Positions 1 to 64,000 of a stretch of 64,000 nucleotides of DNA are shown here, piece by piece (within the stretch, counting starts at the first letter, position 1; each line of letters starts with the position of its first letter). Position numbers and translations under genes: made by a program. This stretch comes from Candidatus Nomurabacteria bacterium. GTDB lineage: Bacteria; Patescibacteriota; Minisyncoccia; Phycocordibacterales; UBA9973. The notes under the pieces are model-generated. The model saw nothing but the letters and a program-made list of their open reading frames with translations, searched no databases and had not been told where the DNA came from. Location of the stretch: the NCBI GenBank assembly GCA_016699085.1, contig CP064958.1:475181-539180 (forward strand), in the 5' to 3' direction.

Positions 1-555
1 GCAAAGATACAGCATCTTTCTCCGCCACTGATTCATGTGTGTAGTTCGCGATCAATTTTCTTATATCCAGAGTATCATTTCACGATGGTAAGACCAGGCA
101 TAGCACTCTATGGAATCGAACCTGATTATGATTCTGGTATACTGCCAAAATCAATTCATCCAGTGTTAGAGTTAAAAACAAAAGTCGTATATTTTAAAGT
201 TCGTGAACAAGGGGAATTTATTGGCTATGGGAGATCGTATACAATTACAAATATGTACGAACGTTTAGTGACTATTCCTATTGGGTATGCAGATGGATAT
301 CCGCGACGACTATCAAATAAAGGGAAAGTATTAATCCATGGCAAAAAATATCCTGTAGTTGGTCGTATATGTATGGATCAAACAATGGTCTCGCTTGGTG
401 ATGAAGGAGAGGCATATCTCGAAGATACAGTAACATTGATTGGTCACGAAGGAAATGAAACTATCAAAGTTGAAGATATTGCAAGAATAGTTGATACTAC
501 ACCTCATGAAATTACAACTTGTATTTCAAATCGCGTACCAAGGATTTATACTTAA
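1..555 (+). CDS. alr: Alanine racemase, C-terminal portion. The gene begins upstream of the window.
   Basis: Frame 1 is open from base 1. Motifs VRPGIALYGIEP and GRICMDQTMV are typical of the Alr C-terminal beta-domain. Confidence 0.7.
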   Translation, partial: AKIQHLSPPLIHVCSSRSIFLYPEYHFTMVRPGIALYGIEPDYDSGILPKSIHPVLELKTKVVYFKVREQGEFIGYGRSYTITNMYERLVTIPIGYADGYPRRLSNKGKVLIHGKKYPVVGRICMDQTMVSLGDEGEAYLEDTVTLIGHEGNETIKVEDIARIVDTTPHEITTCISNRVPRIYT

Positions 556-591
556 ATTGCAAGGTAGAACTGTATTAGTATATTTACATAT

Positions 592-1473
592 ATGAATGAA
601 CAGGAAATTGAGCAAAGAATAACTGAAATCGAAACTAGTATGACATCTGGGGATTTTTGGTCTGACAAATCAAAAGCGCAGTTGCTTGTTAGGGAACTTC
701 AGGATCTTAAGAACAAGAAAGATGGCGTAAATGGTTTCGATGCGGGTAATACCATTTTCTCTATAGTTTCAGGCGCAGGAGGTGCTGATGCAGAAGATTT
801 TGGCCGAATGCTATTTCTTATGTATATGAAATATTTCCAAAGAAACGGTTTTGCTGCCAAGGTAATTCATGAGAATGCCAATGATCATGGCGGTTATCGT
901 AACATAACTGTTGAAGTTGTTGGCAAGGGCGCCTATGGATTACTCAAGCATGAAAATGGTGTGCATCGGCTCGTACGACTCTCACCATTTAATTCGAAAG
1001 CTAAACGCAATACTAGCTTTGCGCTCGTTGAGTTCATTCCTCAAATTCCAAAAGCACTTATGCCGGAATTACATGAAGGCGATATAGTAATCGAATTTAC
1101 CAAAGCTGGTGGGCCGGGCGGTCAAAATGTGAACAAACGCGAAACGGCAGTCAGAGTTACTCATGCTCCAACGGGGATTACAGTTCATGTACGTGAAGAA
1201 CGTTCACAAGAACAAAATCGTGAACGAGCGTTGGAAATACTTCGCGGCAAACTATGGAAGAAAGCACAAGACGAACAAAAAACATTAGCAGAGAGTTTAC
1301 AGCTAACAAAGGGTACTGATATCGAGTGGGGGAACCAGATTCGTTCGTATGTATTGCATCCCTATAAAATGGTCAAAGATCACCGAACGGACGTGGAAAC
1401 AAGCAATGTTGACAGTGTCCTTAGTGATGGTGAACTTGATGCTTTCATCGAAGCAGAAAAAAAGTTATACTAG
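592..1473 (+). CDS. prfB: Peptide chain release factor 2. A single continuous ORF with no programmed +1 frameshift, and an N-terminally shortened domain 1.
   Basis: GGQ motif (GGPGGQNVNK). SPF tripeptide (RLSPFNS) specific for RF2. Overall collinearity with RF2. Confidence 0.85.
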   Translation: MNEQEIEQRITEIETSMTSGDFWSDKSKAQLLVRELQDLKNKKDGVNGFDAGNTIFSIVSGAGGADAEDFGRMLFLMYMKYFQRNGFAAKVIHENANDHGGYRNITVEVVGKGAYGLLKHENGVHRLVRLSPFNSKAKRNTSFALVEFIPQIPKALMPELHEGDIVIEFTKAGGPGGQNVNKRETAVRVTHAPTGITVHVREERSQEQNRERALEILRGKLWKKAQDEQKTLAESLQLTKGTDIEWGNQIRSYVLHPYKMVKDHRTDVETSNVDSVLSDGELDAFIEAEKKLY

Positions 1474-1482
1474 GGATATTGC

Positions 1483-2166
1483 ATGATTAACTTCAATAGT
1501 GTTACTAAGCTATATCCCGGTGCCAAAGAGCCATCACTTGCTAATATTGATTTGGCTATTGCTGAAGGTGAATTTGTCTCGATTGTAGGGCATTCGGGTG
1601 CTGGGAAAACGACCCTTACAAAGCTCATACTAGCTGAAGAGCGTCCGACTGAGGGGTCAGTTTTTTTTGAATCAAAAAATATTCACGAGCTTAAAAGTCG
1701 TGCGATTACGGGTTTGCGTCGCCAAATCGGCGTTGTGTTTCAGGATTTTCGCCTGTTGCCCAATAAGACTGCATATGAAAACATCGCTTTTGCCATGGAG
1801 GCAGCTGGTAAAACAGACGAAGATATAGCTTCAGATGTGCCACATGTGCTTGAGCTTGTTGATCTTGGAAATAAAATATTTAGTTTTCCACACCAACTCT
1901 CGGGTGGTGAGAAACAGCGACTTGCTATTGCTCGAGCTATTATTAATCAGCCAGATGTTATCATTGCAGATGAACCGACTGGAAATTTGGACCCGATTAA
2001 TACATACGAAGTGGTACAGATTTTAAAAAAGATTAACGATCTTGGCACCACAGTACTTTTGACGACTCACAATCGTGGTGTTATTGAATCAATCGGTAGA
2101 CGTGTAGTTACACTTGAGAAAGGCCGGATTGTTAGAGATGACAAAGATGGGAGATATAGCATGTAA
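1483..2166 (+). CDS. ftsE: Cell division ABC transporter ATP-binding protein FtsE
   Basis: Walker A GHSGAGKTT, signature LSGGEKQR, Walker B IIADEP. Size of 227 aa and position upstream of ftsX. Confidence 0.85.
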   Translation: MINFNSVTKLYPGAKEPSLANIDLAIAEGEFVSIVGHSGAGKTTLTKLILAEERPTEGSVFFESKNIHELKSRAITGLRRQIGVVFQDFRLLPNKTAYENIAFAMEAAGKTDEDIASDVPHVLELVDLGNKIFSFPHQLSGGEKQRLAIARAIINQPDVIIADEPTGNLDPINTYEVVQILKKINDLGTTVLLTTHNRGVIESIGRRVVTLEKGRIVRDDKDGRYSM

Positions 2167-2186
2167 TTTTTATTTTTTTAATATAT

Positions 2187-3107
2187 ATGACACTTCTAGA
2201 TATAAAACGTATTATCCGATCTGGCTTCATAAGCTTTTGGCGAAATGGCATTGTCTCTGTCGCATCGCTCCTGGTGACAACGATTACACTTTCAGTTATT
2301 GCAGGACTTATTCTACTCCAAGCCGTGCTACATATTTCGCTTGAGCAAATTGAGAATAAAGTTGATGTGACCATCTACATGACGACAGGTGCAGCTGAAA
2401 ATAAAATTACCGATATTAAGGCCTCACTTGAACAATTACCTGAAGTCAAAACTGTAACCTATGTTTCAGCAACAGAGGCGCTTGATAATTTTAAAAATCG
2501 TCACCAAGATGATTTCTTGACTTTGCAAGCACTCGAAGAATTGGGGCAAAATCCTCTTGGTGCAACACTCAATGTCAAAGCCAAAGACCCTTCGCAATAT
2601 GAAAGTATAGCCAAGTTTCTAGATACAGAACAAGCTAAGCCAGACGCAGGTGGTGTCATTGATAAAATTAATTATCATCAAAACAAGATTGTTATTGACA
2701 GACTCAATTCGATTATTGCAGGCGCTCGAGAATTGGGCTTACTGCTCACGATCGTTTTTGTAGCCATTTCAATTATCATTACCTTTACGACTATTCGGTT
2801 AACGATATACTTTACGCGTGAAGAAATTGGAGTTATGCGACTTGTCGGTGCAGAAAACAAGTATATTCGTGGTCCATTTATGGTTGAGGGTATTTTATAT
2901 GGCACCATTGCCTCAATTTTGACTATAGTAGCGTTTTTGCCACTGACGTATTGGTTGGGAAGGAATATGACTGAGTTTCTCGGTATGAACTTATTTGATT
3001 ATTTCATCCGTAACCTGCTTCAAGTTTTTGCCATTGTCTTAGTTTCTGGTATACTCTTGGGAGCAATTTCAAGTTTTCTAGCAGTTAGAAAGTATTTAAG
3101 AAAATAA
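2187..3107 (+). CDS. ftsX: Cell division permease FtsX
   Basis: Adjacent to ftsE. N-terminal TM, periplasmic domain, three C-terminal TM helices, 306 aa. Confidence 0.75.
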   Translation: MTLLDIKRIIRSGFISFWRNGIVSVASLLVTTITLSVIAGLILLQAVLHISLEQIENKVDVTIYMTTGAAENKITDIKASLEQLPEVKTVTYVSATEALDNFKNRHQDDFLTLQALEELGQNPLGATLNVKAKDPSQYESIAKFLDTEQAKPDAGGVIDKINYHQNKIVIDRLNSIIAGARELGLLLTIVFVAISIIITFTTIRLTIYFTREEIGVMRLVGAENKYIRGPFMVEGILYGTIASILTIVAFLPLTYWLGRNMTEFLGMNLFDYFIRNLLQVFAIVLVSGILLGAISSFLAVRKYLRK

Positions 3108-3119
3108 TCTATTTAGCCT

Positions 3120-4790
3120 ATGCGGAGCAAACAAGCAAAATATATTTTTGTGGTGGGGGGAGTTATATCCGGAGTTGGGAAAGGTGTCACTGCCTCCTCA
3201 ATTGGTAAGATTCTCCAAGACCGCGGGCTTACCGTTACAGCAATAAAGATTGATCCTTACGTTAATGTCGACGCTGGGACTATGAATCCCACCGAGCATG
3301 GTGAGGTTTTTGTTTTACATGATGGTGATGAGACTGATCAAGATATGGGCAACTATGAGCGATTTCTGAATACGACACTTTCGCGTGTTAATTACATGAC
3401 AACAGGGCGAGTATATCAAAGCGTTATTGCACGAGAGCGAAATCTTGAGTATGGAGGCAAATGTGTAGAAGTTGTGCCACATGTGCCAATGGAGATCATT
3501 GCTCGTATTACCGAAGCTTCAAAACAAGCGGATGCTGATGTCACAATCGTAGAAGTAGGCGGCACTGTTGGTGAATATCAAAATGTGCTTTTTCTAGAAG
3601 CAGCACGCATGATGAAAATCAAATACCCAAAAGATGTTGCATTTGTCATGGTCTCGTATTTACCTATACCGTCAAAAGTTGGTGAAATGAAGACAAAACC
3701 GACACAGTATGCGATTAGGACGTTGAATGCTTCTGGAATTTTGCCTGATGTTATTGTTGCGCGTGCAGAAAAACCACTTGATGCAAAACGCAAAGAGAAA
3801 TTGGCATTCTCATGCAATGTGCCTACCGATCATATTATTTCAGCACCTGATGTTGACTCAATATATGATGTGCCGATTAATTTTGAGAAAGAAGGTTTAA
3901 GTACACTCTTTTGCGATATGCTTGATATTGTTTGTCGTAAGCCTGCAATTGATACTGTTAAAAAGTGGAAGAAAATTGTCCAGACTATTCATCATACTAA
4001 AGACGAAGTACACATTGCTATGATTGGGAAATATTTTGATACAGGTGATTTTACACTTTCTGATTCGTATCTTTCCGTAATAGAAGCGATTAAATTTTCT
4101 GCATATGCGGTGGGTAAAAAACCAATTTTAAGCTGGATCAATGCGTTAGATTTTGAAGGTCCAGGTGGCAAAGCCAAGCTCAAGAATCTCAAACATTATG
4201 ATGGGATTATTGTGCCGGGCGGTTTTGGTGCGAGAGGAATCGAAGGGATACTGGCAGCTATTACATTTGCACGTCTAAATGCTATCCCATATTTTGGGCT
4301 TTGTTATGGCATGCAGCTTATGGTTATCGAATATGCACGTAACGTACTAAAGCTAAAAGATGCAACCTCACGGGAAATTAATCCATCAAGCAGACATTTA
4401 GTCATAGACATAATGCCTGAACAAATTGAGAAACTCGCTAAGAAACAGTTTGGCAATACTATGCGGCTTGGAGACTATGATGCTTTACTTGCAAAGGGAA
4501 CGATTGCGCACAAAGCGTATGGTACAGAAAAAATTACTGAACGTCATAGACATCGTTATGAAGTTAGTAGGGAATATATCAATGCTCTTGAAACTGCTGG
4601 TCTTGTATTTTCTGGCACATCACCTGACGGTAAGCTTATGGAGATTGCGGAGCTAAGTACGAAATCACATCCGTTTTTCTTAGGTACACAGTTCCACCCA
4701 GAGTTTCTTGCTCGTCCGCTCTATCCGCATAAACTATTTACTGCATTTATTAAGGCGGCGTATAGTCGTCGGCAGCAAAATAGAAAGTAG
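3120..4790 (+). CDS. pyrG: CTP synthase
   Basis: N-terminal synthetase domain (KYIFVVGGVISGVGKG). C-terminal class I glutamine amidotransferase (GLCYGMQL, HPEF). Confidence 0.95.
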   Translation: MRSKQAKYIFVVGGVISGVGKGVTASSIGKILQDRGLTVTAIKIDPYVNVDAGTMNPTEHGEVFVLHDGDETDQDMGNYERFLNTTLSRVNYMTTGRVYQSVIARERNLEYGGKCVEVVPHVPMEIIARITEASKQADADVTIVEVGGTVGEYQNVLFLEAARMMKIKYPKDVAFVMVSYLPIPSKVGEMKTKPTQYAIRTLNASGILPDVIVARAEKPLDAKRKEKLAFSCNVPTDHIISAPDVDSIYDVPINFEKEGLSTLFCDMLDIVCRKPAIDTVKKWKKIVQTIHHTKDEVHIAMIGKYFDTGDFTLSDSYLSVIEAIKFSAYAVGKKPILSWINALDFEGPGGKAKLKNLKHYDGIIVPGGFGARGIEGILAAITFARLNAIPYFGLCYGMQLMVIEYARNVLKLKDATSREINPSSRHLVIDIMPEQIEKLAKKQFGNTMRLGDYDALLAKGTIAHKAYGTEKITERHRHRYEVSREYINALETAGLVFSGTSPDGKLMEIAELSTKSHPFFLGTQFHPEFLARPLYPHKLFTAFIKAAYSRRQQNRK

Positions 4791-4817
4791 TAGAGTATCG
4801 TAATTTAAGTTTAATTC

Positions 4818-5381
4818 TTATCTAAGGATATAGTATTTTTCCTTGATCCATACAGCAATAAAAGTGCCAATCAATACACTGATCCAAACAAGGAGAATTT
4901 GCTGTAACGCTTCTGCCTCTCGATTCTCTGTTTCTGCTAATGATCGCCCCGCAAGTACATAGCCTGATACTTTCTCAGCAGTAAAAGGTAATACAATAAT
5001 CGCTTCGCGAATACCCACTGTTGGTTCCCAGGTGATACGGTTTTCTCCATGTGTCTTAGTGTATTCAAAGATATCAGAAGGGGGAATCGGCAGTACACCT
5101 TTAATATTCCCTGATCCAACAATTGGTTTGCCTTTGTCATCATAGACAATGACAAACGGTGCAATGCTTGTCTCAAGTGGTATGCTTGTTCCTGCCACAA
5201 ATACATCTGGTTTCGCTCCGTGTTCAAGTGCAAAGACTGTATCTTTTGCGATCTGTATTTGAGGGTCATTAGCACTTTGTCTTAATTGCTGTTGAATAAC
5301 GATATATATACCAGCTAGTATGAGGGTTATACATACAGCAAACGGTAGCCATGAAAGTAGTGTCCTTTTTATTGGTTTCAT
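4818..5381 (-). CDS. Hypothetical membrane-anchored protein
   Basis: 187-aa ORF with an N-terminal TM segment. No recognisable family. Confidence 0.45.
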   Translation of the reverse strand: MKPIKRTLLSWLPFAVCITLILAGIYIVIQQQLRQSANDPQIQIAKDTVFALEHGAKPDVFVAGTSIPLETSIAPFVIVYDDKGKPIVGSGNIKGVLPIPPSDIFEYTKTHGENRITWEPTVGIREAIIVLPFTAEKVSGYVLAGRSLAETENREAEALQQILLVWISVLIGTFIAVWIKEKYYILR

Positions 5382-5405
5382 AAGTACATACTAACGTACT
5401 ATATG

Positions 5406-5459
5406 CATATAGCAAACAAAAATACACCAGTTAACTGGCGTATTTTTGTTTGCTATATG
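5406..5459. repeat. Perfect-arm 27+27-nt palindrome with zero loop and a single A/C mismatch
   Basis: Sequence catatagcaaacaaaaatacaccagtt / aactggcgtatttttgtttgctatatg. It lies between the stop of the small lmo0937-like gene and the start of the 4818..5381 gene. Confidence 0.8.
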
Positions 5460-5469
5460 GAGGGAACAA

Positions 5470-5622
5470 TTATTTTATTGGATTCTCGCCTCGAATGACA
5501 CGAACTAAAAATATGATAACTGCAGCAATTAAAAGGATGTGAATATACCAACCAATGGTGTAGAGACCCACAATACCTAGTAGCCATAAGATTAAAAGAA
5601 TGACCCCGATTGTTATAAGCAT
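5470..5622 (-). CDS. Small membrane protein of the Lmo0937 family (50 aa). Not in the ORF track because it is below 60 aa.
   Basis: Translation MLITIGVILLILWLLGIVGLYTIGWYIHILLIAAVIIFLVRVIRGENPIK. Pattern matches Lmo0937-family peptides. Confidence 0.45.
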   Translation of the reverse strand: MLITIGVILLILWLLGIVGLYTIGWYIHILLIAAVIIFLVRVIRGENPIK

Positions 5623-5654
5623 AATATTATATTTAATTATTTTTTTTAATAAAG

Positions 5655-6047
5655 TTATTTCTTGCTTGATTTCTTTTTCGCCGAACTTGTTGCTTTTACA
5701 CTTTTCTTCACTTTCTTTGCTGATTTGGCAATATGCTGCCAGTCTTCTTTAAGATTTTTGACGTAGGCTGCAAGTTCGCTCTTATCAACAGACTGCGCAG
5801 TTGCGTATGCTTTTGCAGCACCGTCAATTATTTTTTGATAGATTGGTTCACTTACTTCCTGTAAATTTTCTAATTTTTCACCAATTTCGCCTTTCATTTT
5901 GACCATCCAGCTTTTTATCTTCTTTTGGTTTGTCTTGCCACTTGGCCCTAAGAGAAAATAACTTGCAACAGCTAAAGCTGCAACTCCTGCGCCCATAGCG
6001 ATCATCTTACCTCCATTCCCACTAGAAACTTTTGATACTTTTTTCAT
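5655..6047 (-). CDS. YtxH-like general stress protein with a Lys-rich C-terminus
   Basis: N-terminal TM and coiled-coil. Resembles the YtxH family. Adjacent to a DUF948-like gene, as in the ytxG/ytxH arrangement. Confidence 0.5.
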   Translation of the reverse strand: MKKVSKVSSGNGGKMIAMGAGVAALAVASYFLLGPSGKTNQKKIKSWMVKMKGEIGEKLENLQEVSEPIYQKIIDGAAKAYATAQSVDKSELAAYVKNLKEDWQHIAKSAKKVKKSVKATSSAKKKSSKK

Positions 6048-6092
6048 AATAAGCTGTGTTTGTTAAATTGATAATTCAATAAATACTAACGT

Positions 6093-6362
6093 TTAACTTT
6101 CTGTTCCGTGACGTTTCTGTGAAGCCTTCTTACTTCTGTGGAAAAATAATGTGAATACTTTACTCATTCGTATGTCAGTTAGCATGTCTTGTATGTAGGC
6201 ATTAGTTCCGGTTACTTCTTTGGTTAGCATATCGAGTAGCTTGTTTGCTTTCGATACAGTGGCCAATACGTATATGATGCCTATTAAAATAAAAATAGTC
6301 AGTAAAATAACCGAAATTGTGGTTATAAAGAAAAATATATCTGCTTTTACAATTGTTTCCAT
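6093..6362 (-). CDS. DUF948/YtxG-like small membrane protein
   Basis: 89 aa with an N-terminal TM and a helical C-terminus. Synteny with the YtxH-like gene. Confidence 0.4.
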   Translation of the reverse strand: METIVKADIFFFITTISVILLTIFILIGIIYVLATVSKANKLLDMLTKEVTGTNAYIQDMLTDIRMSKVFTLFFHRSKKASQKRHGTES

Positions 6363-6556
6363 GATAAGTATTTTACGGCGAATCTTTACTTCTGTGTCAT
6401 CTTGACTACTCTTTAGTGTACCATGTTTATCTATATGTATAGTTACCGAAAGACTATTTTATATTACGATTCAAAATCAATATTGTGAGTATGAAGACTA
6501 AAATACAATATTGACATATTAAAATATATAGCATAGTCTGAAAGAAAAAACTGAAT

Positions 6557-7438
6557 ATGAAAGCGATATTTTTGTTTGTAGCATCTGTACTCCCTAGGAT
6601 CATCTTTGGGCAAACAGTTGTAGACTTTACTGCTTACTATCCGAGCGCTCATGATGCGTATCGTGGTAATGATAAATTTGTCAAAGCCTCGCTAAGTTCT
6701 TTTATTGACGCAAAAGAATTGGATGAATTGGTAGCTAGAAGAAATACATTTAGTGAAAAAGATTTTTATATTGAATGTATTAAAGCGTATAGCAACCATA
6801 CATTTACCAATAACTTTAGAATTTTACACTATCAAACATTTAAAGATAGTGTACTAAAGTATGCTGCAGTATTAGGATATAGCGAGACAAGTATCAAGAA
6901 ATTATCTATCCATGATCTTGTACTATTATCCGGACTCATTACTTCATCGCGTCTATACTATGATGATCACTATGATCCATCTGTAAGCTTTGAATATTAT
7001 AATAAGTTTTACCCAGATGAACTATTACAGAAGAAGACTGTTGTATGTACTCAGTTTGCATTTTTGAACCTATCGATTTTCTATGTACTCAAAAATCACA
7101 ATGACAATGCAAATGGTACCTATATGTCTGCGTATAGTATTGATTCACATGTGTTTAATAAAGTGATTTCGCTTGATGGAGATGGATTCATTATTTCGTA
7201 TGTTGATCCAGCGCAGTTATATATGTATGAAGTTTCACTACAGACATATCTAAACCCGACTAAAGAAAAAGCGCTACTGGCTACTGCAGGAAATATAGGA
7301 ACAAAAGAAGAGCGAGAGTATGCAGAAAAAGTTAAAATTGAGCGTGAAAAAGCTTACTCAACGCGTACACAAATTGACCACAATCCAAATCTTATGCATA
7401 TGCTTAAAAGTCATACAGCAATAATATTTAAAAAATAA
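6557..7438 (+). CDS. Secreted hypothetical protein, possibly a transglutaminase-like cysteine hydrolase fold
   Basis: Signal peptide. Candidate Cys (VVCTQFAF), His and Asp (DSHVFNKVISLDGDGFIISYVDP) spaced as in the transglutaminase-like core. Confidence 0.4.
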   Translation: MKAIFLFVASVLPRIIFGQTVVDFTAYYPSAHDAYRGNDKFVKASLSSFIDAKELDELVARRNTFSEKDFYIECIKAYSNHTFTNNFRILHYQTFKDSVLKYAAVLGYSETSIKKLSIHDLVLLSGLITSSRLYYDDHYDPSVSFEYYNKFYPDELLQKKTVVCTQFAFLNLSIFYVLKNHNDNANGTYMSAYSIDSHVFNKVISLDGDGFIISYVDPAQLYMYEVSLQTYLNPTKEKALLATAGNIGTKEEREYAEKVKIEREKAYSTRTQIDHNPNLMHMLKSHTAIIFKK

Positions 7439-7560
7439 CAAAAACAAACCCAAGGAAGCTTGGGTTTTATTACTAAATACCAATACACACGGATACTTTG
7501 CACCGCTGCCTGTACAGCGCTCTAGTGTGGTATAATTCATTTGTAGATACTACAGCTATT

Positions 7561-8148
7561 ATGTACACACCTTTTGCTGAGAGAACTCATGAAGAAATGA
7601 AAGATGTGCTTATGTATCCTGAGGCAATAGGGCCTCAGGTTCATTACTATATGATTCGTGGTGGTACTGACAAGACAAATGTTACTATTTTGGAGAATGG
7701 TACCGTTGGTGGTGAATATATTAAAGCCTATGGTCACTACCATGCATATCCATTTATAGAGACCTATACCATAGTCAGCGGTGAGGGTATTTTACTCCTT
7801 CAAACGAGGAAAAAAGATGCACAGGGTAAATTCATCGATGATAGCATTGAATCAATTTCTGCGACATTCGTGGCGGCCGGCGATACGATTAAAATACCAG
7901 AGGACTGTGGGCACTTATTAGTAAATATCGGCTCACACTGGCTTGTTACTATCGATGATAGTCCAGTTAATCTTACAGAGACAAATGCCGTTAAAGCTCC
8001 GAGTCATGCTGATTATGAGCCAATGCGCAGGCTCCGTGGATTTGCTTATTACGTCATTGAAGAAAATGGCAAGCCAATTTTTGTTAAAAACCCAATGTAT
8101 ACAGAGGTACCGCCGATTACTATTTTTTCGAGAAAAGAAACTCATTAA
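7561..8148 (+). CDS. Cupin-type (archaeal-type) glucose-6-phosphate isomerase
   Basis: GHYHAYPFIETYTIVSGEGILLLQT and YVIEENGKPIFVKNPMY align closely with the Pyrococcus/Thermococcus cPGI signatures TKGHFHA..AEVY..GGMLLQT and IVIEENGEVKVVDNPRW. Confidence 0.75.
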   Translation: MYTPFAERTHEEMKDVLMYPEAIGPQVHYYMIRGGTDKTNVTILENGTVGGEYIKAYGHYHAYPFIETYTIVSGEGILLLQTRKKDAQGKFIDDSIESISATFVAAGDTIKIPEDCGHLLVNIGSHWLVTIDDSPVNLTETNAVKAPSHADYEPMRRLRGFAYYVIEENGKPIFVKNPMYTEVPPITIFSRKETH

Positions 8149-8151
8149 TCT

Positions 8152-9636
8152 ATGTTTACAACTACTAAAAAGAAAAAATTGAATATTCTCTTTGTTGGGT
8201 CAGAGGCTGTGCCATTCGTCAAAGTTGGTGGCTTAGCAGAAATATTATCGACATTACCGCTTGCACTTCGTGACTTGGATTATGATGTGCGAGTTATGAT
8301 ACCGAAATATGCAATCATTGATGAAAAAGAGTTTCCAATGGAAACGATTGTTAGTCAGCTAGAAGTACCGAACAAGACAGATGAAGCCATCATCTGCAAT
8401 ATCAAGGAATATGTCAGTGACAATGGCATGGTCAATTACTTTCTTGAGAATCAAGAATTTTTTGAAAAACGTGGCAGTGTGTATGGGTATGATGATGATC
8501 CTTCTAGGTGGGCATTGTTAGCTCGCGGCGCAATAGAATTTGTTCGTACCTATGAGAAGTGGCGCCCAAGCATTATTGTTGCCAATGATTGGCAAGGCGG
8601 ACTCATTCCTAATTATATGCAAGCCGAATATAAAGATGATCCGGTTATGCGAGAAATCGCATCAGTCTTTGTTATTCATAATATTTATTATCAAGGGATA
8701 CTCAACCACAAGCATATTAGCGAATTAGAATATGATGATGGGCAAACAATAATCCCAGCAATTTCTGATCCAGCAATTTGTAAACTTAATTTTATGCGAC
8801 GTGGGATTCGCTATGCGGATGTGATTAATACTGTCTCACCAACCTATGCTCGAGAAATTACAACACCAGAGTATGGGGAACTCCTAGACCCGTTACTCCA
8901 AGAGAGGCGTTCTCGATTGTTCGGTATTTTAAACGGGCTTAATTATGATATTTATAATCCAGAAACGAATCCCTATGTGGAATATCCTTACACTGAGAAA
9001 AATTTATCTGAACGTAAAAAGAATAAGAAAATATTACAACAAAAGTTTAATCTTGATGGTCGTCCTGATGTGTTTGTAGTCGCAATCGTCTCGCGATTGA
9101 CGAAGCAGAAGGGACTTGATCTTGTCCTTGAAACTATTGAGCCGCTTTTAGATAATTACGACTTTCAATTCATTGTGCTTGGTTCTGGTGATTCAAAGTA
9201 CATGTCATTCTTTGAAGAGCTCGATAAGAAATATCCACAAGTTGCAACACATCTCTCTTTTGATACTATTTTGCCCCACAGCATTTATGCAGGAGCAGAT
9301 GCAATTCTAATACCGTCCAAGTTTGAGCCATCTGGATTAACCCAAATGGAAGCGATGCGATATGGTGCAATACCGATTGCAAGAAAAATTGGTGGATTAG
9401 CTGATAGTATTGAAGACTATGATCCAGTAGCAAAATCTGGTACTGGATTCCTATTTGACAAGTATGATCCGTATGCATTTTTTGGTGCATTTATACGAGC
9501 CCACGAGACACACAAACACAAAAATCATTGGCAAGATATTCAGCATCATGCAATGCAAGCGAACTTTTCTTGGGAAAAGTCAGCTCAAGAATATGCCAAG
9601 CTTTTTGAGCGAGCGCGTAATCAATTTAATCAATAA
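8152..9636 (+). CDS. glgA: Glycogen synthase (GT5)
   Basis: N-terminal KVGGLAEI motif (K-x-GGL). 494 aa. Collinear with the GlgA family. Confidence 0.9.
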   Translation: MFTTTKKKKLNILFVGSEAVPFVKVGGLAEILSTLPLALRDLDYDVRVMIPKYAIIDEKEFPMETIVSQLEVPNKTDEAIICNIKEYVSDNGMVNYFLENQEFFEKRGSVYGYDDDPSRWALLARGAIEFVRTYEKWRPSIIVANDWQGGLIPNYMQAEYKDDPVMREIASVFVIHNIYYQGILNHKHISELEYDDGQTIIPAISDPAICKLNFMRRGIRYADVINTVSPTYAREITTPEYGELLDPLLQERRSRLFGILNGLNYDIYNPETNPYVEYPYTEKNLSERKKNKKILQQKFNLDGRPDVFVVAIVSRLTKQKGLDLVLETIEPLLDNYDFQFIVLGSGDSKYMSFFEELDKKYPQVATHLSFDTILPHSIYAGADAILIPSKFEPSGLTQMEAMRYGAIPIARKIGGLADSIEDYDPVAKSGTGFLFDKYDPYAFFGAFIRAHETHKHKNHWQDIQHHAMQANFSWEKSAQEYAKLFERARNQFNQ

Positions 9637-9641
9637 CTACG

Positions 9642-11108
9642 ATGCGCTGGGTAAATTTTCTCCACATTTATCAGCCTGCAAACCAAGCGGCTGATATAGT
9701 GACGCGGGTAGCAAATGAGAGTTATCGTCCTCTTTTAAAAACGCTCAAAGAAAATCCTAATACAAAAATTACGCTTAATATCAATGCTGCACTTTCTGAA
9801 CAGTTTGTCTCTTTGGGATTCCAAGATTTAATTAATGATATTATTTTTGTTGCCACGAGTGGTCAAATCGAATTCACCGGTAGTGCTAAATATCATGCAC
9901 TCTTACCATTTCTGTCAGAGGATGAAATAATTCGCCAAATTACTCTTAATTTTCAAACTAATCAGAAAATTTTCGGTGACGTATACAACCCTAAAGGCTT
10001 TTTTCCTCCAGAAATGGCGTATGCCCCCCTGATTGCTCCAATTGTTGAGAAATTAGGATATACATGGATTCTGATTGATGAGGTCGGCTTCAACGGGCGG
10101 GTTGCTGGAGTTGATACAAACGTTGTCTATACGATTGAGAATACTAAGCTTTCAGTTTTTTTCCGTGAAAGAACATACTCAAATTTAATTATGAGTGCAT
10201 TGGTCCGCCGAGAAGAAGATTTCAAAGACATGGAAGATTTCAAGTCAAAAAACTACTTAGTTACTGGTATGGATGGGGAAACGTTTGGCCATCATCGCCC
10301 AGGGTTACAAAAGCTTTTGACAGGACTTCTGACAACACCGGATTTTGAGCATGTTTTTATAGAAGATCTAATGAGAGACATACCAGCGAGAAAAGTTATC
10401 CAGCCTGTTATTTCCACTTGGGCATCCACTGAAAAAGATATTGAAGAAGGTAATCAATTTTTAACGTGGGATGATCCAAATAACACTATTCATCGAATGC
10501 AGTGGGAACTGCAGCAATTGGCAATTGAAACTGTCAAAAATGAAAATATTGAGGATTCTATGGCCCGTCATTTACTTGATGAAGCTTTAGCCTCGGATCA
10601 TTTTTTCTGGGCATCGGCGAGACCATGGTGGTCACTTGAAGTGATAGAATCAGGAGCCTGGCTATTGCTCGACACGATTAAAAAAACTCAAAATGTAGAA
10701 CGTACGATAAATGCTAAAGCGCTTGAGTTGTACTACGCGATCATAGCTTCGGCATTCAGTTGGCAACGCACAGGACATATTAAGGAAATTTATAAAGAGT
10801 ACCGCGAAATTCCACGAATCCCATTTAAAGATAAAACGGCAGGTGAACCCTGGGTATATGCTGCATTTATTGAGCTTATGAAAATAAAGATCAAAGAAGC
10901 AGTAGTAAAAGAAAATTTTGAGGAAGCAATACTGTGGCGTGATGCGATTTGGAAACTTGAGACAAAGAATGATTTATATGATTCACTGCATGCGGTTGAT
11001 TTACTGCGACAGAAAATTACTAATGGTGATGTGCTTGATATGATTGATAAATATAAACTCGAGTATCAGAGACTCGCGTCCGGGCAGCCTGAGCAGCGAG
11101 GGATTTAA
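9642..11108 (+). CDS. GH57-family glycoside hydrolase, possibly a GH57 glycogen branching enzyme or 4-alpha-glucanotransferase
   Basis: GH57 regions HIYQP (region I), PEMAYAP (region III nucleophile Glu), MDGETFGHH (region IV) and FFWASARPWW (region V). Confidence 0.75.
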   Translation: MRWVNFLHIYQPANQAADIVTRVANESYRPLLKTLKENPNTKITLNINAALSEQFVSLGFQDLINDIIFVATSGQIEFTGSAKYHALLPFLSEDEIIRQITLNFQTNQKIFGDVYNPKGFFPPEMAYAPLIAPIVEKLGYTWILIDEVGFNGRVAGVDTNVVYTIENTKLSVFFRERTYSNLIMSALVRREEDFKDMEDFKSKNYLVTGMDGETFGHHRPGLQKLLTGLLTTPDFEHVFIEDLMRDIPARKVIQPVISTWASTEKDIEEGNQFLTWDDPNNTIHRMQWELQQLAIETVKNENIEDSMARHLLDEALASDHFFWASARPWWSLEVIESGAWLLLDTIKKTQNVERTINAKALELYYAIIASAFSWQRTGHIKEIYKEYREIPRIPFKDKTAGEPWVYAAFIELMKIKIKEAVVKENFEEAILWRDAIWKLETKNDLYDSLHAVDLLRQKITNGDVLDMIDKYKLEYQRLASGQPEQRGI

Positions 11109-11118
11109 ATATATACAT

Positions 11119-12789
11119 ATGAATATCGAAGATTGGTTCGCAAATGTAAAAAATACTGAAGATTACAAAGCATTGGAGAGAAATCCAATTGCATATTTCT
11201 CTGCTGAGTATGCGCTTGATTCTGCGTTGCCCACGTATGCGGGTGGCTTAGGAGTTTTGGCAGGGGATTATATCCACGAAACTGTCTCTCATACTTTCCC
11301 ACTCATTGCCATCGGACTTCGTTACCATAATGCCCAGCATTCAGTTATATCTATGGGTGCTGAAATAGAAGAACATATTGCAGAAGCAAAACTTGTGCCG
11401 CTTATAGATGCCCAAGGAGTGCCAGTAGTTATATCGCTTCCAATTGGAGATCGAATTGTTCATGCAAAAGCTTTTATTTGGAATAACTTCCCACTATATT
11501 TTTTGGATACAAACATAGAAGCAAATCATCCAGATGACCGAAGTATTACACAGGTGCTCTATGTAGAAGATCGTACGCTTCGATTAAAGCAAGAAATTCT
11601 TTTGGGTATAGGTGGCTTTAGATTGTTAAAGCGACTTGGGCATCATCCGTCGGTATATCATCTCAATGAAGGTCACTCAGCGTTTCTTGGACTTGAGCTT
11701 GCCCATCACGAGATGGAGCATCGCCATGTTGATTTTAAAACTGCTTGTGACTATGCCAAAAAACATGTGCTTTTTACCAACCATACGCTTGTGCCTGCTG
11801 GTCAAGAGCAGTTTTCACTCGAGACGGTTACGAGTCTTATGAAAAACTATGCGGAAGAAATCGGCGTGGCGACATATGATATTGCGGAACTTGGTAAAAA
11901 TGGAGATGCGTTCTCAATGACGACTCTTGCGTTTCGACTTTCGAGTAAAGCCAATGCTGTTAGCGTACTCCATGGGCAAAAGGCAAAAATACTCTGGCCT
12001 GAGCACCCTATGGAGGCAATCACCAATGGTATTTATCTTCCACGCTGGGATAAGATAGGGGCAGTTAGTGCAGAAGATATTTTTAAGATTCACCAAACAA
12101 ATAAAACCAAGCTGTTAAAATATATTTTTGATATTACTGGTGAAACCTGGCATGAAGACGAGCTTTTGATTGGCTGGGCGAGACGAACAGTTGATTACAA
12201 ACAGCCACTCGCCTTTTTCTCGGATATCGCGAGACTACAAGAAATTATATCGAAATCTCACAGGTCAGTTAGAATTGTGTTTTCTGGCCCAACTGAAAAT
12301 GGCAATGAAAATGCAAATACATTAGTCGCTATGCTGCGTGCACTCTTTGCCGCTGACCTTAAAGGCATTGCAGTCTTTCTTCCAAATTATAATTTAGACA
12401 TAGCCTCACTGATGACCTCAGGTACGGATATATGGCTCAATACCCCTATGATCGGCTCTGAGGCTTGTGGTACGAGTGGTATGAAGGCACTTTTGAATGG
12501 ATCATTGCCATTATCTACTCGGGATGGCTGGATAGCAGAGGTAGCTATGGAAAATATTGGCTGGATTATAGATGAACCAAATATTGGCAGTAAATTGCTT
12601 GATGTTGTGGAGCAAGAAATTATACCTACCTATTACGCGCATATAAAAAATCAAAATGAGAGTGATTGGATCAAGAGAATGAAAGCCGGCCGAGAATTAA
12701 TACTTGAGAAATTTTCTGCATCCCGGATGCTTAGGGCATATATAGAAGAAGGATACATACCCCTCTTGCATCAGCATCATAAAGAATAA
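11119..12789 (+). CDS. glgP: Alpha-glucan (glycogen/maltodextrin) phosphorylase, GT35
   Basis: FSAEYALDSALPTYAGGLGVLAGDY N-terminal signature and conserved C-terminal PLP-domain layout. The start is placed at MNIEDWF, not at the upstream overlapping Met. Confidence 0.9.
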   Translation: MNIEDWFANVKNTEDYKALERNPIAYFSAEYALDSALPTYAGGLGVLAGDYIHETVSHTFPLIAIGLRYHNAQHSVISMGAEIEEHIAEAKLVPLIDAQGVPVVISLPIGDRIVHAKAFIWNNFPLYFLDTNIEANHPDDRSITQVLYVEDRTLRLKQEILLGIGGFRLLKRLGHHPSVYHLNEGHSAFLGLELAHHEMEHRHVDFKTACDYAKKHVLFTNHTLVPAGQEQFSLETVTSLMKNYAEEIGVATYDIAELGKNGDAFSMTTLAFRLSSKANAVSVLHGQKAKILWPEHPMEAITNGIYLPRWDKIGAVSAEDIFKIHQTNKTKLLKYIFDITGETWHEDELLIGWARRTVDYKQPLAFFSDIARLQEIISKSHRSVRIVFSGPTENGNENANTLVAMLRALFAADLKGIAVFLPNYNLDIASLMTSGTDIWLNTPMIGSEACGTSGMKALLNGSLPLSTRDGWIAEVAMENIGWIIDEPNIGSKLLDVVEQEIIPTYYAHIKNQNESDWIKRMKAGRELILEKFSASRMLRAYIEEGYIPLLHQHHKE

Positions 12790-12790
12790 T

Positions 12791-13540
12791 TTACCCTGTA
12801 AGTATGGACTCAATATAAGCTGCTGTTTCTTCTGGCCCACTGACGGTAACGATTGTTATGCCAAGAGGGATAACAACCGCATCATTACCACCTTCAAAAA
12901 GTGCATCCCCCACATACACAGCTTCTTTAAGGGGTATGTTGGTATATGCAAGAAGCTGCTTGATGCCGTAGGCTTTATCAATACCAGCTTTGGTGACATC
13001 AATCGACGTTGTGCCAGCAACGCTTATTGCATAGTTTGGCAGAAGCTTGGTTAATACTGTAATTATTTGTTTACGCTTGGTATGGTCGGGATCCCACGCT
13101 CTTTTTTGTTCCAGTGCTGCATCAATACCAAGTGCTGAGAAGGTAATTTGTGATCTGCGATCATCAAATAAATTACCTGCAGGGTTGTTTGATTTTCCAA
13201 TGCCGGTTTCTGCAAATGCTTGCTCAAATGCTGTAATAATTTTCTTTTTTTCTATCTCACTTAAAATTTCTTTGTATATTTCTTCCCAGGCCTCCTTATA
13301 GACATAGAAACTACCCCCATCGGTAGGAAGTAAATAAAGATTCGCTAGCTGTTCGTCTGTGCATGATACATGCGTGAGTAATTGTTTTTCAAACTGAACA
13401 AATGATGCACCAGAGGTAACAGCTACTTTCTTTTGTTGTAATAAGCTCGAGAGCAGATGGGCCATGGTTTGACTGATTGGAGTTTTGCTCTTAGAGAGTG
13501 TGTCGTCGAGGTCAAAAATAATAAGTTTTGGCAATGTCAT
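12791..13540 (-). CDS. HAD-superfamily hydrolase (sugar phosphatase-like)
   Basis: N-terminal IIFDLDDTL motif I, 249 aa. Confidence 0.6.
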   Translation of the reverse strand: MTLPKLIIFDLDDTLSKSKTPISQTMAHLLSSLLQQKKVAVTSGASFVQFEKQLLTHVSCTDEQLANLYLLPTDGGSFYVYKEAWEEIYKEILSEIEKKKIITAFEQAFAETGIGKSNNPAGNLFDDRRSQITFSALGIDAALEQKRAWDPDHTKRKQIITVLTKLLPNYAISVAGTTSIDVTKAGIDKAYGIKQLLAYTNIPLKEAVYVGDALFEGGNDAVVIPLGITIVTVSGPEETAAYIESILTG

Positions 13541-13662
13541 ACCACCTAGTATACACAGTTTTGTTGTTTTTTCATTGGCTATAGTAGTTTTCCACTAGTG
13601 TCAAAAGGCAATTAAGGATACAATAAAAGCAAGGAAAGTATTATTACTAATAGTTTTTTATT

Positions 13663-13911
13663 ATGAAATCATTGCATACGGTTACATTTATTCTCCTTAT
13701 TATTGGAGGTCTTAACTGGCTTCTTGTTGGTGTTATTGGTTGGGACGTTGGCCAAGTCTTTGGCGGTCAAGCAGCAATCATCTCACGCATAATTTATATT
13801 CTTGTTGGTCTCTCAGCTGTCTATGAGATCGTGAGTCACAAGAAAAATTGCAAAGAATGTATCGCAAAAGGTCCGGTGGCTCCTAGCGCAATGCCTCCAC
13901 AGAATATGTAA
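13663..13911 (+). CDS. DUF378 family small membrane protein
   Basis: GGLNWLLVGVIGWDVGQVFGG and IIYILVGLSAVYE are hallmarks of DUF378. Confidence 0.6.
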   Translation: MKSLHTVTFILLIIGGLNWLLVGVIGWDVGQVFGGQAAIISRIIYILVGLSAVYEIVSHKKNCKECIAKGPVAPSAMPPQNM

Positions 13912-13953
13912 AAGGTGTTCAATAAAAAATATCCCGCTTACTCGGGATATTTT

Positions 13954-15186
13954 TTATATTTGCTTACCAGCAACATACCCAGTTGTCCAGCATAATTGCA
14001 ACGAATAGCCGCCAGAGGGGCGGTTGATGTGGAGTAGGTCTCCGGTAACATATAGATTTTCAATAATGAGCGACTTCATATGTTTTGTGTCTATCTCAGT
14101 TAGGGGGACACCACCATCAGAGACAACGGCTCGGTCATATCCCATGAGTCCGCTTATAGAAAGTGGTAATGTTTTCAAAAGTTGCACGATATGTTTACGC
14201 ATTGGAACGGTAATACTGTGGACTTTTGTATTCGGATCAATCATCTCTGGTAGAAGCGATAGTATGGCTTCACTCATGCCCTCTGGTGCAATATTTTTGA
14301 AAATATTTTTAAACATTTTGTTTTTATTCGCATCGAACACGGCGATTATTCTAGAGTCAAGTGCGCCATGATCAGTATCGGGGAAGCAATCGATGGTCGC
14401 AGTGACCTTCCCGCCCTCGAGAAAGCCTGAAACTTCACTTGCAGCGTTTAGTATAAGTGGACCAGACAAGCCGAAGTGAGTAAAGAGCACTTTGCCTTTT
14501 TTTGTTAGGATACGCTTGTCGTCAACAAAAAAAGTAATTTTCATAAAATCAATTGACACTCCGGCAAGGGAATGAATCCATTTGTCAGGAACTTTAAGCG
14601 GTACAATAGTAGGTGTTGGTTTGATAATCGTATGGCCAAGTTTTTTCAGAAAACCAAATCCATCACCAGTGGAGCCTGTTTCAGGATGGGATATACCGCC
14701 CGTAGCCAAGATATACTTTGCTGCTTTATACTCTTTACTTTTGACAAAAACACTAGTGATTTGATTGTCCTTGTGTGAAATCCTTGTAATAGGAGAGTTA
14801 GTTAAAATAGTGATATTATTCTTCTTGAGTATTTTTTCGAGCGTGAGATACACATCGAGTGCCCGTTCAGTATGAGGGAATGCACGATTACGAGCTTGAA
14901 CAACAAGTGGCAAACCGTGAGATTCAAAAAATCTAAACGTATCTTTAACACCAAATTGCGAATATGGTGAATAGAGAAATGGCGCTGCTTTGCCATAGTG
15001 AGAGAGAAATTTGTGCACATCATACTCTGCATTAGTGATATTACATCTGCCACCGCCCGAGATTTTCAATTTCTCGCCGAGATTTTTATTCTTTTCAATC
15101 AAGAGTACTCGCTTACCAGATTCTCCAGCTACAGCTGCTGCCATCATGCCCGATGCTCCGCCGCCAACAATAATGACATCGTACAT
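13954..15186 (-). CDS. HI0933/BaiN-like NAD(P)/FAD-dependent flavoprotein
   Basis: MYDVIIVGGGASGMMAA dinucleotide-binding motif. 410 aa. Family-typical GGGRCNITN. Confidence 0.8.
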   Translation of the reverse strand: MYDVIIVGGGASGMMAAAVAGESGKRVLLIEKNKNLGEKLKISGGGRCNITNAEYDVHKFLSHYGKAAPFLYSPYSQFGVKDTFRFFESHGLPLVVQARNRAFPHTERALDVYLTLEKILKKNNITILTNSPITRISHKDNQITSVFVKSKEYKAAKYILATGGISHPETGSTGDGFGFLKKLGHTIIKPTPTIVPLKVPDKWIHSLAGVSIDFMKITFFVDDKRILTKKGKVLFTHFGLSGPLILNAASEVSGFLEGGKVTATIDCFPDTDHGALDSRIIAVFDANKNKMFKNIFKNIAPEGMSEAILSLLPEMIDPNTKVHSITVPMRKHIVQLLKTLPLSISGLMGYDRAVVSDGGVPLTEIDTKHMKSLIIENLYVTGDLLHINRPSGGYSLQLCWTTGYVAGKQI

Positions 15187-15187
15187 A

Positions 15188-15601
15188 TTATTGGATGAGA
15201 GTTAAATCACCATGCACAATAATTGGCTTCATCGCTTCAATTTCAGTTTTATAGAATGCAATATCAGGAATAGGGTTTAAGAGAAATATTTTCTGATTAA
15301 GCACATGGGCAAAGCCGATTTCCATAAGCGTATTGCCACCGATGTAGTTTGCAATGTTGTTTTTATCATAATTAGCTACAAGAACCGCATCCGCTCCTTG
15401 CATTTCACGCCAAAAAACTCTAATAGCATCTTTATTGTTTTTCTGGTCTATTTTGATAACCTCTATCTCTTGGTCAGTTTTACCAATAAAAGGTTGGTGT
15501 AGTTCAGTTATAAAGGCAGTATGGCCAAGTTTAATCAGCTTATCTCTAAGTTCAAGCATTTTCTCTGTATATTGCATGCTGCCAATAATGCCGATTTTCA
15601 T
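15188..15601 (-). CDS. Nucleoside 2-deoxyribosyltransferase-like protein
   Basis: MKIGIIGS N-terminus and GNTLMEIGFAHVLNQKIFLL, resembling the NDT catalytic Glu region. Confidence 0.45.
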   Translation of the reverse strand: MKIGIIGSMQYTEKMLELRDKLIKLGHTAFITELHQPFIGKTDQEIEVIKIDQKNNKDAIRVFWREMQGADAVLVANYDKNNIANYIGGNTLMEIGFAHVLNQKIFLLNPIPDIAFYKTEIEAMKPIIVHGDLTLIQ

Positions 15602-15694
15602 ATAATCTGGATTGTAGCAGAATATTTCGCTTCGCGCTTATATTTTGACAGAATAATTTTTTTGTAGTAAGGTGAAGTAAAATCTTACAAAAAA

Positions 15695-16318
15695 ATGGGA
15701 AAACCAGTTATATTTCTTGATTTTGATGGATTCAAATTCGATACATTAGATGCTCATGTTGAATATCAGAATTACCGGTACGGTATAAATTCTACACGAG
15801 CTGATTATGTCAAAAATCCTTCTCTTGACACAGTTATCAACAAATATTTGTCTCAGGAAAAGCAAGTGACTTCAAGAGATGTGTACGTTGATAGTGTTGA
15901 GAATTTCCTAACATCACTCGACTGGCACAAGAATGTCAAGCCTGTCGATGGAATGTGTGAAGTGATGTCAAAACTTACTCTGAAATACAAACTTGTTACG
16001 GTCACTGCTCGAGAGAAAAATGGGCTAGCAGTTATACAGCACTTTCTCGACACATATATTCCAAACTGTGTGAGTGAGATTCATTGTGTTTGGGAACACG
16101 CTGGAAATGGAATTTTTAATGCACATTCAAAAAGAGATTTTATTAAAAATTACTCTGGCAAGAAAGTCGCTTTCTTGGATGATTCTGATTATGAAATCTT
16201 AGAGTTACAAGATATTATTTTGTCGTACCTTTTTGATCCATTGGGTACACACGACGATAATAAAAAGATATTGCATCGAGTAAGAAGTTGGGAAGAGATC
16301 GGAAAATTGTTCCTTTGA
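15695..16318 (+). CDS. HAD-like 5'(3')-deoxyribonucleotidase (NT5C-like)
   Basis: VIFLDFDGFKFD (DxDGxxxD) at the N-terminus. Size 207 aa. Confidence 0.4.
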   Translation: MGKPVIFLDFDGFKFDTLDAHVEYQNYRYGINSTRADYVKNPSLDTVINKYLSQEKQVTSRDVYVDSVENFLTSLDWHKNVKPVDGMCEVMSKLTLKYKLVTVTAREKNGLAVIQHFLDTYIPNCVSEIHCVWEHAGNGIFNAHSKRDFIKNYSGKKVAFLDDSDYEILELQDIILSYLFDPLGTHDDNKKILHRVRSWEEIGKLFL

Positions 16319-16547
16319 TATAATAGACAGCACTATGTGCTGTTTTTTTATTTGTATTGCATGCAAATACACACTGTGGTATATATAAAGTATGCATTTA
16401 ACGTTTACACAATTTGTTTGGTATCGATGTCTACCCGGAACATGGCTCGGAGTGGATTGTTGTTAATTGTGTAATCTAAATCTATTTACACTAACCCCCT
16501 CCAAGTCATGGAGGGGGTTTTGTTTTGTGTCCCATACATACAACATC

Positions 16548-17597
16548 ATGTTCTTTAAAAAAATAGCTATGCAACAAACAACTAGCAGACCATCATTTCT
16601 TCCGGAAATTGTTAAAACATTCACCGTAGGCAATTGGAAGATACGAACTTTGCCAATAGAAGTACCTATTTATGCATCAGAAAAAAGCCAATTGGAGTCA
16701 CTTGCTAATCAGTGGCCAGCATGCTTTAACTCGAAGCATGCAAATTGGATGACTGACGTATTTGGGGTGCCAAGTGTCGTTATTCGGATTGATTATACGG
16801 TTAGCTTTGAGGGTAAGGTTAATGTATACGAAATCGAAGACAGACCGGCAGGATTTGAAATCGATGCACTAGCATCAGCTAAGGCCTTCCAAGCTTTTGT
16901 GGAAACACTAAAGAATATATGCGAATATACTAATAAGCCACTCGGTATCTGTGTTTCTCGAGGTCGTATGTTTAATTCTGATGATTTCTACTGGGCACAG
17001 AGACTCAAGGATTTTGGTGGTATACGAATGGTTTTTGGGGAAGTCCCAACAAATCCAGAAGATGCAATTTGGTTTGTACGGACACTTCGAGATGAAAAAG
17101 AGTACTATGCATTGTCTCCGTATTCACTTACAACTATCAAGTATGAGGGTGATAAATCATATGGTATTGCTTTAAAGTTATGGAAACCTCTAAAATATAT
17201 AGTTGGTGGCATGGATTCTTTTGAGGGGATATATGAATTCAAAAGAACTATAGAAATTCCTTGGAGTAAACCTTTTGTGGTTAAACCTGGATTTGGCTGC
17301 CGTTGTGAAAATGTACACCTGTATCATCCCAAGAGACCAAGTAACGGATTCTCGACGAAGACAAAAATTGAGAAGGCTATAGCAAACAATGAAGTTCATT
17401 ATATTCAGGAGTACTACGAACCAGAGTCGCCGGCATTTCTACCAACTGAATACGCTATGATTCGTAGATGTTACTTAGTGTTTGACATAGCGAGTAAAGC
17501 ATACAAAGTGATTGGTGGCCAATGGGAAGCAAGACCCAACTGCCATAAAATTCATGGTGCCTCTGATGCTGTTTGTGGGCCACTTGTTGTTACATAG
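16548..17597 (+). CDS. ATP-grasp-like ligase, uncharacterised
   Basis: VVKPGFGCRCENVHLY and HYIQEYYEPES resemble ATP-grasp nucleotide-binding motifs. The ORF-track start at 16467 would place a terminator hairpin (16493..16527) inside the coding region, so the start is moved to MFFKK. Confidence 0.4.
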   Translation: MFFKKIAMQQTTSRPSFLPEIVKTFTVGNWKIRTLPIEVPIYASEKSQLESLANQWPACFNSKHANWMTDVFGVPSVVIRIDYTVSFEGKVNVYEIEDRPAGFEIDALASAKAFQAFVETLKNICEYTNKPLGICVSRGRMFNSDDFYWAQRLKDFGGIRMVFGEVPTNPEDAIWFVRTLRDEKEYYALSPYSLTTIKYEGDKSYGIALKLWKPLKYIVGGMDSFEGIYEFKRTIEIPWSKPFVVKPGFGCRCENVHLYHPKRPSNGFSTKTKIEKAIANNEVHYIQEYYEPESPAFLPTEYAMIRRCYLVFDIASKAYKVIGGQWEARPNCHKIHGASDAVCGPLVVT

Positions 17598-17648
17598 AAT
17601 TTAAAAGCACGGATTTCATATCCGTGCTTTTTTGCTATACTCAAATCT

Positions 17649-18401
17649 ATGTGTAGATTATTTGCTTTTAGTGGAAATACTGGTAGCCCGGAGTACCGAG
17701 ATGCGCTCATGGCTTTTGCTGTATTGGCAGATAAAGGCTGTGTGCCGTGCGGTATTGAGCCTGGGCACCAAGACGGCTGGGGTATACATAGCTCAAACAA
17801 AGCACATGAAGTATATATCCGCTCAGTCGAACCTATTGATGGAGACAGTGTTATTTCATCAACTGAATCTGTTTCAGGTGATGGTCAGGTAATCGCTCAT
17901 TTGCGCAAGGCAACTGTTGGAACAAAAGCTATTTGTAATACCCATCCTTTTCTACGTTCAGGTATATGTTTTTGCCATAATGGCTCGATACATGCTTTTG
18001 AAAGCACGGTTTTTACTAACGATAGGCACTTGCGTGAAGGCCATACGGATTCTGAAACTTTCTTTTTACGCATTCTTGATCGCATAGACGGGCAATTAGG
18101 TGATGGTAGCCTCTCTATGTTTGAAAAGGCGATTAAGGACGAAGTTATAGAAATTCAAAAGATTAGTGAATGGACATCATTGACATGTCTACTCAAAACT
18201 AAAGAGGGGATTATACTTCACTATTTATGGAATGAAAAAGATCCCGAACGTGAGACGCTCAAATTAGATGAGTACTATACTTTTTACAAAGGCACAAAAG
18301 ATGGTATGACGATTCTATGTTCTGAGACGCTAGATATACAGGGTTTTACTTGGGAAAAACTAGACAATGGGACAATACTTACATTGCCAAATAATCATTA
18401 A
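17649..18401 (+). CDS. Class II (Ntn-type) glutamine amidotransferase, YafJ/EgtC-like
   Basis: MCRLFAFSG with the nucleophilic Cys2 directly after the Met. 250 aa. Confidence 0.7.
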   Translation: MCRLFAFSGNTGSPEYRDALMAFAVLADKGCVPCGIEPGHQDGWGIHSSNKAHEVYIRSVEPIDGDSVISSTESVSGDGQVIAHLRKATVGTKAICNTHPFLRSGICFCHNGSIHAFESTVFTNDRHLREGHTDSETFFLRILDRIDGQLGDGSLSMFEKAIKDEVIEIQKISEWTSLTCLLKTKEGIILHYLWNEKDPERETLKLDEYYTFYKGTKDGMTILCSETLDIQGFTWEKLDNGTILTLPNNH

Positions 18402-18789
18402 ATCTTGTTTTTAATGCAGGAATAACATCTTGTTTTGCGAAAAATGTTTCTTGATCGAAGAGATCCCATTTTTGACCCTCAGTTAATTTAATTTTATCTG
18501 TTTCTTCAGCAGAGATACTAGCTACCATGAAAACTGCTTTTTGGTTTGGATCTTTTTGAGCTGGGTATACTTTTTCCCAAAGAAAAGATTGAGGTGATAG
18601 GACTATGCCAAGTTCTTCCTCTACTTCACGTATAGCGCATTCTTGCGAACTCTCTGTACCTTCTCTCCCTCCACCTACAAAATCCCACATGTTGGCATTA
18701 AACAATCCGGGCTTGTTATCTCTGAGATGCATTAAAATTTTGTCACCAACGAGTAGTGCGATCTTTACCCCATGAAAATCGTTTTCCAT
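18379..18789 (-). CDS. NUDIX hydrolase
   Basis: Nudix box GGGREGTESSQECAIREVEEELGI. Confidence 0.75.
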   Translation of the reverse strand: MENDFHGVKIALLVGDKILMHLRDNKPGLFNANMWDFVGGGREGTESSQECAIREVEEELGIVLSPQSFLWEKVYPAQKDPNQKAVFMVASISAEETDKIKLTEGQKWDLFDQETFFAKQDVIPALKTRFNDYLAM

Positions 18790-18809
18790 ACAGTTTAAAA
18801 TTTGAGCTC

Positions 18810-19244
18810 TTATTTCTTGCGTTTAGCTGCAAGTTTGATAATTTTTTCAAGTTCTTTTGTATTAATATCAGAAAGTTTGTTGATGTAGAGACATGAGCCT
18901 CCTTCTTTGTACTTGCCTAATTTTAAAAGGAAATCGTTTTCACCTTTCTTTTCTTTTAAACCACCATGCGTCATCGTAAAAACCTTTAAACCATAGAGAG
19001 CAGTATTTTGTTTGCGTGGAGAAAAACCTATGAGCATCCATTCTGCTTCTTTGCCATTTGCATAGGTATACTTCCTGCGGCCAAAGCCAACGATCGATGC
19101 ACCCCACATTTCAGGCTTTGCTTTAGTTACTTTCTCCATCATCAAAGATATAGCGAAGCAATCCTTACGCTTCTCTTCGTCTTTGATTGTACTCAAAAAT
19201 TTCTTTACGCTCGCTTTATTAACTTTTGTTTTTATTTCTGGCAT
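18810..19244 (-). CDS. DUF1801 (YdhG-like) domain protein
   Basis: IVGFGRRKYTYANGKEAEWMLIGFSPRK pattern. Confidence 0.6.
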   Translation of the reverse strand: MPEIKTKVNKASVKKFLSTIKDEEKRKDCFAISLMMEKVTKAKPEMWGASIVGFGRRKYTYANGKEAEWMLIGFSPRKQNTALYGLKVFTMTHGGLKEKKGENDFLLKLGKYKEGGSCLYINKLSDINTKELEKIIKLAAKRKK

Positions 19245-19312
19245 AAATAATGTTTATTGTTGTAATGATTGGTCTACTATCACCACGGGCGAGGTATCAT
19301 AAGCTCAAAAGT

Positions 19313-19984
19313 CTACTTCCGAATTATTCGGTACATTCTCCATCTATAGCCCATATCCTCAATTTCTATGTATCTTTCTGGCTTAAAATTATAAAAAGAT
19401 AACATTTCTTCGAACTCTTTGAAGTCTTCGTTACCTTTAAAATCAATGTGGGTCATGATTATTGCGCCACTATTTTGAAGATAACTGGTAGCTTCTTTTA
19501 AAAAGCGTTTGTGGATTTTATATTCAGGATCATAAAGAGCCGACTCGACTAGTCCATTAAGCGGAAAATCAGTAATTGGTAGATTCGCAATTATAATGTC
19601 AAACTTATTTCCATTTTCAATCTTGATAAACAGATCACTTTCAAATGCAGTGATTTTATCTGAAACACCATTCAATTTAAAATTCTCTTCTGCACAAGAA
19701 ATGGCAGCTGGATTTATATCCACAACTACAACACTTTTTGCGCCATCCTTAATAGCTTGTATCGCCTGGATTCCTGTACCTGTGCCCATGTCAAGAATAT
19801 TTAGACCAGTTAAATCACCGAAAATGGTATGAAGCTTTTCTGAAGTATGTGAAAAATTGCTTCTCGGCGGGAATACGCCCCTGCAAGTTTTAATCTTTAC
19901 ACCCTCAATATCGATAATTTCAGGGATTTGATTTTTTATTTGCTCAAGAAATTTTTGGCTAATTTGGGGATTTATCTTATCCAT
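19313..19984 (-). CDS. HemK/PrmC-like class I SAM-dependent methyltransferase with variant motif IV (NLPI instead of NPPY)
   Basis: GVFPPRSNFSHTSEKL (compare PrmC VLIPRPETE). SAM motif LDMGTGTG. Motif IV IIANLPI. Confidence 0.65.
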   Translation of the reverse strand: MDKINPQISQKFLEQIKNQIPEIIDIEGVKIKTCRGVFPPRSNFSHTSEKLHTIFGDLTGLNILDMGTGTGIQAIQAIKDGAKSVVVVDINPAAISCAEENFKLNGVSDKITAFESDLFIKIENGNKFDIIIANLPITDFPLNGLVESALYDPEYKIHKRFLKEATSYLQNSGAIIMTHIDFKGNEDFKEFEEMLSFYNFKPERYIEIEDMGYRWRMYRIIRK

Positions 19985-20092
19985 ATATAAGTAGTATTTT
20001 AGTAATTTTTTTGTAGCTTAGCTTCCTTCTTTAGATTTGCCTAGTCGAGTTGCGCCCTTATTTTTAGATGAGCCAAATCAGAGACTTGTTGC

Positions 20093-20170
20093 TGCGGGAC
20101 TTGCACTCGAACCCCGCCCGAACGATTTCTATCATTCAGTCGGGCGGGCAAGATACACGGTTCCAGAAAC
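20093..20170 (-). other. Partial tRNA-Gln copy running from the anticodon stem to the acceptor 3' strand. It has a 36-nt hairpin inserted between the T-stem 5' strand and the T-loop.
   Basis: Shares 23 nt (GGTTTCTGGAACCGTGTATCTTG) with the complete tRNA, then carries the insert ccccgcccgaacgatttctatcattcagtcgggcgg (a 9-bp perfect stem), then GTTCGAGTGCAAGTCCCGCA. The T-stem is CTTGC/GCAAG versus CTTGG/CCAAG in the full gene, a compensatory change. No 5' acceptor strand or D-arm is present. Confidence 0.6.
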
Positions 20171-20193
20171 CTCTATTGCTTTTATATTCAGGG

Positions 20194-20264
20194 CTGCGGG
20201 ACTTGGACTCGAACCAAGATACACGGTTCCAGAAACCGTAGTCCTACCATTAGACGATCCCGCA
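20194..20264 (-). tRNA. tRNA-Gln (anticodon CUG)
   Basis: Manual fold. Acceptor UGCGGGA/UCCCGCA (U1-A72, G73 discriminator, as for Gln identity). D-loop AAUGGUA, anticodon stem ACGGU/ACCGU, anticodon loop UUCUGGA, T-loop UUCGAGU. 71 nt with no encoded CCA. Confidence 0.85.
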
Positions 20265-20356
20265 ATAGGTCAACCATACAGGAAAAGAGGCTTTTTTTCA
20301 AGAAAATAAAAAGCCCACATAATAATGGGCTGGTAAATTTGTCTCTACTTGTAATG

Positions 20357-20740
20357 TCATTTGCTTCTTACTTTACTAATAATCATATCGAATATTTTCT
20401 TGGTACGGTATTGTGGTGGGTTGCATTGATATGACAACTCATGTGTTGTATTCCAAAGCAATACAATTTTCTGTGAAGACGGGTATTCACTCAATAAGTT
20501 CGCGAATCTCTGATTTGCTTCGGTATCTTCAGGTAATGATAGTATGTGCCTGATCTCTTTTGTAAAATAATCATTTGCCTGAGTATCGTTTAAGAAAAAT
20601 GTTGCCATTATTTTTTCAGTCATTGTACTACTTGGTGCCATAAATTCAAAGTATGTCGTAAAAAACCGCCCCGGAATTTTTATCGGGACGGCCTCGGCAA
20701 GGTTGACAAATCCACCGCGATGGACGGTCGCACTAACCAA
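20357..20740 (-). CDS. Hypothetical protein
   Basis: 127-aa ORF followed by a hairpin terminator at 20311..20336. No confident family. Contains a CNPPQY segment. Confidence 0.35.
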   Translation of the reverse strand: MVSATVHRGGFVNLAEAVPIKIPGRFFTTYFEFMAPSSTMTEKIMATFFLNDTQANDYFTKEIRHILSLPEDTEANQRFANLLSEYPSSQKIVLLWNTTHELSYQCNPPQYRTKKIFDMIISKVRSK

Positions 20741-20848
20741 TGGCTGCCTACTTAATTTCGAACAGCAAGAAAAATTATATCAAAATATACATTAATTCCA
20801 AAATAAATTTTAGAAATTTTGCCTTATTTTTTATGCTACACTCCTCGT

Positions 20849-21655
20849 ATGAAGATGAAAATATTTCAGAAAACTATTTTAGATTATTACAGGACTCATG
20901 GACGGAAGTTTCCTTGGCGTCAAACACACAATCCATATAAAATCTTGGTATCTGAAGTCATGTTGCAACAAACACAAGCAGATCGTGTCGTCCCGAAATT
21001 CAATGCCTTTATCAAAAAGTTCCGAACTGTGGAAGCCTTAGCACATGCATCACAAAAAGATGTCCTCGTGCTTTGGAGTGGTCTCGGGTATAATCGCCGC
21101 GCACTCAATCTACACAGAGCAGCGAAAGCAATAGTCTTAGATCATGCTGGTAAAGTGCCCAAAGCAAAAGAAGCTCTGGTTGCACTTCCAGCTATTGGTC
21201 CCTATACCGCAGGTGCGATACGAGCATTTGCTTTTAATGAGCCTGATAACTTCATCGAGACAAATATCCGCTCAGTATATATTCACTTTTTCTTTGCTGA
21301 TCGCAAAACAAAAATAACTGACAAGGAACTTCTCGCTGTAGGGGAGAATGTTATGTATTTGGAAAATCCGTGCGAATGGTACCAGGCACTCATGGACTAT
21401 GGTGCAATGCTCAAACGAGAAGGGAAAGGATATCTCAATAAAACCAGAAACTATACTAAACAATCAAAATTCCAAGGGTCTGATAGGAAAATCCGCGGAG
21501 CCATACTTAAACTCCTGCTTCAGAAATCTGAAACATTAGAGGGTCTCGTTACTCAAATAAATGAAAATAAAGCACGGATTACAAAAATCATCACTGGTCT
21601 TAGCAGAGATGGCTTCATTAAAATCAAATCGAACCGTTTCTTCATGAAGTCTTAA
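20849..21655 (+). CDS. mutY: MutY-like HhH-GPD adenine DNA glycosylase lacking the [4Fe-4S] cysteine motif, with a winged-helix-like C-terminus
   Basis: Aligns with the E. coli MutY N-terminus (YRTHGRKFPWRQTHNPYKILVSEVMLQQTQADRVVPKF, LWSGLGYNRRALNLHRAAK, LPAIGPYTAGAI). No Cys-x6-Cys-x2-Cys-x5-Cys segment. Confidence 0.8.
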   Translation: MKMKIFQKTILDYYRTHGRKFPWRQTHNPYKILVSEVMLQQTQADRVVPKFNAFIKKFRTVEALAHASQKDVLVLWSGLGYNRRALNLHRAAKAIVLDHAGKVPKAKEALVALPAIGPYTAGAIRAFAFNEPDNFIETNIRSVYIHFFFADRKTKITDKELLAVGENVMYLENPCEWYQALMDYGAMLKREGKGYLNKTRNYTKQSKFQGSDRKIRGAILKLLLQKSETLEGLVTQINENKARITKIITGLSRDGFIKIKSNRFFMKS

Positions 21656-21708
21656 TTTTCTCTCATTAGAATTGACAGATTATAAGCCTCAATTAAAATA
21701 TAGAATAT

Positions 21709-23004
21709 ATGTCTACGAATCTACGAGAATTTAAAATAAAACCATTACAAAAAAAATACATCGAAATGGGACTTGTTGCTCTCGTGACGACACTTGTCGT
21801 GATGGTGATTGCCGGCAGTCTACTTTGGGGTAATCGCACAAAAATCATTAGTTTGCTCGCTGGGAGCTACATGGCTCAAACAAGTGAAAATCCTTTAGCT
21901 GGAAGCTCACCTGTGCCGTTTACTGAGGAATCATTCGTCGTCAATGCTGTTAAACGTGCCAATCCTGCCGTGGTATCTATTAGTATTACCAAAGACGTAC
22001 CAACCTACGAAACATACTACTCACCATCACCGACTAATCCTTTTGGTGATATGTTTGGAGGCAATGATTTCTTCAATCAATTCTTCCAACAGCAAGTCCC
22101 GCAGCAAAAGCAAAATGGTACCGAGAAGCAAGAAGTTGGCGGTGGATCAGGATTTATTATTACCGATGATGGGCTGATAGTGACCAATCGCCACGTTGTT
22201 GCAGATGAAGATGCGGACTATACCGTCTATACCAATGATGGCAAAAAATATACTGCTAAAGTTTTAGCTCGCGATCAGATACTCGATATTGCAGTTATTA
22301 AAATTGATGCGCCGATAGGTGGTTTGCCGTACCTTGAGCTTGGCGATTCTGATTCGCTCGAACTCGGGCAGTCAGTGGTCGCTATAGGAAATGCGTTGGC
22401 AGAATTTAAAAATTCTGTATCAGTTGGGGTGGTGTCAGGATTGTCGCGTTCGATTGTAGCAGGTGATGCATTCGCAGGAACGAGTGAACAACTCGATCGT
22501 GTAATACAGACTGATGCAGCTATTAATCCGGGTAACTCTGGTGGCCCCCTCCTTAATCTTCGCGGGCAAGTAATCGGCATTAATGTCGCTGTCGTACAAG
22601 GCTCATCTAACATCGGCTTTGCATTACCTATCAATAGCGTCAAATCAGTTATTAGTTCAGTCAAAGAAACTGGCAAAATCATAAGGCCCTACCTTGGTAT
22701 CCGTTATACAGAGATTACGCCTGAACTCAAAGATGCCAATAAACTTGCTGTTGACTACGGAGTACTCATCCAGCGCGGGGAAGATAAAAATGATTTGGCA
22801 GTGATACCCGGCTCGCCAGCGGATAAAGTAGGCATCGTCGAGAACGATATAATCCTTGAGCTCGATGGCGTTAAACTTGATGAAGATCATAGTCTGGCGC
22901 TCATGATACGTGATAAAAAAGTGGGGGATACAGTGACGCTCAAAGTCTTATCAAAAGGTGTAGAGAAGACTGTGCAGGTTAAACTCGAAGCTGCACCGGA
23001 ATAA
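21709..23004 (+). CDS. htrA: HtrA/DegP-family serine protease with a PDZ domain
   Basis: Trypsin-like catalytic motifs (TNRHVV, DIAVIKID, GNSGGPL), one C-terminal PDZ, N-terminal TM. Confidence 0.9.
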   Translation: MSTNLREFKIKPLQKKYIEMGLVALVTTLVVMVIAGSLLWGNRTKIISLLAGSYMAQTSENPLAGSSPVPFTEESFVVNAVKRANPAVVSISITKDVPTYETYYSPSPTNPFGDMFGGNDFFNQFFQQQVPQQKQNGTEKQEVGGGSGFIITDDGLIVTNRHVVADEDADYTVYTNDGKKYTAKVLARDQILDIAVIKIDAPIGGLPYLELGDSDSLELGQSVVAIGNALAEFKNSVSVGVVSGLSRSIVAGDAFAGTSEQLDRVIQTDAAINPGNSGGPLLNLRGQVIGINVAVVQGSSNIGFALPINSVKSVISSVKETGKIIRPYLGIRYTEITPELKDANKLAVDYGVLIQRGEDKNDLAVIPGSPADKVGIVENDIILELDGVKLDEDHSLALMIRDKKVGDTVTLKVLSKGVEKTVQVKLEAAPE

Positions 23005-23054
23005 AAAGAAAATCCCCTTTGTGTGGGGATTTCAAGAATTTATTATATATATAT

Positions 23055-23543
23055 TTATATATCCGTAGGGAATACCTGTGTACCCAATGGACTGCAACTA
23101 GGTGGGCCGCCACCTCTTCCTATAGATCCGACAATGGACACGATTGCAAAAAAATTTGCAAGTGTGAAGAATAAAAGATTCGATGTCATCATAAGCAAAA
23201 TTGTAGATGACTTAAAGATGTAGTACTTCGTAGCATCCTCGCCTGTAAAGTACAGATGCATTTCAATCTGACTCCAGGCATTCTTCTCGAATTTTATAGA
23301 CCAAGGATAGAGGTCAGATATACGATATTTTTTTTGTGCGTAGTTTTGAACAAAGTCCCGCATATTTTTTATAGGGATATTGTTTTTCAAAATTACACTT
23401 CTCAATTCCAATTGTGCTTTTCTTGCACCTATATACATTGGATAGTTTACTCCTATGTAAATGAAAAGAATTGTTATTACCATAAAGAACGTCTTCATTT
23501 TTTTAAATTGATTAGTGATCTTAAACGCCAGATCTAAGATCAC
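23055..23543 (-). CDS. Hypothetical membrane protein
   Basis: 162-aa ORF with hydrophobic segments. A 14-bp inverted repeat (23509..23550) overlaps the annotated N-terminus, so the true start may be MKTFFMV. Confidence 0.4.
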   Translation of the reverse strand: MILDLAFKITNQFKKMKTFFMVITILFIYIGVNYPMYIGARKAQLELRSVILKNNIPIKNMRDFVQNYAQKKYRISDLYPWSIKFEKNAWSQIEMHLYFTGEDATKYYIFKSSTILLMMTSNLLFFTLANFFAIVSIVGSIGRGGGPPSCSPLGTQVFPTDI

Positions 23544-23654
23544 TAATCAACCGTGCTTGATAGTATTATATCATTATATTTCAATAAAGTCAATAGTATA
23601 ATAACCTTGTGGATTAAGGTTATTTAGAGTGTTTTAACATGATATACTTTAGAT

Positions 23655-24290
23655 ATGTTAATCAAGAAATTAGGCCACTGCTGTCTCCACATTAAGCTTC
23701 CAAACCTTACTATTCTTACTGATCCTGGGAGTTATAGTACGCTGCAAAATGAAGTGAAGGGGATTGATCTTATACTCATTACTCATGAGCATGGGGATCA
23801 TTTTCATATTGAGTCGCTAAAGAAAGTGCTCATGAATAATCCTGATGCTAAAATTATTACTAACGTCTCAGTTGGTAAACTTCTCGATGTAGAAAATATA
23901 CCGTATAGCATTATTTCAGACGGGCAATCAACGACGATCGAAAATATTTTAATCGAAGGCTTTGGTACATTGCACGAAGAAATTTATGATGGCTGGGGTA
24001 GAGTAGAGAATACGGGCTACTTTATTGATAACAAACTCTTTTACCCAGGGGACGCGTTTACTGATCCTAAAAAACCAGTTGATATCCTAGCCTTGCCAGT
24101 TTCCGGACCATGGATGAAGATCCATGAAGCCATTGATTATGCACTACTACTAAAGCCACGAGTCGTATTTCCAGTCCATGACGCTATTTTGAAAAATCCT
24201 GGACTTGGGCATGCAGTTCCAAGTAAGTTTCTCCTAGAAAGTAATATCGAATTTGTTGTTATGAACGAAGACGACGAACACGAATTTTAA
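23655..24290 (+). CDS. MBL-fold metallo-hydrolase
   Basis: ILITHEHGDHF (HxHxDH) motif, 211 aa. Confidence 0.8.
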   Translation: MLIKKLGHCCLHIKLPNLTILTDPGSYSTLQNEVKGIDLILITHEHGDHFHIESLKKVLMNNPDAKIITNVSVGKLLDVENIPYSIISDGQSTTIENILIEGFGTLHEEIYDGWGRVENTGYFIDNKLFYPGDAFTDPKKPVDILALPVSGPWMKIHEAIDYALLLKPRVVFPVHDAILKNPGLGHAVPSKFLLESNIEFVVMNEDDEHEF

Positions 24291-24425
24291 AAAGAAAACA
24301 GCACCGAGAGGTGCTGTTTTTGTAAATACATTACTTATGCATGGATTCTAGTTGTTCCCGCAAAATTTTCCATACCGCCTTTGTCATTTAAGGATACCTG
24401 TGTAGTATAGGCGAAACCCTTCTTT

Positions 24426-25220
24426 ATGACGCAACATCTACATCCCGTGATTTCTGTTTTGAAAAACAGAGCAAATAAAGCATTTCCATTTGACGATGGG
24501 AGGAAGGTAATTCTTATTCTCCCTGGTGGACTTATGACGAGTATCAACGGCGCAGGTGCGCTTGTGGCACTTGAGATGCTTGGGTTGTACCGTGCATTTG
24601 ATTCTATATACACCGGCTCGGCTGGATTCTTGAATGCATGCTACTTTCTCACCAAGAAAACACAAAGAGGAGCAACGATTTACTGGGATGATCTTGTCGC
24701 CAATAAATTCATTCAGCTTACCCGTTTCTGGGATCCCATTAGACCGAGTGTAGTAGTGGAAGCAATCAAAAAGTCCAAGCCATTTCCATATCAGGAATTA
24801 TGGAATACTACCACAGAGCTCCATGTACAGATGCGAGATATGCGTGTAGGAAAATCGTGTGACCTTACCCTGAATGATTACACGCCACAAGAATTTTTTG
24901 AAATTGCCGAATCGTCTATCTCGTTTCCATATCTATGGAATGGTGTTCCGCATCATTTGAGGTACAGTGACGGACAGACGACAGGAGAGGCAACGAGGAA
25001 ACTTTTTTGTTCCGGAATACACTCAGATGCGACTGATGTTGTGATTATTTACAACAATTTGAATCAGGTATTCCTCAATCAACACCTCGGAAACGAACGA
25101 GTGTGTGAGATACTTCCGCCTCGCGATTCACACATTAGTCCAATCGAAATGAGACCAGATATACTGATAAAAGCATGCACTGCTATGTACAAAAAAGTCT
25201 TCTCGGAATTCAATGAATAG
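24426..25220 (+). CDS. Patatin-like phospholipase-related protein with a degenerate nucleophile motif
   Basis: ILPGGLMTSINGAGALVALE resembles the patatin Gly-rich oxyanion region. YTGSAGF lies where GTSTG would be. YSDGQTTG is a possible DGG Asp motif. Confidence 0.35.
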   Translation: MTQHLHPVISVLKNRANKAFPFDDGRKVILILPGGLMTSINGAGALVALEMLGLYRAFDSIYTGSAGFLNACYFLTKKTQRGATIYWDDLVANKFIQLTRFWDPIRPSVVVEAIKKSKPFPYQELWNTTTELHVQMRDMRVGKSCDLTLNDYTPQEFFEIAESSISFPYLWNGVPHHLRYSDGQTTGEATRKLFCSGIHSDATDVVIIYNNLNQVFLNQHLGNERVCEILPPRDSHISPIEMRPDILIKACTAMYKKVFSEFNE

Positions 25221-25304
25221 CACAGGCATAGCCGAATAGAAAAACCTTACATCAAAACGATGTAAGGTTTTTATTTTTACATATGACAACAAGCGGGTTT
25301 TTTG

Positions 25305-25574
25305 CTAGTACCGATTTTTATCGCGTACTTTGTCTTTCCCAATAGCTTTACTGAGAGCCTCGTCCATAGAAATATTGTTTTTATTGCAAAAGCATGCAAT
25401 AGCAAAAAGTAAATCACCCATTTCCATCTCCAGTTTTTCTACGTCACCTGAGATCACTTCAGCTTTCATCTCTCCTAATTCTTCATCAATTTTGGAAATT
25501 ATTTTTTCAGTGGAGAAATAACTCCAACCCATTTCCTTCATAAAATCACTTACTCTAGTCTGTAATGTGTTCAT
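25305..25574 (-). CDS. MazG-like nucleotide pyrophosphohydrolase (small, single domain)
   Basis: EELGEMKAEV and GDLLFAIACF helices match the MazG EExxE/D motifs. Confidence 0.65.
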   Translation of the reverse strand: MNTLQTRVSDFMKEMGWSYFSTEKIISKIDEELGEMKAEVISGDVEKLEMEMGDLLFAIACFCNKNNISMDEALSKAIGKDKVRDKNRY

Positions 25575-25619
25575 AAGAAAGTTTTTAGTATTCTATATCT
25601 TACAACTGGCATGTCAAAT

Positions 25620-26327
25620 TTATGCCGTAGGTATGCCGAGAGACTCTAGGAATCCTGTCAACTGTTTGCCCTCGAGTTTCTTCTGATCGCCTGGTTTCAT
25701 GTTGCCTAGTTTGATATCCATAATGCGGAATCGTAAGAGTGATTTGACTTCGAAACCAAGTGCCTTGCACATTCGTCTAATCTGGCGGTTCTTGCCTTCG
25801 GTTAGGATAATATCAAACGTTTCTTCGTCTACTTTGCGAGTTTTGGCAGGCCTGGTAAAATCACCGGCACCGATACGCATGCCTTCTTTGAGTCCTCGTA
25901 GGAGGGAGTTGGTGATTTTCCTATTGACGACCACACGATACTCTTTCTCATGTTTTTTCTTTGGATTTAGGAGTGCGTCAGTGATTCGTCCATCATCAGA
26001 GAGAATGATAAGTCCCTCTGAATCTTTATCGAGTCTGCCGACAGGGGAAACACCTTTGGGAAATTTACTGAGATCGATAACACGCTCACCCGGCTGAGGT
26101 GCGACAGTAACGAGCCCAAGTGGTTTGTAGTAGGCGATGTAGCTATAGTTTTGTTTGACTGCCTTGTCCCATGATACTTTGTCTTTTTCTTGTACCATTT
26201 GGCCAATCTTGGCGCGTTTGCCATTGATGAAAATTTTCCCTTCATCAATTAAAACATCGGCATTACGCCGTGTTGTGACTTGTTTTTCTGCCAGGTAATG
26301 GTTGATGCGAATAGGGTAGGTAATCAT
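25620..26327 (-). CDS. rRNA pseudouridine synthase of the RsuA/RluB family (S4 domain plus catalytic domain)
   Basis: S4-like N-terminus, catalytic GRLDKDSEGLIILSDDG with Asp, and KEYRVVV. The start is placed at MITYP, giving a 4-nt overlap with the upstream MFS gene. Confidence 0.8.
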   Translation of the reverse strand: MITYPIRINHYLAEKQVTTRRNADVLIDEGKIFINGKRAKIGQMVQEKDKVSWDKAVKQNYSYIAYYKPLGLVTVAPQPGERVIDLSKFPKGVSPVGRLDKDSEGLIILSDDGRITDALLNPKKKHEKEYRVVVNRKITNSLLRGLKEGMRIGAGDFTRPAKTRKVDEETFDIILTEGKNRQIRRMCKALGFEVKSLLRFRIMDIKLGNMKPGDQKKLEGKQLTGFLESLGIPTA

Positions 26328-27478
26328 ATGCTTGTATCTCGGAGCGAAAACCCATAGTAGAGTGATGACAGAACAATAATACCCAAGATAATATAAAGAG
26401 TTGAAAATGTACCGAATGAAAGTATGCATATGCCAGCAAGCGGCGCAATGATGTAGGCAAGCGGCGACATGTCTCGGAATATGCTGATATAGTTGCTCTC
26501 AGCATCATTTACTTTCTTGAAGAAATAGACCTCGGTCATAACTTCTGTTACCGCAGCGCCAACGCGTGTCATAAAGAGTACAATTGCCCATGTCCAAATG
26601 TTTGGTTCTATAAAAGCGAGAAGAAAGGTGCTTGCACCTAAGATAACTAAGCCTACCAATAAAAATGATCGTTCGCCAACTTTATCAGCATAGCGTCCGA
26701 GTGGATATTGGATAAACACAAACGGCAACAGCATGATCGTAAAAATAAAGCCGATCGTCGTCCAAGAAAAGCCTAAATAATTATGCATATACAGTGGTGT
26801 GTAGATAACCATTGTGGCGTAAAAGAATTGCAAGACAAAGTTGATAACGGTGATATTTCTCAAATCAGGATTCTTGCCAATATTGATAAGGGTTTGCAAA
26901 AATGAAAAGCGTTTATATGGCGCGTCGTGATAGTTGGTGAGCTTGGTAAGCGTCAAATAAAAGACTATGAAGATAAATGCCATACTGATGCTGTAGAGCA
27001 AATGGTACCCACCAGTAGTCAGTAGCATGCCGGCCAATAGTGGTGCAAATATCCACGCACAGTTGATAACAGTAAGATAAATGCCACGCATGACACCGGT
27101 ATTTTTATTTTTTGAGAAATGCTCAACAAAAATATCAAATGTAAAGACGATCAAATTGTTGCTGATAAGGTAAAACAAAATACCACCGACTTGTCCAGCT
27201 TGATTGCCGTGGGTCACCATGAATAGTGCAGTAAAGTTTACTATGAGCAATCCCAAGAGCAGTCGTCTATTGCCGAATGCTCGTAATAATGTAGGCATTT
27301 CTGACAGTGCGATCAGTGTCAGCATGGCACTGCCTGCGAAAACATAGCCTAGTATTTTTTCTGAAACAATTCCAGAGAGAAATGTTGAATTTATATATGA
27401 TGCGAGTGCAACCTGCAGGGCAAAGAAAAAGGTTGTCGTATAAATACTTCTGATCGTGAAGGAGTGTAAATGCTTCAT
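26324..27478 (-). CDS. MFS transporter
   Basis: 384 aa with about 12 predicted TM helices in a 6+6 layout. Confidence 0.7.
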   Translation of the reverse strand: MKHLHSFTIRSIYTTTFFFALQVALASYINSTFLSGIVSEKILGYVFAGSAMLTLIALSEMPTLLRAFGNRRLLLGLLIVNFTALFMVTHGNQAGQVGGILFYLISNNLIVFTFDIFVEHFSKNKNTGVMRGIYLTVINCAWIFAPLLAGMLLTTGGYHLLYSISMAFIFIVFYLTLTKLTNYHDAPYKRFSFLQTLINIGKNPDLRNITVINFVLQFFYATMVIYTPLYMHNYLGFSWTTIGFIFTIMLLPFVFIQYPLGRYADKVGERSFLLVGLVILGASTFLLAFIEPNIWTWAIVLFMTRVGAAVTEVMTEVYFFKKVNDAESNYISIFRDMSPLAYIIAPLAGICILSFGTFSTLYIILGIIVLSSLYYGFSLRDTSI

Positions 27479-27496
27479 GCAGTAAAGTATAACATT

Positions 27497-29467
27497 TTAA
27501 ATACCTAAAATAACAGGGATAACTAATGGACGCTTCGCAGTTTTCTGGTACAAGAACTTGGCAACAGTATCAGTAAGATTGTTTTTTACGAAATCAAAGT
27601 TAATCGGGTTCATGCCAGCTGTTTCGTCTTCGACAGTTTTACGTATCAAGTTTCTCGCTTCGTGTAGGAGTTCTTGATTTTCTTTAAGGTAGACGAATCC
27701 TCGTGATATGAGGTCAGGGGATTTTTTGAGTTTACCAGTCGCAGCGTTCACCATGACCATAACGATGAACATGCCATCTGCTGCTAGCATTCGTCTATCG
27801 CGTATAACAACATCTTGTTCGTCGCCAACTGAGAAACCATCAACCATCATGTTTCCAGATGGCGCTTTCTCTTTGCAGAGAACCATTTTGGTACCATTAT
27901 CAACTATCTCTATAATCGAGCCGTTATCTGGAACGATTATATGGTTATCTGGCATACCTAGTGATAGCGCCAGCTCTTTGTGTAGCTTAAGCATGTAGTG
28001 ATTTCCGTGGATAGGAATGAAAAACTTTGGATGAGTTTTAGTGTGAAGCCATTTGATTTCTGGAATATTACCGTGACCTGTTGAATGGATTGAAACTTCA
28101 CTCGTGCGATAGTGAATAATGCGTACACCTTGTCGAGCGAGGTTATCTTTTAATTTCTGCACTGCGAGCTCGTTGCCTGGAACGATTGAAGCTGATAAGA
28201 CGATTGTGTCTCCTTTGCCGAGCTTGAAGTTCTTGTGGGTCTTATTTGATGCACGCATGAGTGCTGAAAATTCCTCACCTTGGCCACCGGTTGATAGTAT
28301 GATAATTCGATCTGGTGGGTAGTTGTCGACTTGCTCGATCGTAATGATCGTGCCTTTTTTAGGGTTCAATAATCCAGCTTGGATTGAGACTTCCATATTT
28401 GTTTTCATACTGCGTCCTTCCAAGACAATGTGTTTATTGAGGACTTCTGCAATCTCGACAATTTTTATTAATCGTTCGATATGTGATGCAAAAGCGGCAA
28501 TAATGAGACGCCCTTTGACGCTCCGGATAATACTCTCGAGTCCTTTGTGAACTTCAGTTTCAGGGATTGCCCAGTCAGGATTTTCAATGTTCGTCGAGTC
28601 AGTCATCAAAAGTAGTACTTTAGCTTTATCAAAAATACTGTACTCTTTCTCTTCCCGATCTGATGGAATACCGTTTTGATGTTCAAGTTTGTAATCTCCA
28701 GGAGTTACTATCCAACCATGTGGAGTTTCGACAATGATTCCCATTGAATCTGGGACCGTATGAGTAACACCAAAGAAGCGAATTTTTATATTGCCAACAG
28801 TAATAACACTATCGTTTTCTACGATATGAGCATCAAGCGGTTTGAAATGTGGGAATTCTGACTGACGCTTTTTGATGAGAAGGATTGATAGATTTCGAGA
28901 ATATATTGGGGGGTTGCCAATACGATCCATAACAATCGGCACTCCGCCGATGTGATCTAGGTGGCCGTGCGTGATTATCATGGCTCTAATTTTATCTTTT
29001 CTCTCTTCGAGATAGGTCGTATTTGGAATAATATAGTCAATACCGGGAGTATCTTCAGTTTTAAATTGCATACCTGCATCAATAACGATAATATCGTTAC
29101 CAATTTCGATTGCTGTCATGTTCTTGCCGATTTCTTCCACACCTCCAAGTGGCACAATACGAATATTGCCAGGTGCAAGTGGAGGAACTTTTACGGCTGG
29201 ACGTTTAGAAACACTTGCCTTCGATGGTGGTGGTGTGCCACGTCGTTTTGGTGGGAATTTCGAATAGCGAAATTTCTGTCCACTCGCTGCAGGTCTCGCT
29301 GTTCGAAGTGGGTGCGGTGTACTTTTTGTTGGTGCAGTCCGTGCTGGTACTGGCGTATCATTTCTCACCACTTGTGTACGTGGATGATTGCGAAATGCTG
29401 GTCTGTCTGGTCGTTGTGGTTTGTCGTTCATAGTTTTTGTATTTATTAATGGGTGAATAGTTTCCAA
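27497..29467 (-). CDS. rnj: Ribonuclease J (MBL/beta-CASP), with a roughly 100-aa Pro/Arg/Thr-rich N-terminal extension
   Basis: ITHGHLDHIGG, beta-CASP region, and the C-terminal domain of the RNase J family. Confidence 0.9.
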   Translation of the reverse strand: METIHPLINTKTMNDKPQRPDRPAFRNHPRTQVVRNDTPVPARTAPTKSTPHPLRTARPAASGQKFRYSKFPPKRRGTPPPSKASVSKRPAVKVPPLAPGNIRIVPLGGVEEIGKNMTAIEIGNDIIVIDAGMQFKTEDTPGIDYIIPNTTYLEERKDKIRAMIITHGHLDHIGGVPIVMDRIGNPPIYSRNLSILLIKKRQSEFPHFKPLDAHIVENDSVITVGNIKIRFFGVTHTVPDSMGIIVETPHGWIVTPGDYKLEHQNGIPSDREEKEYSIFDKAKVLLLMTDSTNIENPDWAIPETEVHKGLESIIRSVKGRLIIAAFASHIERLIKIVEIAEVLNKHIVLEGRSMKTNMEVSIQAGLLNPKKGTIITIEQVDNYPPDRIIILSTGGQGEEFSALMRASNKTHKNFKLGKGDTIVLSASIVPGNELAVQKLKDNLARQGVRIIHYRTSEVSIHSTGHGNIPEIKWLHTKTHPKFFIPIHGNHYMLKLHKELALSLGMPDNHIIVPDNGSIIEIVDNGTKMVLCKEKAPSGNMMVDGFSVGDEQDVVIRDRRMLAADGMFIVMVMVNAATGKLKKSPDLISRGFVYLKENQELLHEARNLIRKTVEDETAGMNPINFDFVKNNLTDTVAKFLYQKTAKRPLVIPVILGI

Positions 29468-31176
29468 ACTGAATCAGTTGCGAGGTACCACTGGTATACA
29501 TCTCGAAACCGGTCGCTTGATTCAACTATATGTGCTAATGAGAATCCATTTATTTTTTTATCAACAATGTAAATATATTGTGGTGAATACAAGAAGATTG
29601 CGGGTTTATCATTTTTGATTTCAATCTTAAATTTTTCATATAGCTCCTCTCGGGCAGAAGCTTCCAGAGTGCCTTGGGCTTTTTCAAGTGCAGTATCGGT
29701 TTTTGTATTTGCATACATAGCAACATTGAGTCCTGGATCATTGCGCTGCGATGAGTGCCAAAATGCAAAAAGGTCACTTTCCGTACTAACAATTTGACCA
29801 AAGAGTAACACATCATACTTTCTTGGTCGGATAATTGTTTGATTAAGTGTTCCAATATCAAATATTTTTATTTCAGCACGTGCTCCGATCCGTTCGAAAT
29901 CTGCTTTAATCATGGCAGCAGTTGCTTTAAGTTCAGGTGCATCACCAGTTGCGATTGAGAAGGAAAGTGGTGTTGTGCCGGTAGTGCTTTTCTTTGATCG
30001 ATAGCCGTCGTCACCCAAGAGCCAGCCATCTTTTTGTAGAGAAGCAGCTATCGCTTCACTATCAACAGTATGCAGAGGTGGTATTTGCGATGAAAGGGTA
30101 ATTGGAATAGGACTGTCGATTGCTTGTCCAAATCCTGATAGCACAGTGTCAATTATTGCCTGTTTGTCGATACTATCGTTAAGTGCAGTTACGAGTGTCT
30201 TGTCGCTAAAAAGTGGAGCTTGTGCTTGATTAAAAAATAGTCCAAAAATGCGAGGTAAGATGCTTGTTTCGATTCTTCCGCCGTTTTGCATTATCGCTTG
30301 CGCTTCAGATGGAGATACAGCTCCAAGTGATGTAATCGTCTTTTCAGCATAGGCGTCTAAGAGCTCACCTTCATTTGGATAGAAATATATTTTTATAGTT
30401 GGAATGTAGGGCTTACCAAGTGCAAATTTTTCAAACGATTTGAGTGTTGTTGCTGTTAGGGTGCCATCAGAAGTTACTGATTTTTTTTGAAACATGTACG
30501 GACCTGAACCGATCGGAGCAGTATTGTATTTACTAAATATCCAATCAGTAGCCTCGATGCTTTGCCAAATATGCATTGGCAAAATACCTACAGTTGTATT
30601 TTCTAAGAAAGAAACAAACGGTTGTTTCAATGTAAATGAAATAGTAGCCTCATCAATCTTCTCGGGTGTTACGCCTTGCCATTCAATTGCATGCTGGCTT
30701 TTGATTGATGAGTCTTTTATTTTGTTGATTGTATAAAGTACATCATCGACAGTGACTGTAGTATTGTCGTGGAAAAAGATATCTTTTTTTAATATAAAGG
30801 TATACGTTAATCCGTCTGCAGATATGGTGTAGCTCTCAGCAAGGTCAGGGATAAAGGTGCCATCGGCTGATTTTCTCATGAGACCTGAATAGATGAGGGT
30901 CGTCATATCTTTATCAGCATCAGAAACTGCGAGTACTGGGTTGATAAATCTAGGCGCTCCAATAATGCCTTCATGTATTGTGCCACCGATTGTTGGTATC
31001 TGTACCATGAATTTTTGATTAATTCGGTAAAGAATTGCAATAGTTGCTGTTGCAAGAATAACAATGAGCACTGCAAAAATAGTCCACTCGCGACGGGTCA
31101 AATAATATGGTATTTTTTTTAATTCTTGGTTAGTTGGCAAACGAAGCTGTCGTAACGTAGAAAATAATGAAGACAT
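29446..31176 (-). CDS. ABC transporter substrate-binding protein, family 5 (Opp/Dpp-like), membrane-anchored
   Basis: N-terminal TM followed by SBP_bac_5-like architecture. 576 aa. Confidence 0.75.
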   Translation of the reverse strand: MSSLFSTLRQLRLPTNQELKKIPYYLTRREWTIFAVLIVILATATIAILYRINQKFMVQIPTIGGTIHEGIIGAPRFINPVLAVSDADKDMTTLIYSGLMRKSADGTFIPDLAESYTISADGLTYTFILKKDIFFHDNTTVTVDDVLYTINKIKDSSIKSQHAIEWQGVTPEKIDEATISFTLKQPFVSFLENTTVGILPMHIWQSIEATDWIFSKYNTAPIGSGPYMFQKKSVTSDGTLTATTLKSFEKFALGKPYIPTIKIYFYPNEGELLDAYAEKTITSLGAVSPSEAQAIMQNGGRIETSILPRIFGLFFNQAQAPLFSDKTLVTALNDSIDKQAIIDTVLSGFGQAIDSPIPITLSSQIPPLHTVDSEAIAASLQKDGWLLGDDGYRSKKSTTGTTPLSFSIATGDAPELKATAAMIKADFERIGARAEIKIFDIGTLNQTIIRPRKYDVLLFGQIVSTESDLFAFWHSSQRNDPGLNVAMYANTKTDTALEKAQGTLEASAREELYEKFKIEIKNDKPAIFLYSPQYIYIVDKKINGFSLAHIVESSDRFRDVYQWYLATDSVWKLFTH

Positions 31177-31230
31177 AAAATCAATACTAATAGTATAGTT
31201 TCGAGGTTAATATATTGGAAATTAATTCCG

Positions 31231-31458
31231 TTAGAGTATGATTGCAAGCAGTGACGCAAGTGCAAAAAGTATTGCAGAAACAATACTAGTTATGAAGAGC
31301 ACTTTTTCTGCGCCTCGTTTTGTATGAAACGTAGCAAAATTATCTGATCCTCCAAGAGCACCAATACCAGCACCTGATTGCTGGAGTAGTATTGAACCGA
31401 TAAGGATTATTGAGAGAATAATTTGTAGATACGGGAGAAACGTTAGTACCATACTCAT
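31231..31458 (-). CDS. secG: Preprotein translocase subunit SecG
   Basis: 75 aa with two TM helices. ILLQQSGAG motif typical of SecG. Confidence 0.7.
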   Translation of the reverse strand: MSMVLTFLPYLQIILSIILIGSILLQQSGAGIGALGGSDNFATFHTKRGAEKVLFITSIVSAILFALASLLAIIL

Positions 31459-31566
31459 GCAAAAGAGTATAGCATAGAATAAATAATAGGCAAGCTACAG
31501 TTGCATTAGTGTGATGCCTTGTATAAAATATGACCGCATTATCAGTAATTCACTTAAAGTACATTT

Positions 31567-31866
31567 ATGGCAAAAAAAATTATTCCTTTGGGTGACCGCG
31601 TACTCGTCAAGCCATTACGCGATAGTAAAACTAAAACCAAGTCAGGTATTTATCTACCAGAAGCAAATGAAAAAGAACGTCCGGAACAAGGAGAAGTAAT
31701 TGCTGTAGGGGAAGGAAAAATAAGTGATACTGGTACTCGTATCCCACTTGAGGTCAAAAAAGGTGATACAGTGTTCTTTTCTAAGTATGGTCCAGAAGAA
31801 ATCAAGGTCGACGACAACGAATATCTTCTCATCAAAGAAGATCAGATTTTAGCAATCATTAAATAA
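31567..31866 (+). CDS. groES: Co-chaperonin GroES
   Basis: IIPLGDRVLVK and 99 aa, immediately upstream of groEL. Confidence 0.95.
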   Translation: MAKKIIPLGDRVLVKPLRDSKTKTKSGIYLPEANEKERPEQGEVIAVGEGKISDTGTRIPLEVKKGDTVFFSKYGPEEIKVDDNEYLLIKEDQILAIIK

Positions 31867-31960
31867 ATTTTTAGAAACTATTTTTATCAAGGCCCTCGGA
31901 TTTCCTCGTAAAACTCGGCCAGACCTTTCAAAAAACAGTTTCTAAAGATTTCTCACAACT

Positions 31961-33616
31961 ATGTCCAAACAAATTTTATTTAGCGCAGATGCAAAGATCG
32001 CTTTAAAGCGAGGTATTGATATAGTCGCAGACGCAGTCAAAATAACACTAGGGCCAAGGGGTCGTAATGTTGTCTTCGACAAAGGCTATGGTGCGCCGAC
32101 AATCACGAATGATGGCGTCTCGATCGCCAAAGAAATCACCCTCGCAGATAAATTCGAAAACATGGGCGCGGAAATTATCAAAGAAGTAGCAAGCAAGACC
32201 AATGACATGGCAGGTGATGGCACGACAACATCGGTTATTTTAACTGCTGCGATTATCACGGCAGGGCTCAAACAGACAACTATGGGTGCCAATGGCATGC
32301 TGGTGCGTCGCGGTATTGAATCTGCGAGAGAAGAAGTAGTGAAAGCATTACGTCAAATGGCGCATCCCATTAAAAGCGATGCGGAAATTAGACAAGTAGC
32401 TACTATTTCAGCTGAATCAGAGGAGCTTGGCAATATTATCGCTGACACGATAAAAAAAGTTGGCAAAGATGGTGTTGTCACTGTTGAAGAATCACAATCC
32501 TTTACGGTTGAATCTGAAGTCGTCGAAGGACTCCAATTCGACAAAGGCTATGTGTCGCCGTATATGATCACTGATACTGAACGCATGGAATCAGTTTTCA
32601 AAGATGCACTCGTACTCGTCACTGACAAGAAAATTTCTTCAGTCAAAGAAATTTTGCCACTTCTTGAGAAAGTTGCTCAAACAGGCAAGAAAGAACTTGT
32701 TATCATTGCTGAAGATGTTGATGGGGAAGCACTCACGACGTTTGTCCTCAATAAACTCCGTGGTGGATTTAATGTCTTGGCTGTCAAAGCACCTGGCTAC
32801 AGTGATAAAAAGAAAGATATACTCGAAGATATTGCAATCATAACTGGTGCGAAAGTTATCTCTGATGATGTGGGACTTAAACTTGATACAATCGAACTTA
32901 ACGCACTTGGTCGTGCTAACAAAATTATTGCAACCAAAGATAAGACTATTATCGTCGGTGGTAAAGGTAAAAAGTCAGACCTACAGAAACGAATCGAATC
33001 ACTGAAAGGGCAAATAAATGCTCTCGATGGTAAATTTTCAAAATATGATCGTGAGAAATTAGAAGAGCGTGTTGCAAAACTTTCTGGTGGTGTGGCAGTG
33101 GTGCGTGTTGGAGCAGCCACAGAAACTGAAATGAAATATCTGAAATTAAAGATTGAGGATGCAGTGAACGCTACGAAGGCAGCAATCGAGGAAGGTATTG
33201 TGCCAGGTGGAGGTGTTGCACTCGTCAAAGCTTACGAGAAAGTGAATCGTGATCACATTGCATCAAAACAAAAATATACGAGTGAATTTGAAGTCGGTTT
33301 CCAAATCGTACTTGACGCATTGATGGCACCGCTCAAACAAATCGCTATTAATGCCGGCAAAGAAGATGGTTCGGTTATCGTTGAGAAAGTTAAAAACGGT
33401 AAAGGCAATATGGGATATGATGCCCTCCTCGATGTTATGATTCCCGATATGCTCGCTGCCGGTATCGTTGATCCTGTGAAAGTCACCCGTAGTGGCGTCG
33501 AGCATGCAACAAGCGCAGCTGCAATATTTCTCACGACTGATGTAGCAATTGCAGATCTGCCAGAAAAAGAAAAACCGCAGGCTGGCGGCATGCCGGGGAT
33601 GGGAATGGACTATTGA
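31961..33616 (+). CDS. groEL: Chaperonin GroEL
   Basis: Canonical GroEL sequence (AGDGTTTS, GGVAVVRVGAATETE, C-terminal GGM repeats). Confidence 0.97.
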   Translation: MSKQILFSADAKIALKRGIDIVADAVKITLGPRGRNVVFDKGYGAPTITNDGVSIAKEITLADKFENMGAEIIKEVASKTNDMAGDGTTTSVILTAAIITAGLKQTTMGANGMLVRRGIESAREEVVKALRQMAHPIKSDAEIRQVATISAESEELGNIIADTIKKVGKDGVVTVEESQSFTVESEVVEGLQFDKGYVSPYMITDTERMESVFKDALVLVTDKKISSVKEILPLLEKVAQTGKKELVIIAEDVDGEALTTFVLNKLRGGFNVLAVKAPGYSDKKKDILEDIAIITGAKVISDDVGLKLDTIELNALGRANKIIATKDKTIIVGGKGKKSDLQKRIESLKGQINALDGKFSKYDREKLEERVAKLSGGVAVVRVGAATETEMKYLKLKIEDAVNATKAAIEEGIVPGGGVALVKAYEKVNRDHIASKQKYTSEFEVGFQIVLDALMAPLKQIAINAGKEDGSVIVEKVKNGKGNMGYDALLDVMIPDMLAAGIVDPVKVTRSGVEHATSAAAIFLTTDVAIADLPEKEKPQAGGMPGMGMDY

Positions 33617-33677
33617 TTAAAAAACACGGGTTATTGACTAAAATCACTCATTTATAGATCAAAAAGTATTAACAAGA

Positions 33678-33716
33678 AACCGCCTTGGAATCCATAGATT
33701 TCAAGGCGGTTTCATA
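33678..33716 (+). terminator. Intrinsic terminator after groEL
   Basis: ccgccttg ... caaggcgg stem followed by tttcatat. Confidence 0.55.
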
Positions 33717-33719
33717 TGC

Positions 33720-33748
33720 TTGACATTGCATTTCGTCTCGTCTATACT
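33720..33748 (+). promoter_or_regulatory. Consensus sigma70-type promoter (TTGACA-17-TATACT), probably the rRNA promoter
   Basis: ttgaca at 33720..33725, 17-nt spacer, tatact at 33743..33748, about 215 nt upstream of the 16S 5' end. Confidence 0.7.
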
Positions 33749-33964
33749 ATCTCCACTCTTCAGTAAGAAGGGTATCTAACAGATTATGCCTATGAAAAAC
33801 TAAACTTTTTATTTTGTAAACAAGTAAAGTTCATATATGCGCCTGTTAGACGCTTTTTTCTTTGAAAATTTAAACATCAATGTAATGTGAATTAAAGTCA
33901 GTAAGTAAAGTAATCTGAGTCAAGAAAATGTATTTTTTCTTTTGTTTCGTTCTATTTTTTAAGT

Positions 33965-35608
33965 AGAGTTTGATCCTAGCTCAGGATGAACGCTGGCGGC
34001 GTGGATAAGGCATGCAAGTCGAACGAATTTTAATTGTTGAAGTTGAAATGAAGTAGCAATATGGAATTTTGATAGATATTTTTAAAATTAGTGGCGAACG
34101 AGGTAGTAACACGTGGGTACTTCCCCCTAAGTCGCGAATAATCCATCGAAAGGTGGACTAATACGCGATATACTTCAGAGTGAAAGATTTTTCGCTTAGG
34201 GAAAGGCCTGCGGGATATCAGCTAGTTGGTAGTGTAATAGACTACCAAGGCTATGACGTCTAGGGGAGCTGAGAGGCTGACCCCCACCGATGGGACTGAG
34301 ACACGGCCCATACACCTACGGGTGGCTGCAGTCAAGAACCTTCCACAATGGACGAAAGTCTGATGGAGCGACGCCGCGTGATTGATGAAGTCCTTCGGGA
34401 CGTAAAGATCTTTTATGAGGGAAGAAGTTTATTGACGGTACCTCATGAATAAGGGGCTCCTAATCTCGTGCCAGCAGGAGCGGTAATACGAGAGCCCCGA
34501 GCGTTATCCGGAATTATTGGGCGTAAAGGGTGCGTCGGTTGTTATATTAGCCTCACTTTAAATCTTCATGCTCAACATGAAGCATGGGCGGGGAACGGTA
34601 TGACTAGAGGTTGTGAGAGGTGTGCGGAACTCAAGGTGTAGGGGTGAAATCCGTTGATATCTTGGGGAACACCAAATGCGAAGGCAGCACACTGGCACAT
34701 ATCTGACACTCAAGCACGAAAGCGTGGGTAGCGAATGGGATTAGATACCCCAGTAGTCCACGCCCTAAACGATGATCTCTCGGTTTTCGGAGTATCGACC
34801 CTCTGAGAGCCTAAGCTAACGCGTTAAGAGATCCGCCTGGGAAATACGGCCGCAAGGCTAAAACTCAAAGGAATAGACGGGGACTCGCACAAGCAGTGGA
34901 TTATGTGGTTTAATTCGATGGTAAACGAAGAACCTCACCAGGGTTTGACACCTACGTGAAAGCTCTAAGAAACTAGAGCCCTCGCAAGACTAGTAGGCAG
35001 GTGTTGCATGGCCGTCGTCAGTTCGTGGTTTGAATTGTTCCCTTAAGTGGGGTAACGAACGCAACCCTCGTCGTGTGTTATATTTGTCACACGAGACCGC
35101 CCAGAACAAAGCGCGTGAATGCGCTTCTAGTAGAAAGTGTAAAGTTGAAAGTCAAAAGTGAATTCAGAAATGCATTTACTTTAAACTTTCTACATTCAAC
35201 TTTTGACTTGAAGTGTACATCGTACGTTTCGTTCTGGGAGGAAGGAGAGGATGACGCCAGGTCAGCATGACCCTTTGATATCCTGGGCTACACACATAAT
35301 ACAATGACGGCTACAACGCGTTGCGACGAGGTAACTCTGAGCTAATCGTTATAAAAGCCGCCTCAGTTCGGATTGAGGTCTGCAACTCGACCTCATGAAG
35401 TTGGAATTGCTAGTAATCGCAGGTCAGACATACTGCGGTGAATACGTTCTCGAGTCTTGTACTCACCGCCCGTCAAGTCAAGGGAGCTGGGAATACCCGA
35501 AATTTCTACATTAGTAGGACCTAAGGTAAGCTCAGTGACAGGGACTAAGTCGTAACAAGGCACGGGTAGCGGAAGCTGCTCGTGGAATAATTCAATTTGA
35601 AACCTTTC
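33965..35608 (+). rRNA. 16S ribosomal RNA with lineage-specific insertions (expanded V1 and a roughly 120-nt insert in the helix-40 loop). The 3' tail is atypical and lacks CCUCC.
   Basis: AGAGTTTGATCCTAGCTCAGGATGAACGCTGGCGGCGTG at the 5' end. Universal blocks GTGCCAGCAGGAGCGGTAATAC, GGATTAGATACCC, GCATGGCCGTCGTCAGTTCGTG, TACACACATAATACAATG, GTCGTAACAAGG. The 3' boundary is approximate. Confidence 0.9.
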
Positions 35609-35774
35609 ATTCGTAAGAATGAGATTAAGGTGTCGGTGTTCTGTGCCTCAATTGAGCACAGAATGGTCTATAAGCTTTATGACCTAAAAAAGTTTTGACA
35701 TAAGGGGAAAGACCCTAATAGGACGAAACAAAAGAGGACATACTAAGACTTTCACATACTAAGATGAATAAATA

Positions 35775-35812
35775 ACAGAAAAACCACAATAATTATTGTG
35801 GTTTTTCTGTGT
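35775..35812 (+). terminator. Strong hairpin terminator about 170 nt after the 16S 3' end
   Basis: acagaaaaaccacaataa / ttattgtggtttttctgt, an 18-bp perfect inverted repeat. No 23S gene follows. Confidence 0.6.
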
Positions 35813-35869
35813 CTGCATAAAATTGACATTATATTTATTTATGATATTATGAAGAAAAACTAAACGTAC

Positions 35870-36493
35870 ATGAAAAACAAACAAATAGTGCTTTCAATTT
35901 TTACTTTTGGCCTCATTTTATGTCTGTCAGCATGCGGTATCTTTAACAAAAAGGATGACCCACAGCCGAACATGCCAGTGGTAGAAACACCAGTTGATAT
36001 TTTTTCAAAATTTCATAGTACATGGAATTCCGAAGAAGAAAACTATCAAAGTACTTACCTGCAGCTTCCAGATGGTAACGACAGTTTGATACGGGTTATT
36101 GCTATTACAAATACCGACAATGGATTGGGTGAAAACTTGATTACTATCGATGATGATTTTTTGAATAAGATTGGTCAAGGTATATCAAAAGATTCGGCAT
36201 TTCCTAAGCCACTACCGGATCCGATCTTCGCCGATCTACAAAACCAATTTCAAAATGTGATGCAAACTTTTCTGGATGATTTTTCCAGCGAAAACATAAC
36301 TCGAGATAGTGCTCAGAAAAAGCAAATAGCTACGAGTATATCGCAGGCAAACCCAGCAATGGAGGCGCAGTTTGATGCCTGGATTGAGACAAATTTCAAG
36401 GTTGGTAATCCAAATCAGCCTCGGTATGAGCTCTATATAGGCAGCGATCCTGTTATTTTGCAGCAAATTGCCATATTGCAAAGAGGCAAATGA
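35870..36493 (+). CDS. Hypothetical lipoprotein
   Basis: Signal peptide with a lipobox-like LSACG. 207 aa. Confidence 0.5.
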   Translation: MKNKQIVLSIFTFGLILCLSACGIFNKKDDPQPNMPVVETPVDIFSKFHSTWNSEEENYQSTYLQLPDGNDSLIRVIAITNTDNGLGENLITIDDDFLNKIGQGISKDSAFPKPLPDPIFADLQNQFQNVMQTFLDDFSSENITRDSAQKKQIATSISQANPAMEAQFDAWIETNFKVGNPNQPRYELYIGSDPVILQQIAILQRGK

Positions 36494-36656
36494 GTAAGAA
36501 TAACGTCATTAAATCCCACCAGAGAAATTCTGGATGGGATTTTTATTTTTTATTATGAAATATTTTTTCCGACACTAAAAGGTGCATCACTGTAAGGCTT
36601 ATTCAGAACCCTGCTTTACAAAATATTTTTTCATTTTGAAGGGCTAAAATTGCAAG

Positions 36657-36665
36657 TTATCCACA
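36657..36665 (+). promoter_or_regulatory. Perfect DnaA box (TTATCCACA) about 70 nt upstream of nrdJ
   Basis: Exact 9-mer match to the consensus DnaA box. Confidence 0.4.
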
Positions 36666-36735
36666 CAGCGCCAAAAATTTTTTTTATGTACAATGAGTAT
36701 CCAAGGATACATTTTTAGCAGCTAATTTTATAAGT

Positions 36736-39057
36736 ATGGGCAATAAAAAACGACGCATTTCAATACCTTCTGCTGATTTCAAGAAAATCAAAGAGATCCG
36801 TAACCGTGAGCATGATGTTATACCATTTGATATAGCTAAAATCCAGGAAGCGCTCCTCAAAGCGTTTACAGTCACCGGTGAGGGAACTGCGTCTGATGCT
36901 GAGTATATTGCTAGACTTGTCTTCAAAGAACTTCTTGCTCTTCGAAAAGCTTCAAAAGATAAACATTTTGTCCCAACTGTTGAACTCATCCAAGACCTTG
37001 TTGAAGGAGAGCTTATCCGTGAGCAATTTGTTCATACTGCTAAAGCCTATATTCTCTACCGCAATAAACGTGCAGTTCTTCGTCGTGAAGTTGGTCCTGT
37101 CCCTGAGAAAGTAAAACAGCTAACCGAAGAATCTAAGAAATACTTTAGAAATCCGCTTGCCGAATTCGTCTATTATCGATCATATGCGAAGTGGATTGAG
37201 GCCGAAGGCCGTCGTGAGACTTGGATTGAGACCGTTGATCGCTATATGAATTTTATGCGCGAACACATAGGCACCAAGCTTAAAGAATCTGAATACAATG
37301 AAGTCCGAGAAGCAATTTTGAGCCATGATGCGATGCCATCAATGCGCCTCATGCAATTTGCTGATCATGCAGCGAGAAAGACTAATGTCTGCGCTTACAA
37401 CTGTTCATATATTGCGCCGACATGTTTCCAAGACTTTGGTGAAATTATTTATATATCTATGTGTGGCACTGGTGTTGGATTTTCTGTTGAAAGTAAAAAT
37501 ATTCAAGCGTTACCGCAAATCAAACCCCAATCTGGCAAAAAGCCAAGTAAGTATGTTGTTCCTGATAGTAAAGAAGGCTGGGCAGATGCATTTGTGCTTG
37601 GTATGAAGACGTGGTTTGGTGGGGAAGACGTTGAATTTGATTTCTCATTGCTTCGTGGTGCAGGTGCACGACTTCGCACGATGGGTGGCAAGAGTTCTGG
37701 TCCAAAGCCACTCCAAGACCTGTTGCAGTTTACTCGTGAACGTATTCTTCGTCGCCAAGGACGTCATCTGACGAACCTCGATGCTCACGATATTATTTGT
37801 AAGATTGGTGAGTGTGTCGTTGCTGGGGGCGTACGCCGAAGTGCGCTCATCTCGCTCTCTGATCTCGATGATGAAGCGATTCGTGATGCCAAGAAAGGCC
37901 AGTTCTATATCAATGAGCCACAACGCATGCTTGCGAACAATTCTGCCGTCTACGAATCAAAGCCTACAGCAGTCGAATTCATGGATGAATGGATTGCCCT
38001 TATGAAAAGTGGCTCTGGCGAGCGAGGATTGTTTAACCGCGGAGCATTACCAAAGCAGATACCTGAACGTCGCATTAAATTCTGGAAAAAGTCTGGCTAC
38101 ATCAATGCTGATGGACGTGTTGTTGGACTCGTGGGAACCAACCCATGTGGAGAAATTATTTTGAAATCAAAACAGTTTTGTAATCTATCAGAAGTTGTTT
38201 GCCGGGCGGAAGATACAGAAGAATCTCTCATGAGAAAAGTCCGTGTGGCAACAATTTTAGGTACCTACCAATCAACACTTACGTATTTCCCATACCTATC
38301 CAAAGAGTGGAAGAAAAATTGTGAAGATGAAAGACTCTTAGGGGTGTCACTCACAGGTCAATGGGATTCAAAATTTGCTCGTGATCCAAAAATACTTGAA
38401 AAGCTCAAAGCTGAAAGTGTGAAGATCAATAAATTATTTGCTAAACGTTTCGACGTCAATGAATCAACCTGCATTACCTGCGTGAAGCCTTCTGGTACGG
38501 TGTCCCAGGTCGTTGACTGCGCTTCAGGTATGCATCCACGTCATAGCCCATACTACATCCGCCGAGTTCGCATATCTGCAACCGATGCACTTTTCCAAAT
38601 GTTGAAAGACCAAGGTGTGCCATATTATCCAGAAGTGGGACAGAGTGTTGAAAATGCGACGACCTATGTTCTCGAATTCCCTGTAAAAGCTCCAGAAGGT
38701 GCAATTTGTAAAGACGATATCACCGCGCTCGATCAGCTCGCGCATTGGAAAGTTATCAAGGAGCACTTTACTGAGCACAATCCATCAGTGACGATCTCAG
38801 TCGGCGAAGACGAGTGGATCGCTGTTGCACATTGGCTCTATGGCAACTGGGATATGTTAGGAGGGCTTTCATTCTTGCCTCGCTCAAACCACGTTTACCA
38901 GCTCGCCCCTTATGAACCAATTAGCAAAGAGAAATACGAAGAACTTAAGCATACCGTTGAAAACATTGATTTCTCAAAAATTGTTACCTACGAACTCGAT
39001 GATGAGACTGAGGTGAAGAAAGAACTTGCTTGTGTCTCTGGGGTTTGTGAAGTGTAA
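36736..39057 (+). CDS. nrdJ: Class II (adenosylcobalamin-dependent) ribonucleotide reductase with an N-terminal ATP-cone
   Basis: ATP-cone in the first roughly 90 aa. Catalytic core collinear with NrdJ. C-terminal redox Cys pair CVSGVCEV. Confidence 0.9.
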   Translation: MGNKKRRISIPSADFKKIKEIRNREHDVIPFDIAKIQEALLKAFTVTGEGTASDAEYIARLVFKELLALRKASKDKHFVPTVELIQDLVEGELIREQFVHTAKAYILYRNKRAVLRREVGPVPEKVKQLTEESKKYFRNPLAEFVYYRSYAKWIEAEGRRETWIETVDRYMNFMREHIGTKLKESEYNEVREAILSHDAMPSMRLMQFADHAARKTNVCAYNCSYIAPTCFQDFGEIIYISMCGTGVGFSVESKNIQALPQIKPQSGKKPSKYVVPDSKEGWADAFVLGMKTWFGGEDVEFDFSLLRGAGARLRTMGGKSSGPKPLQDLLQFTRERILRRQGRHLTNLDAHDIICKIGECVVAGGVRRSALISLSDLDDEAIRDAKKGQFYINEPQRMLANNSAVYESKPTAVEFMDEWIALMKSGSGERGLFNRGALPKQIPERRIKFWKKSGYINADGRVVGLVGTNPCGEIILKSKQFCNLSEVVCRAEDTEESLMRKVRVATILGTYQSTLTYFPYLSKEWKKNCEDERLLGVSLTGQWDSKFARDPKILEKLKAESVKINKLFAKRFDVNESTCITCVKPSGTVSQVVDCASGMHPRHSPYYIRRVRISATDALFQMLKDQGVPYYPEVGQSVENATTYVLEFPVKAPEGAICKDDITALDQLAHWKVIKEHFTEHNPSVTISVGEDEWIAVAHWLYGNWDMLGGLSFLPRSNHVYQLAPYEPISKEKYEELKHTVENIDFSKIVTYELDDETEVKKELACVSGVCEV

Positions 39058-39134
39058 AGTAAGTAAATAGTAATTAGTAAACAGTAAATAGAAAAAACCG
39101 CTGCTCAGATTTGATCGGCGGTTTTTTAAATTTT

Positions 39135-39455
39135 CTACAATACCCAGGTACCGTTGCCAATTTTTTTTGTTTTCGCAATGTCGAGAATGATATCGTGATA
39201 TATTGTCTCTTCAGGGAAATATTCTTTGATGAAATTAAAAATCATTCTCCATGCATCACGATCCCCAGCTGCAACATCCTCAATAATTTTTTTTGTTTCC
39301 TCTATCCATTCTTCCTGTGCGTCTGGATTACCTCCTATTAGAAAGTTCTCAAGTGCGGTATGAAGGCGAACCTTGTTTATATCATTTGTTTCTGTCAGGT
39401 AGGCAATCCATGCATCGATGAATTCTTGCCACGACTTACTAAGTTTTTTCGCCAT
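39135..39455 (-). CDS. Hypothetical protein
   Basis: ORF with probable start MAKKLSKSWQEF. All-helical. No family recognised. Confidence 0.35.
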   Translation of the reverse strand: MAKKLSKSWQEFIDAWIAYLTETNDINKVRLHTALENFLIGGNPDAQEEWIEETKKIIEDVAAGDRDAWRMIFNFIKEYFPEETIYHDIILDIAKTKKIGNGTWVL

Positions 39456-39533
39456 ACATATTGAATTTTTACTCACTCTAATCTCAATTTGGATACTTGT
39501 CAAATAAAAAACCACCTCCAAATTAGAAGCGGT

Positions 39534-39791
39534 TTATAGTGAGTTTGCTTGAATACCTTTTTCCCTTAATTCGTTTAGTAATGCAGTCAAACCTGGCTTA
39601 TTCGTACCACCTAATTTTAGAAGGTCACTGAAGGATAAATCCAGAAACTCCTGTTTAGTTTTTACATGAGGAATCAAATTTCGGGCATAGTTATTTGCTC
39701 GAATTCCTAAGTTTAGACTATCAAGGAAAGTTGTAAAATCTTCTTGGCTGCTTTCTTGGTCGCTATGTATGTTCATTTTTTCTGTCATGGT
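39534..39791 (-). CDS. Hypothetical protein with a C-terminal helix-hairpin-helix-like segment
   Basis: LSFSDLLKLGGTNKPGLTALLNELREKGI. Probable start MTEKMNIH. Confidence 0.35.
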   Translation of the reverse strand, partial: TMTEKMNIHSDQESSQEDFTTFLDSLNLGIRANNYARNLIPHVKTKQEFLDLSFSDLLKLGGTNKPGLTALLNELREKGIQANSL

Positions 39792-39846
39792 TTTAGTATA
39801 GTATGAGCTTAATTGAAATACTATTGCAGGAGAGTTTTGACAAATG

Positions 39847-40092
39847 TTAAAGATAGACAGACCAAATGAAGAGAAAGGCAACATACATGAGAAACCAGAA
39901 TCCTACATGTATCGTTACTTTAATAACTTGTAAAAATCTATCATCATTTCTCGACAGGAATATCAACGTTACGATTCCAAAAATGAAGCATTTATTAGCA
40001 ATGAAATACATGAGACCGTAGATCAAAAGTTCTTGTGTAAGAGCCTCGGCCATAGCAGAAATAGTAAGGAATAAGTATGCAATTTTTGCCAT
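39847..40092 (-). CDS. Hypothetical small membrane protein
   Basis: 81 aa with two to three hydrophobic helices. Confidence 0.3.
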   Translation of the reverse strand: MAKIAYLFLTISAMAEALTQELLIYGLMYFIANKCFIFGIVTLIFLSRNDDRFLQVIKVTIHVGFWFLMYVAFLFIWSVYL

Positions 40093-40181
40093 TGGTAACT
40101 TTTCTGTTATTATCGTTTTTTAGTACATTTTGTCAAATAGAAAACCGTCACTTGGAAGTGAACGGCTTTGATTTTTTTTAT

Positions 40182-40532
40182 TTAACTATTATATAAGAGA
40201 AAGTCAGATAATTTAGAAGGAAAATATTGGTATCTAAGTCTCAAGGTGCCCTGTCTTTGTATGTTGGGTCTAAGGGATACGCCTTTGATGTCAAATAAAA
40301 ATCCATCATTTAGCGGATAATAATTCGTTTTCAATATCCCAGTTGCTCCCCTGTGAAATTCATCAACAACTGGTGCTAGAATAGTTATTTTTTGTCCAGC
40401 TTCTATTTCTACAGAGAAGTTTTCAGTAACATTACGATCACCCTCCTGTGAAATATCAATTATTATTATGTTGGCAATAATTGACTGTTTTAGTGTGATT
40501 TCTCTTCCGAAATACTTGTTATCTATCATGGT
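40182..40532 (-). CDS. Hypothetical protein
   Basis: ORF with probable start MIDNKYFG. Contains a DISQEG (DxSxxG-like) segment, but a PilZ assignment is not supportable. Confidence 0.3.
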   Translation of the reverse strand, partial: TMIDNKYFGREITLKQSIIANIIIIDISQEGDRNVTENFSVEIEAGQKITILAPVVDEFHRGATGILKTNYYPLNDGFLFDIKGVSLRPNIQRQGTLRLRYQYFPSKLSDFLLYNS

Positions 40533-40634
40533 TCGTGCTTTTATATAAAATATCATAATATATACGCTTGTCAAGTATTATAAAATCGTGTATACTGTTT
40601 CCGTTGTACTGGATAATCGCCACGTGAGATATAT

Positions 40635-40880
40635 ATGTATTATGTTTACATATTAAAAGGCCCCAAGCAGTTGTATATAGGATCAACCAATGATTTAAAG
40701 CGACGATTTACTGAGCATCAGAATAATGAATCGTTAGCTACAAGAAATCGAGGTCCTTGGACAATTGTGTATTACGAAGCTTCTCGATCTAAAACTGATG
40801 CTTTAATAAGAGAGAAGTATTTAAAAACTGCTTGGGGCCGAAGGTATGTTAAAGGTCGTTTAAAGAACGATAAAGTGTAG
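40635..40880 (+). CDS. GIY-YIG nuclease-domain protein (small, stand-alone)
   Basis: YYVYILKG...LYIGSTNDLKRRFTEHQ is the GIY-YIG signature with the Arg and Glu spacing. Confidence 0.75.
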   Translation: MYYVYILKGPKQLYIGSTNDLKRRFTEHQNNESLATRNRGPWTIVYYEASRSKTDALIREKYLKTAWGRRYVKGRLKNDKV

Positions 40881-41380
40881 TACCTATCTATCTCACGTGG
40901 AGGAAAGTCCGAACACAGCCCCGTGAGATAAGAGTATCTAAATAATTTCTATACTTTCTGAAGCATTAGATAAATAAAAATGGAAATAGTTTGGAGGTTG
41001 TTATCTCACGGGGAGCATAGTAGCGGGTAACGCCCGTCTGGAGTAATCCACGAGGTGCGAGCAGTGACGTCCAATCCGAAAGGAAAGGATATCCCGAGAG
41101 TAATCGAGGGATAAATCTTCGTATAAGTTTAGGGCTTGCCCTCTACGAAGTCGAAGGGTGAAACGGCTAAATCCTTACTTCTGTGCAAGGCCGTGCTATG
41201 GGTAGGTTACAGGTTGTAGGTTAGAGGGAATAGTAATTCGTGAAATGTATTTACTATAACCTATTCACTATCACCTATAACCTGCCCGTGGAGTGCCGCT
41301 TGAGATTGTTGGCAACAACAATCCTAGATAAATGATTATCGCCCCGCACTTGCGGGGTACAGAATTCGGCTTATAGGTAC
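40881..41380 (+). ncRNA. rnpB: RNase P RNA (bacterial type A) with expansion insertions, about 500 nt
   Basis: GGAGGAAAGTCCGAAC (P4 5' strand region), AAGGGTGAAACGGCT, ACAGAATTCGGCTTATAGGTA (P4 3' strand and P1 closing with TACCTAT at the 5' end). Starts at the base after the GIY-YIG stop codon. Confidence 0.85.
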
Positions 41381-41394
41381 AATACAAAATGAAA

Positions 41395-41420
41395 AAGCTT
41401 CCCGAAAGGGAAGTTTTTTC
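41395..41420 (+). terminator. Intrinsic terminator after rnpB
   Basis: cttccc gaaa gggaag followed by tttttt. Confidence 0.8.
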
Positions 41421-41501
41421 TGTTATACTTATACTATGTTTATCAACAATTCTCCCTGGCTCAAACAGCTCGCTCGAACTCGACCAGTTGCGAAAGGAAA
41501 A

Positions 41502-42806
41502 ATGACTGAACAAACTGATATTGCAATTATTGGAGGAGGAATTGCTGGAGTTACTACTGCTTACTTCACGCTGCTCTTTACAGATAAAAAGGTGACTCTT
41601 ATTGAAGCAGATAAAATTGCCCATGGGGCAACAGGGCATAATGCCGGCCAGGTAACTAGTTATTTCGAGGCGCCTTTCCAGGACTTTGTAAAAAAATACG
41701 GACTTGAATTAGCTGCTCATGCACAGCGTGCCATTGAGTTTGATGCTAGAATTTTGCTCAATGAGATTATCCGCGATGCACAATTACTTACACCAAAGTC
41801 AGAATTTGAAGGATATAACGGTCTCGAAACTAAAGAACAAATTCTCATCTCGCTCGAAGATCTTTTTCAAAGAGGTGAAGCAGTAATTGCAACTCGCGCT
41901 CTCTTGATTTCAAAAGAGTGGCACGAGCATATCCACTTACCAGAAAAATATAAACCGTACTACAGTATTGTCGATAAAGAAAATATACTCTCGTTACTTG
42001 AGACAATTGATGATCGTTATATTGCCTGTTTACCTTTTCTTTCAGGATGCATGAATAGTGCGCTTTTTACTGAAGAGTTGGTAGGTTTTCTCATGAGTAC
42101 ATACAAAGAACGTTTTACCTTACTTGAAGAAACTTTGGTAGAGGATTGCATACTCTCTCAAAACGAGGCGCGACTTAAAAGTGGAACCAATGAAATACAT
42201 GCTTCACGAGTAGTGCTATGTACTAATGGTTTTGAAAAAATTACGCTTAAAAATCAATCTGGTTCTGACATTGATACTAAATTTCATCATAGTGTCACTG
42301 GACTTATAGGTTACATGGCAGGATTCTTAGATGTTCCTGACCAGAAACCTGCTGCGAGTATTTATTCAAAGACTGATTCTGATACTGGGGAAGCATATTA
42401 TTATGCGACAAGACGTCCCTATGAGCATTTGGGTGGTAAGTATAATATTCTTTCGGTAGGCGGTCCTGAAGAAATGGTTGAAGATACACGAACCTATGAT
42501 CCAAAAATGCCATATCCAGAAAAGCATCTTGAGTTCATATTTAGTTTTATAAAAAAAACATTTAGTAGAACATACGAACGAAGTGCGTTTTATTTTGCAT
42601 GGCATGGCCTTATGGGATATACGCCCAACGGTGTACGACTTATTGGCAGTGAGCCATGTAACCCTATTTTAATGTACAACTTAGGTTGTAATGGTGTAGG
42701 AATACTCCCATCTATTTATGGGGGTCATAGAATTGCGCGGATTTTGCGTGGTGATACTATCGAACCATCTATTTTTGACCCCCAGGATCAACGATGTCCC
42801 ACCTAG
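41502..42806 (+). CDS. FAD-dependent oxidoreductase (DAO family)
   Basis: DIAIIGGGIAGVTTAYF dinucleotide-binding motif. About 435 aa. The start is placed at MTEQTD, clear of rnpB. Confidence 0.75.
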   Translation: MTEQTDIAIIGGGIAGVTTAYFTLLFTDKKVTLIEADKIAHGATGHNAGQVTSYFEAPFQDFVKKYGLELAAHAQRAIEFDARILLNEIIRDAQLLTPKSEFEGYNGLETKEQILISLEDLFQRGEAVIATRALLISKEWHEHIHLPEKYKPYYSIVDKENILSLLETIDDRYIACLPFLSGCMNSALFTEELVGFLMSTYKERFTLLEETLVEDCILSQNEARLKSGTNEIHASRVVLCTNGFEKITLKNQSGSDIDTKFHHSVTGLIGYMAGFLDVPDQKPAASIYSKTDSDTGEAYYYATRRPYEHLGGKYNILSVGGPEEMVEDTRTYDPKMPYPEKHLEFIFSFIKKTFSRTYERSAFYFAWHGLMGYTPNGVRLIGSEPCNPILMYNLGCNGVGILPSIYGGHRIARILRGDTIEPSIFDPQDQRCPT

Positions 42807-42915
42807 TTGACTTTTTTAACATAGTTTGCTATACTATCCCTGTGAGTGAATAGCTCCGTCTCAATTTTTAGAGACACAAGTGCATCACAAATCCGCCTTC
42901 GGGCGGATTTTGTGT
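42807..42915 (+). ncRNA. Candidate small RNA 1, comprising a consensus promoter, a roughly 75-nt transcript and an intrinsic terminator
   Basis: TTGACT at 42807..42812, 17-nt spacer, TATACT at 42830..42835. Internal hairpin gtctc/gagac. Terminator atccgcc-ttcg-ggcggat followed by a U-tract. No ORF. Confidence 0.4.
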
Positions 42916-42956
42916 TGCTAAACATGCATATTTTGTCATTTTACCTATGGCTAGTA

Positions 42957-43125
42957 TTTGCTATTACTTCAGAATACAGTATACTTTTTATGCAGTCGTT
43001 GTCTGTGTTTACAGCGAGCGGCTGCACTCACATATGCACTTGTGTTGGAGTTAGCACCCGCTCGCTCTAAGCACAGAAAATAAAACACCCCGCACGTGCG
43101 GGGTGTTTTATTTTCTGTTACGTAC
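42957..43125 (+). ncRNA. Candidate small RNA 2, comprising a promoter-like TTGCTA-16-TATACT, a roughly 135-nt structured transcript and a terminator
   Basis: Long imperfect hairpin acagcgagcgg...ccgctcgct. Terminator aaaacaccccgcacgtgcggggtgtttt. No ORF of plausible length. Confidence 0.35.
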
Positions 43126-43248
43126 AGATATTAATGTGCTACATTTTTTTTAAAATAAAGAAATTCTAAAAAAATAATTTTATTTTTTTAGATACATTTT
43201 ACTTTTTAAATTAAAACAATTATTTTTTTATTTTTATTTACAAAAAAG

Positions 43249-43257
43249 TTATCCACA
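43249..43257 (+). promoter_or_regulatory. Perfect DnaA box (TTATCCACA) within a more than 80 percent AT tract (43130..43345). A weaker TTATTTACA lies 6 nt upstream.
   Basis: Exact 9-mer. The surrounding 200 nt are extremely AT-rich. Confidence 0.35.
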
Positions 43258-43395
43258 TATTTGCATGAAAAAATATTGTCAGGAAATTTATTCTGTACGA
43301 TAATAGTAGTAGTAATGCATGGTTGATACAACAAATATTTTTTTGTTGTGGTCGCAATCATCGCAGAAAACTTTACAAGCTTAATTCCACAACTA

Positions 43396-43467
43396 TGGCA
43401 ACAAAAAAGAAAGCAAAGAAAGCAGCACCAAAGAAAAAGGCTGCAGCTAAAAAGAAGAAGAAATAGT
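43396..43467 (+). CDS. Micro-ORF encoding a 23-aa Lys/Ala-rich peptide (MATKKKAKKAAPKKKAAAKKKKK), followed by a terminator at 43488..43518
   Basis: ATG-initiated ORF ending in TAG. A hairpin cccct-atcc-agggg with a U-tract lies downstream. Confidence 0.25.
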
Positions 43468-43557
43468 TTTCTTCAAAGTTACAAAACAAAAATCCCCCTA
43501 TCCAGGGGTTTTTGTTTTGTAATGCTAAATTGCTACTTTTGTGCTATATTCTAAGCC

Positions 43558-46080
43558 ATGACATTCATAAAATCATTATTTGGTAACGCCGATAGCAGAT
43601 TTTCCAAAAGCGTTGCGCCGACACTCACAAAAATAAATGCTCTAGAAAAAGATATACAGAGCCTCTCTGATGCGGATTTCCCACGCAAGACCAATGAGTT
43701 CAAGGAACGTATTCAAAATGGCGAGACATTAGATCATGTGTTGCCTGAGGCGTTCGCCTTAGTACGTGAAGCTGCGAAGCGTTCGCTTGGTCAGCGACAC
43801 TACGATGTGCAGCTCGAAGGTGGCATTGCGCTTCACCAAGGCAAAATTGCCGAAATGAAAACTGGTGAAGGTAAAACACTTGTTGCAACACTTGCAACCT
43901 ATTTAAATGCCCTCGAAGGTCGCGGTGTGCACGTCGTCACTGTCAATGACTATCTCGCGCGCCGTGATGCACAGTGGATGGGGCAGATATATTCTTTTTT
44001 AGGCATGTCAGTTGGTATTATCAATAGCCAACAAGTATCATATCTCTACGACAGTACTCATACCGCAGATGACAAAGAGCATGATGAGACGAGCTCTTTT
44101 AAGGTCATGTATGAATTCCTAAAGCCAGCACCGCGCAAGGCTGCATACCTCGCTGATATTACGTATGGCACGAACAATGAGTTTGGATTTGATTATCTGC
44201 GCGACAATTTGGTTGTTTCTAAAGATCAGCTCACCCAGCGTGAACATTATTACGCAATAGTTGATGAAATCGATTCGATTTTGATTGATGAGGCACGAAC
44301 GCCGCTTATTATTTCTGCTCCTTCAGGAGATTCTGAAAAGCTCTATAGTACATTTGCCGATATTGCAACCAAGCTCTCCGTTGGAGAAGATTACACGGTT
44401 GATGAGAAGCACCATTCGATTGCACTAACTGATGCTGGTATTACGAAAGCAGAAAAATTGCTCGGCATAGATAATATTTATACAGAAAAAGGCATTAAAT
44501 ATGTCCATCACCTTGAGACTGCTGTTCGTGCGCGGGCATTGTATATCAAAGACAAGGAATATGTTGTCAAAGATGGTGAAGTTATTATCGTCGATCAATT
44601 TACTGGGCGATTGCAACCTGGGCGTAGGTATAGTGAAGGCATCCACCAAGCTGTGGAAGCTAAAGAGGGGGTTACGATCCAGCAAGAAACCAAAGCAGCT
44701 GCATCTATAACCTACCAAAATTACTTCCGTCTGTATAAAAAATTATCAGGCATGACTGGTACGGCTAAAACTTCAAGTGAAGAATTCTTCAAGGTGTACG
44801 GTCTTGAAGTCATGACTATTCCGACTCATCGGCCGAACAAGCGTATCGATACGCCGGACTTGGTGTATCAAAGTGAAATCGGTAAGTGGCAAGCAATTGC
44901 TAAAAAAGTTAAAGAGCTTAACAAAAAAGGGCAGCCAGTACTTATTGGTACGATTTCAATCGAGAAAAATGAAATGCTTTCAGCATATCTTGCCAAAGAA
45001 GGTGTGCCGCATACCATACTTAATGCCAAAAACCACGAACGTGAAGGTGAAATCATTTCTCAAGCAGGACGCAAAGGCTCTGTGGTGATCGCTACCAACA
45101 TGGCTGGTCGTGGGGTTGATATTGCACTCGGTGGTAAGCCTTCAACACCAGAAGAAAATGAAGAAGTAAAAAATCTCGGTGGACTTTTTGTCTTGGGTAC
45201 GGAACGTCATGAAGCTCGCCGTATTGATAATCAGCTGCGTGGCCGTTCAGGTCGTCAAGGTGACCCAGGTGAAACTGTTTTCTTTGTATCGCTCGAAGAT
45301 GATCTCATGCGAGTATTTGGCGCAGATAATATCAAGCGCATGATGGGCAAATTTGGTATTCCTGAAGACCAGCCAATACAAAATAAACTCATTTCTCGCG
45401 CACTTGAAAGCGCGCAGGCTAAGATCGAAGGATTTCACTTTGATGCCCGCAAGTATACGCTCGAATATGACAACGTTATGAACCATCAGCGTCATGTGAT
45501 TTATGATCGTCGCCGGGTATTACTGGTTGGTACTTTAGAAGAAATTAAAACCTATATTGATGGATTTATAGCTCAACACGTAGAGCTTGCGGCATTGGCC
45601 GAAGAGAAAAAAGTATTACTCTCTGAAGAGACGTATTATGAAACACTTCGCCGGATTATTCTCTATGTTACTGATGCGCTCTGGTCAGAGCATTTGGAAA
45701 CTATGGAATATACTCGCTCATCGGTAAATTTGCGTGCATATGGTCAGCGTGAACCGCTCATTGAGTATAAAAAAGAAGGCTTGAGGCTTTTCAAGGAACT
45801 CGAACAATCATTACTCGAGCAAGTTTATGAACTAACTAAAACGATTGATACTGGGACAACTGTTGCTCCAGAGAATCCTACACCAGCACCGCAATTTACT
45901 GTTACAAGCAATCCCGCACAAAATCTTGAGCCGCAAAATGTAGCGAGTAATGTTTCAGAAGGTGGATCAAAAATTGGCCGCAATGATTCTTGTCCATGCG
46001 GTAGTGGTAAAAAATGGAAAAAATGTGGCATGCTCAACACTACTGAGCATCAAAAATTACTGGCAGAAAAAAGTAAGTAA
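43558..46080 (+). CDS. secA: Preprotein translocase ATPase SecA with a C-terminal zinc-binding tail
   Basis: Canonical SecA motifs (MKTGEGKT, DEVDSILIDEARTPLIIS) and C-terminal CPCGSGKKWKKCG. Confidence 0.97.
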   Translation: MTFIKSLFGNADSRFSKSVAPTLTKINALEKDIQSLSDADFPRKTNEFKERIQNGETLDHVLPEAFALVREAAKRSLGQRHYDVQLEGGIALHQGKIAEMKTGEGKTLVATLATYLNALEGRGVHVVTVNDYLARRDAQWMGQIYSFLGMSVGIINSQQVSYLYDSTHTADDKEHDETSSFKVMYEFLKPAPRKAAYLADITYGTNNEFGFDYLRDNLVVSKDQLTQREHYYAIVDEIDSILIDEARTPLIISAPSGDSEKLYSTFADIATKLSVGEDYTVDEKHHSIALTDAGITKAEKLLGIDNIYTEKGIKYVHHLETAVRARALYIKDKEYVVKDGEVIIVDQFTGRLQPGRRYSEGIHQAVEAKEGVTIQQETKAAASITYQNYFRLYKKLSGMTGTAKTSSEEFFKVYGLEVMTIPTHRPNKRIDTPDLVYQSEIGKWQAIAKKVKELNKKGQPVLIGTISIEKNEMLSAYLAKEGVPHTILNAKNHEREGEIISQAGRKGSVVIATNMAGRGVDIALGGKPSTPEENEEVKNLGGLFVLGTERHEARRIDNQLRGRSGRQGDPGETVFFVSLEDDLMRVFGADNIKRMMGKFGIPEDQPIQNKLISRALESAQAKIEGFHFDARKYTLEYDNVMNHQRHVIYDRRRVLLVGTLEEIKTYIDGFIAQHVELAALAEEKKVLLSEETYYETLRRIILYVTDALWSEHLETMEYTRSSVNLRAYGQREPLIEYKKEGLRLFKELEQSLLEQVYELTKTIDTGTTVAPENPTPAPQFTVTSNPAQNLEPQNVASNVSEGGSKIGRNDSCPCGSGKKWKKCGMLNTTEHQKLLAEKSK

Positions 46081-46138
46081 TAGTATTTCGTACATAAAAA
46101 ACCGCCCCTGGTATTTGGGGCGGTTTTTGCAAGATATC

Positions 46139-48322
46139 TTATTGTTTTTCAATCTTGCATTCTTTCGTTTTTGTTTTAATTATATACAGCCCGTTTGGCT
46201 GATTTGATAAATCGATATCTCCAGCATAAATTCCTTTCATTAGGAGTTTATTATTGGCTGAGTAGACTCGTATTTCCTCCTCTGCATTTCCTGTCACATT
46301 AATTCTCCCGGTGGTTGGATTTGGATACGCATGCAGTTGATTGTCTCCTTCTTCCAGATCAATAGTCCCGACTCTTGGTGTATTTACCACCAAAGAACAA
46401 GGCAATATCGTCTCAACAGCTAGATCATTGGCAGCAATTTTTGCAGCCGACAAACGATCTCTGTAAGACTGAATGGTTGAACTGAACGCAGGATTATTTA
46501 TCTGATTGGTCAGTTCTAACGGATCATTGACCAAATCGAAAAATTCTTCTGTCGTACTACTACAGCCCGAATACAAGTATTTATACTGCAAATCCCATAG
46601 TCCATGAATGTAAGGTAGATCCTGGTACTGATTCTCCGTTGTGTAGAACGAATGGTAATAAATTTCATTCACCGTAGCAGTATGATTTGCTAGATTTCTC
46701 AGTGAATATCCATCCATACCAAACGTATTCGGTATACCAACAGCATCGAGAATTGTTGTTGGGATATCGATATTTCTTACCAAATCTGTAACGATTGTCC
46801 CAGGTGCAAACCAAGCAGGGTAGCGTACAAACAATGGCAGTTTTACCGATGGCTCATAAGCGATACGCTTCATATTGTAGTGATGCTCACCATACATGTA
46901 GCCATTATCTGAGCTGAAAATGATTATAGTATTGTCGAGTTTGCCTGTAGCGGTAAGCTCATCTAGTATCCTGCCAATATTGTAATCAAGTTCGGCGATC
47001 ACAGCATAGGTATCGTAGTACTGCTCCTGTAGTTCACTTCCCACAGCATAGTTTTTGCCTGGTGGCAAAAGGTATGACCAAGACGCGTAATTTTGCGTAT
47101 ACTTTGCCGTGTCCGGCTTTAATTGCAATGGGAAACTGCGGTATATATCGTATATCGATGTATAGGCAAAAGGGGTATGGGGTGCCTTGTAGGGAAGGTA
47201 TAGATAGAATTGACTGTTCACGTTATGGATGCGATCAATCGCGGCGTCGGTTATGAAATTACTGCTCAGTCCTGTCACTTTTATGCTTGGTCCATCTGAA
47301 TTAATATTCACATTCTTCTTTGTGGCTTCGTCGTTCGACAACACTTCATACCAATAGTCCCAATCTCCGTCTGCATACGCCTGAATTTCGTGGTTTTTCC
47401 CGATCAATCCTGTGTAAATTCCACTTTCACGAAGGATTTTGGGCACTCTTGGTAGGGTTTTATCAAACTGAGCTTGTTTTGAGTTATCAGTGACATGATG
47501 AACGTTCGCACGCCGTCCTGTTAACAAGGTTGCTCGCGTGGGAGCACATAGCGAATATTGGCTATAGCAGTTAGTAAATTTCGCTCCCTCATTTGCTATT
47601 CGATCAATATTGGGAGTTTGAAAGAAGGATGCAGCACCATTACAACTGAACCAATCATACCTGGAATCATCCAAAAGGATAAATATAACGTTTGGATGGG
47701 GAATGCCACCAGTGGTGGTAAATGTAGTAATCGATGTCCAATTAGCTTCAATAGCTGTATCACAGCTATTTATTCTGACCTGGTACATCGTGCCTACTAC
47801 TAATCCTGTTAGGTTTATGCTTGTGCCTCCAGATAGTATGGTCCATGGAGTTGTTCCAATTGGTCTATATTCCACAAATGCATTTGGGTTACATGCAGCT
47901 GACCATGCAACTGTTGCAGACGTGTTGGTAATATTACTTACCTGCACATTTGAAGGCAGACTGCAGGCAAGCGTTGTGGTATTCTTGCCGTTTTGTGTAG
48001 CCCCAGGGGTACTGTCGGCGCAAAATCCTTGCAATTTGAACGCATACTGGGTGTCTCCGATAAGTCCTGTCACTATATACGTGGTTACATTACCTACGTT
48101 TACAATTGTCCAATTTCCATTGGGATTAATTTTTCGATAACTTAATTCATAATAAGTGGCATTTGCCACCGTGTTCCAGTTAACCGTAACTGAACATTCA
48201 GTTACATTGGTCAGTGTTTTAACTGCAACGGGTCCTGGCGGTGTGCATACTGCCATTGAAAAGTTAAAGGGGATAGTGACTGAAATCACTATCGCCAAGA
48301 AGAAGGTGAGGATCTTTTTCAT
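46139..48322 (-). CDS. Secreted sulfatase (formylglycine-dependent) with two N-terminal FN3-like domains and a C-terminal T9SS type-A (Por) sorting domain
   Basis: Signal peptide. Sulfatase signature CAPTRATLLTGRR (C-x-P-x-R) after FILLDDSRYDWF. C-terminus AYPNPTTGRINV...NGLYIIKTKTKECKIEKQ matches the T9SS CTD pattern. Confidence 0.8.
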   Translation of the reverse strand: MKKILTFFLAIVISVTIPFNFSMAVCTPPGPVAVKTLTNVTECSVTVNWNTVANATYYELSYRKINPNGNWTIVNVGNVTTYIVTGLIGDTQYAFKLQGFCADSTPGATQNGKNTTTLACSLPSNVQVSNITNTSATVAWSAACNPNAFVEYRPIGTTPWTILSGGTSINLTGLVVGTMYQVRINSCDTAIEANWTSITTFTTTGGIPHPNVIFILLDDSRYDWFSCNGAASFFQTPNIDRIANEGAKFTNCYSQYSLCAPTRATLLTGRRANVHHVTDNSKQAQFDKTLPRVPKILRESGIYTGLIGKNHEIQAYADGDWDYWYEVLSNDEATKKNVNINSDGPSIKVTGLSSNFITDAAIDRIHNVNSQFYLYLPYKAPHTPFAYTSIYDIYRSFPLQLKPDTAKYTQNYASWSYLLPPGKNYAVGSELQEQYYDTYAVIAELDYNIGRILDELTATGKLDNTIIIFSSDNGYMYGEHHYNMKRIAYEPSVKLPLFVRYPAWFAPGTIVTDLVRNIDIPTTILDAVGIPNTFGMDGYSLRNLANHTATVNEIYYHSFYTTENQYQDLPYIHGLWDLQYKYLYSGCSSTTEEFFDLVNDPLELTNQINNPAFSSTIQSYRDRLSAAKIAANDLAVETILPCSLVVNTPRVGTIDLEEGDNQLHAYPNPTTGRINVTGNAEEEIRVYSANNKLLMKGIYAGDIDLSNQPNGLYIIKTKTKECKIEKQ

Positions 48323-48709
48323 AGGTGTAGGTTTTTGGTTTTTTATTCGTTTTTTAAAAAATGCCTTGGATCTATTTAAGCATTTATTGTATTTTTTTAC
48401 AATTATGGATTTCTATTGTTTAGTTTTTTAGGTAAAAATTGATATGTTTTACTCGTTTTGTATCTATTTTTCGATTAAAGTAAAGAATTTTATAAAGTCT
48501 GCTAAAACTACACATATTTACTGTATATTTGTCAATGTTTAATCTCTAAAATATCCTTATAAAATAAGGATATTTTTCATTTGACACACTACAAAAATGT
48601 TGTCTAACTATTGACTTCTTGTGTCAAACATGCTAGTATATGGGCATCTCCAAAAGTCTATTGTCTTATGGAGTTTTTTAATTAGAGGCCGAAGTTCGGC
48701 TATACCGAT

Positions 48710-49330
48710 ATGACGTTTGATGGAGCAAAACCATCAGTTATGGGTAAAAACATACTTATACGCTCTCTACAGTCATTTGTCGTTATTCCTATTTTGGCGA
48801 CAAACTTTGCCACTTTCCCACTAGTTAGTACAAAGCTTCCTACTGTAGCAGTATCAATGTCCGAAGAAATTAGGCTCCTTGATGAAAAGTCCACTGATAA
48901 CAAACAGGAGGAACGTATCATTAAGGCCAAACAGATTGACAATTATTTTCTCGATAACGGCATGAAGCCACTAGTTGGCTATGGTATGAAGATGGTTCTT
49001 GCTGCTGAAGCAAACGACATTGATTCATATCTATTGCCTGCGATTGCAGTTCGTGAATCTACGGGCGGTATACATGCTTGTAAAAGCGTGCCGAACAATG
49101 CCTGGGGATGGCATTCCTGTAAGCGTGGTTTCAAATCTTATAATGAAGCAATCGATACGATTGCCAAGCATTTGGGTGGAAACATGACGACAACAGCAAA
49201 GTACTACGAAAATAAAACAACTATTCAAATTCTCGAAAGTTATAATCCTCGTTCAATCGTACCTCGGTACCCTGAACAAGTGATGAATATTATGAAGAAT
49301 ATTGAAACACATACAACTCAAGAAGCCTAA
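48710..49330 (+). CDS. Hypothetical membrane-anchored protein, possibly with a lysozyme-like or transglycosylase-like domain
   Basis: The LLPAIAVRESTGG segment weakly resembles the SLT E-S motif. Otherwise unassigned. Confidence 0.35.
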   Translation: MTFDGAKPSVMGKNILIRSLQSFVVIPILATNFATFPLVSTKLPTVAVSMSEEIRLLDEKSTDNKQEERIIKAKQIDNYFLDNGMKPLVGYGMKMVLAAEANDIDSYLLPAIAVRESTGGIHACKSVPNNAWGWHSCKRGFKSYNEAIDTIAKHLGGNMTTTAKYYENKTTIQILESYNPRSIVPRYPEQVMNIMKNIETHTTQEA

Positions 49331-49376
49331 TAAAAGGGAAAAGCGCAATCAGTGATTGCGCTTTTTTCTTTTGTTG

Positions 49377-49964
49377 CTATCGCCATTGGCCACTAGCATG
49401 ACTCGGTGTGAAGAGTTCGCCTTGGTTGACTCGTTCAATACCTCCGGAAGTCTTGATGAGCTCTTTTTCATGGAGGCAGCCCCCAATAAATTTCTCAAGC
49501 ATGTCCCTATTTTCTGTAGGATGGTCGTTTAAGAATTGCTCCTGCAAATGCTTGTATTCAGGGATCGCATTAAATACAACCTCTACTTCCTTTGCCCAGG
49601 ATAGATGAATAATTGTATTAGTTTGCTTCTTCCTTCTGCTGATGAGGCTCATGAAGTCTCGAACCGTATAAGATGAGCGAGCTTCACTATTCCAGACCAA
49701 GAATGCTGCAAGGGGGTAAAAAATACGCATAGGATTTGTCAAATCTTTTATGTATCTTGCAAAATTCAATTGGAACTGTCCAATGCTTTCATTTGCAGAA
49801 GAAATCTGCAAATGGTTTCTGCTTTCGCTTTTGCATATTGCCGTTATTATCTTTTTTACGGCTTCATCAGGGGGAACCCCCTTAACTTTTTCAGCAAACT
49901 CGGACTTTAGTACAAAGTACAAGGTGCCGACAATGCTATGCCAAGAACTTAACGTTTGTTTCAT
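49377..49964 (-). CDS. Hypothetical protein
   Basis: 195-aa ORF. No family recognised. Confidence 0.4.
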   Translation of the reverse strand: MKQTLSSWHSIVGTLYFVLKSEFAEKVKGVPPDEAVKKIITAICKSESRNHLQISSANESIGQFQLNFARYIKDLTNPMRIFYPLAAFLVWNSEARSSYTVRDFMSLISRRKKQTNTIIHLSWAKEVEVVFNAIPEYKHLQEQFLNDHPTENRDMLEKFIGGCLHEKELIKTSGGIERVNQGELFTPSHASGQWR

Positions 49965-50136
49965 AACAAAGTGCTTTAGTTTGTCTAATTATACAAAGTT
50001 TATACCCTTTGTCAAAAAAGCTTATACTGTAAGGTTATTTTCTATGCTTACTCTATTGACTTATTGATATGTATTTGGTATAATGATACCAAATATAAAA
50101 CTCTTTTTAAATTCATAAAAACAAAAACATAACAGA

Positions 50137-51126
50137 ATGAAAACAAGAATTCTCTTTATTTTTGCTATCGCTAGTATCCTTTTCAGTTCATGTGGGCTTT
50201 TCAAAAAAGCTGACAAAACTCCTGAAGAAAAAAAACAGGATACACTGACCGTTAAGATGGTCAGCAATGAACCAGGGGGGCTGAATTTAATCCCTCAAAG
50301 AATCAAAGATTCAACTCAGTTTTATTTAAGCTCTAGCATTGAATTATTTGCAGTTGACACCGGTTATGATGTAAAGGTTGAGGGAGTTATCAATGTCTAT
50401 GCTCGTCCAGAAATGTATCGGAATTTTAAAGCCGGTAAACCAGGGCTGGCAAAAGACCTGAGTGGAACACAGCCTGATTATATTTTGGATGTTTTATTTG
50501 ATACTCTAAAATCTGATCATGATAAGTTTTTAAACTTTGAAAGTGATGATAAGGGGTATCGATTTATTGATGACTATGGAGATGCTTCTGATAGTATTAT
50601 CTATTATGATGGTCGTGAGTTTCGTTACAGATTCGATACACTACCATATTTGATAGTTAAGCCAAACTTTCATTCCGCACCGGTAGACAGAAAGGAAGCA
50701 TCTGGTGTTTTGTTTGGACAATCTACAGAACCTTCAGCATCCGCACCGTTAGCATCTCCTAATACTACTGTGAAAAAAGATTCAGTTACAAAAACGAATC
50801 CAACAGTTTCTGGAAAAGGAGGATTGCCAAGTAGAAATGGAAGCGTTTCCACAGATACAGTCGCATTAAATATCACTTTCACCCCAGGTAAATTAAATGC
50901 TCAAGGAGGAAGGGAGGGGATTGTAAGCTGGGATAAAAAATTGATTGGTGCAACATATAAACTTATAGTTTATTATGAGCAAGAAAATTTGTCACAAGCT
51001 GATAATATTACCGGCTCCGCATCGCCAATTATATTAACTCCAGGGTTTACTTATACTCTGAAAGTTATAGGAAAAGATGCAACGGGCAAAATTATTGCAC
51101 AAGGTAAAAAAATTATAACCTTGTGA
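50137..51126 (+). CDS. Hypothetical lipoprotein
   Basis: Signal peptide plus lipobox FSSCG. 329 aa. Ser/Thr/Pro-rich linker. Confidence 0.45.
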   Translation: MKTRILFIFAIASILFSSCGLFKKADKTPEEKKQDTLTVKMVSNEPGGLNLIPQRIKDSTQFYLSSSIELFAVDTGYDVKVEGVINVYARPEMYRNFKAGKPGLAKDLSGTQPDYILDVLFDTLKSDHDKFLNFESDDKGYRFIDDYGDASDSIIYYDGREFRYRFDTLPYLIVKPNFHSAPVDRKEASGVLFGQSTEPSASAPLASPNTTVKKDSVTKTNPTVSGKGGLPSRNGSVSTDTVALNITFTPGKLNAQGGREGIVSWDKKLIGATYKLIVYYEQENLSQADNITGSASPIILTPGFTYTLKVIGKDATGKIIAQGKKIITL

Positions 51127-51176
51127 TTAATTGAAGTGTTCAAAACCGCGACATATGTTGCGGTTTTTTTTATTTT

Positions 51177-51938
51177 CTATACGAGAAAAAGTAGTATAAG
51201 AATACCTACAATAATTCGATAGATCCCGAAACCTATGAACGTGTGATTTTTGATGAAGTTCAAGAATACTTTGATGGCGATAAGTGCTGTGACAAATGAC
51301 GTTATAAAGCCTACAGAGAGTAGTAGGTATTCATTGGTTGTAAAAGCAAACCCAGTCTTCATCAGGTCAAACCCTGTCGCTGCGGCCATAGTAGGTATGG
51401 CGAGTAGGAATGAAAATTCTACTATCGTTTCTCGTGGAATGCCGAGAATAAGTCCACCAATAATTGTTGCGCCTGACCGTGATACGCCAGGAATGACAGC
51501 GAGGGTTTGGAAAATTCCTACGAGTCCAGCGCGCTTATACGTAATAGCATTTTCGAGTCTCATGCTGTTTCGCCAATATAGCTCGAGAGCTATCATGATG
51601 ATGCCGCCGACAAGGAGTGCAGTAGCGACAATCATGATGTTTCCAAGAAGAAAACTTTTGATAAAAGGGTAGAGGACAAAGCCGATGATTGCAGTAGGGA
51701 TAAATGCAAATGCGACTTTTTTGAATGTTGGCACATTTGCCAATATTTTCTTGAGATAAAGTACAACAACAGCCAGAATTGCGCCGAGCTGAATAATAAT
51801 ATCGAAACTTTTGACGAACTCGGTTTCAGGAATGTTCAGAATATGATTGGCAATAATGAGATGACCAGTGGATGATATTGGGAGAAATTCTGTTATTCCT
51901 TCGATGATGCCTAGAATAAATGCTTGAAATACGTGCAT
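51177..51938 (-). CDS. uppP: Undecaprenyl-diphosphatase (BacA/UppP)
   Basis: ILGIIEGITEFLPISSTGHL N-terminal signature, with GVSRSGATI, 253 aa. Confidence 0.9.
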   Translation of the reverse strand: MHVFQAFILGIIEGITEFLPISSTGHLIIANHILNIPETEFVKSFDIIIQLGAILAVVVLYLKKILANVPTFKKVAFAFIPTAIIGFVLYPFIKSFLLGNIMIVATALLVGGIIMIALELYWRNSMRLENAITYKRAGLVGIFQTLAVIPGVSRSGATIIGGLILGIPRETIVEFSFLLAIPTMAAATGFDLMKTGFAFTTNEYLLLSVGFITSFVTALIAIKVFLNFIKNHTFIGFGIYRIIVGILILLFLV

Positions 51939-51943
51939 GTGAG

Positions 51944-52468
51944 TTAATTCGCGAACATGCTATAGATAAATTTTACGACTGGATCAATATCAGGTCCGTA
52001 GACAATAGCGGCGCCTAATGAGCCAGTGATCGTGATAAGTGCAAGGCCTATAATAGCAAGTGGTACAAGAAAAAATCTTTTCCAGAAATAATTTTTGATT
52101 TTTAGCACTCTATTCCAAATAGAAATGAGTCGAGGAGATTTGTCACCTAGTGGTGCATATCGTTCTATGAGGGTTATGAGGTACAGGAGTGCGATGAAGC
52201 CGTAGATATAGGATGCAGCATTAGCAAAGGTCGAATGTGTCTCGACGAGATTGTGAATACTTGAACTATTGCCAAGTGCTTCTTCTGCCATTTCGCCGGT
52301 TTTAAGTGTCACCAGTGAGGAGAGGCTACCAATGATGATAAATGTTGCTTTAATCGCAAATGCAGGCCGTGACCGCTGAAATCGTCTCCATGGCAGAATT
52401 TCGAGTAGGGTAAAGATGGTAAATAAGGCTATAGGGAAGTGCACAAAAAGGGGGTGTATGTTTGACAT
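51944..52468 (-). CDS. Hypothetical integral membrane protein
   Basis: 174 aa with four to five TM helices. Confidence 0.45.
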   Translation of the reverse strand: MSNIHPLFVHFPIALFTIFTLLEILPWRRFQRSRPAFAIKATFIIIGSLSSLVTLKTGEMAEEALGNSSSIHNLVETHSTFANAASYIYGFIALLYLITLIERYAPLGDKSPRLISIWNRVLKIKNYFWKRFFLVPLAIIGLALITITGSLGAAIVYGPDIDPVVKFIYSMFAN

Positions 52469-52592
52469 AGGTCAATTATACCATGTAAAGTAAAGGTTTT
52501 TAAGTTATATATGGCACTCTAAACAGTTGACTTTTTCATATATATGTGATATGATACAAGTCTAAGTTCTTCTCACAAAAAAATAATCTACT

Positions 52593-53321
52593 ATGAAAAA
52601 ATACTTCAGTCAGTTTCTCACCTTATCTTTTTTCGGATTTTTACTGCTTACTACTGCATGTCACAAACCAGTGCCTTCGAGCATATCAAATCCACTTAAT
52701 TGGCAATTTCGCATTTTTGATGCCAGGCCTGTACAATTTATTAACTCCACAGATCAGGGAGTAAATATGTACATGAGCTTTTTCCAAGCTCAGCCACCAT
52801 TAAATATGAATTTTGAGTTCATTAATTCAGGCGGGGGGATTGCAGCAAATGAGCAACCTTATCTTGGAAATGAATTGATCCCAGGATCATATGGATATCA
52901 CCGTAAAGTTACCACATTGCAATTTGCAAACAGTGATACACTTCGTATCACCGAGCAACGCAAGTTTGCTCTTGATGTGTACAATGGCGACTATGATCTT
53001 CTTGATGGAAGAACATATATGCCATCCTGGGAAAAAAGAGCTGCTTTTGTTTTACAGAGTGCATTTGATAATGGGATTTATTTTGTAATCGTCAAAGAAG
53101 AAAAAACGGCATTTTTCCGTACAACAAGCGGTGACTTAATTCATCCAGTTGTATATGATTTACAAAATCCTCCTGATATCGCTGTAGATTCAAATGGTAA
53201 TGCAGAGGAGCTTGATTCACTTGGTAATCCAGTGATCCTTTATCATGAAAGAATTACTGTTGAAATGATTGATAGCATCGCTGCCATTCAGGAGAAGCAG
53301 CAAAATATTGTCTTAGACTAA
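52593..53321 (+). CDS. Hypothetical secreted or lipoprotein
   Basis: Signal peptide plus LLTTACH. 242 aa. Confidence 0.45.
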   Translation: MKKYFSQFLTLSFFGFLLLTTACHKPVPSSISNPLNWQFRIFDARPVQFINSTDQGVNMYMSFFQAQPPLNMNFEFINSGGGIAANEQPYLGNELIPGSYGYHRKVTTLQFANSDTLRITEQRKFALDVYNGDYDLLDGRTYMPSWEKRAAFVLQSAFDNGIYFVIVKEEKTAFFRTTSGDLIHPVVYDLQNPPDIAVDSNGNAEELDSLGNPVILYHERITVEMIDSIAAIQEKQQNIVLD

Positions 53322-53370
53322 GCCATAGTTAAAAGACAAATATCGCACCCAATTTATTAGGGTGCGATTT

Positions 53371-53973
53371 TTATTTTCTCCATTCTGTTATAGCACTTGC
53401 TTGTTGTTCAAATTGAGTTGCTTTTGCAAATTGTTGGATTTGGGAATTGGTAAAAAGTGTAGTGTGTGGTGATTCATCGAGTGCTGTACCGATATCCCAC
53501 AGGTCTTCGTCGCTTGTGACCCACGATGGATCAAGTTTTGATACATCAAAAGGTTTCGAGTAACTCCGCAGTGTTTTACTACCTGTTGCGTCTGTGTACT
53601 CGTGAAAGTACGACATGACGAGTTCACGGATAGTTGTGTACACCGCTTCGCGAAATCTGAGTACAGGATAGTTGGTTTTACTAATTGCTCCCCAGCATGT
53701 CCCAGCTTTAAAGAGTGCAACAACATGATCTACATCTTTGCGGCTAGCTTTAAGATCAAGTATGAGTGGTTTATGTCCATGGTAAGCAAGTGCAAGTGCG
53801 GCAAATAGTGCACCTTCAATACAGTGGGCTTTTTTATTTTTCATTACTAAACGAGGGGAATATAGTGTCTCATCAAAATTTTGTGGAATAGTATTGAGCC
53901 AGTTTTGAATTTTCTTGGGTGTATTGAGCTCTTTAAGAAGGGCAAGCTCAGTCTTGGTGAGGTCTTTAAACAT
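53371..53973 (-). CDS. Hypothetical protein, possibly a transglutaminase-like (Cys-His-Asp) fold
   Basis: KKAHCIEGALFAALAL (Cys), DHVVALF (His) and a downstream Asp spaced as in transglutaminase-like cores. Confidence 0.35.
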   Translation of the reverse strand: MFKDLTKTELALLKELNTPKKIQNWLNTIPQNFDETLYSPRLVMKNKKAHCIEGALFAALALAYHGHKPLILDLKASRKDVDHVVALFKAGTCWGAISKTNYPVLRFREAVYTTIRELVMSYFHEYTDATGSKTLRSYSKPFDVSKLDPSWVTSDEDLWDIGTALDESPHTTLFTNSQIQQFAKATQFEQQASAITEWRK

Positions 53974-53984
53974 AGTGCCAGTAT

Positions 53985-54428
53985 ATGCTAGTATGGTTTT
54001 TTATGGAATATATAAAAACTAAGTATCCGAATGTTAAAGTAAAACGATCCGGTCACGGCGGGCTCGGGCTTTTTGCCGAGGAGTTGATTGAGAAAAATAG
54101 GGACATCATAGAATACGTAGGGGAGATTATTACCGCCAAAGAAGCTGATGAAAGTAAGGGTAAATACTTGTTTGAACTCAATAGTAAGTTTACACTCGAT
54201 GGCAAATCACGCACTAATATTGCTCGCTACATTAATCATTCATGTCTGCCGAATGCCGAAGCTGATGTCATAAAGATGAAGATTATAATTTCAGCCAAGC
54301 GAACAATACTTTCTAGTGAAGAAATCACCTATGATTATGGCAAGGAATATTTTGATGAATTTATTAAGCCACATGGATGTAAGTGTGGTTTCTGCGATGG
54401 TCAGGGCAAGATACGTAGTAAAAAGTAG
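53985..54428 (+). CDS. SET-domain protein (lysine methyltransferase fold) with a post-SET Cys cluster
   Basis: RYINHSCLPNAEAD (NHSCxPN), EEITYDYG (ELxFDY) and CKCGFCDG. Confidence 0.8.
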   Translation: MLVWFFMEYIKTKYPNVKVKRSGHGGLGLFAEELIEKNRDIIEYVGEIITAKEADESKGKYLFELNSKFTLDGKSRTNIARYINHSCLPNAEADVIKMKIIISAKRTILSSEEITYDYGKEYFDEFIKPHGCKCGFCDGQGKIRSKK

Positions 54429-54489
54429 AAAGATATAGCAGGTGCTATATCTTTCTCTGGTTTTTTTCATGACCTCTGTATGACAGTTT

Positions 54490-54654
54490 TTACTTCGCGT
54501 CCCTGGTTGCTTCAGCAAGCTTTTTGGCCGCATTAGCTTCTTCTTGTTTTTGCTTGGCTAATAGCTCTTGAGCTTTAATTTCAGCCTGACGAGCGTCTTC
54601 TGTTTTTTCACGTGCTTGGTCAACGTCTTTTTGTGCTTGTGTTGTATCTGTCAT
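54490..54654 (-). CDS. Possible small coiled-coil protein (54 aa), below the ORF-track cutoff
   Basis: ATG..TAA ORF translating to MTDTTQAQKDVDQAREKTEDARQAEIKAQELLAKQKQEEANAAKKLAEATRDAK. Confidence 0.2.
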   Translation of the reverse strand: MTDTTQAQKDVDQAREKTEDARQAEIKAQELLAKQKQEEANAAKKLAEATRDAK

Positions 54655-54726
54655 AAATGTATATATTACGCTAATAAATCGCCCTGTGACATATACAATT
54701 GACGAATATTAGTCTCATTCGTGACA

Positions 54727-55611
54727 CTAGCGAGTAGTCATGTATTTATCGAGTACATACGTACATGAAGCGCCAATGAAAAATATTTGAGCAGAATAAA
54801 ATAACCAAAGGAGCAGTGCAATAAACGATCCAACGACGCCATACAGAGAAATATTGGCAAAGTGAGCAATAAAAAAACTAATCAATAATTCGCCAAAAAT
54901 AAAAAGTATGGCTGTGACTACAGAGCCACGTAGTATGGCTCCCCATGAGAATTTTTCTTTTGGCACAATGCGATAAATAGCTGCAAAGAAACATGCTAAT
55001 AATAATATTGATAGGATATAGCCAGCGACTTGGTAAGCGGTTAGTGAAATAGCCCCCACAACGACAATTTTACCAAGTATTGAAAAGAAAATGTTTGCTA
55101 GTATTGCTGCAGTAACAAATAAGCCAAGCAGTGGCAATAGTGCAAGTACGAGAAAATGATTTTTTAATTCTTTGAATATGTTTCTTTTGTTATGAGTTTT
55201 TGTAATGACGGTTTTGGTATCCCAAAGTATATCAAGCGACGTATAAAGCGAATTTAAAAGTGCTGTGACACCAAGGATGATAGATACAAAACTAATTGCT
55301 ATACCAACAAATGTTGTATTTGAAGTTGCGGCTGTCATTACACTCGAAATGAATGTGGCTGTTTTTTCTCCAACTGCATGCGTGAGATAGCTAAGGAGAC
55401 TGGCTTCAACGATGGCTTGGTTAAAAAAGAAGCTTGCAAATGAAAGTATGACGATAAAAAGCGGCACTATAGAAAATGCGGCATAGTAGGAAAGTGCTGC
55501 AGACATCCGTCCAGGTTTGTGGCTTGACCAGTGTACGAGAGTTTTTTTTACCAGTTGTTTGTAGTTAAACACTTTTTTATTTGGCGGAGTAATAGTGGTT
55601 ATTGGTTCCAT
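54727..55611 (-). CDS. YihY/BrkB-family membrane protein
   Basis: MSAALSYYAAFSIVPLFIVIL motif region, six TM helices, 294 aa. Confidence 0.75.
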   Translation of the reverse strand: MEPITTITPPNKKVFNYKQLVKKTLVHWSSHKPGRMSAALSYYAAFSIVPLFIVILSFASFFFNQAIVEASLLSYLTHAVGEKTATFISSVMTAATSNTTFVGIAISFVSIILGVTALLNSLYTSLDILWDTKTVITKTHNKRNIFKELKNHFLVLALLPLLGLFVTAAILANIFFSILGKIVVVGAISLTAYQVAGYILSILLLACFFAAIYRIVPKEKFSWGAILRGSVVTAILFIFGELLISFFIAHFANISLYGVVGSFIALLLWLFYSAQIFFIGASCTYVLDKYMTTR

Positions 55612-55655
55612 GTACCAAGGATACGCTATATTATCTTTGTAGACAATATGATTTC

Positions 55656-56402
55656 ATGAGTGCTACACTAAACCCTATGGTTATATTTATTGGCTTTCTG
55701 GCATTTTTGGCGACATACCTTGGCGGGGTATTTGCACTAAAGTTCAAGGATAAATTACATCTTATTTTAGGATTTAGTGCTGGGGCAGTAATAGCGGTTG
55801 CTTTTTTTGATCTGATACCTGAGGCTGTAGAACTGGGGGAGGCATTCTATAGTATCCCAACAATGCTATCGATAACTGCGGTTGGATTTTTTGGGTTTAT
55901 GATTCTTGACCGATTCGTTATATTTCACAGTCATGATGAACATGTACACGAACATGCTGGTTCAACAAAACGTGGACTCTTGGGCGCGGGTAGTCTTTCC
56001 ATTCACAGTTTTCTTGATGGACTTCTTGTCGGTCTCGCTTTTCAAGTTTCAAGTGCGGTGGGGCTCGTTGTTACGAGTGCTGTCTTGGTGCATGATTTCT
56101 CAGATGGTATTAATACAGTTAATCTTATTTTAAAAAACAATGGCAATGTCCAAGAAGCAAAAAAATGGCTCATGATAGATGCACTCGCACCTATTGCTGG
56201 AGTTGTAGCGACACTTTTCTTTACACTTCCGCAAAATATTTTAGGGATTATCTTGGCAGTATTCTCGGGTTTCTTTCTCTATATCGGAGCAAGTGATTTA
56301 TTGCCAGAAAGTCATCACAATCATCCAACAATCTGGACAACGATTGCAACACTTGTTGGTGCTGGGGTACTTTTCAGTGCAATACAAGTGGCAGGCATCT
56401 AA
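55656..56402 (+). CDS. ZIP-family metal (zinc) transporter, ZupT-like
   Basis: His-rich loop HSHDEHVHEHAGS. Conserved HSFLDGL and HDFSDG motifs in the TM helices. Confidence 0.8.
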   Translation: MSATLNPMVIFIGFLAFLATYLGGVFALKFKDKLHLILGFSAGAVIAVAFFDLIPEAVELGEAFYSIPTMLSITAVGFFGFMILDRFVIFHSHDEHVHEHAGSTKRGLLGAGSLSIHSFLDGLLVGLAFQVSSAVGLVVTSAVLVHDFSDGINTVNLILKNNGNVQEAKKWLMIDALAPIAGVVATLFFTLPQNILGIILAVFSGFFLYIGASDLLPESHHNHPTIWTTIATLVGAGVLFSAIQVAGI

Positions 56403-56454
56403 GTGTGAATTTAATAGCTAGAAAATCCTTAGGTAGCTATGCTATGCTCTTTGT

Positions 56455-57408
56455 ATGCAGGAATCAATTATTACAATTAAAAACCTTACGAAATCATTCA
56501 AAGATGTCAATGTACTAACAGGAATTGATCTAGAAGTCGCTTCTGGAACGATGCTGGCCCTTCTTGGGCCTAACGGTGCTGGTAAAACAACCATAGTACG
56601 GATTTTAAGTACGCTTCTCACCCCAGATTCAGGACAAGTACGTATTGCAGGATTTGATGTAGTTGCCGAACCTGACCAGGTTCGCTCCTCAATTGGTCTT
56701 ACGGGTCAGTATGCAGCTGTTGATGAATTTCTAAGTGGGGAAGAGAATTTGATTATGATGGGACGTCTCTACCATCTCTCAAAAGTAGATGCCAAGAAAC
56801 GCGCAGCAGAGTTACTGGCTGAATTTGATCTCGTTGAGGCCAAAGATCGCAGTGCCAAGACATATTCAGGCGGCATGCGACGACGACTTGACCTCGCATT
56901 GTCACTCATCGCGACACCTCCTATCCTTTTTCTTGATGAACCAACGACTGGACTTGATCCACGTAGTCGAATTAAAATTTGGGAAATTATCAAAAAGCTT
57001 TTAGCACAGGGGACAACGATACTTTTGACGACGCAATACCTAGAGGAAGCAGACAAACTGGCGGACAAGATTGCTGTGCTTGATCATGGCAAAATCATAG
57101 CCTACGGCACAGCAGATGAACTCAAGCAGAAGGCTGGCAAAGAGAGACTAGAGATAGTTATAGAAAAAGAAAGTAATTTCAAAGAAGCACTACGGACAGT
57201 TGAAGGTAGTGGTAAGCAGACTAATGAAGATGAACGTCGCATTAGTATTGAAACTGACGGAACAGTTGCGAGTGTTAAAAAAGTACTCGACATACTCGAG
57301 CAATCACATATAGAAGTTGAAACACTGTCATTACACAAACCAACGCTTGATGATGTGTTTTTGAAATTAACTGGTCATGCTGCCGATGTACCTCAAGCAG
57401 AAAAATAA
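56455..57408 (+). CDS. ABC transporter ATP-binding protein (ABC-2/DrrA-like exporter)
   Basis: Walker A GPNGAGKTT, signature YSGGMRRRL, Walker B LFLDEPTTGLD. Confidence 0.85.
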   Translation: MQESIITIKNLTKSFKDVNVLTGIDLEVASGTMLALLGPNGAGKTTIVRILSTLLTPDSGQVRIAGFDVVAEPDQVRSSIGLTGQYAAVDEFLSGEENLIMMGRLYHLSKVDAKKRAAELLAEFDLVEAKDRSAKTYSGGMRRRLDLALSLIATPPILFLDEPTTGLDPRSRIKIWEIIKKLLAQGTTILLTTQYLEEADKLADKIAVLDHGKIIAYGTADELKQKAGKERLEIVIEKESNFKEALRTVEGSGKQTNEDERRISIETDGTVASVKKVLDILEQSHIEVETLSLHKPTLDDVFLKLTGHAADVPQAEK

Positions 57409-57409
57409 T

Positions 57410-58222
57410 ATGTCTACTACAATGATACAAACAAATAAAAAATCTGGTTCTAAGCTATATTTCGCTTTCTCTGATACGAGAGTTTTGGTTGGACGAAGTC
57501 TCAAACATATTTTCAAAAATCTTGATCAATTGCTCTCGATTATTATTTCGCCGATTATGTTCATGCTCTTGTTCCGGTATGTTTTCGGTGGAGCTATTGC
57601 CACAGGGGAGACTACGTACGTAAACTATTTAGTTGCGGGTATTTTAGTGCAGACTGCAGCATTCGGTGCGCTCACGACATCGCTCTCTGTCGCCAATGAT
57701 TTAAAGCAAGGCATCATCGAGCGATTGAAAACATTACCGATCGTGAGCTCGGGTGTTCTGATGGGACACGTTATTGCTGACTTGGTGAGGAATATATTGT
57801 CATCGATCGTTATGATAGGGATTGCGCTTGTTGTTGGTTTTCGGCCAAATGCATCATTTGTTGAATGGCTACAGATTCTCGGTATTCTCCTACTCTTTAC
57901 ATTTGCCATCTCATGGCTCTCAGCTATCATGGGGCTTCTTGCAAAGACAGTTGAGGCAGTGCAATGGCTTGGCTTCGTAGCTATATTCCCGCTAACTTTT
58001 GCATCGAGCGCATTTGTACCGACGACTGGCATGCCCAAAGGGCTTAAATTCTTTGCTGAAAATCAACCAATCACCCATGTCATAGAAGCTATACGCTCAC
58101 TCATGATCGGCACGCCGATAGGCAATCATGGCAAACTCGCAATTGCCTGGTGCGTTGGGTTTATCGTCATTGCAGTTCCACTCGCTTCATATCTCTTTAG
58201 AAAGCATAAAGGAAATAGATAG
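57410..58222 (+). CDS. ABC-2 type transporter permease
   Basis: Six TM helices. Immediately follows the ABC ATPase. Confidence 0.7.
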   Translation: MSTTMIQTNKKSGSKLYFAFSDTRVLVGRSLKHIFKNLDQLLSIIISPIMFMLLFRYVFGGAIATGETTYVNYLVAGILVQTAAFGALTTSLSVANDLKQGIIERLKTLPIVSSGVLMGHVIADLVRNILSSIVMIGIALVVGFRPNASFVEWLQILGILLLFTFAISWLSAIMGLLAKTVEAVQWLGFVAIFPLTFASSAFVPTTGMPKGLKFFAENQPITHVIEAIRSLMIGTPIGNHGKLAIAWCVGFIVIAVPLASYLFRKHKGNR

Positions 58223-58226
58223 TTTT

Positions 58227-59084
58227 TTATATAGCTTCAAATGTATTGCAATCCGATAGACTGCCATTGGTAAAGCCTTTGGTAAACCAAGCAACACGAT
58301 CGAGAGAAGATCCATGTGTCCACGTTTCTGGCCTCACTGCACCAGATTTGCTTTGGATGTTGTCATCTCCAACAGCTGCTGCTGCATCCAAAGCTTCTGT
58401 TATTTCTCCAGGTAAAAATACTCCAGCATCTTTGATTGAATATGCCCATAGGCCTGCAAAACAATCTGCCTGCAGTTCCAATTTAATTGATTGCATGTTA
58501 GCTTCGTCAGGGTTTATTTGCATTTCTTTGTCCATACTCTCTAGAATGCCTAATTCATTTTGGACGTGATGACCTACTTCATGTGCTATGACGTACGCTT
58601 GGGCTACATCACCCGTGTTAGCTCCATAACGCTTTTGGAGTTCATCAAAAAAAGTTTCATCGAGGTAGATAGTTTCATCGAGATTGCAGTAATGCGGTCC
58701 AATCGCAGTATCTGCACCGCCGCAATCTGAGGTGGTGTAATTTCGAAAGAGGACAAGACGTGGGGGAACGTAGGCTACGTTATTTTTAGCAAGTGTACTA
58801 GTCCACATATCATTAGTAGAACCGAGGACAGTTGAAGTAAAGATTTCATACGAATCCGCGCCTTCAAATTTTGAAGTATCAAGCGCACTCGGATTGACCT
58901 GGACGTTTTGCAATACTGACATGACATCAGATACGTTTATGTCACCACCGCTTAAAAGTTTTATAACAATTAGTGCTCCTATGCCGACAATACCGAGGCC
59001 ACCTCCTCCAAATCGAAGCAGCGATCCACTGCCGCGGCGATCGTCTACGTTTCCTCGCGATAGAATTTTATTCCAGTTTGCCAT
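58227..59084 (-). CDS. YpfJ-family putative neutral zinc metallopeptidase
   Basis: HEVGHHVQ (HExxH) and family-typical N-terminus KILSRGNVDDRRG. Confidence 0.75.
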   Translation of the reverse strand: MANWNKILSRGNVDDRRGSGSLLRFGGGGLGIVGIGALIVIKLLSGGDINVSDVMSVLQNVQVNPSALDTSKFEGADSYEIFTSTVLGSTNDMWTSTLAKNNVAYVPPRLVLFRNYTTSDCGGADTAIGPHYCNLDETIYLDETFFDELQKRYGANTGDVAQAYVIAHEVGHHVQNELGILESMDKEMQINPDEANMQSIKLELQADCFAGLWAYSIKDAGVFLPGEITEALDAAAAVGDDNIQSKSGAVRPETWTHGSSLDRVAWFTKGFTNGSLSDCNTFEAI

Positions 59085-59089
59085 AGATA

Positions 59090-59710
59090 TTATTGATTAA
59101 TAATAAGAGTTCGACGAATCTGATCAAATTCTTGGATTAGTGCATCTTTGTCAAATTCTGTGATCGTGCCTGGTTCATAATTTTCAAATGCACCGTAATG
59201 GATAAAGTATTTAACACCTATGCATGGATTTGTCCCTGGAAGAGCATAAACGGTTAGTTCGTAACGGTTGCCTGCAGCTGCGTCACTTATCGTACCAATA
59301 GAATATGTTATACCACTCTCTGTAGCTGTATATATAGTTGCGCCTTCGTACAGAAATAGTTTTGCAGTGCATTCGTTTGTTTGTGGAATTTGTTCAATGA
59401 TAATGGATGAATCTTGACTTAGGTTCGTACCACTTACGATACTTGTTGGGATCTTGAATTCAGTGCCAAAAATTTTATCACCTGTATCGATCGAATCACT
59501 AGAGTACGAAGCATTAACAGTGTACCCCTCAGGATATCGAATTGAGAATCCTTGTTCGCTGTTCTTGTATATTTGCGAAAGATTGCTATCCGTGATTTCT
59601 GTTAATTCATTATTATTTGCATAAGGCTTAGTAGGGACTTGAGTGGCAATCAAGACTGCAACGATACCAAGGCTTATAAGAATACCCAAAAGCATAATAT
59701 ATTTTTTCAT
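59090..59710 (-). CDS. Hypothetical secreted or membrane-anchored protein
   Basis: 206 aa with an N-terminal TM or signal. Confidence 0.45.
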   Translation of the reverse strand: MKKYIMLLGILISLGIVAVLIATQVPTKPYANNNELTEITDSNLSQIYKNSEQGFSIRYPEGYTVNASYSSDSIDTGDKIFGTEFKIPTSIVSGTNLSQDSSIIIEQIPQTNECTAKLFLYEGATIYTATESGITYSIGTISDAAAGNRYELTVYALPGTNPCIGVKYFIHYGAFENYEPGTITEFDKDALIQEFDQIRRTLIINQ

Positions 59711-59740
59711 ATACGTAGTATAAACAACTTCATCTATAAA

Positions 59741-59770
59741 TAAAATCCCGCATCTAGTGCGGGATTTTAT
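59741..59770. terminator. Bidirectional hairpin terminator
   Basis: aaaatcccgcatctagtgcgggatttta. Confidence 0.6.
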
Positions 59771-59895
59771 TATTTCTTCTTTCGTTTTGCTGCTTTCTTG
59801 GCGAGCATGACTTTCTTGACCGCCAATCGCTTCTTGGTCTTATGAGATCGTCGTGATTTTTTCTTTGGACTTAGTGTTGTTCCTCGTTTTGCCAT
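59770..59895 (-). CDS. rpmF: 50S ribosomal protein bL32 (41 aa), absent from the ORF track
   Basis: MAKRGTTLSPKKKSRRSHKTKKRLAVKKVMLAKKAAKRKKK. The K-x-SRRSH-x-x-x-KRL core matches the bL32 signature (SKxRxRRSHxxL). Confidence 0.5.
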   Translation of the reverse strand: MAKRGTTLSPKKKSRRSHKTKKRLAVKKVMLAKKAAKRKKK

Positions 59896-59955
59896 ATATG
59901 ATGTTTATTTAATAAAAGTACCTACAGTATACTCTAAAACATACTAGGTATCAAT

Positions 59956-60462
59956 TTATTTATTATCGAAAGCTTCTTGGAGTTTTGCTATGTCGATTTT
60001 CTTCATAGCAAGCATTGCCTGCATGGCCCTCCTATTAGCTTCACTGTCAGGACTCGTGAAAAATTGTTCCATTGAAGGGCAGACTTGCCAAGAGAACCCC
60101 CATTTGTCCTTGCACCAGCCACATTGACTCTCTTGTCCTTCTTTGGTAAACGCATTCCAATAGTGATCGATCTCTTCTTGAGTTTTACACTCAATCAAAA
60201 ATGACATTGATTCATTGGGTTTGAAAAGTGATCCACCATCGAGACACATAAATGTCTGTCCCTCGAGCGTAAATACTCCGGTGAGGACTTTGCCATCCAT
60301 GCCTGCCATCGGGCCTTCGGTAATGCCAGGAGGATAGTATTTAATCTTCACAACTTCGGACTCAGATTTTTTGCCAGGTGAAGTATTAAAGGTGGCAACG
60401 TAAAAGTCCATTGCTTCTTTTGCATCTTTGTCGAACCATAAAAACGGTGTGATTTTTTGCAT
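59956..60462 (-). CDS. VOC-superfamily protein of the PhnB / 3-demethylubiquinone-9 3-methyltransferase-domain type
   Basis: MQKITPFLWFDKDAKEAMDFYVATF N-terminus is typical of PF06983. Confidence 0.6.
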   Translation of the reverse strand: MQKITPFLWFDKDAKEAMDFYVATFNTSPGKKSESEVVKIKYYPPGITEGPMAGMDGKVLTGVFTLEGQTFMCLDGGSLFKPNESMSFLIECKTQEEIDHYWNAFTKEGQESQCGWCKDKWGFSWQVCPSMEQFFTSPDSEANRRAMQAMLAMKKIDIAKLQEAFDNK

Positions 60463-60548
60463 ATGCTCAGTATACCAAAAACTTGTACGACAATCGTAAA
60501 GTTGACTATAAAAAAATATAGTGTATAATTTTCTCAAATGTTTTTCAT

Positions 60549-61634
60549 ATGTACATAGAAATTTTTCCGACTAAAGACGCATGTCCAGCTGGATGTGTAC
60601 GATGCCCTCTTTCTCGCCGAGTTGGCGCAGAACGGAGTGATCCAGTTGACTCCAATATCCTCACGTCATTTAAAGCCTTGGAAGAAATTCTTTTAAAAAT
60701 CAATCATCCGTATGCGTTTATCTACGCAGGTCCAAGTGCGTCATTGAGTGAACACATCATTAGTCTGGTTCATGAACCACAATTGATAAAGACGCTACGC
60801 TATGCGTTTGATCCAAAAGATACAACCCCATTCGCGAAATTGCTGCAGGAAATAAAGAGTCAAGATACTCATATTCATGGCGCATTGCCTAACCTCGCAC
60901 TTGAGGAACTCGCAGCGACGATTTATCCGAAAGATCCGTACAAGCTTTCTCTCCATGAAAGACGATTTACAACAAATCTATTTCAAATCATGAAAGAGTT
61001 TCACATCCTAGGGAAGAAACCGACCCTTAAAGTCGAGCTCCATGCCAATATGATTAAATTTCAAGAATTTGTAGATCGAATGCAATACTTTGAACGCAAT
61101 GACTACAAAACATTTGATTCCATCGCTAATACTATAATTGAAAAACGAGGAAGTTTTCCTGATCTGATTCAAAAAAATTATTTAGTTACTTCCTGGCTTG
61201 GTCTTGCGTATGAAAGCTCGTTTGTTATAGCTTCCTTTATAAAAGATTACATGAAGTGGTATGTTGAAAATAGAATTATTGCACCGCAAACATATGGTGA
61301 AGAATGGACAAAGCTTATGATTGCAATTCATCAAGGTCAGCAGATCTTGATGGGGGATACTATCGTAAAGAAACCCGGCATCTCTTTTGCACCAGAAGGA
61401 GTAATGATTCAACATTCATCAATCTATGTCACTAATCCAGTCATCTGGATTTCGCATGAGGAATTTAGAGAACTCCTTTGTAAATATGGAACCAGTATTA
61501 AAGGAATCGGTGAAATGTCGAAGTTCATAATTGAAACTAATCTTGAATTTCTTAAAACCCAGCTCAGTTTGCCAGCATTCAAAACTTCAATACACATGTT
61601 CAGAGCTATGCGGCAAGAAAAGAAAGTCGAGTAA
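60549..61634 (+). CDS. Hypothetical protein with an N-terminal CxxxCxxC motif (radical-SAM-like?)
   Basis: DACPAGCVRCPL near the N-terminus. No other radical SAM features can be confirmed by eye. Confidence 0.3.
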   Translation: MYIEIFPTKDACPAGCVRCPLSRRVGAERSDPVDSNILTSFKALEEILLKINHPYAFIYAGPSASLSEHIISLVHEPQLIKTLRYAFDPKDTTPFAKLLQEIKSQDTHIHGALPNLALEELAATIYPKDPYKLSLHERRFTTNLFQIMKEFHILGKKPTLKVELHANMIKFQEFVDRMQYFERNDYKTFDSIANTIIEKRGSFPDLIQKNYLVTSWLGLAYESSFVIASFIKDYMKWYVENRIIAPQTYGEEWTKLMIAIHQGQQILMGDTIVKKPGISFAPEGVMIQHSSIYVTNPVIWISHEEFRELLCKYGTSIKGIGEMSKFIIETNLEFLKTQLSLPAFKTSIHMFRAMRQEKKVE

Positions 61635-61704
61635 ATGTAAAACCCTCCCCCAAAAAGAGGGTTTTTATTTTGTCGAGAAAAATAAATATAGTAGGTATTA
61701 ATAC

Positions 61705-62124
61705 CTACTTATTCACTTTAAACGACTTTCCACTTGCTTTTAGTGCTGTACGGAGTTTCGGAAGAGAACTTGGGCCCATACCATGCAATGTAAGTAATTT
61801 TTCTTCACTCCATTTTGCCAGTTCTGCAATGGTAGTAATGTGAGCATTTGCAAGTGCACGTTGGGCAGGTGCACTTAACATCTTAAAATCAGTTTTCTTT
61901 TTATCAAATAGATTAATTTTATAACATTTGCCTTTCTTGTCGTAGGTAATCCATTCTCCAACTTGTTTACCCATAACAAAATTTCCGGATCGCATTCTCG
62001 TACCATCCTTACGGAACCATTCCCAATACCCGTCGCTTATACCATCAACCATTTTTCCTTTGGCCCGGATACTGCCATCCCGGTGGTAAATCTTATTTTC
62101 TTTTAGATTTTTCTTTCTCCTCAT
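61705..62124 (-). CDS. MORN-repeat protein with a C-terminal helix-hairpin-helix-like tail
   Basis: YHRDGSIRAKGKMVDGISDGYWEWFRKDGTRMRSGNFVMGKQVGEW repeats. C-terminal LHGMGPSSLPKLRTAL. Confidence 0.45.
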   Translation of the reverse strand: MRRKKNLKENKIYHRDGSIRAKGKMVDGISDGYWEWFRKDGTRMRSGNFVMGKQVGEWITYDKKGKCYKINLFDKKKTDFKMLSAPAQRALANAHITTIAELAKWSEEKLLTLHGMGPSSLPKLRTALKASGKSFKVNK

Positions 62125-62461
62125 TATATTTCATCCGCGCCTTAATTAATTTTTTAATAAGGGTGACGGGCAGTTTTTTATCTAATGGGAATTGAACAGT
62201 AGCTTTTGCTGTCTTGTAATCCTTCAATTCTTTTTTGTTCTCTGCAATGATTGGTGGGGGGATATACAACCCAATATGCTTTTTCGCGAATGCAAAATAG
62301 ACTAACTGCTTTTTATAACTATAGTAGGGCATTCCATAGCTAAGACGTTCTTCAGCGGCGGGTGCTACTGTTGTAATGATTTTTCGCAGTTCTTTTAATT
62401 TTTCTCGCGTTTCTTTCGGGGCTAGCCTTACATAAGAATCAACATTTTTTGCTTGAATCAT
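62093..62461 (-). CDS. DUF1801 (YdhG-like) domain protein
   Basis: LSYGMPYYSYKKQLVYFAFAKKHIGLY pattern. Confidence 0.6.
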   Translation of the reverse strand: MIQAKNVDSYVRLAPKETREKLKELRKIITTVAPAAEERLSYGMPYYSYKKQLVYFAFAKKHIGLYIPPPIIAENKKELKDYKTAKATVQFPLDKKLPVTLIKKLIKARMKYNEEKEKSKRK

Positions 62462-62889
62462 ATCTTTTCGACATACGTTTTAAAATTCCCAAGTATTGCT
62501 TGCCAACCACTACGTTGCATGTCGAGTGGATTTTCATTTTCTGGATCAAATGTTTCAATAATTTTTACCCCGGCTGGAGTTTCAATAAATTCAATTTTCA
62601 CATGTCGAGGTATTTCTTCATTTGGGGCTTTGTCCATATCGTACTCAATAAGTTCGTTAGGCACGACATTGGTGTAAGTGCCCATAAAGTCAAAACTAGC
62701 ACTTCCGTCTTTGGCAGCCATTGTTGTTTTAAATGTGCCGCCAATGTGTAGATTATTTTCTGCGCTTGGTGCTTCCCAGTCCTCTGAAGCAAATGCCCAC
62801 TTCGTGATGTGTTCTGGTACAGTCCAATACTCCCAAACTTTTTCTATAGATGCATTGATAGTTATTTCAACGGTAATTTTATCTGACAT
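62458..62889 (-). CDS. SRPBCC-family (AHSA1-like) protein
   Basis: ITINASIEKVWEYWTVPEHITKW is typical of the Aha1/SRPBCC family. Confidence 0.65.
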   Translation of the reverse strand: MSDKITVEITINASIEKVWEYWTVPEHITKWAFASEDWEAPSAENNLHIGGTFKTTMAAKDGSASFDFMGTYTNVVPNELIEYDMDKAPNEEIPRHVKIEFIETPAGVKIIETFDPENENPLDMQRSGWQAILGNFKTYVEKI

Positions 62890-62894
62890 GTTAG

Positions 62895-63287
62895 TTATGA
62901 AATTTTAGGTAGATCACTTACAAATACTGGGTGAAGTTTGTGGTATGAGATGTACGAGAGTACAAGGACAACAAGTGCAATAACAGGTAAAGCAAGTGCG
63001 CTGGAAAAGCCGCCAACGATCCAAATGCTTATAAATGCACAGAGGAAGTCAATACCAAACCCAGCATATGCCCATTCTTTCACACGAGGAGGGACTTGAG
63101 GAATAATAAGGGCAAGTGAACCGAGGACTTTGAATACAACAATGACTGTCACGAAATATATCGGATAACCCAAACTAGCGATACCCGTGATAGACATTTC
63201 ACTATGTCCGGTAAATGCTGACATGACACCTTCTAATAAAAAGATAAGCCCTGTGGTCACCCAAAAAATGATTTTATATTTTTTCAT
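62895..63287 (-). CDS. DoxX-family membrane protein
   Basis: 130 aa, four TM helices, DoxX-like N-terminus. Confidence 0.5.
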   Translation of the reverse strand: MKKYKIIFWVTTGLIFLLEGVMSAFTGHSEMSITGIASLGYPIYFVTVIVVFKVLGSLALIIPQVPPRVKEWAYAGFGIDFLCAFISIWIVGGFSSALALPVIALVVLVLSYISYHKLHPVFVSDLPKIS

Positions 63288-63387
63288 TTCTCTATAGTAC
63301 CCCAGAATAATCTTTTGACAAACAAATATGAAGTAAGTGGACTCTCAACACTGCACAAGAAAGATTTAGGGAGTATACTTAGAATAT

Positions 63388-63831
63388 ATGAAATTACAAA
63401 AACCAGCATTTTTAATATTGCGATTGGGGATGGCTTTTATTTTTCTCTGGGCCTTTGCTGATAAATTATTTGGTCTTGGATTCGCCACGACCGCTGACCG
63501 GGCATGGCTTCATGGCGGTTCACCAACGACAGGATTTCTCATGAATGCCACCAAAGGTCCTTTTGCCGAGTTATTTCAATCCTTGGCAGGAGTTGGGATT
63601 GTCGACTGGCTGTTCATGCTTGGACTCCTGTTTGTCGGACTGACACTTGCATTAAACAAATTTGTGAAGTGGGGAAGTGTTGTCGGTTCAGTAATGCTCA
63701 TTTTGATGTACCTTTCAGTATTGCCTCCAGAGAACAATCCGCTCATTGACGATCATATTATCTATATTATTATCCTATATCTTCTTGCTACACGAGCGTC
63801 TTTAGAACAAAATGAAAAAAGCTTATCTTGA
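63388..63831 (+). CDS. DoxX-family membrane protein
   Basis: ILRLGMAFIFLWAFADKL N-terminus, four TM helices. Confidence 0.55.
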   Translation: MKLQKPAFLILRLGMAFIFLWAFADKLFGLGFATTADRAWLHGGSPTTGFLMNATKGPFAELFQSLAGVGIVDWLFMLGLLFVGLTLALNKFVKWGSVVGSVMLILMYLSVLPPENNPLIDDHIIYIIILYLLATRASLEQNEKSLS

Positions 63832-64000
63832 AATACTCAGTGCTACTCTTTTTGTCACTGGGACTACTTTCTTTCTCTATACTTAACTTGCAGATGTCAC
63901 ATTATTTTGGGACAGGCAATTTGTCTTGAGTATTGCACTCGTCATTTGTTTGATAGTCGTCTCTGCAGGATATTTTCACCAAGGTTTGATTGTCCGAGCA

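Follow-up and report, generated by a model that had tools for sequence, protein, structure and literature searches.

[quoted passage not shown] T9SS type-A C-terminal sorting domains (CTDs) are the usual marker of the superphylum and of outer-membrane secretion. The best solved relative of the sulfatase core described here is the GlcNAc-6-sulfatase of B. thetaiotaomicron (PDB 5G2V, E 8e-52), which we take to be of the SulfAtlas S1_11 type, and the next are mucin-desulfating S1 sulfatases (PDB 7P24, E 1e-46). A literature search on T9SS in Patescibacteria or the Candidate Phyla Radiation (CPR), or on a Nomurabacteria sulfatase, returned nothing. The product of the open reading frame at 46139-48322 on the minus strand of the window (the whole 64-kb stretch of DNA analysed) consists of a signal peptide, two FN3 domains, an S1 formylglycine sulfatase and a CTD. 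The CTD is stably inherited and under purifying selection, although the Patescibacteria lineage that carries it is currently understood to be devoid of both a T9SS and an outer membrane. The likely explanation is an old, single transfer of a T9SS cargo gene from a Chitinophagales-type donor to Paceibacteria, followed by vertical inheritance, with predicted export by Sec and a CTD that would no longer act as a T9SS signal. The features of the locus are as follows, with the evidence for each in brackets.

43558..46080, plus strand: secA, conserved in all carrier lineages as the left flank of the insertion (Pfam, synteny, SecA identities)
46096..46128, unstranded: bidirectional intrinsic terminator, A6, stem CCGCCCC/GGGGCGG, T5 (sequence, terminator scan)
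46139..48322, minus strand: complete sulfatase gene, 727 aa, QQR49989.1 (ORF listing, Pfam and NCBIfam, exact NCBI protein match)
46139-46141, minus strand: stop codon of the sulfatase gene
46142..46327, minus strand: T9SS type-A CTD homologue, residues 666-727, a compacted seven-strand beta-sandwich (HMMs, model, Foldseek)
46328..46402, minus strand: low-confidence linker between sulfatase and CTD, residues 641-665 (pLDDT, dN/dS)
46403..47707, minus strand: S1 sulfatase core with SGSH_C subdomain, residues 206-640 (PF00884, PF16347, 5G2V match)
47534..47548, minus strand: formylglycine motif C-A-P-T-R, residues 259-263 (alignment to 5G2V, family conservation)
47708..47977, minus strand: FN3 domain 2, residues ~116-205 (Pfam fn3, best stretch 123-199)
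47978..48250, minus strand: FN3 domain 1, residues ~25-115 (Pfam fn3 / fn3_2 at 36-98)
48251..48322, minus strand: predicted Sec-type signal peptide, residues 1-24, MKKILTFFLAIVISVTIPFNFSMA, with the predicted cut before VC (sequence read by eye)
48323..48709, unstranded: AT-rich 387-bp intergenic region, 5' of the sulfatase gene (sequence)
48710..49330, plus strand: conserved hypothetical gene of 206 aa (hyp206), the right flank of the insertion (tblastn)

The proteins of the window are listed at NCBI under 'Candidatus Nomurabacteria bacterium' on a contig of 808,221 bp, the nearest relatives of its SecA (62-67% identity) are all Patescibacteria/Paceibacterota MAGs, and the 16S rRNA gene at 33958-35597 carries CPR-like features, namely changes at the 341F and 515F sites and an insertion of 48 nt. 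The initial annotation had remarked that the host does not resemble Bacteroidota, and all three observations agree with it; the counter-case it had allowed for, a member of the FCB group with a full T9SS, is answered by a host genome that is CPR and not FCB. Its additional argument from consensus promoters carries no weight, because consensus matches are no commoner than in shuffled sequence (7 sites in the region, 10.0 ± 3.6 expected). The Shine-Dalgarno motif was likewise considered as a marker of foreign genes and is useless here, since only 2 of 46 host genes bear it.

Domain searches with Pfam and NCBIfam uphold the proposed reading of the protein as a secreted FN3-FN3-sulfatase with a T9SS type-A CTD. 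The N-terminus, read by eye, has the basic start, hydrophobic core and small residues preceding the predicted cut that are typical of the signal peptide assigned to it, and a comparable N-terminus is present in all CPR and Bacteroidota homologues. The fn3 model (PF00041) matches two stretches (53.3 bits, cut-off 25). The sulfatase domain is complete (PF00884, residues 210-530, E 8.9e-44, 150.4 bits with a cut-off of 25, all 301 profile positions covered) and is overlapped by SGSH_C (PF16347, residues 478-626, E 5.6e-24). The formylglycine motif quoted in the initial annotation lies at residues 257-271 (SLCAPTRATLLTGRR) and includes an intact CAPTR, in which Cys259 is the predicted formylglycine precursor; the C-x-P-x-R pattern is invariant among all family members inspected. 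The metal-binding and catalytic residues (DD 218-219, GKNH, SDNG and MKR) are kept in the query and in all CPR copies, and the active-site residues align with those of 5G2V. All NCBIfam equivalog models score far under their cut-offs, and the homology points to a putative S1 sulfatase of a GlcNAc-6-sulfatase-like kind. A maturase, either FGE (PF03781) or a radical-SAM/SPASM enzyme, was sought by Pfam among the ORFs of at least 120 aa in the 64-kb window and in related flanks and was found in neither, in keeping with the earlier statement that the window has none. A Cys-type sulfatase in an 808-kb genome raises the question of its maturation: the formylglycine at Cys259 would have to be made by a maturase whose gene lies elsewhere, or by an unrecognized route.

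The C-terminus, which reads ...AYPNPTTGRINVTG...NGLYIIKTKTKECKIEKQ as quoted in the initial annotation, matches Por_Secre_tail (PF18962) over residues 666-724 of 727 with 31.2 bits (gathering cut-off 27) and TIGR04183 with 26.2 bits (cut-off 23). As an independent test, an HMM was built from Bacteroidota CTDs only; it recognized the CPR proteins with E values from 1e-7 to 3e-8, the sulfatase of the window among them at 1e-7. The AF2 model has a pLDDT of about 86-92 across the CTD fold and below 50 over model residues 1-19, which belong to the linker. Its top Foldseek matches in the PDB are the T9SS substrate CTDs 8glk_D and 8glj_D, and further matches include RgpB (7pq4, 5ag8) and PorZ (5m11). 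HMM scores and fold search together bear out the assignment to the Por/T9SS CTDs, and the outcome that had been named as a possible refutation, a merely generic Ig or FN3 fold, is not what HMM scoring gives: the domain is TIGR04183/PF18962-like. The CPR domains nevertheless differ from those of Bacteroidota in score (28-30 bits, whereas all 59 held-out Bacteroidota CTDs score at least 35, with a median of 60) and in length from the PNP motif (62-66 aa against a Bacteroidota median of 77). All four CPR copies retain the YPNP and G-x-Y motifs and that of the basic C-terminal strand.

Two features of a T9SS cargo protein, a signal-peptide-like N-terminus (by eye) and a CTD, are present in the sulfatase. 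The T9SS machinery was sought in the 64-kb window (Pfam, ORFs of at least 120 aa) and in ~100 kb of related CPR contigs, and none of SprA/Sov, PorV, PorU or GldK/L/M/N was found. The window and ~100 kb of related CPR loci were also searched, in ORFs of all six frames, for a second CTD protein, and none was detected, although the positive control was recovered; Bacteroidota contigs hold 3-5 CTD proteins per 20 kb. A functional T9SS is expected to have several CTD cargo proteins, and within the window and the related CPR loci there is one. A profile built from the four CPR CTDs found no other CPR protein with a CTD: among 308 candidates, all of 75-135 aa, its matches were short PF18962 fragments of FCB-type organisms, and the top match (P0156) has an FCB-type context. 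This search is weak evidence of absence, because it covered short candidates only and missed the full-length sulfatases.

The sulfatase gene and secA are convergent and share the intrinsic terminator between them, while the AT-rich intergenic region carries a divergent promoter region common to the sulfatase gene and hyp206. The tail-to-tail arrangement with secA recurs in about ten independent contigs (Logan, JGI and NCBI; about eight or more samples). Carriers include the MAGs GCA_964563615.1 and GCA_964599225.1, and the source samples include SRR11674009, JGI 3300056831 and JGI 3300045333. Diverged lineages have the gene at the same locus: SecA is 72% and the sulfatase 47% identical to those of the window in L003, and 65% and 40% identical in L004/L005. 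By tblastn, hyp206 has homologues in carriers and likewise in L007, L008 and L009, which are non-carriers. In L007, only ~390 bp separate secA from the hyp206 homologue, there is no sulfatase gene between them, and no sulfatase remnant was found at this 'empty site'; the missing segment corresponds to the sulfatase gene plus the 387-bp intergenic region.

Phylogenetic trees were built by neighbour joining (NJ) from Kimura-corrected distances with 200 bootstraps, and the sulfatase tree comprised four CPR cluster representatives and more than 55 sequences from Bacteroidota contexts. The CPR sulfatases were monophyletic in 142 of 200 bootstraps (71%), and their core trio in 194 of 200. The CPR clade is nested, at a median depth of 8 nodes, inside a large Chitinophagales-type radiation of the same architecture, and its sister and outgroup sequences lie in contexts that contain complex I and a SusC-like receptor and have several CTD proteins nearby. 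Of the three explanations offered in the initial annotation, this nesting supports horizontal transfer of a T9SS cargo gene. On the SecA tree, the carriers were monophyletic in 72 of 200 bootstraps, and because this grouping is weak, the gene may have been gained earlier and then lost from lineages like L007 and L008.

Selection was estimated from the pair formed by the window and L087 (90%), which was chosen because L002 is 99-100% identical to the window. The dN/dS ratio is 0.062 for the whole sulfatase gene, 0.036 for the catalytic core, 0.059 and 0.128 for FN3 domains 1 and 2, 0.18 for the linker and 0.113 for the CTD, the last comparable to the 0.096-0.117 of the neighbouring genes BacA and hyp206. 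These values show that every domain is under purifying selection. Synonymous divergence is saturated over residues 211-480. The CTD is constrained as well, and the ratio does not tell the purpose of the constraint, a sorting role included.

The provenance of the gene can be read in three other ways. A chimeric or mis-binned contig, in which the gene would be that of a co-occurring Chitinophagales genome, has next to no probability: it would account for the named homologues (33-42% full-length identity) being all Chitinophagales MAGs and for a tetranucleotide profile that is the second most deviant of 62 windows, but the same 808-kb contig carries a CPR 16S gene, SecA and GroEL, diverged CPR lineages hold diverged copies at the same locus, and no Bacteroidota protein is more than 42% identical to the CPR sulfatase. 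Mis-binning, which the initial annotation had kept among its explanations, is excluded because the secA-linked junctions recur in about ten independent assemblies. A recent transfer, with the CTD as a useless passenger yet to decay, is very improbable. Together with the tetranucleotide profile, the codon usage places the gene near the extreme of the values seen in the window (marginally the most deviant of 13 large genes, 15.7 against 15.1); however, GC and GC3 are host-like (z = 0.56 and 0.94, less than 1 SD from the host genes), identity to the closest Bacteroidota homologue is only ~40%, same-locus orthologues occur where SecA is 65-72% identical, and the gene as a whole and its CTD are constrained (dN/dS 0.06 and 0.11). 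Equally slim is the chance that the transfer ran from CPR to Bacteroidota or that the architecture was ancestral to both. NJ trees with midpoint or outgroup rooting may mislead if the CPR branches are long, but the CPR clade is small and deeply nested among the Bacteroidota-context sequences, CTD function is known in T9SS-bearing phyla only, and close CPR relatives have no sulfatase gene.

The remaining alternatives concern the CTD itself. Scores modestly over the cut-offs and the many Ig-like folds close behind in the Foldseek list could suggest a generic Ig/FN3-like sandwich that resembles T9SS domains by convergence. This is scarcely credible, given that homology and collinearity with dozens of FN3-sulfatase-CTD proteins of Bacteroidota extend over the entire CPR protein and its CTD, that the profile of the four CPR CTDs retrieved PF18962 proteins exclusively, and that the sole Foldseek match at E < 1e-3 is a T9SS substrate CTD. 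Somewhat less improbable, though still unlikely, is a CTD that continues to work as a signal, either for an unrecognized CPR machine or sortase-like step or by docking on T9SS surface components (PorV, attachment complex) of a Bacteroidota host. The dN/dS of the CTD, close to those of BacA and hyp206, and its conserved motifs in all four CPR copies would fit a working signal, as would a donor clade, Chitinophagales, that is plausible as a host by inference only. Against it stand the lack of a second CTD protein in the window and the ~100 kb of related loci, where genuine T9SS users encode many, the lack of T9SS components in any CPR context seen, CTDs that are shortened and score below every held-out Bacteroidota domain, and the outer membrane proposed to be missing in Patescibacteria (PMC12102498). 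If docking did occur, the donor of the gene would also point to the host; with docking and with an unrecognized CPR sorting pathway alike, a T9SS signal would have been re-purposed in a monoderm-like symbiont.

Under the preferred explanation, transfer followed by vertical descent, a cargo gene of Chitinophagales-type Bacteroidota would have been acquired once and long ago by the common ancestor of one Paceibacteria subclade ('Nomurabacteria'-like Patescibacteria), inserted between secA and the conserved 206-aa gene, and passed on vertically thereafter. The N-terminal signal peptide would direct the sulfatase to the Sec pathway, and without an outer membrane Sec export alone would place it outside the cell. 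There it may remove sulfate from glycans, such as host or matrix polymers with groups of the GlcNAc-6-sulfate type, with the FN3 domains as putative spacer or binding modules. We infer that the CTD is kept as a folded domain rather than as a T9SS signal; as a compacted beta-sandwich, it may have a structural, stabilizing or surface/glycan-binding role. The data are compatible with the suggestion in the initial annotation that the domain is used for another purpose, since it is constrained and yet compacted, with scores under those of all Bacteroidota CTDs. For annotation, the label 'T9SS type A sorting domain-containing protein' alone is no sufficient ground for assuming a T9SS. For CPR biology, the locus would record old gene flow from Chitinophagales-like bacteria to an ultra-small symbiont, which thereby gained a predicted extracellular glycan-desulfating enzyme, and would give a hint to the host or neighbours of that symbiont. 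For domain evolution, it would be a natural experiment on a secretion signal without its machinery, in which the domain compacts and drifts and is not lost.

Three groups of known proteins allow a direct comparison. The characterized CTDs of T9SS cargo, those of F. johnsoniae NucA and FspA (8GLK/8GLJ), P. gingivalis RgpB (5AG8/7PQ4) and PorZ (5M11), share 23-27% identity and TM scores of 0.6-0.7 with the CPR domain; all are seven-strand beta-sandwiches at the extreme C-terminus and match PF18962 and TIGR04183. The CPR domain differs in being compacted and in having no SprA, PorV or PorU partner seen in its host, and its cleavage and attachment are not expected. The Bacteroides sulfatases BT4656 (5G2V) and 7P24 belong to the same fold family (PF00884 plus SGSH_C) with alignable active-site motifs, but have neither the two FN3 domains nor the CTD; moreover, the solved chain of 5G2V reads SGPSR where the CPR sulfatase, a Cys-type enzyme, has CAPTR. 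The third group is that of the FN3-(FN3)-sulfatase-T9SS-CTD proteins of Chitinophagales (for example P0005, P0010 and P0017), annotated as 'sulfatase-like hydrolase/transferase [Chitinophagales bacterium]'. Unlike these, the CPR sulfatase has a lower-scoring CTD that is 10-15 residues shorter, a neighbourhood without other CTD proteins and a host without sign of T9SS. Nevertheless, the domain order is the same and the length similar (~720-740 aa), and the Chitinophagales proteins and the CPR sulfatase alike have a signal peptide, the C-x-P-x-R motif, the metal ligands and a type-A CTD.

The initial annotation had described the gene at 46139-48322 as encoding two FN3 domains, a sulfatase with a formylglycine motif and a T9SS-type C-terminal sorting domain (CTD), and Pfam, NCBIfam and direct inspection agree with it on the ORF bounds and on each of these elements. 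The features of the locus are:

46096-46128: compact bidirectional intrinsic terminator (A6, CCGCCCC, 8-nt loop, GGGGCGG, T5) shared by secA and the sulfatase gene, which converge across a 58-bp gap
46139-48322, minus strand: sulfatase ORF, 727 aa encoded
Residues 123-199 (best) and 36-98 (second FN3-type match): fn3, two stretches (Pfam, 53.3 bits)
Residues 210-530: Sulfatase PF00884 (Pfam, E 8.9e-44)
Residues 257-271: formylglycine motif SLCAPTRATLLTGRR
Residues 478-626: SGSH_C (Pfam)
Residues 666-724: Por_Secre_tail PF18962 (Pfam, 31.2 bits; gathering cut-off 27)

The C-terminus also passes the NCBIfam model TIGR04183 ('T9SS type A sorting domain'; 26.2 bits, cut-off 23), and the N-terminus reads, by direct inspection, as a predicted Sec signal peptide (MKKILTFFLAIVISVTIPFNFSMA, boundary before VC). 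The protein belongs both to the S1 sulfatase family and to a Chitinophagales-type FN3-sulfatase-CTD group. The catalytic set (DD metal ligands, C-x-P-x-R, K-x-H, DN and K) is kept in all copies from Patescibacteria (CPR) and lines up with the active site of the B. thetaiotaomicron GlcNAc-6-sulfatase 5G2V, the best-matching solved relative (E 8e-52), which ranks ahead of mucin-desulfating sulfatases. This conservation and alignment imply that the predicted sulfatase is very probably active, provided that Cys259 is converted to formylglycine.

Four independent checks concur in assigning the predicted C-terminal domain to PF18962/TIGR04183. An HMM trained solely on family CTDs from Bacteroidota-type contexts matched the CPR proteins at E 1e-7 to 3e-8 and recovered, as a positive control, an unrelated CTD protein in L006, the locus of a near non-CPR relative (E 6e-14). 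The reverse profile, built from the four CPR CTDs only and run against a collection of 5.8 billion proteins, retrieved PF18962 proteins exclusively, and all of its named matches were 'T9SS type A sorting domain-containing protein' from Bacteroidales, Flavobacteriales, Ignavibacteria or Bacteroidetes. The AlphaFold2 model of residues 641-727 is a seven-strand sandwich (pLDDT about 86-92 over the folded part), whose top PDB matches in Foldseek, 8glk_D (E 8.6e-4, TM 0.62/0.71) and 8glj_D, are CTDs of T9SS substrates caught inside the SprA-PorV translocon; the RgpB CTD (7pq4, 5ag8) and PorZ (5m11) also rank high, ahead of or among generic Ig folds. Moreover, the full sulfatase, CTD included, is collinear with dozens of same-architecture Bacteroidota proteins. 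The original T9SS CTD call is upheld by these comparisons, and neither the HMM nor the fold results indicate a generic Ig or FN3 fold unlike TIGR04183, the alternative raised with it.

The window proteins match exactly the NCBI entries QQR49948 to QQR49992, which are assigned to a 'Candidatus Nomurabacteria bacterium' MAG and lie on one 808,221-bp contig, and Patescibacteria/Paceibacterota MAGs are the source of all the closest SecA proteins (62-67% identity) in the GTDB species representatives. The 16S rRNA gene (33958-35597, 1640 nt) is interrupted in an early helix by a 48-nt insertion, and its universal-primer sites are altered (341F, CCTACGGGTGGCTGCAG; 515F, GTGCCAGCAGGAGCGGTAA); the 64-kb window has neither a 23S nor a 5S gene, which leaves the rRNA genes unlinked. 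A long 16S gene with an insertion, altered primer sites and no linked 23S is typical of CPR, and an amplicon survey with standard primers would probably not detect this organism. The window encodes the gene set of a small fermentative symbiont, with GH57, glycogen synthase and phosphorylase, cupin-type GPI, RNase J, FtsEX, ribonucleotide reductase and ABC transporters, and has no genes for building an outer membrane, for a T9SS or for maturing a sulfatase. The refuting case named initially, membership of the FCB group together with a complete T9SS, is not what was found: the phylum is not FCB, and the window and related flanks hold no T9SS parts. A Shine-Dalgarno-like 4-mer lies within 20 nt upstream of the start codon in only 2 of 46 window genes, so Shine-Dalgarno-led initiation seems little used in this genome. 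Three SecA relatives with other labels rank amid the Patescibacteria matches: L022 ('uncultured Gammaproteobacteria', 61% identity to the window), L084 ('Candidatus Nanoarchaeia archaeon', 55%) and L024 ('Armatimonadota', 49%). For L022 and L084, a CPR contig that was mis-binned or mislabelled is the probable explanation; L022 falls outside the main CPR group in the SecA tree, and its label is uncertain.

The order of secA (43558-46080, plus strand), sulfatase and a conserved hypothetical 206-aa gene (48710-49330, plus strand) recurs in the Logan assembly SRR11674009 (identical) and in a 47-kb JGI contig (99%). P0001, the 90% orthologue, has the same arrangement on at least seven contigs (NCBI GCA_964563615.1, JGI 3300045333, SRR12487045, SRR23702518), and the arrangement also occurs in SRR32414321, GCA_964599225.1 and GCA_013558375.1. 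This recurrence across Logan, JGI and NCBI assemblies rules out a chimera or the mis-binned contig initially considered. Two genes from the sulfatase, at 50137-51126 (plus strand), the window encodes a 329-aa hypothetical protein with a lipoprotein-like signal (…ILFSSCGLF) and no Pfam match, and the same slot in L087 (7489-8310), a contig of the 90% sister lineage, holds a 273-aa protein with a weak fn3 match; these different proteins mark a fast-evolving surface-protein position. On L003, the carrier contig from SRR32414321, a 620-aa protein (498-2360, minus strand) has an OmpA-family PF00691 peptidoglycan-binding domain, which bears on the envelope question, although such domains are found in monoderms too.

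The homology search revealed a large family sharing the FN3-(FN3)-sulfatase-CTD architecture, and every named relative at 33-42% identity came from a Chitinophagales or Chitinophagaceae MAG, some on Mb-scale contigs. The genomic contexts of the nearest non-CPR relatives are clearly Bacteroidota: L006 has complex I genes and three CTD proteins within 8 kb, and the others include five CTD proteins within 20 kb, a SusC-type TonB-dependent receptor and a Chitinophagales MAG. The CPR contexts adjoining secA comprise four cluster representatives: the query, P0001 (90%), P0002 (47%) and P0003 (40%). In a neighbor-joining tree of the catalytic core, all four were monophyletic in 142 of 200 bootstraps, the query, P0001 and P0002 grouped together in 194 of 200, and the CPR clade lay a median of eight nodes deep inside Bacteroidota-context sequences. 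Divergence among the carrier hosts is substantial, judging from identity to the window of SecA (72% in L003, 65% in L004, another carrier) and DAO (82% and 53%, respectively). Across 80 SecA loci taken from species representatives, among them those of the five closest Patescibacteria, secA never had a sulfatase or a CTD beside it. L007 is an 'empty site', in which secA is followed after ~390 bp by a homologue of the 206-aa gene, with no sulfatase remnant. In the SecA tree, the carriers share one subclade with L007 and L008, also CPR without the sulfatase at this locus, and carrier monophyly reached only 72 of 200; a single gain, possibly then loss, is the simplest account of this distribution. 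The composition of the sulfatase gene is largely ameliorated. GC (z = 0.56) and GC3 (z = 0.94) are host-like; codon usage and the tetranucleotide profile still lie at the deviant edge of the window's range. Architecture, contexts, nesting, synteny, host divergence and composition together point to one old Bacteroidota-to-CPR transfer and vertical descent afterwards; the nesting and the Chitinophagales relatives thus favor the horizontal acquisition offered as one option initially.

dN/dS between the window and L087 (90% amino-acid identity)
Whole sulfatase gene: 0.062
Sulfatase catalytic core: 0.036
FN3-1: 0.059
FN3-2: 0.128
Sulfatase CTD: 0.113
SecA: 0.034
BacA: 0.096
206-aa gene: 0.117

In the same comparison, synonymous divergence is near saturation over sulfatase residues 211-480 (about 46883-47692; pS 0.72-0.92, dS about 1.6), against pS 0.33-0.42 and dS 0.43-0.61 in all nine flanking genes measured and pS 0.16-0.50 in the 5' third of the gene; non-synonymous divergence is low along its entire length. 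This jump suggests intragenic recombination or allele replacement, a candidate cause being a core segment swapped for a more divergent allele by recombination among CPR strains.

The CPR CTD is constrained yet altered. In ten hold-out splits, CPR CTDs scored 28-30 bits, and all 59 held-out same-family Bacteroidota CTDs scored higher (minimum 35, median 60), values somewhat inflated by their kinship to the training sequences; even so, the unrelated L006 cargo protein reached 47.7 bits against the full CTD model. From the PNP motif to the C-terminus, CPR CTDs span 62-66 residues versus a median of 77. Neither a second CTD protein nor any T9SS part was found in the DNA surveyed (the window and related CPR flanks). 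Since multiple CTD cargo proteins, a defining feature of functional T9SS cargo, and the machinery itself are both lacking in this DNA, the sulfatase should not be filed as such cargo. A 328-aa ORF in L075 (9559-10542, plus strand), from a MAG labelled 'uncultured Bdellovibrionales', gives a strong T9SS type-A match to the Bacteroidota CTD HMM (E 5.6e-12) and is either another non-FCB CTD or on a mis-binned contig.

In the proposed mechanism, the signal peptide would route the sulfatase through Sec, and Sec export would be enough to place it outside a cell without an outer membrane, a structure proposed to be absent in Patescibacteria (PMC12102498). The exported enzyme may act on sulfated host or matrix glycans and remove their sulfate esters, with the FN3 modules as putative spacers or binders. 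The T9SS has at least 19-20 components, exports its cargo through the outer membrane and, as described in the literature, is confined to the FCB superphylum (PMC12398890, PMC8754138, PMC9170169), for which reasons the CTD would no longer be able to serve as its signal; the domain may persist as a compact beta-sandwich that contributes to structure or binding. We consider this overall account, from transfer and vertical descent to Sec export and a CTD retained as a non-signal, to be probable. Its most secure part is the history of transfer and inheritance; the non-signal role is less secure because the survey covers the window and related flanks and the remaining ~744 kb lie outside it.

The synteny results contradict a chimera or mis-binning, the divergence results a recent transfer, the CTD results an Ig fold reached by convergence, and the tree results a transfer in the reverse direction. 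The sole rival still standing is a CTD that has retained a specific function in sorting or targeting, via an unknown CPR pathway or by docking onto T9SS surface parts of a Bacteroidota host. Purifying selection is compatible with such a function, but the compaction of the CPR CTD and the lack of a second CTD protein or T9SS parts in the DNA seen make it quite improbable. The retained CTD illustrates the fate of a secretion tag without its machine, and cautions that a CTD annotation alone is insufficient to infer a T9SS. The locus is also a clean example of inter-phylum transfer into CPR. A literature search found no paper reporting T9SS CTDs in Patescibacteria, and the novelty is an unexpected host for a known protein type rather than a new kind of system.
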